From the NCBI GenBank assembly GCA_030390025.1, contig CM059439.1, positions 45,570,001-45,634,000 on the forward strand: 64,000 nucleotides of DNA. The letters run 5' to 3'. The notes under the pieces are model-generated. The model saw nothing but the letters and a program-made list of their open reading frames with translations. It was not told where the DNA came from and did no database searches. Position 1 is the first letter of the stretch. Every line of letters starts with the position of its first letter. Shown here in pieces: positions 1 to 64,000 of the stretch. The position numbers and the translations under genes were made by a program. The DNA is from Squalus acanthias. Its lineage: Eukaryota.

Positions 1-520
1 TGCCTGCAGCTCCAGCCAAGGTCTTGCCCCCACCAGGTTTAACTGGTTTGCTGGTGACTTGGCATTCAGCATGCCCCAAGGTCGAAAATGGCCTGGCACC
101 CTCCTCCCCACCCTTTTTAAATACAATAATGAAGTTTCCGCCTTCCACAAATCTGGAGTACTGTTTGCGGGATATATTACTGACTTACGTTAACATACCT
201 CAATCAAGCTTCAGCTTCACAGAACAGCAAAAATGAACTCACAGCCAAGTCCTTATTGAAGCTCATACTACAGGAAACAGGTTGCGCATTGTTGGACCAT
301 GTGACTCACACATACCCAACTAACCACACTCACAAATACAGTGGATGATAAACTAAATTGGGAAAGGTGGGAAGGGGGTGCTCTTTAATGTGTTCTCAGG
401 ATAGGCTGTTCTAAACAGCTCTGCCACGATGGACACAGGCAGAAGTGTGCACCTCAACGGATATATCATATCAACCCAATGTTCTTTAATTCTCATCAAA
501 TTTATCCCCTCCAATCTTGA

Positions 521-964
521 AGTGTCAGCCAGTGGCTCAGTTGGTAGCACCCTCGTCTCTGAGTCAGAAGGTTGTGGGTTCAAGTCCCACTCCAGAGACT
601 TGAGCACAAAAAAATCTAGGCTGACACTCCAATGCAGTGCTGAGAGAATGCTGCCCTGTCGGAGGTGCCGTCTTTCGGAAGAGACGTTAAACCGAGGCAC
701 CATCTGCCCTCTCAGGTGGGCATAAAGATCCCACGGCCACTATTTCAAAGAAGAGTAGGGGAGTTATCCACTCTGTCCTGGCCAATATTTATCCCTCAAT
801 CAACATAACAAAAACAGATTATCTGGTCATTATCACATTGCTGTTTGTGGCTGCCAGGTTTCCTACATTACAACAGTGACTATACTTCATTGGCTGTAAA
901 GTGCTTTGGGACATCCGGTGGCCGTGAAAGGCGCTGTATAAATGCAAGTCTTTCTTCTTTCTTT
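521..964 (+). mobile_element. tRNA-derived SINE, Deu-domain (SacSINE1/AmnSINE1-like), near full length
   Basis: A-box-like TGGCTCAGTTGG, B-box-like GGTTCAAGTC, central CTCTCAGGTGG..AAAGATCCC..GGCCAATATTTATCCCTCAA..CAGATTATCTGGTCATT, tail AAATGCAAGTC(TTTC)n. Related copies occur elsewhere in the window. Confidence 0.85.
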
Positions 965-989
965 CTTGAAAGCAGTGAATCATACTTCG

Positions 990-1225
990 ATATGGCCCCA
1001 TACCAGCAGCAACCCTCCCTATGTGTTCACTCGTGCCCATTCTTCACGTGGGAGTCTTGACAGTGTGTATCGACAGGCTATTCAATAGGTGGTGTAATCT
1101 AGTTATTACCTGTGTACAGACGTGTACAAGGGTCACTGGATAACAATCAGGAATGCCCAGCCCTGGGACGCTGAGATCAAATGCGGTGTCCCCACCCCAG
1201 TTCTCTAGATGAGATCAGCTAAGAG
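990..1225 (-). mobile_element. Old tRNA-SINE fragment (same family as 13556-13950)
   Basis: Reverse complement resembles 13620-13870 and 10040-10385; highly diverged. Confidence 0.5.
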
Positions 1226-2224
1226 ACAATGCCGTGTATTTGTCCATTAAGTCATTTTGGGAGTCCACTTACATTAAACTTAAACAAATCAGGGTTAGAC
1301 AAATAAAGCAACACAACATTATCACGTTACTTTACTCATCATTGGGCATATATGCTTTAATAATCCTGAAATCAGCTGGAGCGATATTATCTTGAAATCA
1401 CCATCATCCTTGCATTTCAGTATTTATTAATTATTGACCCACAGTTTTCTGTGTATGTGATACATTCATTGCAGGCAACAGGTCCTTCATGTAAACTAGA
1501 GCCAAGTCTTTTTCTTTCACATCCCCCTCCCCCCTCCACCTGACTGTACTTTTGGTCCTTATGAACCCTTTCATCTACTGAGTTTAAGCCATTCCCAGGG
1601 TAGCTACTGGGTTGAGTATAATTTGTCTAATTAAATTTAAAGAAGGGCTATTTTTACAGAGCGCTATTTCATCATCCCCCTCCTTGCACTTCACGCTGTG
1701 GCCTTTAATGAGGCTTCAAACATCACTTTAGCTCAGCTTTGGTTTCGGTTAAGATGGGCCGGCCTTGTTAAGACAGTCTTCATTTGTCAGGAAAAATTGC
1801 TTTATTGGGGTCATGGAATGCAAGGGCTTTGATTAAAGCTAATCAAGAAAAAAAACCTGGACCCAAAGCATGTTCAATTGACCTTTAGTAAAATCTATCA
1901 TTAGAACCCTCCTACAGAATCTTCCAGTTAAACACAGTCATAAATAATATCAGGTTTCTTTAGAGAGTCACAATTTACTGCATCTAGAAGCAGTCAACCT
2001 CCAGCTGCTCCCCCTTCTTGAGGAACTAATGGATAGTGAAGTGCTTATTCTTAAAATACTCTGATTGCATTTTTATCTGGGATAAGCAAACAATCTGAAA
2101 AGTTTTCAGTTAATTCATTGAAAACTGCAGTTCCCTGACTGCCTTCAGATATACCATCAGTTTGAACTAATCGTAGACTAAAAATGCTAATAAGGCGTTT
2201 ACCAGTAAAATAAAATATAGTGAA

Positions 2225-2670
2225 GAGTTCAGCTTAATGGTCTAACCTGAAACTTAAGCCTATTGTTCTGGGCTCAATTTTAACCAGTTAAAAACGACCA
2301 GGTTACTTACCTGCTCAAATGCCGATCATTTGCGACATTAACCTTTCGAAACATCCTACCCACCACTTCCATGGAAGCTGGAAGGGCAGCCAAGGACCAC
2401 CTGATCTTCGCCTGCGGGCAGCCACTCTGCGCCCTCTTCACACCGTTCCAGGTGGAAGATGGACCTGCGGCATTTAAAAGTGGCCCGATGGTTTCAAATC
2501 ACCATGGAGTCCTGCTGCCTCTGTCGGGTGGGAAATCAACTCTCCGGAGTGGTTTCACACCGGAAACCCACTTTGAGGTAAAATCAACCACTCTCTTTCT
2601 GATGCTAACTGACCCATTGCTTATTTCCAGCACACTCTTTTATTTCAGACTTTCAGCATTCACACTTTTT
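2225..2670 (+). mobile_element. Degenerate Penelope-type short repeat split by a GC-rich Harbinger-like MITE (about 2270-2590)
   Basis: Flanks ACCTGAAAC.. and GATGCT..CTGACC..TATTTCCAGCA..TTTATTTCAGA resemble the repeat at 34610-34750. The insert has inverted ends GGCTCAATTTTAACC and GGTAAAATCAACC. Confidence 0.45.
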
Positions 2671-3994
2671 CTTTACATCAATGCTGATAAGGTACAGGGT
2701 ATTTGGTTTGAAACAGAGCTATACAATGGTGTGATTAAAAAACCCAAAAATAATAAAATTAACAAACTGATAAATGATTTCATGATCTCATTAAAGAGGC
2801 TGACAATCTTTGAAGGTTTTTAATTAAAAATTTCTATTAATATTGAAATATCAAAATAGGTAATTTAAAACCCCAGGAAGAGGCTTGCAGGCTTCACGGA
2901 TATAACAACATCTTCTGATTGATACAGTTATTTCAAAAAATGCAGGTACAGTCATGCCAGAGCAGAATTTGCTGAACACAGAAGTATCAAAAAGATGCAA
3001 TGGTTTGGATACTGCTTGTTGATAGTTAGAGTGAGAGCACAGCTCAGCCTCCAGTGACATCCTACATGCAGCCACACTCCCGAATAAAGATTTAATTAAC
3101 ACTAAACTGCCAAAGCTTAAGAATTCTTACTTCAGTGTTAATACATCAGGACAATCTTCCAGCATATCTCCAGGAACTTGGAAAATACACAAGGATATCC
3201 TGCTCAGAACCTTTTAGTAACAAACAACTCCGTAACCACTGTGCATCTCTGACTGTGCAGGCAAATGAAAAATCTGCAGGAAATTAAACGGCAATAATGG
3301 AGAGGTGCTTGCCAATTGCAAGGTTTGATCCAAAAAGGTCTCTATTGTGTAACATAATTTCAGACTAGTAGACCCATAAATAAATACTTCTAATCTTCAG
3401 AAGAGGAACTTTGCATATTCTACTTACTACTGTAAACTACAATCACTCATAAAGGAAACTCAATAGGGCTGATTTTCCTCTCCCTAATAGTGCCCGCCCA
3501 GAAGTGGGTAGACTGCAGAGGAAAAATGGGCCTTAGTCCTTTGCTCCCATTCTCCCCTGAATTGCAATGAACACAAATTTCCTCTGTAGCTTTTCTAGTG
3601 CCTGCGCTTACAGAAGGTGCAGCAATATGTTCAATTTCATACCAACACCAGAGGCCCCCCCCTGCACACAGATTTCCTCGAATAGCACTAGGTGCAGTTT
3701 AGGGCCAAGCTGCTCCCCTCAAAAAAACCTAGCACTACTGATTTCACAGCTACTGTTTAGGTGCTATCTGTTTCAAGGGGCAGGCTGGTATTGTCAGGTT
3801 AAATCTTTATTTTTAGCTTTTTAAATATAAAAAAATGGTTTTGCTGCTCAGAACATTGTTAGTCTTCTATATAACTCTATATAACTCGCAGTTGCTCTTT
3901 TCTGAGCCACTAATAACTGTTTCCATACCACAGAGGCTGTTTTCAGTACTGCACCAAGCCCATTTTTACTGGCTCACATGGAGGCAGATGAGGG

Positions 3995-4926
3995 GACCTT
4001 CCCTCCATCATAAGGTCAGAAATGGGGATGTTCGCTGATGACTGCACAGTGTTCAGTTCCATTCGCAACTCCTCAGATAATGAAGCAGTCCGTGCTCGCA
4101 TGCAGCAAGACCTGGACGACATTCAGGCTTGGGCTGATAAATGGCAAGTAGCATTCGCGCCACAGAAGTGCCAGGCAATGACTATCTCCAACAAGCGAGA
4201 GTCTAACCACCACCCCTTGACATTCAACGGCATTACCATCGCCGAATCCCCCACCACCAATATCCTGGGGGTCACTATTGACCAGAAACTTAACTGGACC
4301 AGCCACATAAATACTGTGGCAACAAGAGCAGGTCAGAGGCTAGGTATTCTGCGGCAAGTGTCTCACCTCCTGACTCCCCAAAGCCTTTCCACCATCTACA
4401 AGGCACAAGTCAGGAGTGTGACGGAATATTCTCCACTTGCCTGGATGAGTGCAGCTCCAACAACACTCAAGAAGCTCCACACCATCCAGGACACAGCAGC
4501 CCGCTTGATTGGCATCCCATCCACCACCGTAAACATTCACTCCCTCCACCACTAGCATACTGTGTGTACGATCTACAAGATGCACTGCAACAACTTGCCA
4601 AGTCTTCTTTGGCAGCACCTCCCAAACCCGCAATCTCTACCACCTGGAAGGACAAGGTCAGCAGGCGCATGGGAAAACCATCACCTGCAAGTTCCCCTAC
4701 AGGTTACACAACATCCTGATTTGGATGTATATTGACGATCCTTCATAGTCGCTGGGTCAAAATCCTGGAACTCCCTTCCTAACAGCACTGTGGGAGTACC
4801 TTCACCACAAGGACTGCAGCGGTTCAAGAAGCGGCTCAGCACCACCTTCTCAAGGGCAATTAGGGATGGGCAATAAATGCCGGCCTTGCCAGTGACGCCC
4901 ACATCCCAGAAACAAATTTTAAAAAA
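3995..4926 (+). mobile_element. 5'-truncated CR1/L2-group LINE (RT C-terminus + 3'UTR), same family as 27390-30330
   Basis: ORF 4022-4555 contains the FADD RT motif, DLDDIQAWADKWQV and LGVTIDQKLNW. Sequence is nearly identical to 29392-30330 and ends in an A-rich tail. Confidence 0.95.
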
Positions 4927-4994
4927 GCAACCACAAGCCCCCTCGCAGTTGCTTTTTTCTGAGCCACTAATAACTGTTTCCATACCACAGAGTA

Positions 4995-5165
4995 CAATCG
5001 CCCCCTCCCCCCAACACCTCCTCCTCACCCTCCCCCAATCGCCCCCTCCCCCCAACACCTCCTCCTCACCCTCCCCCAATCGCCCCCTCCCCCAAAACCT
5101 CCTCCTCACCCTCCCCCAATCGCCCCCTCCCCCCAACACCTCCTCCTCACCCCCACCCTAATCCC
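4995..5165. repeat. C-rich minisatellite, ~4 copies of a ~41-bp unit
   Basis: Unit CAATCGCCCCCTCCCCCAACACCTCCTCCTCACCCTCCCC starts at about 4995, 5036, 5077 and 5117. Confidence 0.95.
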
Positions 5166-6684
5166 ACCGACTGTACACCTGTTCCGCACCACCTAGAATA
5201 AAAAGTGAAGCCTCACAGTCAAACCAGCACCCTCCTCCTATTTCTGTACCATCTGCATTCTCACGCTTGTTTACTTTGTTTTTCTACCGACTGCTCGGTA
5301 TCGTTTTGGCACCATCTTACCTGTTCCCAACGAGGCAGACGACAGGCGCACTCAGACTGATAAACATGAAGACTACCAACATGCAATTCAAAGTTTCTGG
5401 CACGCATGCATTAATTTAGGGACTTACTGTTCTTCATGACAAAGTTTTCAGATAAAAATCCTTCCCCATTACCTTAAAAAAACCAAAATCCTTCTAGCTC
5501 TCCCATGGGGCGTTACCCGTACCCATCCCTTTAATGGTGCTGGTGCCTTTAAGGCCGAGGGAGTACCCAGACTTCCTCCTGTCTTCTAGCTAATAGTATG
5601 CCCCCAAGTAGCACCTCCTTTATTTTAATTAGGCCCAAAAGTAAGTTTGGTCACTGTGGGCTCTACACGAATTGCTCCCAGACAACAGGAAGATCAGCCC
5701 TAATATCTGCTGCTTCTCAGACAATGTCATCTTCATAAAGAGGCTCAGTCATGTTCTGCTGCAAGATAGAAGGTTTTGCTGAGGGAGGGGGGGGGGAGAG
5801 TAAGGAAGTAGGAAATGGGGACTATTTTTCACTGCACCACTGGTTTGTCAAACCAGGAACCGAACCAAGATAGTACCTTGCATGACTACCCAACACAACA
5901 CAATACGTATGTCCGTATTGCTCTAAAGCATTAAACAGCAACTCATGTTCTCTGTTAGACCTATTTGTGTTCTCCCCCCCCCCCCCCCCCCCCCCCCCCC
6001 CCGCCCCCTTCAATTCAGAACACTCCTTGTAACCTTTCTGGAAACACTGAGCCAAAGTAAAGGAAGAATAAAGAAGATCTGCTCATTTGGAAAGAAAACC
6101 ATTAAAATCATTTATTTTAAAGCTGGAGAATCAAAATTTTTTGTTTGACTTTATTTGTGCCTACAACAGTACTACAAAACAAAAAGTGGTCTGCATACAG
6201 ATATTTTGATTTAGATTATTAAAAAATACATAAAAAGAGAGGATGACCAAATAATACAGCACAGTAGGTGCAGCAAGGATTTGATGCACTGTACAGTGAC
6301 AGAATATGTTGCCAATACCAGCAGGCTTGAAAGAAAATTAATTTTCAAAAGGACTAGACAGTGAATTGATTTAAGACATAAATTATGGCACTGGCTCTTC
6401 TACTCCTGAGGTCTGAGTGTAAATCCAATCTGGGAGTGAGGGATGAGTGTCCACTGTTCCTGACAGCTTTATAGTTATAACTTTAATGAATTGCTGGCTA
6501 ATACAGAACTACCTCAATTTAGAAATATTTGCATTGAAAGTCCTAGAGTGACCAGGAAGAGAATGAAAATTATCAGCCTGCGGTAGATAAACCAAACTGA
6601 GCAGTTAACCCTCCCATTCTTTTAGAATTAAAGTCTGTAGATCATTTGTCCTAGCTAATCCTTCACATCCTAGATCTACGATAA

Positions 6685-7867
6685 AGGGCTGCGAAATTGG
6701 AGCCTTTAATGCCGGCCGTTAAGGGTGGTTTGGAAGAAAAAATGGCGGCTGCCTTGCTTCCGACGTGGAATGCAGCAGCCACCATTTTGGGCAGGTTAGC
6801 ATCGCTGCTGTTGCTTGTGCTTGCTGCACATATTCAAATGATCCAGATCGTGACGACAATCGGCATGCAATGCCTGGATTGAAGCACGATCTGGGATTTT
6901 GGATGTCGCCGCTCTTAATAACACCCTCTCCAAACCACACATGGAAGAACATGCTTACAGCAGTACAACAGAGATGCTGCCAGCGCTTCTTAAAGGGACA
7001 CACACGACTTTCAGGTGAGTTTAGATTTTTGCTTTTGGACTGGTTTCGTTACATTTTATTGGAGTAGTGGCTTGGTGCAATACATTCAAAAAGTTGTTAT
7101 GTGCAGGGAGTGCTGCTGGACGTTTGTAAGGCTTTGGCTCTTAAAGGAAGGCCTCCGAGAACATCACTTGCATCCAGTCCTGGGGGCTCTTGTTGTAGTC
7201 CCCCTTGGGCTGCAGCATCACATGGAGATGGAGCAAAGGAGATAAGCTGCTTGCAGAAGGAGGAGGAAGCAGCAGAGAAGGAAGCAAAAGCGGAAAAAGC
7301 AGAAGAGGAGGAGGCAGAAGGAAGGATGCAACCCAGAATGCCCCTTTCTGTAGATAGCCAGAATTTAATCATCCGCCTACGGTACCAGTGAACACAACCC
7401 CAATTCCCCTTTCAACATTTGTCCCACACCTTACCTTCTCTCTGTTACTGACCATCACAGCATCCTCTTGGCCTGTTGAGCCATTTGTGTTAGTGCTGAA
7501 GCACTTTTAGAATTTTTGATCAGCAGGAGGCAGTTCACCTTTAAGAGGTGCAGACTACTTGTTTTTGAAGGAATTTTAAATATTTTTATCTGCAGAAGGC
7601 AGCTCAGCATTAAGAGCTGCAGACTGCCTTGCAGAGGTGCAGGCTAGCTTTAAGTAAAGCTAGCCTCGCTCCAGCGATGTGAACTTCGTCCCCCTGCTGA
7701 GTGCACAGCCGGTCAGCACTGCGTTTCGTGCTAGGCTGTGCGCTATAATCATGGTAATTAGCAGGCAGCATGAAATTGACATGCTGCCTACGCTTTTTGA
7801 ACGAGTGTGGGCATATCTCGCACCGCGGTGCCCGCGCTCTTTTTCCAGCGTTACTGAATTTCACCCC
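6685..7867. mobile_element. Degenerate non-autonomous Harbinger-like DNA transposon(s)
   Basis: GC/CpG-rich block in AT-rich DNA, with ends GGGCTGCGAAATT and AATTTCACCCC similar to other GGG..AAATT TIRs in the window. No intact ORF. Confidence 0.5.
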
Positions 7868-10039
7868 AAAGTATTTTGCAGTCCTTGGGAATACCCACTG
7901 GGCAAACTTACTCAGATCGTCAGACTTGTAACAAAAGCCGTAACATAATTGGAAATGTTGAGCTGTAAACGCAAATGATTTTTGGGTTTCAAAATCAAAA
8001 AGAGAGAAAATTGTCAAGAAAACGGCATACAGACAAACATCACAAGTTAATCAACTAATAATAAGTTACAAATTTATGAAATGAATTGACTTATTAGGAG
8101 GCAAAGTCAGGGTATATTACATATGTTTGGTATTGTGATCCATATCCTGTTCTATATTACATGGGTTATATTACTCTGATCATAGGATATATTTATGAAC
8201 TTCTGTTTGCTACTGGTGCTCGTTTGTATACTACCATAATAATTCTATAAATATTGGCACAAATAGGAAAACATAAACAAGCTGGGCTTTATTCAGAATG
8301 GTGTAAACACATTATCACACTGAACACACAATTAACCGGGAAGCTGTACCACTTTTACGATGGTTGATGTATTCAAGTATTCAATTAATCGTTTCAATAA
8401 CTGATAGAGTATTCAATTACTAAAATAAGCAGTTGGCACAGCCCGAGAACAAAGGCACTTTTCATTGTGAATGCTAAAAATTGGTGATCGCTACAAATAG
8501 CTAATTATATCCAGTGTAGGTCTGGGGTTAAGTGATTTTGAAATGAATACCTGTCCATTTAGCCAACAACAGTTGAGTGTGCAGTCTCCTGTTTGGATAA
8601 GAAAAGTGTCCAATTGTTAATGGTCATAGGGTGTTCTTCTTTCAGAGACCTCACCAATTTCTTCAGTCAGTAACATAATCAAGTATCATTAAAAAAGTAG
8701 TGCAAAAAAAAGAAAACCTTCTTGTCAAACTGAAATACGTTCAACAGAAACTGGCAAGCAGGATGTTGCTGTAAAGATTTACGGTCGGCTGTATTACAGC
8801 AAAGCTGTACAAGAATCACAGGTAAAGGTCCACTTCAGAATGACCGCTCCACTGACTCACACAGTATATTCTCCAATGGCAATCACTAAGCTCCTGATTG
8901 TTCACAATTTAAGTTACTAATAAGTGTCTACTCGAAGCATTGAAACACTCTGCGACCTTAGCATTCCAGGAGGGGGTTAACTTTGAGTAGCTTCCCAACT
9001 TTTCAGGCTTGCCATTGAGAATGATTGGAAACAAAATCGTAGCTCCCCTGCCACAGCAAAAAATAAATAATGTACTTTAGGCATTTGAATAGGACTCAGT
9101 GAACAGAGGGGACGAAGGCCAGCTCGCAGAAGTATTGGCTATGTCAAGTTTGCTGGGAAGGTTCCAGAACCCTACATCTGCTTGGCAACAACTCAGAAAG
9201 AGATAGAGTTACTCCTTCGTTGGTGCAGAGCTTTCCCAGGCTGCAATATATGAAAAACAGCTTTCTGTACATCAGGGAAGAGCCCAGCAGCACTGCATCA
9301 TACATATTAATCTCCCCACTCTTAAACAGGGCTTACTGTCACATGGTGCACTAAGTTTACAAGCACGTACCGCTGTCGTGTCACGTACTGCCCCAACCAT
9401 GTGATCTGTCTCAGTTTTATAATATAAACACTTTAACATCTTAGACTTTTACACAAATATGCTTAAGAACTTTTAGGAAAAAAATGACTGACACTAACAT
9501 ATTCAAAAAGTGACCCTGCTTATCTTACTTAGCTAAAATTTACCCCTCTCCTCAATAGCACGGTTTTTTTTAAATGCACAGTACAAAATTAACACTATTA
9601 TTTATTGTGCTCCTGCAGTAGTTTAGAGGAACGTGACCTGATTTAAGTATAATTGATCCAAATGTAAAAATCCAATGTTCAGAAATATCTCATTCACTCC
9701 TAGTTAGTAGAAGCCCTGTGTATAATCCCAATCCAAACACAACATTTCTATGAAATCTAGTTGAGTTCCTCAATATTCAATCCTATTTTAGACTGTTAAG
9801 CAAATACTTATTGAAATATCCCAGGCACAAGACACAGGTTCACGCCCATAATTCTCCCACACTGAATTCACAGGCAAGGAAAAAAAAAGAGGGAAACTTG
9901 CCCTGAGCTGCTCTACTACAACTTCTGGTGATCAGTTCCACAGCTACATCGCAAGAGGCCTGGAAGCAGGGCTTCTATCTGCCCTTTTGGCCAGGAATGA
10001 TATGTGGGCATAAAACTGGCTGGAATTCTCCTTGCCTCT

Positions 10040-10385
10040 TTCCTCACATACCCATCCTTTTGTGAAGGCAGCAATTCATGATGATGTGCAGCATCACAGG
10101 TGTTGGCAGCCTTTCTTTGCGTGTGAATCAGAACGGAGAGCGCTGCTGGTTACTCGACCATGGGGGCCACCACAGCAGAGTCTGATCCTGTCCTCTCTGG
10201 ATAACAATGAGGAGCAGGAACTCTGACTGATATTTTTACTTGACCTACTTCAGAGATGCTGAGGCAAGTTGTGATGTCTCCAATGCCGCCACAGCTGAGT
10301 TGGACGAACTTACCATAGATCAAGGATCAATCCAAGGATCTTCCAGGCCTGTATGGCTTACTATCACTTGATGCTAAGCATTTAA
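10040..10385 (-). mobile_element. Old tRNA-SINE (same family as 13556-13950)
   Basis: Reverse complement aligns by eye with 13570-13850 (CATACA..GGA..CTCAGC..GGC..GAGACA..CTTGCCTC). Confidence 0.55.
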
Positions 10386-12688
10386 CTAATTAATTGGTAG
10401 AGCAGCCTTAGCTAGAATTATTAACAAAGGTGGGATTTAAAATAAAAAATCAATCATGTTTGGGTTACAATATTTTAAATAAATTTCAGTGGGGTATTTG
10501 AAGTGTTTCACACGCCCAGCATTTATACTATGTTCGAACAGTAAACTCACTCCAAAGTTGCATTGCTTAAATAGCATGCAGCATGCTGCAATTACATAAT
10601 TATGCCAATGTAGCACTTCATACATGGTTTAATCTTCCCACTGCACACTTTGGTATAAAAATGCGGAAGCTTACGACTTAAAAAGGAAAAAGGCAACATT
10701 TTAAACTGTTCAAAATAAACAAACATTTACAAAAATATTTGGGTTTGTAGGACTGTATCCACACAGCAGCAGATTAACCATGGGCAGTTTCAGACCAAAG
10801 TGGTACCAAACCAGCAGTTCTGGTCTGTTTTAAACCAATTCAGACTACATGGAGAAGAATGCAACCTAATTGTACCATACACATCAAGGGACCAAATTGT
10901 GTTAAAAATCAGAGCTGCTCCCGTTCCCAATCTCCAACATAACCGAGGTCTGGAAACCAGATCCAGCCGGATTGAACTAATGCCCAACTCCACACAGGTC
11001 AAGAAAATTAGATGGGGAGAAGAGGAAATTCTGATGGAAAGGGTTAAGATGTTTTTTTTAAAAAACTATTCACTTCCGTGGGGAGTTCATGAAATGGCAA
11101 CATCCATTTCATTTTACCCCCACTTCCATAATCTTCCAATGTAAAAGAGCTGCTCTGCAATCACTAGAGACTCACGATCTACAAATACAGTACCTCAGTG
11201 TGACTTTGGATGGTTCTTTTCGAACAGCAGAAAGACATTTTCATTAAAGGATGGAAATCAGAAGATTGGAAAGTTTTAGCAACAAAGGTGTGAAGATTGG
11301 AACAAAATTGCCTTCATTACAGGAGCAGTATAAATGCCACATAACTGCTTGATTTATTAAACAGAGACTGAACACCATTCACACAAGGCTTTACATGACG
11401 CATTTTGATGGTTTTGGAACTGAACTATAGAAAACAACAAACAAAGATAATGCAGCTTTCATTTCTTTAAAATGAGCTCTGTAAAGGTCCAATCTGCAGT
11501 TATTGGAGCAGGGCACAAACTGACTTCATCAAAAGTCTCCTCACTGTCTTTTAGATGTTTTAATTTGTTAAGAGACCAATCAAAATGATGATTCCATCGT
11601 TCGTATCAGCTAACCAATGTAAAATGATAATCCACTGTAATATAGCTCTTTGCAAGATCTCAAATACTTTAATCACAACAGATTATATCAGTTTAACACG
11701 CTACTCGCTATGTGGGTGTTGGTACTGTTAACTATTTTTAGGTTAGAGTATTTTCCAATTTAGCTGCATCACTTCAGACTAGAGGTTTTTTTTGATGGTA
11801 CCCTTTAATCTGCTTTGTAATATGAAAGTTAGTAGCTGCTGGGGTGATATTAAATTCAGATAGGGTGTATCCATCTGATAATATACATTAGACAAACATC
11901 AGCTTAATTCTTTACTGAAGTAAGGAATATCAACTTTCAAGGTTAATCTTTTTACAGCAATATATCAAGATTGCACAATGGTTTTGTTTCCTCACAAGAG
12001 TACTGCTATTTAAAATGGTCTGTATTAGCCCAGCCAGTAATACTGCCAAAAATATTCATGTGCTGTGGGGGTGTTTTTTCTGCCCCATTCTGGGAATTAG
12101 AATAGTTTTAACTGACAGAATTTGCAGTAGTTTCAGAATGGAACACTACTATCTGTATTAAAAGATAACACTTATAGTACCACTGCGACAGGAGAGACCA
12201 TTTCTGGCAAGAAAAGGTCATTTATATTGACAGATTAGGTTTCTGCAGAATGAGTGCGCCATTCTGTAGGTTCAAAACAGATTCGATTTAAAATACTATT
12301 AAACAAAATCAAAAACTGTGCACACCATTCTCCTTTGTGTATCTGTCAGTTCACAAAAACATGGCGATATTCAAGAACAAAACCAGCAGCAGCACTAAAG
12401 CAATTAGCTCTCCAGTTTTTTTTATTATTTTATAAACAGGTCGAGCATGGTGGGACTCCCCATTAAAGGGGCTGGGGCAGGAAAATCATTTTAGAAGTAT
12501 CATGATATAATCAACAATCCCAACTAAATGGAATATTATTTAGGTATTTCCCCCAGAAACCTGCAACTTTGCCCAAGAAAACAAGGCTTTGTTCTGATTC
12601 TTCGTAACCCATGGTGGTTGAGCTAGGAAGGTTATGATGTGACGGGAGATCCAAATGGTAGTATAGCTGCTTTCATATAATCGCAAAA

Positions 12689-12866
12689 GGGGGAGGATTT
12701 CTTCTGGTCACTATAAACGTAGTAGGAAGATTTCCTCTGATCACTATTTCTTGTAAAATTGTAAGCATGTTCTTTTAGAATGTATTTACAATTTTGCTAT
12801 AAAATAACAGAAAATCTTCCCACTATATTTCACTAACGCATAGTGACGAAGGGAAATTCCTCCCCC
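12689..12866. mobile_element. Hairpin MITE with GGGGG termini
   Basis: GGGGGAGGATTTCTTC..GTCACTAT pairs with ATAGTGACGAAGGGAAATTCCTCCCCC. Inner pairs are GGAAGATTT/AAATCTTCC and AAAATTGTAA/TTACAATTTT. Confidence 0.8.
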
Positions 12867-13555
12867 ATGTTAATTGCCATCTTGCTTTTCCAAAGGCTGT
12901 TTTGTTTTTAAAAAAGAACTGTTGTAAGGTGGGATCTATGTTGTAATCTATGTTTTTTGACCTGTGCTAAATAAACAGAGTATCTGCTCTTTAGGCAAAA
13001 TGTAAGTCAGTCCCAATTTACATTCTCCAAGCCTTAAGCTTACCTATCTGAAGTTGTTTGTATGATAACAGTAACCTTTCAGCAAAATAATGTTCTTATT
13101 AGGATACAGAGCCTATAAAATATCCTCAACTAGAACTCTATACACAGTGATATAGACCCGTCAGACAATGGAATGAAAGCTCTCCAGATCTGGCACTGTA
13201 TGAGCAATTTTGTGTGGCTGCAGTGATGAATAAGTCATAATTATGTACAATTAATCTGTTAATAATTGATAAGATTTGAGGTAATTAAAGATTTATTAAT
13301 CACTTTTAAATCAAGCTCGTTCCATTTCTGGCAAAGATGATGAAATCTGTTCCTACCCTTTGGGCAGCACAGCAGCTTTGAGAGTTCAGATCTGGCTTCT
13401 TAACCAGATGGCCACAGGTTGGCGTCCCTAGGCCATCGATTTGTACTTATCACAAGACCGGCACTGACTTGGGTTCATGGGACTGAAAATTCCTATGGGC
13501 CTCCATCTTTTACAAACTGTACAAGGCCAATTGGACTACATTAAATGTTTAAGCT

Positions 13556-13950
13556 CTTCTAATGGCTCAGCTGGTTAAAGCAGTTGAGTCATACAATCAG
13601 GAGGGCCCCGGGCTCATTACCTGCTCTTTGCTGATTTAGCCTAGCTCAGCCAGGATGGTGGCAGAGACACTAAAATTGGCCTTGGTGTACCTGGCATAGG
13701 AAACAGAAATTCGGCCACAATTCCCTCTCGTAGTGGCAAACCAGGAACCCCTATTGGAAGTGCAAGTGTGGACATGGCAGAAGGACACGGTCAGATTTGG
13801 CTAGTATACCTCCAATGGTCAAATAATATGCCGACACTCATTGTTAAGTATCACACTTAAAGAGTGGTCACTTGGTTGAAGCAGAAGGATAGTCACCTGG
13901 GCAAGACACCAGAGAACAATGGACACCATGCAGCTGTACCCAAGAGAGGA
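13556..13950 (+). mobile_element. Old tRNA-derived SINE
   Basis: A-box TGGCTCAGCTGG at the 5' end; diverged relatives at about 990, 10040 and 37872. Confidence 0.6.
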
Positions 13951-14375
13951 ATTAATACCTACAGGTCAGGAAAGAAGGAAAACAAATAGTGGCACTGAAA
14001 TTCCATGGGTGTTCCACTTTAACTTCAGTGGAAGATCAGTGGAACCCCGAGAGAAATGGTGTAAATGGAGGGAGACTGGGAGAATCCTTGTAGAATTTCT
14101 AGGCTAGTGTGTATTTACTACAAAAAAGGGAATTCAATTAACAAATCTTAACTGGATTTAAAAACAGACACGCAAACAAAAATGGGAAAATACTGTAATT
14201 GTTATGTGCATTTGGAAAACTATATTAAAACCAGGCACAAACATTACAATACATGAATATGTTCTCCATCACACAAGATGTTTCTGATTTTAAAAATAAC
14301 AAAAAGCCCTAGTCAACCAACCTAATGTAATCCTACGGGTCCTAATATACTAAACATAAGCATGATGGTTCCCCT

Positions 14376-14484
14376 TGGGGCTGAAATTCCTGTCTTCACT
14401 AATTTTAGCAAAAAAAAAGGATGAGAGTAAAAATAGCATTCTACCTTTTCTTCAGAATTAATAAAGACAAAAATTTTGGCCCCC
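14376..14484. mobile_element. Short MITE remnant
   Basis: GGGGCTGAAATTCCTGTCTT and AAGACAAAAATTTTGGCCCC form imperfect inverted termini. Confidence 0.6.
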
Positions 14485-15009
14485 TAGAATATTCATGAGC
14501 AAAGCACAGCCTGTAAATCCAGCCAATACTGCTAGTGCACAACTCGGGGCTGATTAACACTCCAGTGTGGCTGTCACACCTGGCTAAGCTCTGATTTACT
14601 AATGCTGAGGTAGGGCCCCCTCACGGTATAGCAAAGTGTTTTGATGGTTATAATTTTTTTAATAATCTAATTGCAGCTTTCTTAGCCCACCACAATCGTA
14701 CATCCCATTGATCAGCCACACACTGCCACAAGTTGTGGAATAGGCTGCTGCTCAGCTGGCTCGTCTGAAGAGCCTTGTGTTCAAAGAGAAAGAGTTGCAG
14801 GGAATTTTTTAATTTTTCAATTCTGCTCCCCCCATTTCATTACCTTTTGATGAGCGAACAATTAGCTTTTAAAAAGTAAAACTTTCTGACAAACTACTGA
14901 AGTCTGTCTGCCAATTGAACTTTTTCCTAGAATGATATCAAACACAAAGAGAACAAGTAAAATAAGTATATGTAAACCATGGTCAGTTTTAAAATAAAAT
15001 GTAAATATT

Positions 15010-15420
15010 GGGACTGGGCCATGTAGTGATGTAGAAAATACTCTTTCCACCTCTGGAATCTCGGCTTCAATCCGGCCCAGACTAATAAGAAAGAAAAGAC
15101 TCGCATTTATATAGCGCCTTTCACAACCTCAGGACGTCCCAAAGTGCTTTACAGACAATGAACTACTTTTTGAAGTGTAGTCACTGTTGTAATGTGCAAG
15201 GTTGAAAATCTTCTGATAGCTGCAAGGGTTCTACATGAAATAAATCTGGGCCATTCTTAATGTAATTCCTAATGGGCGAGTTACCCCAGCACTAATGGGT
15301 ACTACACTGACAGACTCACTCAGACAGGACACAAAGATCACGGACATGGAAACTGGTAATGTTGGAGTTAAGGCATATTGCAGAGGCACCATAGAGTAGC
15401 ACAGCTAATGCTAACACGGA
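15010..15420 (+). mobile_element. LF-SINE-like ancient SINE, interrupted by a Deu-SINE/L2 tail (15087-15194, minus strand)
   Basis: Motifs CTTTCCACCTCTGG..TTCAATCCGGCCCAG, CTACATGAAAT, TTCCTAATGG and GTTAAGGCATATTG resemble the LF-SINE consensus as I recall it. The insert is AAGAAAGAAAAGACTCGCATTTATATAGCGCC..CACTGTTGTAATGT. Confidence 0.5.
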
Positions 15421-17038
15421 GTGGAAAAGTGGAAAATAGTTCCATTCCCAAAACTGACAACCCACAACAAATTTAATTTTTAAAAGTTCTCGATCGTTAC
15501 AGCTTTCACTTTCCAATAAGCTCAAGTTAAGCACAAGATCCTTCTATCCTTGCTGGATCGATAGTCTTCATTTTAAAGTCATTTAAAGGGGGACCATTAC
15601 CTTGTGGTCAAACTCTGGTGCAGTCCAAGTTGCTGGGACAGCTCCCTCCAACATTTTAGCTGAAAAGTCAGCAGGGCTGGCCGGCAGGGTGAGTTCATGC
15701 TACACGTTAGATCAGCTGCGGCACAGAGCTTTGCAATGAGATCTCCTTCCTCCTAGAAAAACCTGAAGGAGTAGACATGGTGATGTCAATTGCACACACC
15801 TCCATTTACAAACCTGCTAACGTGTCTTGGAAGACACATTAGCAAGTATCAATGGGTTCTTTGAAGACAAACAGAGGCTGGCTAGGTTCCCAGATGCCAC
15901 TGAAAGGGATGAGAGCTTTGGTGCAGTTGCAGGCCAAGGCAGGATGAAAAGGGTTAAGGAACAATTCATCAGTCTCGGTAATGAAATATAAACAGACTAT
16001 TCGGCACAGCTTGTTTATGAATAACAACTACGTGCACAACTGGAGCCGTTTATTTCCATTTCAAATTGGCCCCACAGAACCTTCGGTTTACATTTGAGAA
16101 CCAAAGATTGACTGTACATTTCCAGAAAGCGAACAGAGCAACAGTAAAATCCAGACTGAAATAGATCAAAATGGTTTATTTAATATATTTCAGTGTCAAC
16201 AGATTTTGTTTTAGTTCCATGGTATTATTCTGTAGCTCCCTCCTCACAGAGAACTAGAAAGCTTTATTGTTAAATAAAATTGCCAAATATATCCCATTTT
16301 ATAAATTTTTGCCAAACATATTTTAAAGTTTAACCCATTCCGATATGCTTTTAAATTTTAAAACTATACCAGACATTGTAGTGACACACAATTTTGGAAA
16401 ATAAAAATAAAGAAATTGCAGCAATGCAGTCTTTCAAAGTGTTTTCTTTAAATGCATGTATCCCGAGCCTGCTTCACATTTTCACAGCAGAGACACGAGT
16501 CTTTGCGCTGAAATGTGATTGTCCCCCAGGTTTGTTTGTCAATTTGGGAGATGTGGTTTTTAATTTCTCATTCAAAACTGTAAATCAGGGTTGTTTGTGG
16601 GTCCCAGCAGATAGTGCTCTGTTTAAAGTAAGGATTTCTATGTGCATTCTATTGTGTAAAAGGAGCTCTTTATTCCATTAAGATCACTACCCAAAACATT
16701 GGTGTTAAATCAATAAAGGAAATAAAGCTGGCATTCCCAAAACATGGTGGACAATGCTTTTTTTAATTTAAAGACCCCAAATAAGTCTCCAATTTTTAAT
16801 GAAGCAGAAGTTTGCAACATCAAATATCATGTTGGCAGCGAGACTGTGACAGTACCGCAGGGTCTTCCGACAGCTGAGTGTTATCTGTCCTTCCACGCAC
16901 ACCCTCTTCATCTCTCTTTCTTCCTGGCCCACATTCACGCTCTCCAGATGGACCATCAGTTTCATACCGATGCCAACATCATCAAGAACAGCTTGCACGA
17001 TGTTTGGGGAAAACAAAGATGATGGATTAAGTATCAGA

Positions 17039-17066
17039 TGTGTGTGTGTGTGTGTGTGTGTGTGTG
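17039..17066. repeat. (TG)14 microsatellite
   Basis: Seen directly in sequence. Confidence 0.97.
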
Positions 17067-20000
17067 AGACTATGACTTTGTAGCTTAAATGCAACTTTGA
17101 AACATAGCTTCTTAAACCTGCTTTGCCAGAACAATGTAGTCAGTCCTTTTAAGAAGTGCTGTTTAAATTGAGGCTGGAAAGCTGGAATAGAGTCTCGGTG
17201 CAATATGTTACATTGCAGGCTTTTGTCCAACCCACTTTGCAAAGAGGTACAATCAAAGTCATTGCAACAACTACAGTTACACCACTTGCAAAAAACCTTG
17301 GAGCAATACTAAAGGCCTACTATAGGTTCTGCACAAATTATTTAAGGACTCAATTTTTACTGCACCATCTTAGAATAATAAAAATGAGACAATACAACAG
17401 GAAATTACTTTTAATTCTATTATAAACTTTTCCTTTTTTTTGCTTTCCCATTTTGAGGCTGTATTTTGGTCCACAGCACAGACAGGCCTGGCAAACTTGC
17501 AGACTCCGGCACGGTCCGATGCCCTATATAAAATTACTGGAGATGCGGAGCAATATGTTCCCTTAATGTTCTGCTAGCCGATTGCATTCTGAAGAATTTT
17601 TCACATCACAAGAAACAAATATATTTGCCCAGCTCATTTTCTTTCATTGATAAACAAAGTTGAATATTATGGGGCACAGTCAAAGTGAATTCTAGTATAA
17701 ATTTTGCTTACAGCAAGATCTGGAGGAGTGGGTAAGGCGCTGCAAGAGTTTCATTCTAATCTTATTGCGGGGACAGGGCGCACAGGAAACTGACAACAGT
17801 GAAAAGCAGCACAGAATGTTAACAGTGTTTCAACATTATTCAGACTACATGCACTGTTGCAGTGTAATACACAGCCCTCTTCCCAATTTTCTGCTGGCTG
17901 CGATGAGGCAAATGTAAGATATTCAGGAAGAAATCAGAGGGATCGTAATTTTGGAAAATTAAAACATTTATGAATGAAAATGTTATACCACCTCTTACCC
18001 CTCTCCAGAAAAGTGCTGCAATATTTTTACTTTCACCAGTGCAACTTAAGAAGCAAATAAAAATGACTCTGGCTGAGGGTTGAGTGCGCTGTACACATCA
18101 GTTGTGTATGCAAGATTTCTGACATGAGCTCATAATAGTGTTGAGATCTAAACATTATTTTTTTTTTTAACATCTTGTTTTCTTACATTCTCCAGCAGAG
18201 GAATACACTTATAAGTGCACCATACAACAAGATCTGTAGTCAAAACTATAACGAATACCCTCCTTTTCCATTTAAGTACACTTAAAAGTTTAATATGTAG
18301 TTATTTTACAACGCACTTACAATATATCTGAATACAGCATATTCCAGACATATCTTATAGTAAGCTGACACACAATAGCAAGGAATCTTATTACAAAATG
18401 TATGTTATGTCTTCAAATACTAACGTACTAATGATCCCAATTGTGGCTGATTTATAACTGCATGCCCGATAAGAATCTTAATTTGAAGAAATGCAATGTG
18501 TGACTCTCAAATTTAAAAAATAAAAATTATTAGAAAATATTTTCCTACTGCTTTGAGTACCACTTTCATTCCAGGGTTACTCTTGCACAGCTGGATTATG
18601 TCTGAGGTCTGCTCTTTCTTCTGCTCAAACGGCAGAATACAGTACAAGGAAGCTGTTTTGAACAAGTATGTTTTTTAAAAAACTGAACAAAAAAAAAAAT
18701 AACTTTAAATAAAAGATCTACAGTCAAACTGAAAAGAAATTGAGCACAGCAAATTTTGAAAAGAAGAAAGGAGAAACAAAGAAAATAAAACAAAATAGGA
18801 AGATAATGCAAGCAAAACAAATTATAAAAAGAAATTAGCTGACGCTGTGCTAATTGGTTTTATTTGAGAATTTCTTGAATAAACCCCTCATTAATTTTAT
18901 ATAAAATAAAGCTCAGCATTCTACAGATTGAAAATCGAAAAAGTCTTAATAATTGCATACGGCAATTATCCAAGTTATTACTTTTGGATATAAAGTGCTA
19001 ACAATGCAGCTCGAAGCAGCTCGATGCAATGAGTGAACAATAAAGCTGCATGCATCAATTCAAATAAAGAGTCTATTCAGTTTTTACCACTGATTTTAAA
19101 ATAAATGCAAGAAAGCAATTACACCAAGCTATCTTAGCTCCAATTCAGCAAACAAGGGATCATTGTCAATAAAAAAAATATTTAAATAAGGAGATTAATG
19201 TCATATAAATGTACTTAAATAAAACAATCTGAGAGACTATCTAAGATAAGAACTGATTTTTAAAAGTTATTTTCCTGTAATCTCTAATGTCTTGAAAAAA
19301 AACCACACTTTCAAAATACACTAACCACTGCTATTTACAAAAAAAATTCTAAGGTACTTTTGTGGATGTTTGCGTGAAGCAAAACAAATAATTGCACAGT
19401 ACAAGAAAACAAATGTGGTTGCTTGAACAATTCCATGTCCTATTCTGCGAGGAATATTTAACATCACGTCCCCATATCTATGGGAATCATGATCAACAAA
19501 GCAGCTTCTACCAACAGATACTTGCTGGAATAATAAGAATCCAACTGCAAGTTACATTTATCCTTATAATCAACAATTGAACTCAGTTTAAATTGCCTTC
19601 TGGAGCCACTTCAAACACCTGCTTTCTACTAACTGTGCGGCAGAATTATTTGATTCGGTCTGTCTTTCTGAAAGTAATATTGAATACTTTCAAGCAACAG
19701 AAACTAAACATTGATGTAAAAGACATTTTTCCACACTAGATTATTACCAATTTTAAGATTTTTTTAAATAATAGTTTATTGTTCTATTAAAAAATTAAAT
19801 GGGGCATTCCACAAATAAAATAATTTATTTTATCGATTCAGTATTGAAAAGAGTTTGTATAATTAACACACAAGGGTTGACAGGGAATGGCTGACCTTAT
19901 AATTCTATTGGGTAGCAATATTCATTTAAAAAAATGATAATTCCTCCTTAAAACATATACAATTTAAATTTTAAATAAAGCTTCCTCTGCTTCTTTCTGC

Positions 20001-20446
20001 TTTGAGCTACATTTCTCCAGTCAATCTTTTAAAAAATACCAACAGAAAATTCTAGAAAGTAAATCAAATCTTCAGCAAGCTTGAACATAGTATCGTGAAC
20101 AGCAAACACCGTTCGGGGAAAGAAAACAGACTAGTCTTTCTGTAAAGGTGAACAATGCACTCAAATGTAAAAGAGAACTCGTTGCTTCAATTAAACAAAT
20201 TAATAAAATTACTTCTTAATTTGTAGTCACTTCGGGCAGACAAGTTGAAGCATGACAACTCGTTCCAGCGAAAATTGTAGTATCAATCCCCCTCATGACA
20301 AATGGCGGTTCTTTTTGATTTCAACAAATATGGATGCTATGGGAAAGCTTGAAAAACAAATACTGTGTAAGCCTATAATTAGCAAATAATGGACAATTCT
20401 GTGGAAATGACCCATAAACACAAAAGGTTTGGACAGTCTATAATAC

Positions 20447-20539
20447 CTCCACTTCAAATCAGATGGATTATGTCTAATGTTGTGACACTCAAGTAACTCA
20501 AAGATCCTGTTTACCGAACCCACATCCCTCCTCCGTAAC
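20447..20539 (-). other. Candidate internal exon (93 nt) of an unidentified minus-strand transcript
   Basis: ttttcccttaatag|GTTACGGAGG...AAGTGGAG|gtatta. One frame is open (LRRRDVGSVNRIFELLECHNIRHNPSDLKW). It lies in the TE-free block. Confidence 0.4.
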
Positions 20540-23500
20540 CTATTAAGGGAAAAACAGTACAAAAACATTTAAAGATCAAAAATTTATTTTTTTTAATTTA
20601 AAAAAAAAAGAAATACAAAATAGCTGAAATTTTCCAAAGCCAATGAGGGAGAGTTTAGCCCAATATCCTTTACAGGACTCAATGTTGTACCAAAATTAGC
20701 ATGTTAAAAGTATGTTTGCATAAATGCATAAGATTCAAGAATAACAAGATGTTATGTTTTAAATATACTGTCTTTATTAGATCAGAATTGGACAAAAGGA
20801 ACCCCAAATAAATTCTGCTTGGTGCTGCTAGAACCATTGTTAAAAAATAATATTAAAACAGTTCATTCCTTTCCTGCTAAATAAATGGAGCTGCATTGAG
20901 TTAGGTAAATAAATGCTGCCATGAAAAAAAACCTGAAATTTAACTTTTTCCCTGGTGGACAAACTGCAAATTTAAATGGTTAATACGGCAGAGCGGACTT
21001 GCACGACAAAGTGGTCAGGAAGTGAAGAGCATCAGAGCTGCAATAACAGTTACGTATAAGATTGAAAGGTTTGGGTGTTTTTTTTACGGTGGGGCGGGGG
21101 TGGTGATTAGGAGCAAACTATGCTAACCGTATTGGTTCTTGATGTGAAATCTCATCTTTATTTTTATTTTTTGTCTTTATTGAATCTTACTGTTTGTAAA
21201 GTGTTTGCATCTGCTCAATTTCTCAATTACAAAGCTCCTGAGGTGATTTTAAATCAACTTTTCATCCTGCAAGAAACATGCTCGCGCTTTTGCATATCTA
21301 CAACAGTAATCATTTCAAGTCAGATTTTTTTTGCTCTGTCTCAAGAAGTTGTGTTCTGACCTTTATTAGATTCCTGTGTTCTAATCCACAAACACTGACC
21401 TTGTACCCAAAATGCCAATCCACAGCTATTTGTACCATAAAGTTATTTAGTTGCAAAGTATGCCTGCTGCTCAAGATCTAAACAAGTGCGTACAGTGCTG
21501 ATTTAGTTCTGTTTGTCATTAAAGACAGTGAATTTTATGCTCTACCTGTGACTGAGATACGTACAATAAATAGCAGTGAGAAATAAAAGCAGAAGAATGC
21601 TTGAAGTACACAGCAAATGTGTTTTCTCTTTTTATTTCAACAGTTGCAGCATTTCATTTTTATCTTTAAATAAAAAACAGGATGGAAAAAGGGAAGAAAA
21701 ATGTGCAGTTGTTAAATTACTAACCATGTGTTTCTGTTTAAATCTGCCTTAAAATCAAAATTAACTACACTTAAACACAATGGCTTTGGCAGTAAAAGGC
21801 CTACTTTTCAAAATGCACTTTCCTTAGGAAGTTTAGGACATGTCGGTATATCAAAAAGTCTACATAAACGGCAGGTAGAAACTGCAATTATTTCCCTCGC
21901 AGTAGGGAAAGCAATCTCTATAAAGTTAACTATACATCTTCTTAAAAATAAAAATACAATCTCTCTCCCCCCTTCCCAGCATTCATTTAGCTGAAATGGG
22001 AATTTAATGATATGCCCAATACTGTGCTATGTATTTTGGCAAACAAAACAAAGACAGGAGAACAAGGCTGACTGTGTTTTTTATTTTACTGCTGCATAAC
22101 ACTACTTTTTTTTTAAAAAAATTCTCTTTAGCCATTATTTATACTGGCTTCACCGCTCTTTATCAGCTACCAACATAAAGACCACAATCTTGTACGGGTT
22201 TTGTTCAGTGGATTTACACCTGCTGCTAGTGCAGATCAAAAACTCGGCTCAAACTGTATAACCCAATGTTATATTCCTGGTGCAAAAACACAGAAAGGCA
22301 AACCGGAAGACTTTATCTTGTAAAGGATGTTCATAGAAAATGGTGGTGGGGGCAAATTTCTTAAATCTAAAACCAAATTAATATGAAGGATAAAAATCAA
22401 AACTTTTTTTTGTTTTCCAGTGTTGAAACAAAGCAGTTACATCTGAATCTGTTAATTCTCAATACATTAAAACCAGTTACTCTATCGATTAAAAAAAACT
22501 CCAACGAGCAGTAGTTGTATGAATTGTACTAATGACTAATTTATTTTAAAATAGCATGGCATTCATTTTACACTGTATCAAAATCTATATCCCACTCTTT
22601 TTTTCTTATAAGAAAGAGATAATGTTGCATTGGTAGGAACTGCAATACCCACAGCTTTGTCCCGGAGTAAAGTTAGGCTTTTTCTTGGAAACATTTTGAA
22701 AACAGCTTGCTTCTTATCGGAAACCCAGTCATACTAATAAGCTGTTAGAAATCAAAGCTTTAAAAGGAATTACTTTTCCTTTTTATATTTAAAAACAAAG
22801 ATTAGTCTCTCCGCAAATGTGCGAAATGGTTGGTAATTGCAACCACTCCATTCTGCCAACCGTGTCCATTATTGAACCTTTACAGGATTCAACAGTAGCG
22901 ATGTTGAAGTCACAAATATAGAACAATGAAACAAAAAAAACTATCTCCAGAAATGCTTCTGGAAAAAGATTATTAAAAATACCCTCCTTGGCTCATGAGT
23001 GCTTGTAGCTCAACATTTAAGTGACACATTTTATATCGTCAGAGGCAGAGTAAAATGAGCTTCTAGACAAATATTTTAACTCCTACTACTGGAAAGAAGT
23101 AATCACAGATATTTACAAAGATAAAAGTCATATAACCTCTCACATGAGAACAGATTGAGATGCTAACATTGGCTTCTTTGCCTTTTTTCTTGGAGAAAAA
23201 AAAATGACCATAAAATCCACTAAAACAGAATTCAAGAAAAGTCTGAATAGGTTCATTAAGATATTAAATCCAACTAAATGTTTATTGAACAGAGCAATTC
23301 TACTACATGTTTTTCTGTAACAATTTAAAATACATTCTTTAAATATTCAAAGTAATGATTGCAAAAATGGGTCATTCTACGTTTGCAGTTTTAACAGTCA
23401 ATCAAATACAGACTGTAACTCTTAAATCAGCTAAAAAACCTCCAATCCTTTTTTTTATAAAAGAGCATCAGCAGGCTATAGGAAACAGAGGGACACTCCC

Positions 23501-25133
23501 TAAAAAAAAACAATATTGCAAAAAAAATCGCTTCACGTCACCAGATTACTTGAAATCTGGCATTCAAAAAAAAACCTTTCTTTAAAAGTATACGAGGCCA
23601 AAACAGACAGGGAAAAAACCATAACATATTCTTAACTAAATCAACTGCAACCAGAGCCCAAACCACATGATGAAAGCCTTGTATCCCAGAATTAGTATTT
23701 ATTAGAGCAGATTACAGAGTCATTGCTTTCATAAGTTGAGGTATTGCTGGAGAGCTCAGTGAATCAACATAATATTGGGAAGAATACTTCAGTTGAGCTT
23801 TCTCTCTAATTTCATTTTGAAAGAATGGCACTGCCCACAAATATGAATTATGCTAAACTTCTGCCATTAGCATCTCCAGCCACCCATCAGGCCATTTGTT
23901 CATTTCATTATTTTGTAGTTTCATTCTGTTGTAATTATTAGTAATCCATTTCCACAGTTTAAAGAACTGACTTTAGTAAAATATTCAAAACCTATTGTTA
24001 GTTCAAACAAGTTGCAGTTTTGCTTGATTTAATCAATACTGTAGGCAGCATGTAAACTTGTTATATGCAACATGTACTGTGCTTTGACTGATACAGTATT
24101 GACTTTACAGTTTAACCATGCTGGTTTATTTTTCTTTTACTGAGGCTCCTTGTGTGACAGTATAGGTGCACAAACCATATGTAAAAAGCCATACCATGTG
24201 TGATAGAATAAGATACACAATGAGAAGGTTCACAGAGATCAGCTATCACCTGAGTTGGAAAGATTGGTGGTTTGTTTCCTGATCTACTGCGGCTCCCAAC
24301 ACGACATCCTCTTTGTATAAATCAAGAGGATTTATTTATAATGTACAAGTCTGTTTTTTAAATCTAAAGTGTACATCTATAAGCCTTCTTTGTATCCAGA
24401 GTATGAATACTGACAATCTTGTACAAAGATAATCACAGCCATGATCTCCTGCACTATGAAGTCAGCCTGACTCAACCCCTACCAGACTGGAATCCAAAAC
24501 CAGTGAATCCTCGATCCAGCCTTCCGCACCCATTTGTGATTAGTCAAAATGGGATCCTTTCATGTGGGCGTCAGGATATTGTATAATAATTTGATGAAAT
24601 GTTTCACCTGTACATTTTCTCTAAACATCACTGCCTAAAGTGTATTGATCTAATAGTTAAGAATGCCTTCAAGACATGACATCATAATATTAATGAGATT
24701 GTGTCTAGAAAGCAAAATTAATTATAGGTCATGGGTACCTAATTAGATCTAATGGATTTACTGTACTTAACTGCCTCTTGGAATGATTTATGTATGCTTT
24801 ATGAAAGCATTGATATTTTATAAAAGGCTATTATCAATAGTTCTACCATTTCTTTCCTTGTTGCATACATGTGCATTAAACACAGAATAAACAAGCCATT
24901 TTGGGGGACCTATTTTCTTTATGTTTCTGTGCACAAATAGAACATGTTCATAGACAGCTGCAGACATTATAAATTGTTCATTACTCCCCTCCACCCCAGT
25001 AGCACTTTGGCTTGGGGGGAGGGGGAGAGGAGGGCTGACGCATAAAATTAAGAGAGGAAGCTATACCATACAGTTTCTCCGGGTATTTTCTCCTTTTGAA
25101 TGGAGAAAAAACCAGGGAAAATAGCATAGTTAC

Positions 25134-25161
25134 CTTCTTTTCAGCGCTCTGCAGATAGTCC
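25134..25161 (-). other. Candidate 28-nt microexon
   Basis: tatttctgtgtcaaag|GGACTATCTGCAGAGCGCTGAAAAGAAG|gtaact. Confidence 0.3.
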
Positions 25162-25487
25162 CTTTGACACAGAAATAGGCAACTAAAAAGCAAAGTTCAC
25201 GCATAAATGCCACTCATCTTGTAGAACTCAGCCCATCCTTTACTCAAAACTTAACTTTTTGACTTCAGAAATTAAATAACTCCCTCCTGCCACTAAACTT
25301 GTGTGATAAAGTTGTAATTTTACACAGAGTAATGAATTGAGCACACTGAACTCTGTGGCCATATTTGTGTAAGAATTTTTCTTCAAAAAAATGTGACATT
25401 TTGCTTGCAAATTACATATAAATAATCATGTAGCATTGTTGCTTGCGAAATGTCTCAAATCTTTGCTTTCTCAGCCCCACCACTTAC

Positions 25488-25586
25488 TTGTGTGCACCTC
25501 TTCATTGGAGGCACAGCAGAAACTAGCTTCAACAGTTGAGGACTGACTATCTCAGAACAGCATACGTTAAACCGCCTAGTTCCCAT
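25488..25586 (-). other. Candidate internal exon (99 nt)
   Basis: caatttttag|ATGGGAACT...TGCACACAA|gtaagt. Phase-0 frame is open (MGTRRFNVCCSEIVSPQLLKLVSAVPPMKRCTQ). Confidence 0.4.
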
Positions 25587-26521
25587 CTAAAAAATTGACA
25601 GAATTATTCTTCATTGCGCTGCAGAAGAATAAAATCAGTTTTCAAAAAAGTTTTTTTGGCAATGACATCAGGAGTATGCTGGCATGTTTCCAAAGATATA
25701 TGTACAAATCAGGGAGAGTAGAGGTTGGACAGTAATTGTGCTTTTTATGTCAAAGTTATTCCAACTAAAACACAAATGGCAACTTCCTATGAAAAGAAAC
25801 AACAGATTAAAGATAATTATGTCTTTCCTTCATTAAAAAACAAAACAAAAATTACAGGCAATAACCCAAGGCTATTATCAAAGTGGAGTGAATAATTAAT
25901 GTTTACATTTTCTTTTCCCTCCGTTTGCATAAACAACTTTCTTTTTTTTTTAAAATTAAAACATTAGTGTGAATCAATCTTGGTGCTACTTTAGGCATTA
26001 ACATCCTGCAAATCTTGAACTTCAAGCAGCTCCAGTTATTTTTCCCTACCCTGGACCACCATGATTTAAATATTTTGGCAACATTTTTTGTTTTGCATAC
26101 TTCAAATAAATATAATTAAAACTGTCAAGCGTATAAGGATCCCAAATCCAATTTGTGCAGAAAAACTTCCATTTTAACTTTTTAAAGTCTAGTACCTGAG
26201 ATTTGAGGAACTGAATTACCTTTTCCTGTTCCTAAAATTTCCTATTCTAGTACAAGGTTTTTACGGCAAAATTGTTATTTTAAGTCTTCTTTGTGCGGAG
26301 AAAGTGCAATGGATTTTTGTACGTAGATATGCAAAACTAAGGCCAATAAAAATCAAAAATTAACTTTAAAATTATCTCTATCAAAATGTCAGGAATCAAT
26401 AGAGTACATGATGACCAGCAGCATTTGATAAACATTTCCATTCATGTGGGGCCCGGTCACCTCAGGTGTGGGATATTTATCACCTCGCACTAGAGGCCAA
26501 GAAGCATTTGTTATATAGAAT

Positions 26522-26850
26522 CACTGCACCGTTGGAGGTGCTGTCTTTCAAATGAAAAATTAAACTGATGCTTCGACTGTCTATTCAGGTGGACATAAAC
26601 ATTCCTGTGGCATTAATAAAAGTAGAGCAATGAGTTTTCCAGTATCCTGGTCAATGCTCCTCTCTCAATCAGCACCACCTAATACAGATTAACTGATCAT
26701 TCATCTCATTTACTGTTTGTGGGACCTTGCTGTGCACAAATTATCCGCTGTGTTTGCCTACATAACAACGGTGACTGTATTTCAAAAGTGATTAATTGGC
26801 TGCGAAACACTATGGAATAAGACATTACATGAATGAAAACTCTTTCTTTC
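26522..26850 (+). mobile_element. Deu-domain SINE, head missing, diverged
   Basis: Similar to 640-960 (GGAGGTGCTGTCTTT..TTCAGGTGGACATAAA..CAGATTAACTGATCATT..TGTTTGTGGGACCTTGCTGTGCACAAATT), with a TCTTTCTTTC tail. Confidence 0.8.
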
Positions 26851-27204
26851 TCTACTACCGTCCATATACATGCATTTTTTCCAAAAATTTAACATGCAGT
26901 TAAAATTCAGTGTGCATTCCAAGCTACCGCAGTCTGACCTCACTTCCTATCAGCATGTCATACAGAGTTACCTTATCTGACTATTCATCTCTAGCCATAT
27001 GCTCCAGGCTGCACCCTCTAACTCAAGATTAGAGACAGAAATATTGTTTTGTTTCCCACTCTGACCCCACTTCGCAAATCTCCACACATGACAATGGCAA
27101 TAGCCTTCTCATGACATGTATTGATACCAACTCAGGATTTCTTACCAAATGATCTGCTAATTGTGCAGCAAGTGAGGCTGATCAGTCTCTCCACTGTTAC
27201 TTGA

Positions 27205-30200
27205 AGGGCGACTTTAGCCCTACCCACCCAGGAGACTTATCCGCTGACATCCTGCTCCGTTCCCATTGTCTTCTATTTTAACCTCATCTCTGAGCAGGTG
27301 GCAAAGAAGCCAGTGCGTTCCTTCAATAGATATGCAGGTCGGAGGTCTGATGACATCATCGGGCCCCGATAGCTATTTTAATCAGTGGCCTGGGTGAGGA
27401 ACGGCAGCATAGTGGTTATGTTACTGGACTAGTAATCCAGAGGCCTGGACTAATAATCCGGAGACGTCAGTTCAAATCCCACCACGGCAGCTGGGGAAGT
27501 TAAATTTAGTTAATTAAATGAATCTGGAATTAAAAAGCTAGTATCAGTAATGGTGACCATGAAACTATCAGATTCTGGTTCGCTAATGTCCTTTAGGGAA
27601 GGAAATCTGCCGTCCTTACCTGGTCTGGCCTATATGTGACTCCAGAGTCACAGCAAAGTGGTTGACTCTTAACTGCCCTCTGAAATGGCCTAGCAAGCCA
27701 TTCAGTTGTACACAACCACTACGAAAAACAATATAAGAATAAAACCGGACGGACCACCCGGCATCGACCTCGGCACCGGCTTCGGATAAGACAACAGCAC
27801 ACCCAGCCCAGTCGACCCTGCAAAGTCCTCCTCACTAACATCTGGGGATGTGTGCCAAAATTGGAAGAGTTGTCCCACAGACTAGCCTGACATAGTCATA
27901 CTCACAGAATCATACCTTTCAGCCAATGTCCCAAATTCCTCCATCACTATCCCTGGGTATGTCCTGTCCCACCGGCAGGACAGACCCACCAGAGGTAGCA
28001 GCACAGTGGTATACAGTCGGGAGGGAGTGGCCCGGGGAGTCCTCAACGTTGATTCCGGACCCCATGAAGTCTCATGGCTTCAGGTCTGCACAGTCCTAGT
28101 GGAGACGAAATCACGTCTTCAGACTGAGGACACCCTCCATTGTGTTGTGTGGCACTACCACCGTGCTAAATGGGGTAGATTCAGAACAGATCTAGCAGCT
28201 CAAAACTGGGCATCCATGAGGCGCTGTGGGCCATCAGCAACAGCAGAATTGTATTCCACCACAATCTGTAACCTCATGGCCCGGCATATCCCTCACTCTA
28301 CTATTACCATCAAGCCAGGGGACCAACCCTGGTTCAATGAGGATTGCAGAAGTGCATGCCAGGAGCAGCACCAGACGTACCTACAAATGAGGTGCCAACC
28401 TGGGGACTCTGCAACACAGGACTACATACATGCTAATCAGCGGAAGCACCATGCTATAGACGCTAAGCGATCCCACAATCAACAGATCAGATCAAAGCTC
28501 TACAGTCCTGCCACATCCAGTCATGAATGGTGGTGGACAATTAAACAACTAACGGAGGCTCCATGAATATCCCCATCCTCAATGATGATGGAGCCCAGCA
28601 CGTGAGTGCAAAAGACAAGGCTGAAGCATTTGCAACCATCTTCAGCCAGAAGTGCCATGTGGATGATCCATATCGGCCTCCTCCTGAGGTCCCCACCATC
28701 ACAGAAGCCAGTCTTCAGCCAATTCGATTCACTCCACGTGATATCAAGAAACGGCTGAGCGCACTGGATACAGCAAAGGCTATGGGCCCTGACAACATCC
28801 CGGCTGTCGTGCTGAAGACTTGTGCTCCAGAACTAGCCGCGCCTCTAGCCAAGCTGTTCCAGTACAGCTACAACACTGGCATCTATCCGACAATGTGGAA
28901 AACTGCCCAGGTATGTCCTGTCCACAAAAAGCAGGACAAATCCAATCCGGCCAATTACCGCCCCATCAGCCTACTCTCAATCATCAGCAAAGTGATGGAA
29001 GGTGTCATCGACGGTACTATCAAGCGGCACTTACTCACCAATAACCTGCTCACCGATGCCCAGTTTGGGTTCCGCCAGGACCACTCGGCTCCCGACCTCA
29101 TTACAGCCTTGGTCCAAACATGGACAAAGGAGCTGAATTCCAGAAGTGCGGTGAGAGTAACTGCCCTTGACATCAAGGCAGCATTTGACCAAGTGTGGCA
29201 TCAAGGAGCCCGAGTAAAATTGAAGTCAATGGGAATCAGGGGGGAAAACTCTACACTGGCTGGAGTCATACCTAGCACAAAGGAAGATGGTTGTATTTGT
29301 TGGAGATCAATCATCTCAGCCTCAGGACATCGCTGCAGGAGTTCCCCAGGGCAGTGTCCTAGGCCCAACCATCTTCAGCTGCTTCATCAATGACCTTCCC
29401 TCCATCATAAGGTCAGAAGTGGGGATGTTCGCTGACGATTGCAGTATTCAGTTCCGTTTGCAACTCCTTAGATAATGAAGCAGTCCATGCCCGCATGCAA
29501 CAAGACCTGGAAGACATTCAGGCTTGGGCTGGTAAGTGGCAAGTAACATTCTCGTCACAAAAGTGCCAGGCAATGACTATCTCCAACAAGCGAGAGTCTA
29601 ACCACCGCCCCTTGACATTCAATGGCATTACCACCGCCGAATCCCCCACCATCAACAGCCTGGGGGTCATCATTGACCAGAAACTTAACTGAACCAGCCA
29701 CATAAATACTGTGGCTACAAGAGCAGGTCAGAGGCTGGGTATTCTGTGGCGAGTGTCTCACCTCCTGACTCCCCAAAGCCTTTCCACCATCTACAAGGGA
29801 CAAGTATGGAGTGTTATGGAATACTCTCCACTTGCCTGTATGAGTGCAGCTCCAACAACACTCAAGAAGCTCAACACCATCCTGGACAAAGCAGCCCGCT
29901 TGATTGGCACCCCATCCATCACCTTAAACATTCACTCCCTCCACCACCGGCGTACCGTGGCTGCAGTGTGGACCATCTACAAGATGCACTGCAGCAACTC
30001 GCCAAGGCTTCTTCGACAGCACCTCCCAAACCCGCAACCTCAACCACCTAGAAGGACAGGGGCAGCAGGCGCATGGGAGAACCATCACCTTCAGGTTCCC
30101 CTCCAAGTTAAACCCCATCCTGACTTGGAAATATATTGCCGTTCCTTCATCGTCGCTGGGTCAAAATCCTGTAACTCAACCCCTAACAGCACTGTGGGAG

Positions 30201-30383
30201 TACCTTCACCACACGGACTGCAGCGGTTCAAGGTGGCGGCTCACCACCACCTTCTCAAGGGCAATTAGGGATGGGCAATAAATGCTGGCCTGGTCAGTGA
30301 TGCCCACATCCCAGCAACGATTAAAAAAAAGGCAGGAAACTGACAGAGAGCATGCAGTTGAGATGTGGGAGTTAAAATCACCT
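27205..30383. mobile_element. GC-rich MITE (27205-27389 + 30331-30383) split by the LINE insertion
   Basis: Left GGGCGACTTTAGCCC matches the reverse complement of the right end GAGTTAAAATCACC. Confidence 0.45.
27390..30330 (+). mobile_element. ORF1-less CR1/L2-group LINE with a tRNA-derived 5' head; decayed copy (frameshifts, deletion in APE)
   Basis: A box 27405-27415, B box 27470-27478. APE starts VLLTNIWG..PDIVILTESYL from about 27825. RT motifs: KAMGPDNI, NYRPISLLSIISKVME, QFGFR, LDIKAAFD, GVPQGSVLGP, FADD. Poly-A end at 30330. Confidence 0.95.
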
Positions 30384-30891
30384 GGGCGTAATGCTGCCGA
30401 GGCCAGGGGGTTTGGCACTCGGCCTCCACCCCCGATTCCAGCTCCAGGTTAAAATAGGGGCTTTGGAGTTCCAATGGCACCCCAGCTGAAATTAAACAAA
30501 ATTCACCCGAACACCCACCAGAAGACTAAGTCAGTCATTAAGATTCTGATCTGGCATCAACCAGATGGTTAATAAGAGCTCTATCTTCCTTACCATTTGG
30601 ATTGTTCTAATTTTGGGGATTCTCATCAATGGCCTTGACACGTCAGGTCTGAGTCACAATCTATACAATTCCACACAGGTAAATGGTCTCTCAAAGTCTC
30701 CCATGATTATTTACTGTATTTTATTCCCAAGAGACTTTTTACCCCGTTTGAAAGTTATTTTCTTTAATCTGTATGTTGTCCTGTGCCACATTACACCTTC
30801 ACGACTAACAGCATGTAACATGTGACCTGTCCGGGTGTTGCTGTCCATCCAGGTGCCTGCAGGTGTGGAACAGCGGCACATGCTGACTCAC

Positions 30892-30977
30892 CTGTCAATC
30901 CTTCCTCTTTTTGAAGAAGCGTCTTCACACAATTGGCAATTCCTCAGATGGCCCGGTCTGGTGGGCTTGGGAAATCA
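30892..30977 (-). other. Candidate non-coding exon (86 nt)
   Basis: (c)n-aatttctctag|TGATTTCCC...GATTGACAG|gtgagt. Consensus donor; stop codons in all three frames. Confidence 0.45.
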
Positions 30978-32964
30978 CTAGAGAAATTGGGGGGGGGGGG
31001 GGGGGGGTGGGCGTGATGTGCCTACCATAATGTGATTCATTTTAATAAACCAAATCCAGTACACCATACTGAGTAGTTTCTGGACCTAACAGAACTATTC
31101 CACGCAACTTTAACAAAATTGCTACAATGCTTGACCTTTGACCCAGATTCCGGCACTGATGACTGTTGTATAACACCATACAAAACACAGCATTTACATC
31201 TTTGAGCACTTATATATACGATGAACAAAGTTTGTAGCAACTAATTCTTGACTTTTGTGAATGGCGGTTAACGGGGTCTTAATAACAAATCTTTTATTAA
31301 TTAGATGAATATATGTTAACCGTGGCTTAATTTTATTTGGAAAGACAAAAAGGGATCAATTTGAAGTTAATTACTGAAGTTTCTGGAGCATTTTGAAGAA
31401 AGATGCAACGGATTTAAATTCCTGGGCAAGTCTATGTTGTATAGAGTGTCACATATTATGCAAATTAAATGTTAATTTGGGGAACTCTGAATTAAATATG
31501 CTTGTGTAAACTGGTCTATTGGTAGTGAGCTGTGGGAATCTGGACAACTGTGTTTTTAAAAAAGGCAGCTGTACTAACTCCCACTGAAAGCATGGCAGAG
31601 ATCGCTTTCATGTCTTTACAATTTGTGTTTATGAGGTGATAACATTTTTACAAATGCCATCATTTTTGCTTTTTTATATTGCAAGTGACAGACCGACATT
31701 TTACAACAGGCTTACAGAAAACAAGAATTGAGCGCTCTGTCTGTAACGGACATTAACTGTTGAATAGAGATTCATATGCAAATGAGGCAAGGGGCTGAAG
31801 AAACTTTCACTCAATGCTGCATATCAGGTCTGACCAGCGATGACTGCAAAACCAAAGGAGGACAAGGAATAAAAAAAAACTGATATTGGGGTTAAGCCAG
31901 ATTTAAGTAACTGGAAGCTTGCTGGATTCTCAATTAACCTGTTCTTTCCATCAAGGCTTTCTTCAAAAATTGTGTTATTTTCAACCAGTCTGCGGCAACC
32001 ACTGAGCCAATTGTTAAAAATCTGTCAACTTGCAATGTCTTTCACCAAGATTGGAAACGAGCTATTTTCAATATTTGACATCCCAACCATTTTAATTACT
32101 TCATCAACTTCGGTCTTTTCTGAGACCAACAGGGGACTTAAAAGAGGTGACTTTGCTAAATGCCTGTGCACGGTAGTGCATCTCTGCCACTCCATAATGG
32201 AAATGGTCACAAGCCATCCAACTTCAGCCAGAAAATAAACCAATTGCCTTATCACATTATAGTGCACTGGGGAGAGGGACTACCCAACATATGTATGGAT
32301 ACACAAACAGTAGGGTCTCTGCCCATACAGTTTTGCATTGTAACGGCCATTTATTGAGTGGGCTGTCCATAAATTTCTAAAATAGAAAGTGGTCATCAAA
32401 TCCTAAAAATCACATCCCATGGGTGTGGGAGGGCAAAATTCTGCTAGAGTTGTGGCAGGGGAGAGGACTTAAATTGGGGTGGGGGGGGGGGGGGGAAATC
32501 CAGATATGTCACGTTTCTACCCCATTTAAACTGCACAAAAAATCCCAATCCGGAATGGTGGCAGGGCATATACTTTTACTGCTCATCCCCCTACATCCCA
32601 ACAGCAGTTTGGGGGAGTGTTGGGGTTCTTTCAGGAATCCTGCTAGATAGGGATGCAGTGGAACCTACATCAGCAGACATAGGTTCTATTTTGGACCTAC
32701 TGAAGCTCCCCGGTGACAAATCCAAATGTAATTGATCACCGAGGATTCAATTATCATAATGGCCCTTCCTTCAATATTAAATAAATTAAAAATGTTGTCC
32801 CACCTCAATCTTCAGACCCAACCCGCTTCTGACTCCCCCTCTCACTACGGCAGGGTGCCACTCTAAGGTCACACTGCTCCCATCAGGCACCCCTGTTGTG
32901 TGGTACAGGTGTGGGCACCTTCCACTATTATTTAAATGACCCCCTTCCTATTATTTAAATGAAC

Positions 32965-33336
32965 TGCTTTGAAGGTAATCACTATTGTTACATAGACACA
33001 CGTGGCAGCCAATTTGTGCAAGCAAGATCCCACAAATAGCAGTTAAGCTGTTTTTTGGTGCCATTTGTTAAGGGTTGAATGTTGGCCAGGACATGGGGAG
33101 AACTGCCCTGCTCTTCTTCAAATAGTGCCATGGGAACTTTTATGCTCATCTGAGTAGGTATACAAGGCATGTTTTAAAATCTCATCCAAGAAATAGTACT
33201 TCTGCCAATGCATTATTTCCTCAGTACTACACAGAAGTGTGGCCTAGATTATGTGCTCATATCCTAGAGTGGTGCTTGAACCCATGTCTTTCTGACTCAA
33301 GAGATAAAAGTGCTACCACCGAGCCAAGCTGGCACT
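32965..33336 (-). mobile_element. Deu-domain tRNA SINE, diverged
   Basis: Reverse complement matches 521-900, with head AGTGCCAGCTTGGCTCGGTGGTAGCAC..GAGTCAGAAAG..GGGTTCAAGCACCACTC. Confidence 0.85.
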
Positions 33337-33539
33337 TATAACCTAAAAGTACATTTCCCCCATTTATTTCTTTATATCTTGATGTGGAAGTATTAGTTAT
33401 TAAAGTTAATAATGTTTTCAATGAATTTTTATCAACAGGAAACCAAGCCTCAGAATGCAGACCACAATCCTATCCTCTTCCTAATCTTATCCTGCCCCTA
33501 TCTACTTTTGGACTTAACAAAATGTGTTAAATGGTATGC

Positions 33540-33895
33540 ATAGCATTGACCAGGGAGTTTTACCTAGGTTTCTATTTGAAGTAAGCTGGGGCAGTCTCAA
33601 CTAAGTCCCAAGTAGATTTCAGCCTCCAGCACAAAATTGGCCATAATTTACAAAAACCATCACTCAATTAACAATTTCAATCAGAAAGTCTGAAACAATG
33701 ATGCAAAAATTCAAATTGGCACAATGGAGGGGTGCTTTATTAAAGCTGAGGTTAAGGCATATTGTCAGGGTAGAGTAGAGGGCGCTTTATTTGACAGATT
33801 ATATCTAACCTGAGAGTGCTTAATGCTGCCTTCTGGGTGTTAGAAATGAAAATTCCATTCCCTAGCACTAGCATTCCTCATTTCTATAATGGACA
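33540..33895 (+). mobile_element. LF-SINE-like ancient SINE fragment
   Basis: Shares GTTAAGGCATATTG and CTAT.TGAA.TAA.CTGGG with 15200-15400. Confidence 0.4.
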
Positions 33896-34609
33896 CAAAT
33901 CAAAAAGTTAAATAACGGAGAAGCCTATAAAACTGCACCTTGTATTCAATACTGAAAGGATTAAAATATACACAAGCAGACCACAATTTGGCCTGGATTC
34001 CTTCACTATCCTCATGCCCTCTTTCCTCTAATGCAGCACTTGTTCATTTTAACAGACTGCTACTCCGCAAGACAGGGACAAAACAAGTTATATTATACAG
34101 AGAGAAGGAAACATCAATAGTCAAAAATCCCATAGAGCTGATTTTTTAAAAATTCTATCAGTTGTTGGCATCACTATCTATGAATGACAAGGCAAAGCTA
34201 GGTATCCATAATCCCTAAGCTATAGTTAGTCAGTGATCCTTTGAGCTGTCATCAATCAGTCACTATCACCCATCTTTGGGGAGCACCATATTGTTTTCTG
34301 CAGTATCGACAGATTTATTATTCCTGTCCCATCCTTTCAGCTGAAACTGATTGCATTTCTGCATGGAACCATGCAGTCTCATTTTACATTCTTAGTCCAA
34401 TTTGTACCCACTGTCCCAGTGCACCTCCTGCAGTGTAACACAGTGCACTTACTATACAATGGGACAAGTCAACCTGACCATGCAAGTGACCAAAGTACCC
34501 CCAAAAAGAAAGCTTTTTAAAGTCATTTTCTTTGCAAGCCCAAAAGTCTGGTAAGAATAACAGAAGACTGTGGAAATAGCATTAACTAAAGAGGTAAAAA
34601 TAGGGAACA

Positions 34610-34750
34610 AAAACAGAAAATGCTGCAAACACTCAGCAGGTCAGGCAGCATCTGTGGAGAAGGAAGTAGGGCTAACGTTTCAGGTCTATGGCCCTTTGTC
34701 TGACCTGCTGAGTGTTCCAGATTAAAGTATCTGCAGTATTTTCCTTTTAG
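34610..34750. mobile_element. Penelope-type short inverted repeat with a degenerate hammerhead-like core
   Basis: AACACTCAGCAGGTCAG pairs with CTGACCTGCTGAGTGTT. The minus strand reads GACAAAGGGCCATAGACCTGAAACGTT. Confidence 0.6.
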
Positions 34751-36073
34751 GTTAAGATATGGATCATAGTATGTTAGTCAATGACAATAAAATTATTGTA
34801 CACTTGGAAGAGCTGCACTTATTGAATGAACGGCTGAAGTAAAGTCTTCACTTTCACAGAGCTGTCTTACAGCAAAACGGTTACATAGCACAAGGGCAGA
34901 GGGCGGTTTATTCACTACTTAGCCACCAAGTTACAGGAATTGATCCAAATATAATCAACTCTTTTCGGAAAACTAGTTGATACAATTTAATTCACAAAAA
35001 TAAACTAGCTGCTTGTTTTTTATATGCTGCTGGCAAATTGAGGATACTTGCTAGTAAATTAAAGCAACAGGTTTTGGCTTGTGTACACATTAATTGCTAA
35101 ACCTTTCCAGCTTCACAAAAGCAACAGGTGTCAGGACACTTTAGAACAGGTCAAACTTTCAAGATTTGTCACCCAAATATTACCTGGTAAAACATGGAGT
35201 ATGTGAAATGAGCTTCAGTATGTTTTTCCTAATTAATAACTATTTAAATCTACTTGACAAGAAAATTATGGCCACCATGTAAATTGGGACAGAGTAAAAT
35301 CCTCTGCCTGTTTCATTCGAAAGACTGGAACTTAGGTTGATATTTTTAATTGGCTTTTGCAACTAGAAAGTTTTAGACTCCATTCTTTTTAATGAATTCT
35401 GCCTAAATGTTGTTGTCTATTAATGTTTCTCAGTTCTTCCTAATACACTGTCTCAATCAAACTGATTATTTAAAGGTCAATAACGTTAAACTCCAGACAT
35501 CAGTGTCATGACCCTATCTCCAGGCCGTTTAATATGGATTGTATGGTAAGCCTCATTTGTTCCTTTTTCCTTCGGATGAAGTTCAACCCTTACAGTACTT
35601 GGTGCCAACCACTAAATAATAATTATGAAGGAAAGCCTGAAAATTACTATATGTAATGTTATCATTCAAATGCTTAACTTACCCGCACCAAATCGTCCCT
35701 TTGCTATTTTAATGGAGGTGTTTACCCATTTGTTTTAGATGAATTAATGTCTGTTAAAATAGAGAAAAAAAGTGGCTACCAACACATTAACCATTTGTAC
35801 AATAACGCCACTCAGTAATTTCCAGACCAGTGTTATACTACTGTATTTAATGCTGCCTTTATACTGCAACTACTAGTTTGACTCTGGTGTCTGTTTTTTT
35901 GCAGTATGAGCTGGCACCAATGAGTAATACTGGCAGCTCTGCATTCTTCTGTACTTAAAGTGCTTCTCTGCCTCACTGCACTGGAAATCCAGAAGAAACT
36001 TTAACACTGGTGAAGAAGCGACAGTCCTGCCAGTCTTTAACTAGCATTCTTGTGTTGACAGTTTAGAAATTCC

Positions 36074-36730
36074 AGGGCTCTGATTTTCATTTTGGGTGCA
36101 CATTGGGCGGGTGGAAGGAGCAATTGCACCGCCCTGCTCGATGGCACCAGCGAGAGAGGCCTGAACCATTTTCATGGTCAGGCCTCATTAGAATCCTTGC
36201 AGCAAGCTGCCAGCACTGAACGAGCGCCATCAGGCAGCTTGCTGATCGGGGGCGAGGGAAATCTGGTAGCTCACCAATGAACCGAACAGGAAGTAGGCCC
36301 TTAAGTGGGGGAGGAGGGCCAATCGTGGAGGGAAAACAGGGGGGTGGAGGGGGGGGGAGGCACAGAGGAGTCGGCAGGAAAATTCTTGTGGGGCCAGGAG
36401 GAATATTCATGTTCCTCTTGGCCCCCCCAAAAAATGAGTGACACAGCTTTTTTGGAGGCTTTTCAGAGCAGTCCCTTTAAGGACCGCTGACTCGGCTGCT
36501 CAACCATCAGTTCCACTGGAACACCAAAGTTGCATTGCAGTCCCACAGACGGTGTAGGACCCCTATTTGTATATGTAAGTAGGCTCCTGCCTGTTTCAGG
36601 AAGGGGCGTTGTTCACCTGTTTCCTGGCCCACTCCAAAATCGCAGCAAACCAGATGTCGGCGGGAATGGGGTGGTAATTAGAACACAGTGATATTCGGCT
36701 TGCAGGAAAATGGGGATTAAAATCACCCTT
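36074..36730. mobile_element. GC-rich Harbinger-like non-autonomous element
   Basis: Sharp GC-rich block with ends GGGCTCTGATTTT and AAAATCACCCT. Confidence 0.55.
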
Positions 36731-37676
36731 CCCTCTCATACATGTACCGGAGTAGAACCGCTGTGTGATAGGGGAGGCCAAGTGCCTGCAGAGATGGTTT
36801 TTACAAAAACAGTCTCTCTTTGTTAAGTGCTTCTTCCATTTAATATGTTTACACTGGAAAATCTTTACACATAAAAACATTTCCGCATTTTGACTCAAAA
36901 GGCAGTGATAAGTCTCAGGACAGTAATGTGAATGAGCTACATATGTGGAAGAGCTCGAACACCATCACAATGAGAAACCCGAGACCATCAAACTGACTTA
37001 ACAAGGCAAACAAGTGAGCTCGAAGGTCTTAAAAAAATTCTTCAGGTGTTCACTAACTGTCCTGCTTCCTGGTTCCAGTTATGCCTCCACATATCCCTGC
37101 TAAGTTGCTTTTAATTATGCATGCCCCGACTTAAATGTCAGTAATGAGAGTGACTGCAGTTAAGTGAATAACTTGTTTACTGCAAATGTTTGTTTACTAC
37201 TGAGGGGTTTAAACGAACATGGAAACATCAATACTCTTGCGATCTACTATTAACTGCAATGTAAAGCTGTTTCAGATTTTAAAATCCACTTTACCCTTCA
37301 ATTTGAGGTTGCTGTGTTAGAGTGTAGAATCAAGGAACTATTTACCCCATCAGTCATATTGTGTGGGTGCTTGAGGAGGTAATTATGCAGTTTGGACTAT
37401 AAATATAGGAAAATTGACAATCTGGGGAAACAAAAATTATGTAATGCATTATTGGTGTACTACTTACTGAAAATAACAACTCAACAGGACCAAACACATC
37501 TTAGCACTGCCTGGTGTTTCCTGCTCTCACAGAGGAGGGGGAGAAGTCTTCTATTAAAGCATATATCCACATCCATCATCTGTGTTACAAACTTTTTTTC
37601 AGCTAAGAATATAGACAATTCACATCCACACCCAAGCCTCTAGAATGCTGCTTTATAACCAACTACTAGAGACTAT

Positions 37677-37862
37677 GGGGTAGATCTTGACTTTGTGCAA
37701 TTGTTTCAAATGGGTGATAGCGAATTGGCAGCCCATGTTCCATCTCTCCTGATTTTTATTTCCACTGACTTCAATGGAAATAAAAATTGGGAGAGATGGA
37801 AAATGGGCTGCCGACTTGTTATCACCCATTTTATACTATCGCACAAAGTCAAGATCTATCCG
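37677..37862. mobile_element. Near-perfect ~185-bp hairpin MITE
   Basis: GGGGTAGATCTTGACTTTGTGC pairs with GCACAAAGTCAAGATCTATCC, and pairing continues to the central TTTTTATTTCCA/TGGAAATAAAAA. Confidence 0.9.
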
Positions 37863-39160
37863 TGTGTGTGAGCCATGCTGCTTTTCCCCTTCTCCTTGCT
37901 GCATCCTCTGATAACTCTGGCTGAGATCAAGAACTCACAGCTTGAGGAGGTCACTAGCATTTATCTGCATCTCACCAATCTATGGTACAGCAAGTTACCA
38001 TTTCACCCACTGAGCAGTCGAAACTCCGACACAATTCAAATACTAACATCTCTTGTATAGCACTAACTGAACGGAATCAAGTGATTTGTTGTTTGGAGAA
38101 TTAAAGGAAAATAATCATTTTGATGGAGTTTTCAGTCTAATTTTATTCCATACTCCTGTTTATTTGTACATTTCAGAACAGCTAGCCCGAGAATTGACAA
38201 GGAAGCATTCCTTTGGCAGGTAAAAGGAAATCTGTTCACACGCAGCAACATTAAAAATCATTCTTTGCAAGTTTTTTTTTTCAAAACCTGTTATTAAAAA
38301 GATATTTTGTTAGTGTTCACACAGAATAGAGAATTAAAATTGGACACTAGAGGAAAATAATTTTTTGTTGTAACTCGTCCCACTGAGACTCTGCTCCAGC
38401 ACAGACAAAGGAAAAGGATACATTATCATTTCCAATGTCATGTGTAAGGGAGCTCTAAAGACAGATCAGTGGCACAGCAGAGCTTAATCTGTGGAATGTC
38501 CAGTTTGTGGATTTATGCTGGCAACTATTTGAATTTATCAAATATGATTAGCAGTCCAAATAGCAAAAGTAGTTTAAAGCAGCGATGATATTGTGTCACA
38601 ATTTTGTAAATTTCGATATAAGGTACAAAGAATTTCAAACTCATTCTCCTCATCTTAGTCATAACATTGGGGAGATGCTGAGCAGAGGCATATACTTCCC
38701 CAAGGAAAGTGGGACAAGGGGGCGGGGGGGGAAAGCCAACACAGAAACGACATTTAGAACAAATTTTCCTAGTTACGTGCATGGTAAAGAAATCCAGGTT
38801 TTCTCAGGTAAAGTTAGTTACCTTACTTCATGCATTTTTCTACTCACCTGAGAAACGTGTGCAAGGTATGGTGCAATTTGCAGAAGATCAGGGAATCCAG
38901 CATGAATGCATAAATTGTGTGTTTCTCAAACGGGACTCCACAGTGAAGACTTAAACCTCTTCATAATGGCGGATGTAGAAAGAACAAATTCTTAATCAAG
39001 GCCTGCTTCTTTACCTCCTATTTGTGCACTGGAAACATTTATGATTTGGCGGTGATGCGGCACTGCAGCTTTAAAAAGAATGTACGGTCATTCGACTGAA
39101 CAATGTTCTGACAGTATCCACCATGGCACTAGGCTGCAAGACATTCTTCTCAACGATCAT

Positions 39161-41201
39161 GGTCCAGAAATTCGTTCGGGCTCCTCAGGGTCCAATATAG
39201 CAGGCGGCCACTCATTCCGCACAGGAAATGTGCCACTCGCCATATTGGATCGGGCTCCTCCGTCAGCATCCAGGGCATACATCAGAAGCATTTAAAAGGC
39301 TCATTATAATTTTTACATAAGGGTCCTAAGGGGGACAAGGGTTAGCTTTTGATATGAAGGGAGAGCAGAAAGATGAGTGGCTGCTGATAGCAGCTGCAGT
39401 TTGACATATAGGGCTGGATTTTTCCAACCACGGTGGGTCTGGGGCGGGCGACGTCGGTGGCGTGTGGGGACCTCGCATCTGTATCGATCCCGGCCTCCAA
39501 CATGATATTCCGATGATGGGCCTTGTCAAGCCCGCCCTGCGAGGTTCCCGGCCAGTTAGAGGAAGTGGGTCTGATGACGCGTCAACAGCCGGTTTCCTTA
39601 AAGGGACCCTGTCCAAATTGATTGACAGTTGCGCTGTCAATGTTCTGGCAAACACTGACACGCACTGCACAAAAGGTGCAGGGCTGTACCCAGGCTCTCC
39701 CATTACTCCTTTCATATGCTTATGGAGGGAGTCACAGCACGCAGGGAGGTTCTCTTCCCTTCCAATGGGCGGAAGAGACCTCCCCAGGAGATCAACATTG
39801 CACAGGAGGGCACAAGCAGGGATGTCGTCAGGTGTACCAGGCTGCAGTAGCGCAAACCTTTCGATGATCTCAGTAGATCACGAAACATTAGTACAAAGCC
39901 ACACTCAGCCTCATCCTGCTGTGCCACTCATCACATCCCCATCACTCTGCCTTCCCTTCCCTACTCCTGCACATCTTTACTCACACCAACTTACCTTGCA
40001 CCTCCACCTATCCCTCTCTATTGACATTATCACTTCCCCATCTCACTAGCCACCCCTCACACTCACCCTCATCCTCCTGCAAGCATACCAACTAACAACA
40101 CACAAGGATAGGCACTTGGGTGTTTTAGCCAATGTTCATGTGAAGTTTCTGTTAATGTGGTGTCAAACATTGAAATCTTTATCTTCAACACTTTGCGTTC
40201 TTGGACAGATTTGTGTGCACCTTTGGATGTGGCTTAGTCAGTTGCAGTGAATGTGAGACATAACGTCCCCACCCCCCCAATGGTGAGGCGTCTGAAAGGA
40301 ATGGCTTGGACATTGTAGGGATGCTTTATGGTGCTGGTGTGGGGTGGTGCCAACCTGGTGCATCATGTGGCAGCCAGGGGGTACAGTGTTAAGTGAAGCT
40401 AATCTGGACATGGTGAATCCATCGCTGGCGTCCCGGGCAGCAATGTGCGCGGGTGTGTCCAGTGCAGCATCAGTTGATTGCGGAGAAGGTTGGTATGGAT
40501 GTTGATGCTGCTGGTGTGCCTGGTGAATTAATGTGTGAAGAAACCCTGTATGACATATCCTCCAGCACTGCCACTTACCACGGCCATGACTCTGCCCCTG
40601 CCCGTAATGACCAGCCTGTCTTCCTCCGGAGGGGAAAGGGTGTGCGGGCGGGCTCGGCCTCCTCCGGTAGCCGCCTCCTGCCTCATGTTGTGCGTGACCT
40701 TCTTCTGCAAGAAAGAAGGGAGTGTGTTGGAGACAGCATTGTGAGCTGTTTTGAAAATGTGCTGGTCACGTTGAAATAGTTTGTGTGTCATGTGCAAGGT
40801 GTGAGAAGCGAGGGTTTCAATAGTAGTGAGAGTGTGAGAGGTGCAGTGAAGTGTGTCTCAGTGATTGTAGGAGAGTGAAGGTAAGCGGGGGAGGGGAGTA
40901 TTGTGAGTAGTGAAGCGGCAGGTGGTGCAGGTGTGAGGAGAGAGAAGTTGAGGTGAGAGACAGGATTCTTACTATGACAACTCTGGTGAGGTCATTGAAC
41001 TTTTTCTTGCATTGTAGCCATGTCTTGGGAGCTAAGCTCACGGCATTAACCTCCTCTTCCCACTGGCAGCAGAGGTGTTGCCCGGAAGGCTTTCTTCCCG
41101 CCTTGGGGGACAGGACAGGATCTCCCTCTTCCTGTCCACTGCCTAGACCACAGCCCCGTCCCCTGCGAGCCCATTTTCAGGTGCGATCGAATTTCTAGGC
41201 C
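39161..41201. mobile_element. Composite PIF/Harbinger-derived element with two convergent Myb/SANT gene remnants
   Basis: TIRs GGTCCAGAAATTCG and CGAATTTCTAGGCC. Minus strand encodes KTWLQCKKKFNDLTR, spliced to KKVTHNMRQEAATGGG. Plus strand from 39680 encodes RAVPRLSHYSFHMLMEGVTARREVLFPSNGRKRP. A second TIR-like start lies at 39411. Confidence 0.8.
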
Positions 41202-44200
41202 CACTAATTTTTATAAAACTGTATTATTTACACAAAGCCTTCCTATTTAAACCTAGCCAAAATGGCAGTTTATAGGAAAGACTGTTCCATATCACGTGAA
41301 ATAGATATTAAATAGTAACTACTATTTGTAATAGCAATGCTTTTACTATAAGCTACCCGCTAAAATGAACCAGCTGATATCATTGGCAGGCAATCTCCTC
41401 TCATGCCTTTGCCAAAGCCAATTTTGAGCAGCCTACTGGACAATTCCAATAGTTGCCAGTCATGACTCACCCTCTGATTTTCTGTCACTAGTTGGGAAAT
41501 GCCTAATCTCCGATTATATTTTGGGCCTTTGTTACAGAAATGCAACTGAGAACGTTGCTACAAAGTGAACTCCTTTGAGGCGAACAGTACCATGTAATGA
41601 ACACAATATTCTGAAAAATATATGAGAGTGGACTGTGGAAAAGAACAGATTTAATAATGATGACATCTCTCAAGTGTAGGTCACAAAAAGGCCTAAGCAT
41701 CAGAAATACTTCCTTAATTACCTGGTGTAATGGACAAAGGTATTAGGAATGCCACTATTTTTATTTTCAAGCCTGGGGCAAGAGTACTACTGTCTGACGA
41801 TAGCTGTATAAAAATGAATAGGTGGCAGTGTACTGAAGGGTGAATGTGGCCACACAGACCTGTACTGAGTCAGCTGTACAGTGGATTCTTCTCATTCCAT
41901 CAGTCTAATGGATAGCAATTGAATTTAATTAGTAAAGCAGCTCAGAGTAACAGCACGCTGTGCAGAGTGAAATGAGAAGCTCTCCACAGAAGACTTGCAA
42001 AGAATGTCTTTTTAACTGCCATTCTGAGCAGCGATGGAAGCCAAATGTTACCCTCACAGTTTACAACTGTAAATTAATATAGTAAAATGTAGAATGGAGT
42101 CCCTCTCCTCACACTTTTTTTTAAAAAAAGTAAAGGAAAAACACACAAACCCTCCTATAATTTTGTTGCTAACAAGAGAGACTCAATTTTGCCTGGCTGG
42201 TCACAGCAAGCAGGCAAGTTCCAATGATTGATTATTGTGGTATCTCTGTATCTTTGACTTTGAACCATGACCTCTTTGTGTACAAAGAGGGTTGGGACCT
42301 ACCATTTGCCATCTGGAAAAAGGGACTGTGTGTAGGGAAAAAGATCCAGTATTAATCATCCAATTAAGAACGCACCAAAATAGAGTACTTAAGTGCTATG
42401 AAATTCAGTCAATTTAATAATTTTCTGAATTAATTGCATTTTTGTACAACCTGCTCTCCAGAACTAGCAGGACTCATTTACACATTTACTATTACTCCCC
42501 GTACTAAAAAGTAGGCTCAAGTTTGTCTTTGCTCGACTAATCTGCAAGCACTTTAATTAGCCTGAAGAAAAGTGATTGTTCACTTAGAACCAAAAGAAGA
42601 AAGGACCGAATTCTCACCTATTGTGGGCTGTGGAGCATTTTTCTAGACAAATTCACCAATTAGTCTAGTCACATACAGCAGTATTCTCTTGATTTCTAGG
42701 GACCAGCTACGTTAAACCACCTCTTTGAAAATCCAGTGCAATTATGCTGCGGGCTTGAGTTTCTATCAGGGGGGGGCGAAGAGACAGTCTACTGGGAAAA
42801 GTTATCTCCAGGGGCATTTTGACTCCCCACTGAGGACATTTTTTTTGCTGAGTAAAAAGAATGTTGTATTGATCTGATTACACTGCATACTCACAATAGA
42901 ACAGCATACTTGATGCTGAGAAAACAGTTGCATGATACTCTGCAACTGTTGTGACCTCACCAAGGGTAATTTGGGTAGCACCCCCCTGATTAGCCTACCT
43001 TGGATCTTTTCACTCAAGTGCCAAAACATCTTACTTTATACACTGGGTAGAACTTTAACTTTATAAGTAATTTCTTATATTATTACAAACCAAATTTCTT
43101 TTTAACAAATCCTATACAAAAGTAGGAGGCAGCTTCCTCAGAATGAATATCACTGACTGAATTTATTAACTACCCCACAATATTTAGAAGAGCAATTTAA
43201 CAGCTTCATCCAAATGATTAAGTGACTCAAGGACAAAACAGCTTGGGGGTGTGGTTTCAGGTAAGGTTAGTACTCAAGCCTTCTTGCACAAAGTGTAATG
43301 AACTCCTTCAAATCACAGCTACCAGGGAGTATGAGCAGAATAATAATACTATTAACATATTCTGCAGCACAGTAAAACAATGCATCGTGCCAACAGAATT
43401 GCGGCTTGTTTTGACCACACAGCTTGCTCCAAAGTCATTGACTTCTTTTCGTTTTCTTCACTTCATGCCACAATTTCTTTCAACTCAGCCAGTCCATCTA
43501 TTTTTTTTCTTAACATTCCCAATTGTCTCGTTGCTCTTGGAAAGGGACTTCACATCCCATTACAGCTAAGGATGAGAGCATCTCCACTCAGGGAAAAACC
43601 TTGCTCAAGCTAGGCTCATTAACCCTTTTATGCCTTCTCTAGACTTGCCTCCTGAAAGAGTACACCCTCCTTGAACTTACTCGTTTGGATATATTCAGAT
43701 TCTTTCTCAACAGTCTGGTGAACATAAATTGGATCTCCTTTAGAATACTGGCGAGGAAAGTGGACCTCTTGCCATCCTGATGTACAGACATTATGACACT
43801 GGTGCCCCATCTGTTCTATTGACCTCTTCAGTTCTGGTTCCATAACTCCTTCTGGCACTTGGCTTGGCTCACTTAACTGCTGACTGTGTTTCGGCAATGG
43901 TCAGCTGTGCTTAGGACCAATCCCAACCCAGAGCAGGTTGAGTTGGGTGGTTTCAACACAGCATCAGGGGAATACACACACATATAAATACACAATATAT
44001 ATTAGAATAAAGCTCGATACTGGCGAACTCACAGATCAGCTGGGTTGTTGCACCTGTTGCGGAGGCTGCAGGTGAAGGATTGGGGGGAGAAGAAATGTAA
44101 GTAAGAGTGAGTTTTAGATTTGTAGCCCTATTAATCAATGAAAGTCAGTGCAAAGTTTACAAGTAGTCTTGAAGTTACCCCTAGGAATTGAGCCAGGGGA

Positions 44201-46155
44201 GGGGAGGGGGGGGGGCGGGGGGCAGGGAAGAGGTACAGAAAATGTAAGTTGTAGGTAAAAAGGAGGAACTTTTTTTGGAATGAGTCCAAAACATCTATCT
44301 GTCACTCAGATTTCCAAAACACTCTAGATTAAGACTAGAAACCTACTGCACCGGTGGTAAAAGCATCACTCCAGAAGAACCTAAGTGCAGAGCAGTTGGT
44401 AACTAGACAGGTTTATTTGTGAATTAGAAAGCATTAATCTAATTGAGGACATTGAGATGACATCATAAAGTCTACAAGTGGTTCCTGTTTGTCATCTGAA
44501 CCCCAATATTAGATTGTTTTTAAATTTACCTGGAGCTACCTATTACTATGTATAATAGACACATGGCAGTGAATTTTCTTTGCAAATGTTTAAGCTTTAC
44601 TAAGATGCCTGCACATTGCCTATCAAAAATGTTGTGTGATACAGGACCTGAAGGTAAATTGATTTTATGATATGCAGACAAAAGGATGGTGATGAATGAC
44701 CTGAGGTACTACCACATTATTTTTACTCACATTAATTTATTTTTAATACAGTGAATCACATCTTTTAAATAGTATTTTTATAATGCCACAGGCAAACAGT
44801 CCGAGCTTCCCTCTCTTCTCTGTACTAGGAGATTGCAATGGTACAATAGCACAGCCCACGCTCTCCCACCTGGAAACATAGTGGCAAATATGCTGCAAAT
44901 TATCACAACAGTGGCTACTATTCAGTGGTACTTTTCGCCCAGATTCAGAATACTTTAAAAGATAATTAATTACAGGTCCAAATAGGTAAAAGCACAGTGG
45001 CAAAGTTTGACTGTTGACAGTTTCACACTTGAACCTATGTAGACAAATGAAAGAGGAAATGTCCTTTTAAAACGGGGCTGTGCAACTATACAGGACCTAG
45101 AACTTTGGCATTATATACTCTGCATAAAAAAAAAACAGGTGCTCATTAGAATCAGCTCCACTTCTTGCTCTCTCTGTCTTTCTCTCTCTCACACACACAT
45201 ACACTCACTTAAAAAAAAAACCAGGTGTAAATTATGATTGTAACCCTCATTAGGAAACTATTACCATAGTGTTTTGCACATCATTTTTTTTGGAAGAAAT
45301 ATTAACTAATAAATATCCAGCTTTCTGGTTTTAAAAAAAAAAGAAAATCAACAGGATTGTTGTCATCTGTAATATTCTCCTTAATTTGGCCCGATGAGTA
45401 TTGAAACTCCCTCAGGGGAACAAATTTCTTACGTTCGATCGACAAACCTCATTCTCTTTTTTTATTTAGCAGCCATAAGGCAGTTTATTTTACCACTTTT
45501 TCTACCATCTGTACCAACTTTCCCCACAGACCGCTGCAGCTGTCCAGTGTAATGTGTTCAGTTCCTTTTATTTTCTGTCCAAATAGCTCGTAAACAATTC
45601 AGCAATATTTATAACTGTTGTGTCCCTTTTGTTCTGGCTAGCGGAAGGAGGCCTGGTCCTCTTCTTTTTTGATGAAATATCACCTATCTCACGGTATATT
45701 GCCACAATATGTGATAAAGGATGATAGAAATTTGTTTTTAAAATATCTTGAAAAAAACTATGCAAATATATCATTAATAATTAAAACTCAAAAGCAAAAT
45801 GGAAATGCACAAGAATGAAACTCCACAACAGAAGGCCACCATATGTCCTTTTTGTTTCAAAACATAAAGGCATGAGATATGATGGCATGTCAACAGTGTC
45901 ACCCATCATTGCTAGTTGAAAGTTTTATTTTAAATCCAGCCAATATTTCATATTTGAAATTATATGCAGCATCTATACATCAGCTGCTCTTCTAGTGTCT
46001 GTAAAAATATTTCACAGACAATCAGGCACTATATAAACTGTGACTGTCCGAGCAGATATAGGAACATAGGAGCAGGAGTAGGCCAGTTAGCCTCTCGAGC
46101 CTCTTCCGCCATTCAATGAGATCATGGCTGATCTGCGACCCAACTCCATTTACTC

Positions 46156-46404
46156 TTCGCTCTCTTCACTCAGTGGGTTGTGAATCTTTGGAATTCTCTA
46201 TCCGAAAGTTCTGTGGATGCTCAGTCGTTGAGTATATTCAAGGCCAAGATAGATAGACTTTTGGCCTCTAGGGGAATCAAGGGATATGCGGATCAGGCGG
46301 GAAAAAGTGGAGTTGAGGTAGAAGATCAGCCATGATCTTATTGAATGGCAGAGCAGGCTCGAGGGCCATATGGCCTACTCCTGCTCCTAATTCTTATGTT
46401 CTTA
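46156..46404 (+). mobile_element. CR1 3'-end fragment inserted in opposite orientation in the 3'UTR of the long CR1
   Basis: GTTGTGAATCTTTGGAATTCTCTA..GATCAGCCATGATCTTATTGAATGG..CCTACTCCTGCTCCTAATTCTTATGTTCTTA. The host sequence resumes at CCCGCCTTTGCCCCATATCC. Confidence 0.85.
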
Positions 46405-48442
46405 CCCGCCTTTGCCCCATATCCCTTAATACCTTTGGTTAACAAAAATCTATCAATCTCCGATTTAAAATTAACAATTGATCGAGCATCAATTGCTGTT
46501 TGCGGAAGAAAGTTCCAAACTTCTACCACCCTTTGTGTATAGAAGTGTTTCCTAATTTCACTCCTGAAAGGTCTGGCTCTAATTTTTAGACTATGCCCCC
46601 TCGTCCTAGATTCCCCAACCAGCAGAAATAGTTTCTCTCTATCTACCCTATTTGTTCCCCTTAATAGCTTGAAAACTTCGATCAGATCACCCCCATGACC
46701 TTCAAAATTCCAGGGAATACAACCCTAGTTTGTACAATCTCTCCTCGTAATTTAACTCCTGGACTCTGGGTTTCATTCTGGTAAACCTACGCTGCACTCC
46801 CTGCAAGGCCAATATATTCTTCCTGAGGTGTGGTGCCCATAACTGGTCACAGTATTCCAGGTATGGTCTAACGATGGCTTTGTACAGCTGTACTGTAGCT
46901 TCTACCCCCTTGTATTCTAGTCCTCTAGATATAAAGGCCAGCATTCCATTAGCATTTTTGATTATTTTCTATATCTGTTTTAATGATCTATGCACATGGA
47001 CCCCAAAGTCTCTTTGGACATCCACTGTTTTTAGCTTTTCACCATTTAGAAAGTACCCTGTTTTATTCTTTTTAGGTCCAAAATGGATGACCTCACATCT
47101 GCCTACATTGAAATCCATTTGCCACAGTTTTGACATTCACTTAATCTATCAATGTCTCTTTGTAATTTTATGCTTTCATCTACACTGCCTACAATGCCGC
47201 CTATCTTTGTGTCATCTTTCTATGCCATCATCTAAGTCATTCATAAATATGGTGAATAGTTGAGGCCCCAACACATCCTGCCAGTTAGAGTACCTGCCCA
47301 TTATCCCTACTCTCTGTCTCCTGCCGCTCAGCCAATTTCCTAACCAGGCCAATAATTTGCCTTCAATTCCATGGGTTTCAACCTTAGTTAACAGTCTCTT
47401 AGGAGGGACTTTATCAAATACCTTCTGAAAGTCCATATAAATAACATCTATGGGCATTCCCCTGTCCACTACTTTAGTCACCTCTTCAAAAAATTAAATC
47501 AGATTCATCAGGTGTGACCTACCTTTCACAAATCCATGCTGGCTCTCTCTGATCAACTGAAAATTTTCAAGGTGTTCAGTCACCCTATCCTTAATTATAG
47601 ACTCTAGTAATTTCCCGACAACAGATGTTAGGCTAACTGGTCTATAATTCCCTGGTTTCCCTCTCTCACCATCCTTAAAAAGCAGAGTGACATGCGCAAT
47701 TTTCCAATCTAACGGAATGGTTCCTGAATCCAGAGAACTTTGGAAGATTATAGTTAGGGCATCTGCAATGTGCTCACCTACTTCCTTTAAAACCATCTGG
47801 TCCTGGGGATTTGTCACTCTTTAGTGCCATTATTTTCTTCATTACTGTTATTTTACATACGTTAATTTTGTCGAGTCCCTGTCCCAGATTCGATACTAGT
47901 TTCCTTGGGATTTCTGGCATACTATCCTCTTCCTCTACTGTAAATACCGACACCAAGTAATTATTCAACATTTCCTTATTATCATTGACAAAATCACCGC
48001 TAGCAGTTTAAGGAGCCAACATTGCTCCTGACTACCCTCTTTTTCCTAATGTAATTGTAAAAATTTGTGTTGGTTTTAATATCCCTTGCATGTTTCTTTA
48101 CAAACTCCCTTTTTGTAGTTCTTACTACTGTATCTGTTTTGTGACCCTTTGCTATTCTTTGTATCTTTCCCATTCGCCAGGATCTGCGCTATTTTTTGCA
48201 GTTTTGTATGCTTTTTCTTTTAGTTTTATGTCGTCTCTTACCTCTTTCGTCGTCCATGGCTTTTTTTTTTGGCAAGTAGAGCTCTTGCCCCTTAGGGGTA
48301 TAAACTGCTTCTGTATCACAAATTCTTTTTTGAACCGCTCCCACTGATCTTGTCATTTTACCCATTAACAGATTTGCCCAATTTACTGTGGACAGTCTGT
48401 CTCATCGCATTGAAGTCAGCCTGACCTAAATCTAGAATCTTA

Positions 48443-49789
48443 GGGGGCGATTTTCCCACTGGAGGCGAGATGGAGGCGGGATTCAGTTTGGGTGGGTTTG
48501 AAACTCGCCTCCACTGATAGGTTTCAAAAATTTGCGATTTTCCCATGATTGTCCACTTGATTTCAGAGGTGTGGGATGCCTTGTTCAATTAGTGTTTCGG
48601 GACTGAAACTCGCCTCTGTTGACAGCACTTTTCCAGTCTGATTTTATGGCTTCTTGCTCCCTTGGCTCACTCCACAGCATTTCTGCTTCTCCTGCACCAC
48701 CTCCAACATCTTTTGAGAAACCTATGTCCAATTCCAAGGCAAGGGCCTACCTGAGGCTCTCAGATGAGGCGCTGCAAATGTTGTTTGAGGGGGTGAGAGC
48801 TAGCATGGAGGTGCTCTTCCACTCATCTCGGAGGAAGAGGCCTGCCAAAGAAACCAAGGCTGCGAGAGTACAGCTGGCAAGGGATATAACCTCCAGATCT
48901 GTACGCAGATTGGGAGACTATTTCTGTGTATTGATGAAATGCCATCCCTGTTGGAAAGCATTAAAATGATTTGAAGCCAAAATGTTGGCGTTATGCCATC
49001 TGTTCTTTCATCTAAGGCAGCTCCACATTGCAGGCACCGCCACACTTGCGATGTCTGGTTGGTGGCCTGAGTGAAAGGAGGCCAGAAAGTCATGTCCATT
49101 GTCAATGATGTCCTAAGATGGAGCCAAGGACATGTGCCAACATGAGCAATGGGCAACCTATGCAAATCTGGCCATGATAAGTTCATCCCTTGCATCCCGG
49201 GCTCTGACCTCCTCCTCCTCCTCCTCCTCCTTGTCCGAGGTCCATGCAGAAAGAAATCGAATGGTTCCCATGCTGCTTGTAGATGCCTCCTTTGGGGAAG
49301 TGCTCATTGCAAGCGGGGAGAGGGTCTTCCAAGGAGGTCCCACAGTTGATTGAGTCAAGCTGCAGCACCTCCGACTTCAGAAGGCCTTCTAAAAGTGCTC
49401 AGAGACCTTTCAAAGCCAAGGTCTGGCACGTGCAAGTAAATCCTTGCTACAATAAATGATGTCTTGTTAGACTTGCAGCAGTGAGGAGGCCACCCACGAG
49501 TCAACCCGCCAGGTTTACCTGGCGTGGTTTAGGAGGTGCGTGGATCACACCGAAAAGCTGGAAAAATCACGAGGGCCTCTCAAAATAGGCTTAGAGAGGC
49601 CCTTAACAAGCATTTAAGGAAGTTAATTAGCGCAATGGCCAGCTGGAGGCGGGAGCGTTTCCCGACCTCCAAAACCGGCACCAGCAAAATCCCACGGAGG
49701 CGGGTTCCGAACCCAACCTCTTTGAATCTAATTTTCCCGCCTTTCCCGCCTCCAAACCCGCCTCCTCCGACATCAGAAAAATCGCCCCC
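48443..49789. mobile_element. Non-autonomous PIF/Harbinger transposon (1347 bp) nested in CR1 ORF2
   Basis: TIRs GGGGGCGATTTT and AAAATCGCCCCC; TTA TSD at 48440-48442 and 49790-49792. Removing it restores CR1 ..ETATKILDL... Internal Myb/SANT remnant RLSDEALQMLFEGVRASMEVLFHSSRRKRP. Confidence 0.92.
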
Positions 49790-52247
49790 TTAGTAGCTGT
49801 TTCACGTTTCTCCCTTTCAAACACTACGTTGAACTCGATCATGTTATGATCGCTATTAGATAAAAGTTTATGCACCATTAGGCTGTTAACTAAATCTGGC
49901 TCATTACTAAATTTTATATATGTCATGTCCCCTTGTTGGTTCTAGGACATATTGTTGCGGAAAACTATCCCGGACACACTCAAGAAATTCACTACCTTTC
50001 TGACATGTACTAGTCTGCTTATCCCAATCTATATGAAAGTTAAAATCCCCCATTAAAACTACTCTGCCTTTGCTACATGCTTGTCTAATCTCTGCACTTA
50101 TACAATCTAGCACTTCAGAGCTGCTACCACTACAGTCTTAAATCCTTTCCTATTTCTTAATTCTACCCATAAAGTCTCCATTGCCTGCTTACCCTTCGTT
50201 ATATCCTCTCTTATCATGGAAGTGAATTCATCCTTAATCACTAAGGCTACTCCTCCCCCTCTGCCATTTTCCCTATCTTTCCTGTGGACCTTATAACCTT
50301 AGTTCCCAGTCCTGACCATCTTGCAGCCATGTCTCAGTAATGGCTACCATGTCATACCCTCCAAGTTGAATTTGCGCCTGCAGTTCATTCAATTTATTCC
50401 GTGCATTTGTATAAAGAATGCTTATTTGGGCCACACACCCTAACCTGTTCTTCAGCTCTAATGTTTTACTCACATGTTTCTTATTTCTCTCTCCTGGTTT
50501 AATCACTTTACACCTTTTAGTTTTCCCCTTACCTGTACTGCCTAAAGCACAATTTCTGTTACTCTACTCTCTTCCATTTCATTTGTTTTTGAACTATTAT
50601 TTATACTACATTTTCCACCTAAGCCCTCCCCCCACCTCCCCCCCACCCCCCCCCCCCCCATTTACTAGTTTAAAGTCCTTGTGACCGTCCTATTTATCCT
50701 TTCCGCTAGGACTCTATTCCCAGCCTGGTTCAGGTGGAACCCATCCCAATGGTACAGTTCCTTCCTGTCCCAATACTGGTGCCAATGCCCGATGAAATGG
50801 AACCACTCTTTCCCACACCACTCCTTCAGCCACGTGTTCACCTCCCTAATCTGCTTATCCCTATGGCAATTTGCACGTGGCTCAGGTAATAATCCAGAGA
50901 TTATAACCCTTGAGGTCCTGTTCTTTAATTTAGCTCCTAGTTCCTGGTACTCCCCAAACAGGACCCCTTGCCTACTCTTCCCTATGTTGTTGGTCCCAAC
51001 ATGGACCACAACGACGGGATCCTCCCCCCTCCCTCTCCAAAATCCTTTTAAGCCGGTTCGAGATGTCCCTCAGCCTGGCTCCAGGTAGGCAACATACCAT
51101 GTTGGACTCTCGATCTTGCTTACAAAGGATGCTATCTGTCCCCCTAATTACTTAATCCTCTACAACTATCACATTACGCTACCCCTCATCCTCCTCCTCC
51201 TCCACCCGCCTTTGGACAGCCTCCTGCTCCAAGGTGCCATGGTCTGCATTCTGGCTGTCCTTCCAATAGTCTTTATCCTTATCCTCACAGGTAGCAAGTA
51301 CATTTTACTTGTTGAAATAGGTCAGTTTCTGCAGATCCTCATTCTCTATCTCACCTGGGTTCCCCTTGCTCTGCACACTATTGGTCACACCAACCCCGTT
51401 CTGAACCTGTACCTCTCTACAAGATGTGACCGAGATCTGGAGCAAACTGTCCAGATACTGCTCCCCCTCCCTTATGTGACGGACTGTCTCCAATTCGCAC
51501 TCCAGCTCAATGACTCTGAGCGGGAGAGATTCGAGACAGAGACATCTACTGCAGATGTGGTTGCTCAGGACATCTCGCTGTCCACAAACTCTCAAATACT
51601 GCAGTCTAGACATACAACCTGCTCTGCCATATCTTAGTCTAGATTATTTATATCAACTTAAATATTTTTTTCTTATTTTACACACTAACTTGCACTAAGT
51701 ACTAAAACACTGGAAAAAAAATTTAAATGCCTCTATTTATTTGACGACTATCTAAACTTACTAGAAACTTAAGACTTGTCGCTGATCTGATCTGGAAAAA
51801 AAACACTCACCAGCTACTCACCAATCAGCTCCTTCCATTGTGCTGACATCACTTTAGGTGTTTTTACCTCTCTTCGTGATGCTCGTGCTCCCTCACCTCC
51901 AGGCTCTCCGATTCTTGAACTTAAACTCCTCCCTCTGTGTTGATTTAGATATGCCGTCACTTTGTGAATTTTTCCCCTCCTCTGTTTTGGTCTCTGCTTT
52001 GCTGCACTGCCTCTGCTGCCTGGTTCCCGCACTGCTTTTAAATGCTGCACTCTCCCGATGTGCTTTGCTGCACGTCCCTGATATATAAGGAAGAGGGTGT
52101 GTCTTCTCAGAAATGGAAGCCTTTATATACACTGCAAGGTTACTTTGCATCCACAGCTTATGGACAACAGTACAAAAACTTCCATAGCCAGGTGCTACGT
52201 AAGGTAGGACTGTCACATTTACTATACCATGCAGCTCATTTACCTAG

Positions 52248-52436
52248 AATCAGCTGTGGTAGCACTCTCAAGTCTAAGTCAAAAGATCATGGGTTCAAGC
52301 CCCACTCCAGAGACTTGAGCAGGCTGAGGGAGCGCTGCACTGTCGGAAGTGCCATCTTTTGGATGGGATGTTAAACCGAGGCCCCGCCTGTTCTCTCAGG
52401 TAGATGAAAAAGATCCCATGGCTCTATTCGAAGATG
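52248..52436 (+). mobile_element. Deu-domain tRNA SINE, 3'-truncated
   Basis: GTGGTAGCACTCTC..GGGTTCAAGCCCCACTCCAGAGACTTGAGC..TTAAACCGAGG..CTCTCAGGT..AAAGATCCCATGG matches 530-750. Confidence 0.85.
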
Positions 52437-53130
52437 ACTATTAAAAAAAGATAAACTTTCACTGAAGCCCTTATATACATTGCAAGCAACCTTTCAGCAA
52501 TAGTGCAACATTCTCTAAGGTCAGATGCAGAAAGAACTCCAGTAATGTCATCACACTTGCAGTCATTAGCTGTTTAATAACTTTTAAGAAATGGTTACAT
52601 TTCCATGTCAAAGTTCAAAAATAGGCAATGTGATAATAAAAAATCTATTTAACAATATTTACCGTCTAATTCAAAGAAAATTGCTTTCGTTAACTTATAT
52701 TGTATGAACGAAAAGCTGTGGAGATTTTGAAGGCCTGAAGAGGTCGAGCCATATTCAAAATGCAATAACAGGGGTTTGGGAGCATAATGAGATCAGACTT
52801 TAATTCTGCAAACTCCAAATCCTGTCAGGCTATTAAATTATCGATTAATGAACACAACTAAAAAACAACACACAAAACTTCTGAAAAAACAGAACTGGCC
52901 GACATAAAACTTTTTTGTAATTAAATTCCTCTTCCCCACCCCTCTCCCCGCTCCCACCACCCATGCTTACATTCCTCTTGTGCAAAAGTGGCAGGTCAAG
53001 TCTTCAGACATCTCTACATAATCTCCATCAACATTCTCTTTAGTCAAATGTGGAACTTAACCCTTACCTGCTAAAGCAGCATTGGTGTGGCATGCATTCA
53101 ATGTAAAGAAAATGGAATGGGGGTACTTAC

Positions 53131-53267
53131 ACCAGCCTTTTGCAATGTTGCAAATGGTGGTCTAAGTTAAGGCTACTTTGAGCGCTATTTATGCCAGTTT
53201 GCAAATTCTAACAATGATTTAACATGACGGCGATCTTGTCATATCAGCGGATTAAAAACATCAATGG
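53131..53267 (-). other. Candidate non-coding exon (137 nt)
   Basis: cttaag..tgtttcttctgcag|CCATTGATG...GGCTGGT|gtaagt. Strong acceptor and donor; stop codons in all frames. Confidence 0.5.
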
Positions 53268-54113
53268 CTGCAGAAGAAACACAGTACAGCTTAAGTTTTT
53301 GTTTTAACATCATTCAGGATATGTCAGTAAAAATGAGTGTTTCACTAGTACTGTACTGTACTGCAAAACATACAAGTCCTCTTTGTTTCGCATTATATGC
53401 AGCATTATGCTGAATACACACTAGACACAGGTGGAGTGAGTATTTCTTTATAAGTAAAGACATCCCCTATGTAAATATATTTAATTATACCATGAACCCA
53501 GATAGAAAGATCACTGCATATGACTGAAAAAGACAGAAACTGTTAGTCACACCCAAGAGAGTGCTAAAGCTTCCCATCCATATATAAACTGTGAATGAAA
53601 AGTTGGCATGGTATGGTGGGGTGGGGGGGGCGTACATTTTACTTCAAAAACTAGAAAATATACATGTGAATATCAACAAAGTATACAATATATACTCAGA
53701 GTAGTTATCATCAGTGCAACTCAAGTGTAAAATTAAAAGATAATAATTTTAAAAGTTACAGGTGCCTGTTATGCGCAAATATTCGGTTCACTACTAAACA
53801 ATATGTGCCATATTAAAATAATATTGTATCAATGCAAGTTTTACACATAATTTATTAAGTTAGTAACTTTGTTCTATTTACAATATACTGACAGCTAAGT
53901 TTTGGGAGGACCAGGCAATGGAAGGATCCTCCACAGGCTGGTGCTCTGAAATAGGCCATTTCAGCTACACGAGAAATGGTAAAAGGTCCCAGAATAGGAA
54001 AATCTTTAGATGATCCGACAGAGCACTGAGTGGCAATGTCCTGCAGAAAAGTGAAGGAGAGTTTCCGATTTTGCCAGTGAAAAGCTGATGTGCTCTGCCA
54101 AATGTGCCCAGCC

Positions 54114-54527
54114 CTGGGTACGGTAGCATAGTGGTTATGTTACTGGACTAGTAATCCAGAAGCCTGGACTTGTGATCCTGAGTTCAAATCACAGCTGGAG
54201 AATTTAAATTCAGTTAATTAAATAAATCTGGAATAAAAAGCTAGTATCAGTAACGGTGACCATGAAACTACCGGATTGTCGTAAAAGCTCATCTGGTTCA
54301 CTAATGTCCTTTAGGGAAGGAAATCTGTCGTCCTTACCCGGTCTGGCCTATATGTGACTCCAGACCCACAACAATGTGGTTGACTCTTAACTGCCCTCTG
54401 AAATGACCCAGCAAGTCACTCAGTTGTAAAAGGCAGCTCACCACCACCTTCTCAAGGGCAATTAGGGATGGGTAATAAATGCTGGCCTTGCCAGCAACGC
54501 CCAAATCCCATGAATGAATTAAAAAAA
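54114..54527 (+). mobile_element. tRNA-derived SINE, an internally deleted derivative of the 27390-30330 LINE
   Basis: A box TAGCATAGTGG at 54124-54134, B box GTTCAAATC at 54182-54190. 54114-54428 matches 27390-27710 and 54430-54527 matches 30230-30330. Confidence 0.93.
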
Positions 54528-55994
54528 GGTTGCATAATACTATACAATGTGACCACATCAGTATGCACACCAACATGGAGATTGCTAATGGGTTGATTCA
54601 GCAGATGCATACCTTCCTTTAGCAGACTTCGCTAATGGTGGTGATGTGGAAGGGCCGACATATGTTTGTGCGGCTGACATTTGCCCTAGAATATTGATGC
54701 AGACCCTCTGGTTTGTATGCTGCGGCCCAGAGAAGGCCCTGTGGTGGATCCAGCAACAAGTGGCGTCTTCCCACCACTCAATAAGCAGAGTGTGGACTGT
54801 GTTCCCTTGGGTGGCACAGCTTCTGTGGTAGCAGCTGGTTCCTCCTGACCAAAGGACTTAAATGTCCCACTGTTATCTGCTTACTGTCCTCTTCAAATGG
54901 TTATAGCCTTAGGGTTTACTGCAGAAAAGCCGGAAGAAGATGATTCCTCTGTAGAGGCATGAAGAACAAAGTTCCACTAATGGCTATGCAGTAAAAATGC
55001 ACCTGAAATGCAGGACTGCTGCAGAGGCCAGTGAGGCACAGAACAAATTATACAATTAAAATGCAGCTGAGGAATATGGCATAGGACTTTACTTACATGA
55101 ATAAAATGTGTTTACAACAACAACTTGCATTTATATAGCACCTTGAACGTAGTAAAACGTCCCAAGGTGCTTCACAGGAACGTTAAAGTTCGACACCTAG
55201 CCACATAAGGAGATATTAGGGCAGATGAGAGATAGGTATTAAGGAGCGTCCTAAAGGAGAATAGAGAGGTAGAGAGTCTGAGAGGTTTAGGGAAGGAATT
55301 CCAGAGCTTAGGGACTTGGCAGCTGAATGCATGCCCACCAATGGTGGAGCAATTAAAATCGGGGATGCACAAGAGTCTAGAATTGGAGAAGCGCAGATGT
55401 CTCTGAGGGTTGTAGGGCTGGAGAAGGTTACAAAGATAGGGAGGGACGAGGCCATGGGGGGATTTGAAAACAAGGATGAGAATTTTAAAATTGAGGCGTA
55501 GCTTAACCGGGAGCCAGTGTAGGTCTGTGAGCACAGGGATGATGGGTGAATGGGACTTGGTGCAAGTTAGGACACGGTCAGCCGAGTTTTAGATGAGCTT
55601 AAGTTTATGGAAGGTGGAAGATGGAAGGCCGGCCAGGATTGCGTTGGAATAGTCAAGTCTAGAGGTAACAAAGGCATGGATGAGGGTTTCAGCAGCAGAT
55701 GAGCTGAGGCAGGGGCGGAGTCGGGCGATGTTAGAGGTGGAAGTAGGCGGTCTTAGTGATGATGCGGATATGTCGTCGGTAGCTCATCTCAGGATCAAAT
55801 ACGATACGAAGGTGGCAAACAGTCTGGTTCAGCCTCAGACCATTGCCAGGGAGAGGGATGGAGTCGGTGGCTAGGGAATGGAGTTTGTGGCAGGGACCAA
55901 AGACAATGGCTTTGGTCTTCCCAATATTTAGTTGGAGAATATTTCTGCTCATCCAGTACTGGATGCCAGACAAGCAGTCTGACAATTTAGAGAC

Positions 55995-56163
55995 CAACAG
56001 CTTTATTTGAAATCACAAGCTTTCGGAGCACTGCTCCTTCGTCAGGTGAAGGAGCAGCGCTCCGAAAGCTTGTGATTTCAAATAAAGCTGTTGGACTATA
56101 ACCTGGTGTTGTGCGACTTCTCACTTTTGTCCACCCCAGTCCAACACTGGCATCTCCACATCA
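55995..56163. mobile_element. Penelope-like (PLE) truncated insertion with inverted pLTR, nested in L2
   Basis: 15-bp TSD TGACAATTTAGAGAC (55980-55994 and 56164-56178); 47-bp inverted arms 55994-56040 and 56048-56094 with one mismatch. Confidence 0.8.
56013..56049 (-). ncRNA. Minimal type I hammerhead ribozyme motif
   Basis: UCAC-CUGACGA-A-GGAGC-AGU-GCUCC-GAAA-GC-UU-GUGA: conserved core CUGANGA/GAAA, 5-bp stem II, palindromic minimal stem III, 4-bp stem I. Confidence 0.7.
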
Positions 56164-57670
56164 TGACAATTTAGAGACAGTGGAGGGGTCGAGAGAGGTA
56201 GTGGTACTACTAGAATGCTAATTAAGGCAAACATTATAAACAGTGTTTCCAAACTACCTTTACTGTACGAGGGAAACTGCTTTTAAAAAATATATATATT
56301 TCACACTTACCAGACTGCCGAGATTCTGGGGAAGTGTTACCTCCCTCGTACAGTAGATGGAATTGCTTGGTGATCAAGTACTTAGATCAAGTAGGTGTTT
56401 TTTCAAATACCTCGGGGCTTCTTTGGTGCTTTGTTTAATCTGTTCTACTTTCTCCTCCTTTGCCAAACATTTGGTATTGTTGCTCAGTTTTAATAAATGT
56501 TTTTTAGTGATGTTGGTTGAAGGATAAATGTTGGCTAGAACACTGGGAAAACTCCCCTGTTCTTCTCATTTTTGCTCATTGAAAGGGTCGATTAAAATAA
56601 CTTCAACTAACCTCTGGTTATCTGTCTCAGTTCACCACTGGTAGTATGTATTTAAATCTTAGCATTCCCCATCTAGTTTTCAAGTAAACCCACTTACTGT
56701 CGCATTACTCTCTATAGTGTCTCAACACTTGCAAGTAAGTATATCAGTCCTGAAGTGAACTGCCCATTGATACTCCTGTACAAGTGTCTCTGCAATCACC
56801 TGGATCAAATTCATGAGGTATAAGGCCCTGTTACATTTTCTTCAAGCTGCCCCGTGTCATTATGCTGTCTAATATGCATAGAGAGAGAAAAAAAACAGGA
56901 GGTGCAAGTCACTAGCTCAGGAAGGAAGCCATACACACTGTTACTTATGACTAAATTAATTCAACCCATATTCGGTGTCTGATTTACTGCAGTTGCCCAG
57001 TTTTTCATTAACCCCCATCCCATTATCTTAGCAAAGTTATTCCGTTCTGTCTGTGTATGTCTCTTGCACCAACAAAGGCAAACAACCCATTTCCAGACCT
57101 CTATCGCGCTAGTCAGAATTTAGCACAAGGGGAAGAGGGGTCACAGCCGAATCATTCTTCTATTCCATTCTTCTCTCCATCTAGGGAAGCACCTCACGTG
57201 TCCCCAGATATCTTTGGCTAAGATCAGGAACTCGCCATGTGAGAAAATCTTAGATATGATGCAGAATATTAGAGCATGAATGTGCTGCACGGCTTGGAGC
57301 ACTCCTAACTTGAATGAAAAAATCCAAACCAGTATACACAGTGTAGCTTGGAAAGAGTTAATGCTAATAATGGACTCAAGTCTCAATCATGTAGCCTATT
57401 GCAAATCTGTAAAGCGATCCTTAATTTTGAAGTCTTTTGGAGTACATGAAACACAATGTACCAATGCTCTCTTCCCAACTGCCAGCAGCTGCGGGCATTG
57501 CATTGCATTGTGGGATGCCAAGGCAGCTTTTCAAGTCCAAGTCTCAGAGTGCTGTGCAGTACAGAGCAAGTAGAGGCTCTTTTACATTTCTTCTGTTGAT
57601 TGAGTTTTACAGTGTATTGATTGTTCTGACTGCAACCATCAAGCTGCATATGCAGCACTATCTGCCCGGC

Positions 57671-57881
57671 TCTAAATCAAAGGACAAGGCATTTAGCAGC
57701 TCCATCTGCCCGAGTGCTGCTTTTTTAACACGTACAATACTGAATAAATCAGGATTGGGGCTGCATCATGATCCTGTTTTAGTTCACTGGTAGAAGTTAA
57801 AAAGCAGCCCGCAGTCAATGTTGCTGCTGTCTAAACAGATGGAGCTGCTAAATGCCTTATTGTTTGATTCTTTGATTTAGA
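57671..57881. repeat. Extended imperfect inverted repeat (~210 nt)
   Basis: Perfect 23-bp arms at 57686-57708 and 57836-57858, plus outer 12-bp and inner stems. Confidence 0.9.
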
Positions 57882-60800
57882 CTTAGGTAGGGCATTTAAT
57901 CAGTTTCCTGATGTTGGCAGTTCTAGATAGCTCCCTTTTATTTGAACACAGAAACTACTTTGATAAAAATCAGATAACTTAGGGGAAAAATATAAGACCC
58001 TATTGGGCTTCTACGGCATGTGCTCTGAACCCTAAATATTTTTAATTTTTTTTGTTTAGTTTGCTAAATGCTCAATATGATTGTTCCTTACTTACCAGGC
58101 CTTGGATTGAACTGCATCAAGAGGATAGCAGGTAAAATTTTATTATACTCTATTCTGGTACAGAATATTCAGTTATATCTTAAAATGGCAATGCTCTCGC
58201 TTAAACAGGATGAAATCAAGTAAGTGGACAATTTATATTCAAATTCAAAAACCACTAATGGAAAATGTATTATCAGTATAACTACTGCAGCAAACCTGTA
58301 CCTAGTGACTGCTGGAATTGTGCTCTCATTTGAAAGTACATTTGCCAATTGAAGGTAAGCTTTCTCATTTAAAACCGTATGTATTGTATTTAGCAATTTC
58401 AAAGATTCAAGGTACTGGCAGTAGCAGTAGTTTACCTTACAAGTACAAAAGACCCATAATTCATGAGCATCAGAGGCATGAGTGAGTTAACAGGGATTCT
58501 CACAAGTGAAACATAACCCACAATTGCTGCCACATAAACAAGATGATCGCCCCTCCTTCCCCGCACACTCCCCCCCCAACCCCCCACTCCGCCCCTCACA
58601 TAGGTAGCAGTGTCCCTGAGACCCACAGAAGAATGCAGAACAAGGACCGGCACTTCCATTGCTGCTGATGCTCCTTGTGACTTCACTGGGTGCTGCGTAT
58701 AATAGTTGATATTTTAACCGAAATGTTAGGGTGTCGGGGGAGGTGGGAAGAAACAAATATCAAAACATCTAAAAATAAAAGCAACCTATACATTTTTTGA
58801 ATGCACTCTACAGCATAGCCAAGATCCAGTACAGGAATTTAATCAATTCAGCATTCATCAAAATAACTTAAAGATTTTCACACTTTTTTAATAAAGCAAA
58901 ACAAAATTAAAGTTTATTAAAAATAATACTGCTTCTATCTGGCGCTAATGATTTTTTTGTGGGGGTGGGGGTAAAATAATGATAGAATAATTATCGTGTA
59001 TTCCATAAACCTGTAACACATCACCATCCTATAATGCAAGATTCTGGTCAGAACTGCTACAAGTCAAGAAGTTCCCATAGCAATACAAACAGTCACATTG
59101 TTTGACACACCATACAGTAAACTTCAATTAACTCTCCCTCCCCCCCCCCCCCCACCACCCCATCTTATCCAAAGAGGTAATTAGACGAACACAGCAGATT
59201 CTGGCTAGTTCTCAGCCTATGCAAAACTACAGATGAACTGTCTGACTACAATTCAAATGCAGTCCTCATCAAGTTCAAATACAATCAAAGTCTGCACAAT
59301 AAAGGCAGTGCAGTGGCTCGCGTTCTCCTGGCAGGGGCTTAAGACAATGAGCGTCTTGTTAGAAGGCATCTGAATACAAAGAGTCTATTCTCAGCTGTTA
59401 GCTGAAGCTGCTGTTAAGAAATGGGGGAAAAAAATCCCAACCCATTAAGGTCTGACTAGCTTCAGCCTTTATGAATGCCTCCCCTGAAAAAGTTTAATAG
59501 AAATATAACCCGTGATATACCAGAATTAGAAATCTGAAGTTCGTCCAGGAAGTAAAAATGTCCATTCCTGCTGAATCCAAATCCCACTTTTCATTAAAAA
59601 AAAATCAGAGAATTGCAAATTAAATCAGATTCAGTAACTCACTCTAACTTAACTTTTAACTAGATTTTGTTTCAGATCTGCTTTTAAAGTTTAGCAAGTT
59701 GAAACGTTCAGCAAGTTTGGAGAATGCAATTACCAAACACCAATACAAAATATTATAAATGAGTTTACTTTATAGGTGTCGGTGACACATTCACAGCTAC
59801 ATTCATGTAGATGTAAATGACTGCAATTAATTAGTTATCCTTTAACCACCTGCATTATGTGACATGTTCCAAAGTGCATCCTTACAACAAAACACTAAAT
59901 TTGTGGGAATATATGGTACAAGTCATTTGGCGAACGTCGCTTATGACATTGCGATGAAGGAACACCCATAAAACAATATCACTGGATCAATAGCTGATAT
60001 AAATATATATATTCCTTTACTCACTATCACATGAGGTTTTTAAAAGAATAAAAGTATCTACATCAACCCAATGCATATTACAAGCATAGACTCTGTGCAA
60101 AGATATGAGTTCAGTAAAACTAAGCATCCATTTTCCATTTGATCAGAAAGCAGAACCCTACAAAATTCTGGAAGGAGATGCTGGCTGTGCAAATGAATTC
60201 TTTTTCATATTCAGACCATCCCAGAATATTCCAGCACTAGGTAACATTAGGTTAGGATGGGCTGAATTTAAATACATCAGGAAACCATGCAGTTGAAATA
60301 TCCCAAATCACATTGAAGCAAACTTTGAATACATTTTGTAGATCTTCAAAGCTGACTCTCAGATTCAGGTACCTTCTTGTTCTGATACTTCAAGTGCAAT
60401 TTGTGCTTTTGGAGTCAACACTGGTGATTCAAGCAATCGGGCAACTGCACTTACTGAATTGGTCAGTGCGTCTCAGCTAATAAAAAAATCCATCTGAATG
60501 TGGCAACATATCCAATTCAGACCTCTAGCAGAACTGCTGAGCTAAGCCCTGGAAACAACAGTGAAGGGGTTAATTGGGTGTTAATGCCGACAGTCCCCTT
60601 TCATCTAGTTTTGACAATTGGTGTACAGTATGTAGAATATTCCACTTACAAAAATTTAACTATGAATACAGTACAACTGTTGAGTTTGCAAGTGATATCG
60701 GCATTTATAACTCATATACATACACACTATATGTACATAATCAACAAGGACTGAGATAACTACAGAGCAGCTGCGTACTCCTAACAATTCACTTTTAACT

Positions 60801-63800
60801 CTGTATATTTACAGTAATTCACCAAGGAAAGAAGATTTATTTCCTAGGCCTGGATCTGCAGCTGCTGGTATCATCTCCTGGTCCATATTGGCACAAAGTG
60901 ACTGTTCAAGATCTTGCCAAACACTTTATTATAGTTTACTACAATGACAAACTATGACTGTTTTATTTGAATTCTTAATTATTACAAAAAAATGAAGTTA
61001 ATTTCATGAACTACCTGTAACAGCAAGTCAGCCCATGAAATAGATTCCTTTCTTTAACTTCTCCTCTCCAACCTTTTCTTTTAAAATATCAGATGTGAGA
61101 AAAAGGATTACTTTCTGCATGATAGAATAATCAAAAAAAAGTCCCCCCTCAACTGGTCTCTATTTTCTATATCCCCTTCCTGACCCAAACATAATGTTAA
61201 TGCTTGGACAAGAGCAGTTACCATAGAAACAATCCAAAGCTGTTCCAGAGGGTCGTCTTGTGGGTAGATTTGAAGTCATTCAATCGATGCCAATCAATGG
61301 GAACATTCTTTCCGGTGCCAAGTAATTCCAACTGTATTTAAATCAGTACTGTACACATGGGTTCACTTAACCTTTAACTGGCTGGCGATTTATTTCAATA
61401 CACAGTACAAATCTTTATGCAGCACACTGGGGGTTAATGAAAACAACCTGCTAAATGGGGCATCATTCCCAACAAGTCCCAAAAAATATACTTTCGTAGA
61501 CGGTCAGCACTTTTCCTCTTTGGACCCAAGCAATCGGAATTTCTCCAGCAGGCTGAAGTTTAGAAACATTTGTTGATATTTCAATATAAACTGAGTCATT
61601 GCCGTGCTAAATAATAGCCTGTCTGTTGGTTACCTTTACAAATGGTTCCACAAGTCTGATCAAACACTAGCCTTCACCTGATTGCCAGGTGAGGAGTCAA
61701 TAAGAATTCACCAAAGGCAAGGGACAAAAACCGGCTGTATGTGCAGGCTTCAAGGCTGTAATTTTACCAGGGAAACAATCACCATCTTATGTTCAACATT
61801 AGTTGAGTGACATTGTGATCAATTTTTAATCTAAATCATGGTAAAGTGCTGTTTCGATTCAACTAAAATTTGTGACACTTGAGCGTAAGCTTCTATTCAT
61901 TTATGGGGCTTTCCCCAATTGCGTTGTACTCAATATCAATATAATTTATTAAAGAAGATATTTTTTTATATCAATATTGTGGAGATAAAGTGCCATTTCA
62001 TTGAGTCACACATTAACTAACTTGCAAATGCACAGAAAGTTTAAATCTTGCTAAAAGGTTAATTTGTGCTAAATATTTGACAAATTGACAAATTTTAAGC
62101 TGCCATGATGAGGCATAGAAATGAAAATGACAGCATTTAATCAGTTATTGCTCACAACTGCATAGCCAGGACATGTGCCTTGTCTCATCAAGAATTTTTC
62201 TCCCCCTTGCCCCAAAACTGCCGACAACGCCTAAAGTAACAGGTTTGGTGGCAGTTTTGCAGCACACACCACATTTTTCTAATAATGTTAAATTGTGATG
62301 AATTATAGATATTATAGCAGCCAACAGTTCCTTTCAGGTCTGCTGTGTAATATCAATCAGAATTTTTTTGAACAGCATTTATGGTACTGGTTTTAGTCAG
62401 TGGATTTTTTTTTCCATTTAAATGTGTTGGGGGAAGGGGGAAAGGGGTGATTAGCCACTCCCAGGAACATTGCCCTCTGTAACTTAAGATTGAGAGAACA
62501 GTGAAAGAATAAACCGGTATTGACAAGAAAGAAAACATCTATTCATTTCATCTCAGATACAGAACAACATGGTACATGGGGTTCAACAATAGTAAAATGT
62601 ACAGACTCAAAGCATTTGTTTCAAATCACCATAGGCAACACTGAAGTTTACTGAGGCGCTAACAAAAATGAAAGTTAGTTGGTCAGGAAAATCCAAGTGG
62701 TTACCCTGGCCAACTGTATTCTTAGCAATCACTAGGTGGTCAAACCACACTGCTGTGTTTATAATGTTGACTCATACCCACTCGGGGCCTTTTCTCAAGT
62801 AACCAGCTAATCTGCTGTGTACAGTTATACATACCACAGCTCCCCACTCAATTTCCTTCTGAAGCTAGTGAGCACCATTTCACCTTTGGAGGGCACAGAA
62901 ATTTTTGATTCATATTTTTAAAATATGATAGACTTATTTTAAAATATGTATATGATTTCAGCACTGCCAAGTCTCTTATTTCTCATAGGAGTCTCCCACA
63001 TTTTTTCTTAGATGATCTAATAGGAACCAATGACTATATCTCCATTTCCCCTCCTTCATTAATCTCCTGCATGAAAATCCTCGAAGCATGGCAGCTCTGC
63101 GACCTGTACTTTTATTATTTTCTGTAATGTTCTATATTTTAAATACTGATACAGAGCTAAGCACCATGCTGTTTAAGAAATAAGGTTCATGTGCTACAGG
63201 TGAAGGGAACAGAGGGTTTATGGGTCATTAAAATAATTAAATGTTCACTTTGCAACATTTAATCCCCAGCAAAATTAAACTTTAAAAAGGCGGATTCTGA
63301 ACAAAAACACATTAATTTCACTGAGAATGGAAATGGACAGAATAACAGCAAATAATCCAGTTGTTAAAACCACTAGTTCAAGGAACTGTTGAAGTTGAAC
63401 TGCTGAAACTAATGGACATTCCAGTGGAAGTGATCTGCCCTGTCTGACAGTGCTCCTGCTTAGGTCCCAGTACCTCTTGGAGGTGCATGTCAAATTCTAA
63501 CACAAGCTCTTGTGTAATGGCTCCTTCAATTGTAATTGGAAAAAGGCAAATTAATTACAGCTTTAATTATCTAATTTACGTATTTCTTTCTACAGCACAA
63601 CAATTTTAAAAGGACAGTGGTATTTTTATAATGGGATGCAGAGTACATAGTTGTTGACGTAACAAATATTTTTTCTTTCTTTAAAGATACTTCCATATAG
63701 AAGTACAGAACCCCCTTTGAAGCATAATTTTTCTTGCCTGGACTTAATGAATTTATTATTTATGAAATAAACAGATATTAATTTTAGCAGTATTACTGGA

Positions 63801-64000
63801 TTACTAAACCAATTGTTACAGTGAATTTCTTTCCATTAAACAAGAACAAGTGAGCTCTTGGAATACAAAATTGACAATGTCTCCCAACTTGCATCCACTC
63901 ACTTTATGTTAAAGAAAACATTGCTATTTTTTTTTTAAGTTTAGTCTAGCCCTGATTTAGGCTGAGATTACACTACAGGGAGCAAAAAAGGAGATAATAT

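What the first reader, a model, noticed from the sequence alone, without database searches (positions are those of the whole stretch)
27390..30330. Candidate Pol III-transcribed LINE: tRNA head, no ORF1 and no T4 terminator on the sense strand
Seen: the APE-RT frame begins only ~430 nt after a tRNA-like head. The head has an A box (27405-27415), a B box GTTCAAATC (27470-27478) and an anticodon-like arm CTGGA-CTAGTAA-TCCAG with an AGT (Thr-like) loop. There is no room for an ORF1. Reading the 2.94 kb sense strand by eye I found no TTTT run but about a dozen AAAA runs. The second copy (3995-4926) has TTTT only at its extreme 3' end. The conventional CR1 at 46061-52079 has many sense-strand T4 runs. 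This copy has no in-frame ATG between the stop at 27681 and the APE start. Established: Pol III uses internal A/B boxes and terminates at T4 or longer runs; LINEs normally use Pol II. Inference: this family may be an autonomous retrotransposon transcribed by Pol III and selected against terminators, which would require non-canonical translation of an RNA lacking an m7G cap. Caveats: LINE sense strands are generally T-poor, and this copy has lost the middle of APE, so that part is untested.
Basis: partly seen in the sequence, partly recalled or inferred. Interest (0 to 1): 0.85.

Follow-up and report, generated by a model that had tools for sequence, protein, structure and literature searches.

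The report
Coding LINE with Pol III head
This is a decayed copy of an abundant 3.3-kb shark-type jumping gene that encodes its own copying enzyme yet starts with the tRNA-like promoter of a short non-coding SINE, has no normal start codon and lacks the stop signals of RNA polymerase III on its coding strand, so it was likely a protein-coding element transcribed by that polymerase.

Summary
The window element is one copy of a 3.3-kb CR1-group LINE family: tRNA-like head (A and B boxes), ~220-nt body, one APE-RT frame, A-tail. In 52 of 60 copies picked by the endonuclease alone, the frame runs into that head/body; none shows another shared 5' end. The frame, APE included, was under purifying selection in the source lineage (shared-variant dN/dS 0.19-0.24), although its first in-frame ATG lies after APE. 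Pol III terminators (TTTT, TVTTT) on the coding strand: 0.42/kb, 0.26 of codon-preserving expectation, none shared by most copies; CR1, L2 and a headless relative carry 3.9-7.1/kb. The head evolved with the LINE and kept both boxes. A ~420-nt SINE shares head and tail. Lack of ORF1 is ancestral, so it is not evidence for Pol III. No transcript data tell the polymerase. Best reading: an autonomous LINE that captured a SINE head and was likely Pol III-transcribed and non-AUG translated (~0.55). This scan noted the family before on other DNA.

The parts
27397..27490 (+). tRNA-like head; full-length copies start here within a few bases, in unrelated flanks
27405..27415 (+). A box (first base mutated in this copy)
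27424..27461 (+). tandemly duplicated anticodon-like arm (27424-27440, 27445-27461)
27470..27478 (+). B box
27491..27709 (+). body shared with the SINE; looks like the Deu domain by recall only; holds several upstream ATGs
27685..27693 (+). start-stop mini-ORF (ATG-GCC-TAG), in the APE frame in most copies; its TAG closes the frame upstream
27710..27821 (+). LINE-specific leader, ~34 codons and basic in the APE frame; candidate near-cognate ACG start at 27721-27723; overlapped by an AUG-led +1 uORF in most copies
27822..30268 (+). single APE-RT ORF (936 codons in the family); here broken by frameshifts and stops and by a ~340-nt deletion at 28086
30236..30330 (+). 3' tail shared with the SINE, with AATAAA at 30277-30282 and A8 at 30323-30330
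54116..54529 (+). SINE made of the same head and body joined to the last ~95 nt of the LINE
3992..4926 (+). 5'-truncated second copy of the LINE

Best explanation
[quoted passage not shown] Shown: the head-ORF fusion, selection on APE and RT, inheritance of the head with the LINE lineage, a coding strand nearly free of TTTT/TVTTT, no in-frame ATG before APE, and SINEs that share head and tail. Inferred history: an ORF1-less, AUG-led ancestor (like L110 and P0001) received a SINE 5' module by template switch or recombination, which replaced its promoter and start codon. T-runs were then purged because they would cut the transcript short, and SINEs with the same ends were mobilised in trans, some arising by internal deletion. 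Inferred cycle: TFIIIC/Pol III makes an uncapped 3.3-kb RNA, which ends at a T-run at or beyond the tail and would be adenylated through the AATAAA as in T+ SINEs. Ribosomes would start at or near the conserved in-frame ACG, probably by re-initiation after the short upstream ORFs. The protein then copies its own RNA by target-primed reverse transcription.
For: Fusion: 39 of 39 junction-selected copies (by design), 22 reaching the 5' end; 33 of 40 and 19 of 20 APE-selected copies run into body or head, the rest stop in the leader in unrelated flanks or have head pieces beyond a gap. Autonomy: old versus young subfamily 28 synonymous and 17 non-synonymous differences, dN/dS 0.19, p 4e-8; variants in 5+ of 44 copies 0.24 versus singletons 0.84; APE alone 9 S / 6 N, 0.23 versus 0.84, p 0.018, 68 copies; no stop among 936 column-commonest codons. 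Terminators: sense TTTT+TVTTT 0.42/kb, O/E 0.26 in 44 copies, no site in more than 7 of 44; antisense O/E 0.94; CR1 6.2/kb (0.75), L2 7.1/kb (1.12), headless relative 3.9/kb (0.80). The depletion is T-specific: T3 O/E 0.55 while A3, C3, G3 are 0.92-1.05. TTTT and TVTTT are the shortest working terminators (PMC8466645, passages). Head: four substitutions mark the young LINE subfamily (9-11 of 11 copies) and are absent or in 1 of 14 SINEs; the boxes keep their consensus bases. Start: first in-frame ATG at codon 249; ACG in frame in 79 of 84 copies, read as 63 ACG, 10 ATG, 9 ACA, 2 other, the pattern of CpG decay from ACG. AUG-independent ORF2 translation is described for L1 (PMC11485995, passage).
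Against: No direct evidence on polymerase, cap or protein. For any one copy the zero is modest (about 4 expected, P 0-0.013 in terminator-free copies), and all copies are one lineage, so this is a single evolutionary sample against three control families. Low T (20%) and TT avoidance (z -3.5 to -4.2; controls -0.9 to -2.3) could have other causes. T-run-creating variants are no rarer among shared than private changes (p 0.47). The headless relative also lacks ORF1. The leader, body and head fold no better than shuffles, so there is no sign of an IRES or frameshift structure. Pol III RNAs as a rule are uncapped and untranslated (PMC2666806, passages). Eight or more upstream ATGs are a barrier under any polymerase.
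Confidence: 0.55

Rival explanations
1. Autonomous LINE with a captured SINE head, but transcribed by Pol II: the head or body acts as a Pol II promoter, or host read-through supplies RNA. The capped RNA is translated by leaky scanning or re-initiation, and T-poverty reflects composition or avoidance of U-rich splice/surveillance signals.
For: LINEs are normally Pol II transcribed and capped. AATAAA lies ~45 nt before an A-tail. TT avoidance is general rather than limited to T4. No ongoing selection on T-runs was detected. A/B boxes could persist simply because the lineage changed little (about 2% between subfamilies).
Against: Two other LINE families of the same genome and the headless relative keep many terminators. 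The 5' end sits where a tRNA gene starts, 8 nt before the A box, and is the same as the SINE's. An AATAAA stands within the first 140 nt.
Confidence: 0.3
2. Division of labour: Pol III makes the template RNA, while protein comes from a minority of Pol II (capped, perhaps spliced or read-through) transcripts of family copies and acts in trans.
For: It explains both the terminator purge and the missing AUG without translation of an uncapped RNA. Pol III RNAs are mobilised in trans by ORF2p alone.
Against: Purifying selection on the ORF along the copying lineage is most simply kept by cis action; with pure trans supply, ORF-dead copies would take over.
Confidence: 0.1
3. A non-autonomous 'giant SINE' carrying a dead ORF, or chance nesting of a SINE before a truncated LINE.
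For: No AUG before APE; no intact ORF among the 150 APE matches listed (longest 844 aa without a stop).
Against: Family-wide fusion, dN/dS about 0.2 including APE, and no alternative 5' end among 60 APE-selected copies.
Confidence: 0.03

Closest known systems
SacSINE1 / LmeSINE1 DeuSINEs (PMC5499810, first 3 of 6 parts read; PMC4824008, PMC3747384, PMC2746220, passages)
   Same: tRNA-derived head with A/B boxes, a central body and a LINE-derived tail in cartilaginous fishes; similar length (463 bp versus ~420 here).
   Different: These are non-coding. The parts read describe the tail as shared with L2-2_CM and mention no LINE carrying the head. Here the same kind of head leads a coding LINE that falls outside this genome's L2 and CR1. 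No reference sequence was available, so identity with SacSINE1/Deu rests on recall.
Bipartite LINE derivatives and SINEs built from LINE 5' and 3' parts (Bov-A/Bov-tA, RTE, Vingi; PMC5786205, passages)
   Same: The SINE equals the 5' part plus the 3' part of its partner LINE; several junctions exist, some keeping LINE leader bases.
   Different: In that model the small-RNA head is added to the deleted derivative and the LINE stays Pol II; the paper reports only RTE and Vingi 5' parts in SINE bodies. Here the full-length LINE itself has the head, and it belongs to the CR1 group.
Single-ORF CR1-group relatives from metagenome assemblies (L110, P0001, P0014, P0015)
   Same: One APE-RT ORF; group with the family at 100/99 support; RT 40-50% identical.
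   Different: They start with Met at or about 30 residues before APE. L110, the only one with DNA, has no detected tRNA head and 9 sense T4 runs.
T+ SINEs (B2, Dip, Ves; PMC8466645 and PMC3575423 passages; PMC12358842 abstract and introduction)
   Same: AATAAA, then a T-run of variable length, then an A-tail (T4+ in 14 of 64 copies).
   Different: Short and non-coding. Here most copies have a single T, and the T-runs look like post-insertion growth.
Human L1 ORF2 (AUG-independent translation; PMC11485995, passage)
   Same: APE-RT made without need of an AUG, perhaps by re-initiation.
   Different: L1 is Pol II, capped and bicistronic with ORF1.

Membership tests
Autonomous APE-type LINE (CR1 group) | APE endonuclease and RT in one ORF | tested here: met
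   PF03372, PF14529 and PF00078 in one natural 844-aa frame
Autonomous APE-type LINE (CR1 group) | ORF under purifying selection in the source lineage | tested here: met
Autonomous APE-type LINE (CR1 group) | variable 5' truncation, fixed 3' end with simple tail, no LTR | tested here: met
   no convincing target-site duplication in 15 full-length copies
Autonomous APE-type LINE (CR1 group) | placement in a named clade (CR1, L2, Crack, Daphne) | tested here: inconclusive
   RT tree separates it from this genome's CR1 and L2, but no named references were available
Canonical CR1/L2 with ORF1 | ORF1 upstream of ORF2 | tested here: not met
   only ~430 nt precede APE in full-length copies; the window's CR1 has a GDSL-esterase ORF1
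Canonical LINE | Pol II transcription of a capped RNA | not testable with these tools
   only contigs of unlabelled runs were available
tRNA-derived SINE (SINE2) | tRNA-related head with A and B boxes | tested here: met
   boxes in most heads; alignment to genomic tRNAs z about 4-5; covariance-model support weak
tRNA-derived SINE (SINE2) | short and non-coding | tested here: not met
   3.3 kb with a selected ORF; met only by the ~420-nt derivative
Pol III type 2 transcription unit | no internal TTTT/TVTTT on the sense strand | tested here: met
Pol III type 2 transcription unit | TFIIIC/Pol III occupancy and 5'-triphosphate RNA | not testable with these tools
   needs ChIP and 5'-end chemistry
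DeuSINE / SacSINE1 | Deu domain and L2-2_CM-type tail by sequence alignment | not testable with these tools
   no reference sequence: original paper not held, supplement not readable; resemblance is recalled
T+ SINE 3' end | AATAAA followed by an encoded terminator and an added A-tail | tested here: inconclusive
   AATAAA present; T4+ in 14 of 64 tails versus no T3+ at five internal T/A boundaries, but T plus A length stays near 10, as expected of later mutation

The most novel reading that the evidence does not exclude
A self-copying, protein-coding retrotransposon run by RNA polymerase III: a 3.3-kb uncapped RNA purged of terminators and translated from a non-AUG codon, abundant across several shark lineages, which erases the LINE/SINE boundary and breeds its own SINEs by deletion.
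Probability: 0.45. Interest if true: 0.92.

Novelty: new variant of a known kind. Interest (0 to 1): 0.72.

Why it matters
The textbook split is that LINEs are Pol II, capped and coding, while SINEs are Pol III and non-coding. A natural, high-copy family that joins a Pol III head to a selected ORF with no AUG makes it directly testable whether a long Pol III transcript can serve as an mRNA in vertebrates, and whether the conserved SINE body helps translation. Even under Pol II, it shows a LINE taking its whole 5' end from a SINE and then regenerating SINEs, the reverse of the usual flow.

Tried and rejected
Chance nesting: rejected. Dead passenger ORF: rejected. A headless parent in this genome: none among 20 of the 150 APE hits of an invertebrate query that I fetched. 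Lack of ORF1 as a Pol III sign: rejected, since L110 lacks it too. IRES, pseudoknot or frameshift structure: six segments of head, body, leader and tail fold no better than shuffles (z -0.84 to +1.52). -1 frameshift from the +1 uORF: kept as a minor option. All 21 copies with a new upstream stop in the +1 frame carry a new downstream ATG in it, and 0 of 29 without that ATG have the stop, but this is one event, no canonical slippery site is visible, and the two shared leader variants are synonymous in the APE frame. Read-through of ATG-GCC-TAG alone: insufficient, as 50 of 68 copies have a second in-frame TAA. Frame-keeping indels in the leader (58 of 66): discounted, because the region has 3- and 6-nt repeats. 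Tail T-runs as terminator relics: ambiguous; no age trend (rho -0.02, n 38), constant T+A length, and such growth after insertion is documented. Selection against new T-runs among shared variants: not detected. Expression: no RNA holder listed; contigs of four runs guessed to be RNA cover the element but cannot show start, strand or polymerase. tRNA donor: unresolved with six types sampled. Viral contigs: no match for P0001. One search failed on a frame anchor and was rerun. Rows dropped: L090 (99.8% duplicate of L056), L104 (left out of the 44-copy alignment though independent), L164 and L165 (same flanks as L160) from the head tree; 2 of 10 L2 control loci had no frame of 380 aa or more.

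Full report
Observation. All described features are at the stated places: A box, B box, arm (in fact duplicated), APE 425 nt from the 5' end, 0 T4 and 13 A4 runs, one terminal T4 in copy 2, and 30 T4 runs in the neighbouring CR1. For this copy alone the T4 absence is borderline (dinucleotide shuffles P 0.07). tRNA programs do not call the head, but it aligns with genuine tRNAs of the genome above shuffles (six types only, donor unresolved). The window also holds a ~420-nt element with the same head and body joined to the LINE's last ~95 nt.

The family. The window lies in a 3.7-Gb genome. A search with the body-to-APE junction gave 6073 first-look candidates, of which 40 were scored, all spanning the junction. 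In the 39 fetched, the element is 3.3 kb and 22 reach the same 5' end in unrelated flanks. To avoid circularity I also picked copies by APE protein only. Of 40 fetched from 150 listed (20 for long frames, 20 from the top of the list), 33 run into body or head; two more have head or body pieces beyond a gap; five stop in the leader. Of 20 fetched with a distant invertebrate APE as query, 19 reach the body. None shows a shared alternative 5' end or an ORF1. Of 30 head-selected loci, 28 could be classed: 21 LINE by motif, four more with a visibly deleted leader, one leader followed by another repeat, and two short derivatives. Copies are about 95% identical to the column majority and form a ladder of older to younger subfamilies. 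Pieces 72-85% identical in protein occur in gene models, those with a visible source name from Heterodontus, Heptranchias and Pristiophorus, so the ORF is spread among sharks. The host is therefore shark-type by homology; it was not named to me.

Autonomy. Old and young subfamilies differ by 28 synonymous and 17 non-synonymous changes (dN/dS 0.19, p 4e-8). Non-CpG variants shared by five or more of 44 copies give 0.24 against 0.84 for singletons. APE alone gives 0.23 against 0.84 (p 0.018). Copies were partly chosen for open frames, which lowers the singleton figure and so works against this contrast. The column-commonest codons hold no stop over 936 codons, and Pfam finds APE and RT in one natural frame. 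No intact copy was seen. The ORF was therefore translated in the source elements, APE included.

No AUG. The first in-frame ATG is at codon 249, after APE. Upstream, the frame is closed by ATG-GCC-TAG in nearly all copies and by a further TAA in 50 of 68. An ACG 34 codons before APE is in frame in 79 of 84 copies and shows only CpG-type decay; the peptide after it is basic and as long as the extension of relative P0014. An AUG-led +1 uORF overlaps the APE start in most copies; the young subfamily gained a new +1 ATG, and only copies with it carry a new +1 stop (21 of 21). I favour near-cognate initiation by re-initiation, with L1 ORF2 as precedent (passage of a review), over a -1 frameshift. 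This step is inferred; no RNA structure supports either.

Terminators. No four-column window has a T majority in 3313 columns; T3 runs number 7, against 27-40 exact three-base runs of A, G or C. With amino acids and codon usage fixed, T4 is at 0.20 and T3 at 0.55 of expectation in 15 copies, while A3, C3, G3 are at 0.92-1.05. CR1 (10 frames) gives 0.68 and 0.90, L2 (8 frames) 0.82 and 1.00, the headless relative 0.93 and 0.89. Using the shortest working terminators TTTT and TVTTT, the 44 copies have 0.42/kb on the sense strand (O/E 0.26, all minority variants) and 5.8/kb on the antisense strand (0.94); controls have 3.9-7.1/kb (0.75-1.12). About four sites are expected in the ORF and none is shared by most copies. 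Limits: one lineage, three control families, a general TT avoidance, and no detectable difference between shared and private T-run-creating variants.

Head and SINEs. Four head substitutions mark the young LINE subfamily and are absent from at least 13 of 14 SINEs each. One lies at a variable A-box position, none in the B box; two turn A-U into G-U pairs in the tRNA-like stems as read by eye. The head is thus inherited with the LINE. SINE junctions all break at the end of the body but resume at several points of the tail, and two keep LINE leader bases, so at least some SINEs are deletion products. The tree of the shared module is poorly resolved. Deu-type SINEs with tRNA heads are described from chimaera, sharks and coelacanth with an L2-type tail, and the nearest LINE relatives begin with Met at APE, with L110 showing no head. 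I infer that the LINE captured the head. That the body is the Deu domain is recalled, not aligned; supplements that I could not see bear on this.

3' end. AATAAA lies about 45 nt before the A-tail, and 14 of 64 tails have T4+ before the As, against no T3+ at five internal T/A boundaries. This resembles T+ SINEs, but T plus A stays near 10 and growth of such runs after insertion is documented, so I give it little weight.

Literature. Ten full-text searches listed no paper whose title or abstract start describes a tRNA-headed or Pol III-transcribed autonomous LINE. I read passages of PMC5786205, PMC7245038, PMC2746220, PMC4824008, PMC3747384, PMC2666806, PMC11485995, PMC3575423, PMC8466645 and PMC5381603, the first three of six parts of PMC5499810, and the abstract and introduction of PMC12358842. 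Repbase, Dfam and most subscription papers were not searchable, so the structure may already be deposited; I recall, without a call, that some BovB LINEs carry SINE-derived 5' pieces. Earlier notes of this scan report the same family in this genome and one other; they are not independent support.

Verdict. A real, abundant, autonomous LINE family with a captured SINE head, no AUG and a terminator-free coding strand. Pol III transcription is the most economical reading (0.55) but is unproven; Pol II from the captured head is the main rival (0.30). New variant of a known kind; interest 0.72.

Noticed in passing
window 3885-3935 and 4942-4992: A 51-nt direct repeat (98% identical) brackets the truncated copy at some distance from its ends, followed by a C-rich 41-nt tandem repeat at 4961-5199.
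   Followed up: no
window 46061-52079 (-): Conventional CR1 with a GDSL-esterase ORF1; used as a control. The stretch near 48600-49500 inside it looks like unrelated inserted sequence.
   Followed up: partly
window 55172-56012 (-): 3' part of an L2-like LINE; used to fetch controls. A 54-nt inverted repeat at 55987-56101 adjoins it.
   Followed up: partly
window 542-814 and 52257-52401: A second tRNA-headed SINE family, two copies about 81-85% alike; HE1/V-SINE-like by recall.
   Followed up: no
window 37678-37861: 91-nt inverted repeat, 86% complementary, 2-nt spacer.
   Followed up: no
window 39326-40779: Several overlapping 120-214-aa frames on both strands, probably another decayed element.
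   Followed up: no
L110:427-735: The headless relative has a ~310-nt G/C-rich 5' region before its ATG and a (TAA)n tail; the 5' region was not tested for a self-cleaving ribozyme.
   Followed up: no
L100, L057, L050, L041, L167 just upstream of the head: Several unrelated copies share a few bases (TTAC-like) before the first G: either a slightly longer transcript start or a target preference.
   Followed up: no

What the first reader, a model, noticed from the sequence alone, without database searches (positions are those of the whole stretch)
54114..54527. SINE that equals the LINE's first ~320 nt joined directly to its last ~100 nt
Seen: the SINE matches the 27390 LINE at both ends. The 5' match runs to ..CAGTTGTA (54428 vs 27710), then the sequence switches to AAGGCAGCTCACCACCACCTTCTCAAGGGCAATTAGGGATGG (vs 30230 onward). 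Established: typical SINEs share only the 3' tail with their partner LINE. Inference: either the SINE arose by internal deletion of a tRNA-headed LINE, or the LINE captured the SINE head by template switching. Both members of the pair lie in one window.
Basis: partly seen in the sequence, partly recalled or inferred. Interest (0 to 1): 0.7.

Follow-up and report, generated by a model that had tools for sequence, protein, structure and literature searches.

The report
Shark SINE cut from tRNA-headed LINE
This short shark jumping element is the two ends of a longer, self-copying element that unusually begins with a tRNA-like promoter, and hints in the sequence suggest the long element may itself be read by the polymerase that normally makes only small non-coding RNAs.

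Summary
Observation confirmed. The 412-nt element (54116-54527) is the first 313 nt of the LINE at 27397-30330 joined to its last ~96 nt. The LINE matches the elasmobranch Zenon family (CR1 group: no ORF1, poly-A tail). The headed form is family-wide: all 7 published shark and ray Zenon consensuses start with this head and run on into the same 5' UTR; hagfish and coelacanth Zenons (0 of 3) do not. Head-to-tail junctions recur in public contigs at several different breakpoints, which favours internal deletion of the headed LINE, as for Persaeus from butterfly Zenon. Unlike Persaeus, the product inherits A and B boxes and is a SINE from birth. The LINE's sense strand has no TTTT (Pol III terminator) in 2.9 kb, the longest such stretch in the window; all 50 related control ORFs have TTTT. 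Statistical support is modest (P 0.01-0.09 by null). This fits, but does not show, a Pol III-transcribed protein-coding LINE. The head is not remarked in the papers searched. This scan noted the headed LINE before on other pieces of the same genome.

The parts
54116..54527 (+). Short element (SINE / internally deleted Zenon derivative): tRNA-like head, ~230-nt body, LINE 3' end, A7 tail
54121..54197 (+). tRNA-like region of the SINE; A box TAGCATAGTGG at 54124, B box GTTCAAATC at 54182; D and anticodon arms pair, long insert in the variable region
   Evidence: Rfam tRNA 21.1 bits, E 0.063, below the gathering score 29; boxes; ARAGORN finds no gene
54425..54432 (+). Junction: LINE position 27710 joined through AAA to LINE position 30235
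   Evidence: the same joint in 5 contigs of run X1 and 2 of X17
54432..54527 (+). Tail: last ~11 codons of ORF2, stop, 3' UTR hairpin, poly-A
   Evidence: same hairpin predicted in SINE and LINE but z only -1.4 and -0.6
27397..30330 (+). Decayed near-full-length tRNA-headed Zenon-type LINE (no ORF1, poly-A)
   Evidence: 5' ~390 nt matches SquAca_Zenon-1 by eye
27397..27710 (+). Head shared with the SINE; A box at 27405 (T>C), B box at 27470; 15-nt deletion private to this copy
   Evidence: (Rfam tRNA 15.3 bits, E 1.9)
27711..27821 (+). LINE-only 5' UTR between head and endonuclease motif I; no room for ORF1
   Evidence: continuous in all 7 elasmobranch consensuses as far as shown
27822..30268 (+). 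ORF2 (endonuclease + RT), broken by frameshifts, a stop and an in-frame loss inside the endonuclease (roughly 120 codons against full-length relatives)
   Evidence: PF00078 E 8.7e-16; tblastn to 930-970 aa relatives; frames
27376..30610 (+). Longest stretch without TTTT on either strand of the window (3235 nt); coincides with the headed LINE
3995..4926 (+). 5'-truncated copy of the same LINE, also free of TTTT on the sense strand

Best explanation
In the ancestor of sharks and rays an ORF1-less Zenon LINE gained a tRNA-derived head plus ~230-nt body as its 5' end (inferred; donor unknown, a SINE is likely). The headed LINE spread (shown at family level). The 54116 element descends from such a LINE by loss of almost all of ORF2, probably by a template jump during reverse transcription near the weak GTT match between head end and tail start (inferred). 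It keeps A/B boxes for Pol III transcription and the 3' end that ORF2p recognises, so it is a SINE from birth and is copied in trans (inferred from SINE/LINE biology; multiple copies shown). Such deletions happened more than once, or one old deletion was trimmed repeatedly. The head probably also serves the full-length LINE as a promoter (about even odds; see novel case).
For: (1) 7 of 7 elasmobranch Zenon consensuses in 5 species begin with the head and continue past GTTGTA into the same UTR; 0 of 3 hagfish/coelacanth ones do (first 400 nt, by eye); two head motifs occur in exactly those 7 entries of the searchable supplement text. (2) Run X1: summed depth 0.9-1.5 million over the head, 0.53-0.79 million right after it, ~100 in the flanks. 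(3) Head-to-tail joints are 4 of the 15 joint rows shown, in up to 16 contigs; letters at the joints differ, and some keep LINE-only sequence beyond GTTGTA (X17 table 5c; X23 loose ends at 30206 and 30258). P0241 and P0244 read as head joined further into the tail (inferred from peptides); P0243, a whale-shark gene model, reads head into the endonuclease start. (4) The SINE head carries the Squalus-type segments of the local LINE, not the Carcharodon/Scyliorhinus/Rhincodon-type ones (by eye); P0244 pairs the other head type with a different joint. (5) Precedent: Persaeus arose from Zenon by internal deletion at least four times (PMC6740152). (6) Head, tail and body of the window copies are similarly diverged, 87-91%.
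Against: No tree of SINE and LINE heads across species could be built, as no genome is held and the published consensuses were visible for 400 nt only. Varied breakpoints within ~20 nt (5') and ~30 nt (3') can also come from trimming of one ancient SINE, and matching head sub-types can come from repeated head exchange. Only 15 of 2,724 joints were shown; contig depth is not copy number; X1 may be the window's own source; X24 gave nothing and X23 only 154 reads. No contig was listed that bridges 27710/27711, so read-level continuity there rests on depth and on the published consensuses. Microhomology at this junction is 1-3 nt. tRNA similarity is below Rfam's gathering score.
Confidence: 0.7

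Rival explanations
1. SINE first: a tRNA-headed SINE already used the Zenon tail; Zenon ORF2p switched template onto that SINE's RNA and the LINE captured its head once. Today's short elements descend from the original SINE, not from the LINE.
For: The head was gained by the LINE at some point: absent from 3 of 3 non-elasmobranch vertebrate Zenons and from 80 related loci by blastn/nhmmer (one 27-nt chance-level hit). Zenon tails drive ordinary tRNA SINEs in bivalves (PMC11481361). Module exchange among SINEs and LINEs is common (PMC5786205).
Against: Several breakpoints, some retaining post-head LINE sequence; the SINE head follows the local LINE sub-type.
Confidence: 0.25
2. The 54116 element is a one-off genomic deletion of a single LINE copy, not a mobile family.
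For: No TSD; only one short copy in the window.
Against: The 27710-to-30235 joint is in 5 contigs of X1 and 2 of X17, from two organisms, although letters at the joint vary.
Confidence: 0.04
3. The 27397 element is a local chimera: a LINE fragment inserted into, or next to, a SINE copy.
For: None found.
Against: One tail only and no TSD; the same head-UTR continuity in 7 consensuses from 5 species.
Confidence: 0.01

Closest known systems
Elasmobranch Zenon LINEs (SquAca_Zenon-1/2/3, CarCar, ScyCan, RhiTyp, HypSab _Zenon-1; Stuart et al. 2026, PMC13343379; read parts 1-3 of 8, passages, supplement rows cut at 400 characters)
   Same: Same head and 5' UTR by eye (closest: SquAca_Zenon-1), no ORF1, poly-A tail, ~3.3 kb.
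   Different: The paper's main text has 0 hits for 'tRNA' and 1 for 'SINE': neither the head nor a short derivative is described in what I saw.
Persaeus SIDE / lepidopteran Zenon (Wang et al. 2019, PMC6740152; read parts 1-3 of 5)
   Same: Short element made of Zenon's 5' end plus end of ORF, 3' UTR and poly-A; variable breakpoints; repeated origin.
   Different: Persaeus has no tRNA homology and no Pol III promoter; here the shared 5' end is tRNA-like with A and B boxes in both partners.
Bipartite-LINE SINEs of RTE and Vingi (Bov-tA, AfroSINE, CoeSINE4, SINE2_Gav; Kojima 2018, PMC5786205; read parts 1-4 of 5)
   Same: SINE shares 5' and 3' parts with its LINE.
   Different: There the tRNA head is added to an already deleted LINE and the LINE lacks it. 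Here the LINE carries the head. [quoted passage not shown]
Shark SINEs HE1 (V-SINE, HER1 partner) and SacSINE1 (Deu-SINE, L2 tail) (PMC3747384 table passage; PMC5499810 parts 1-2 of 6; Ogiwara 1999 and 2002 seen as reference entries only)
   Same: tRNA-derived SINEs of sharks with a LINE-derived tail.
   Different: SacSINE1's tail is L2-type; this tail is Zenon's.

Membership tests
Zenon (CR1 group) - long element | No ORF1; single endonuclease-RT ORF | tested here: met
   Endonuclease motif I starts 112 nt after the head; RT PF00078; colinear with single-ORF relatives. Pfam missed the deleted endonuclease.
Zenon (CR1 group) - long element | Poly-A tail | tested here: met
   A8 at 30323-30330; A-tails at 4926 and 54527
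Zenon (CR1 group) - long element | Sequence identity with published elasmobranch Zenon consensus | tested here: met
   By eye over the first ~390 nt; two window motifs found in those 7 entries only. Not aligned by a tool; the rest of each consensus was cut.
Zenon (CR1 group) - long element | RT groups with named Zenon references | tested here: inconclusive
   Tree: 100/100 with shark proteins, inside a 97/94 set with lepidopteran (Chilo) and unnamed proteins; no sequence labelled Zenon was on hand.
tRNA-derived SINE - short element | tRNA-related head with A and B boxes | tested here: met
   Boxes 58 nt apart (box patterns recalled); Rfam tRNA best hit but E 0.063, under gathering
tRNA-derived SINE - short element | 3' tail shared with a LINE; non-coding; multiple copies | tested here: met
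   joints in several contigs of two organisms
tRNA-derived SINE - short element | Target-site duplication | tested here: not met
   None at either element; short or absent TSDs are usual for CR1-group insertions (recalled), so not disqualifying
tRNA-derived SINE - short element | Transcribed by Pol III | not testable with these tools
   No TTTT inside; first one at 55483. Only contigs of a guessed RNA run were laid.
Persaeus-type SIDE | 5' and 3' ends of Zenon joined by internal deletion | tested here: met
   direction inferred
Persaeus-type SIDE | No small-RNA homology, no Pol III promoter | tested here: not met
   so it works like a SIDE in origin but is not Persaeus
HE1 V-SINE / SacSINE1 Deu-SINE | V or Deu central domain; HER1 or L2 tail | not tested
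   Reference sequences not available; tail matches the Zenon-type LINE instead

The most novel reading that the evidence does not exclude
Elasmobranch Zenon is an autonomous, protein-coding LINE transcribed end to end by RNA polymerase III from a captured tRNA-type promoter: its ~3 kb sense strand has been purged of oligo-T terminators, its ORF2 is translated from an uncapped RNA without a nearby in-frame AUG, and any internal deletion yields a working SINE in one step, repeatedly, across sharks and rays.
Probability: 0.4. Interest if true: 0.85.

Novelty: new variant of a known kind. Interest (0 to 1): 0.6.

Why it matters
The standard model has SINEs built by adding a Pol III head to a LINE tail, with LINEs transcribed by Pol II. 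Here the flow runs the other way: the LINE owns the head and sheds SINEs by deletion. If the head drives the full-length element, this would be a natural Pol III-transcribed coding retrotransposon, directly testable with a reporter and polymerase inhibitors. Practically, shark repeat annotation will confuse SINE and LINE 5' ends of this abundant family.

Tried and rejected
No genome is held, so copies could not be collected. Head motifs gave 0 matches in metagenome, viral and prokaryote collections; RT searches of viral and prokaryote collections gave no shark copies. A word-index protein search across the junction found nothing; phmmer gave 5 proteins. ARAGORN finds no tRNA in the window, so its 0 of 60 on control loci says nothing. 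The A/B-box scan failed its positive control and was replaced. The control row 'DeuSINE (-)' used the wrong strand and is dropped. V-SINE (my first guess) and Daphne were dropped once the Zenon consensuses were seen; UCON3 rows show no likeness by eye. Folding energies of head and tail are not better than shuffles. The non-canonical terminator pattern T3VT2/T2VT3 (recalled) is not depleted: 1 seen, 0.94 expected. Run X24 held nothing.

Full report
1. Observation. The element at 54116-54527 aligns to the long element in two blocks only: 54117-54428 to 27398-27710 and 54432-54529 to 30235-30332 (E 2e-97 and 5e-29). Excluding gaps, identities are 91.2% (head) and 87.2% (tail); the LINE and its truncated third copy at 3995-4926 are 90-91% alike. 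The window holds three tails and two heads, so the long element has a single tail. No TSD marks either element.

2. The long element. After the head come 111 nt of UTR and then an endonuclease-RT frame from 27822 to the stop at 30268, broken by frameshifts, a stop and a deletion in the endonuclease (RT PF00078). There is no room for ORF1, and it ends in poly-A. The closest named proteins are gene models from sharks and rays (Heptranchias, Mobula, Pristiophorus, Scyliorhinus, Heterodontus, Cetorhinus). In an RT tree of 46 rows it groups with shark proteins (100/100), within a supported set that includes lepidopteran proteins. Stuart et al. 2026 (PMC13343379) define Zenon by lack of ORF1 and a poly-A tail and report it in elasmobranchs, coelacanth and hagfish. 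Their supplement lists 10 Zenon consensuses. In the 400 characters visible per entry, all 7 elasmobranch ones (Carcharodon, Hypanus, Rhincodon, Scyliorhinus, Squalus x3) start with this head and run past GTTGTA into the UTR seen at 27711; the 3 hagfish and coelacanth ones do not (by eye). Two head motifs occur in those 7 entries and nowhere else in the searchable text. Families number 59 to 2,313 tested copies where the cell is readable. The main text has no hit for 'tRNA'.

3. Other copies. Laying four public runs on 27200-30500 placed 363,735 contigs from X1, 11,757 from X17, 154 reads from X23 and none from X24. In X1 summed depth is ~100 in the flanks, 0.9-1.5 million on the head and 0.53-0.79 million just after it; this is not copy number, but head and body are both highly repeated. 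Of 15 joint rows shown (2,709 hidden), 4 join head to tail: 27710-30235 (5 and 2 contigs in X1, X17), 27710-30258 (16, 5), 27645-30258 (11, 1), 27690-30242 (0, 1). The letters at these joints differ. One X17 joint and two X23 loose ends keep several bases of LINE-only UTR beyond GTTGTA before entering the tail. Peptides P0241 and P0244 read as a head joined directly to the later part of the tail, and whale-shark model P0243 reads from the head into the endonuclease start (DNA not seen). So short forms are multi-copy and have more than one breakpoint.

4. The head. A box (54124; 27405) and B box (54182; 27470) lie 58 and 65 nt apart; the only other such pair in the window is a different SINE at 533 (box patterns recalled). 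Rfam's best hit for the SINE head is tRNA, 21.1 bits, E 0.063, under the gathering score, with paired D and anticodon arms and a long insert in the variable region. A likeness to vertebrate tRNA-Gln is my recall, untested. Among 80 related loci from metagenomes, none matches the head beyond one 27-nt hit, and 0 of 38 with upstream sequence have an A/B pair. These are distant (32-48% RT identity) and their 5' ends may be incomplete.

5. Direction. Shown: the LINE family has the head; relatives outside elasmobranchs lack it; short forms vary in breakpoint; the window SINE's head has the Squalus-type segments of the local LINE rather than those of the three galeomorph consensuses (by eye). Inferred: one ancient gain of the head by the LINE, then internal deletion to give SINEs. 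This is the pattern Wang et al. 2019 found for Persaeus and butterfly Zenon, with at least four origins, though Persaeus has no tRNA homology or Pol III promoter. Kojima 2018 lists ORF-less bipartite derivatives for RTE, Ingi, Vingi and R2 and models the head as added afterwards. The SINE-first rival stays open (0.25) because trimming and head exchange can mimic these signs and no cross-species tree was possible.

6. Is the LINE itself a Pol III unit? Pol III stops at four or more T's (PMC4333407 passages). I tested this one prediction. The LINE's sense strand (2,926 nt) has 0 runs of T4+ and 9 of T3+. Expected T4+: 4.4 by base shuffle (P 0.0125 and 0.0096 in two runs), 2.3-2.4 by dinucleotide shuffle (P 0.07-0.09), 2.45 by synonymous-codon shuffle of the coding frames (P 0.058). 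Expected T3+: 21.1 (P<0.0005), 14.2 (P 0.039), and 13.4 against 7 seen in frames (P 0.008). A, C and G runs are not depleted. The longest TTTT-free stretch on either strand of the window, 27376-30610, is this element; the next on the + strand hold the SINE (1,414 nt) and the other A/B-box SINE (1,141 nt), and the fifth is the truncated LINE copy; the - strand maximum is 1,083 nt. CR1-like and L2-like fragments in the window (labels recalled) have 6 and 5 T4 runs in 1,251 and 601 nt. Of the 80 related loci, 50 had an unbroken ORF of 1,500 nt or more (30 dropped): 0 of 50 lack T4, the longest free stretch is 2,098 nt, and their T3 ratios (0.54-1.42 base shuffle; 0.70-1.23 codon shuffle; 0.66-1.26 dinucleotide) all lie above this LINE's (0.43; 0.52; 0.64), the last only just. 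Against: most controls are T-richer; the 8 with T under 24% have only 2-8 runs; T4 alone is not significant under the two stricter nulls; one non-canonical terminator pattern is not depleted; this is one decayed copy plus a fragment of the same family; a T-poor sense strand could have other causes. The ORF2 frame has no AUG between the upstream stop and endonuclease motif I in this copy, and the AUG conserved ~80 nt upstream in the consensuses is out of frame in the one entry where both are visible (HypSab, by eye), whereas invertebrate relatives often start with Met just before that motif. That would suit an uncapped RNA but is not proof.

7. Literature. Ten full-text searches found no paper describing a tRNA head on shark Zenon, this SINE, or a Pol III-transcribed autonomous LINE. 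The library lacks most subscription papers, and Repbase, Dfam and SINEBase were not searchable, so the SINE may already be named. [quoted passage not shown] Also seen as passages only: PMC7245038, PMC1845163, PMC11481361, bioRxiv 443036. Two earlier notes of this scan report the headed LINE on other pieces of this genome; I saw them after and they are not independent evidence.

8. Verdict. Real feature. A tRNA-type SINE that is most likely an internally deleted derivative of a tRNA-headed elasmobranch Zenon LINE. Origin by deletion is a known kind; the Pol III-type head on the autonomous partner, conserved across sharks and rays, with a body free of oligo-T, is the new variant. Interest 0.6.

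Noticed in passing
window 3885-3935 and 4942-4992: A 51-bp direct repeat (98%) brackets the truncated Zenon copy but is offset from its ends by ~59 nt and ~15 nt; not a normal TSD.
   Followed up: partly
window 27486-27568 and 54190-54271: Weak Rfam match of the head's body to the human CLRN1-AS1 conserved region (17.6 bits, E 0.024; 10.9 bits), far under gathering. Could be chance or an ancient repeat body left in mammals.
   Followed up: no
window 27432-27463: The insert after the anticodon arm looks like a second copy of that arm; in the galeomorph consensuses the sequence differs but still reads as a hairpin (by eye).
   Followed up: partly
window 520-870 (+), 33040-33337 (-), 52257-52440 (+): A second SINE family (68-71% alike) with an A/B pair at 533; resembles SacSINE1/Deu-SINE by recall only.
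   Followed up: no
window 46050-47300 and 50665-51069 (-): CR1-like ORF2 3' pieces and an esterase-like ORF1 piece on the minus strand (labels recalled), with a local 86-bp repeat at 46067/46305.
   Followed up: no
window 37708-37831: A 124-nt near-perfect inverted repeat (MITE-like) that draws sub-threshold miRNA hits.
   Followed up: no
window 27390-27396, 30331-30332, 54113-54115, 54528-54529: Both headed elements have CCT close before the 5' G-run and GG right after the poly-A; possibly a target preference, n = 2.
   Followed up: no
run X17 laid on window 27422-28087: In this guessed-RNA run the head is ~5-10 times deeper than the sequence just after it, against ~2 times in DNA run X1; different organism, contigs only.
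   Followed up: no
proteins P0003, P0018, P0028, P0030, P0039, P0127, P0171, P0218: Several named shark gene models contain pieces of this LINE's ORF2, either exonised or mis-annotated.
   Followed up: no
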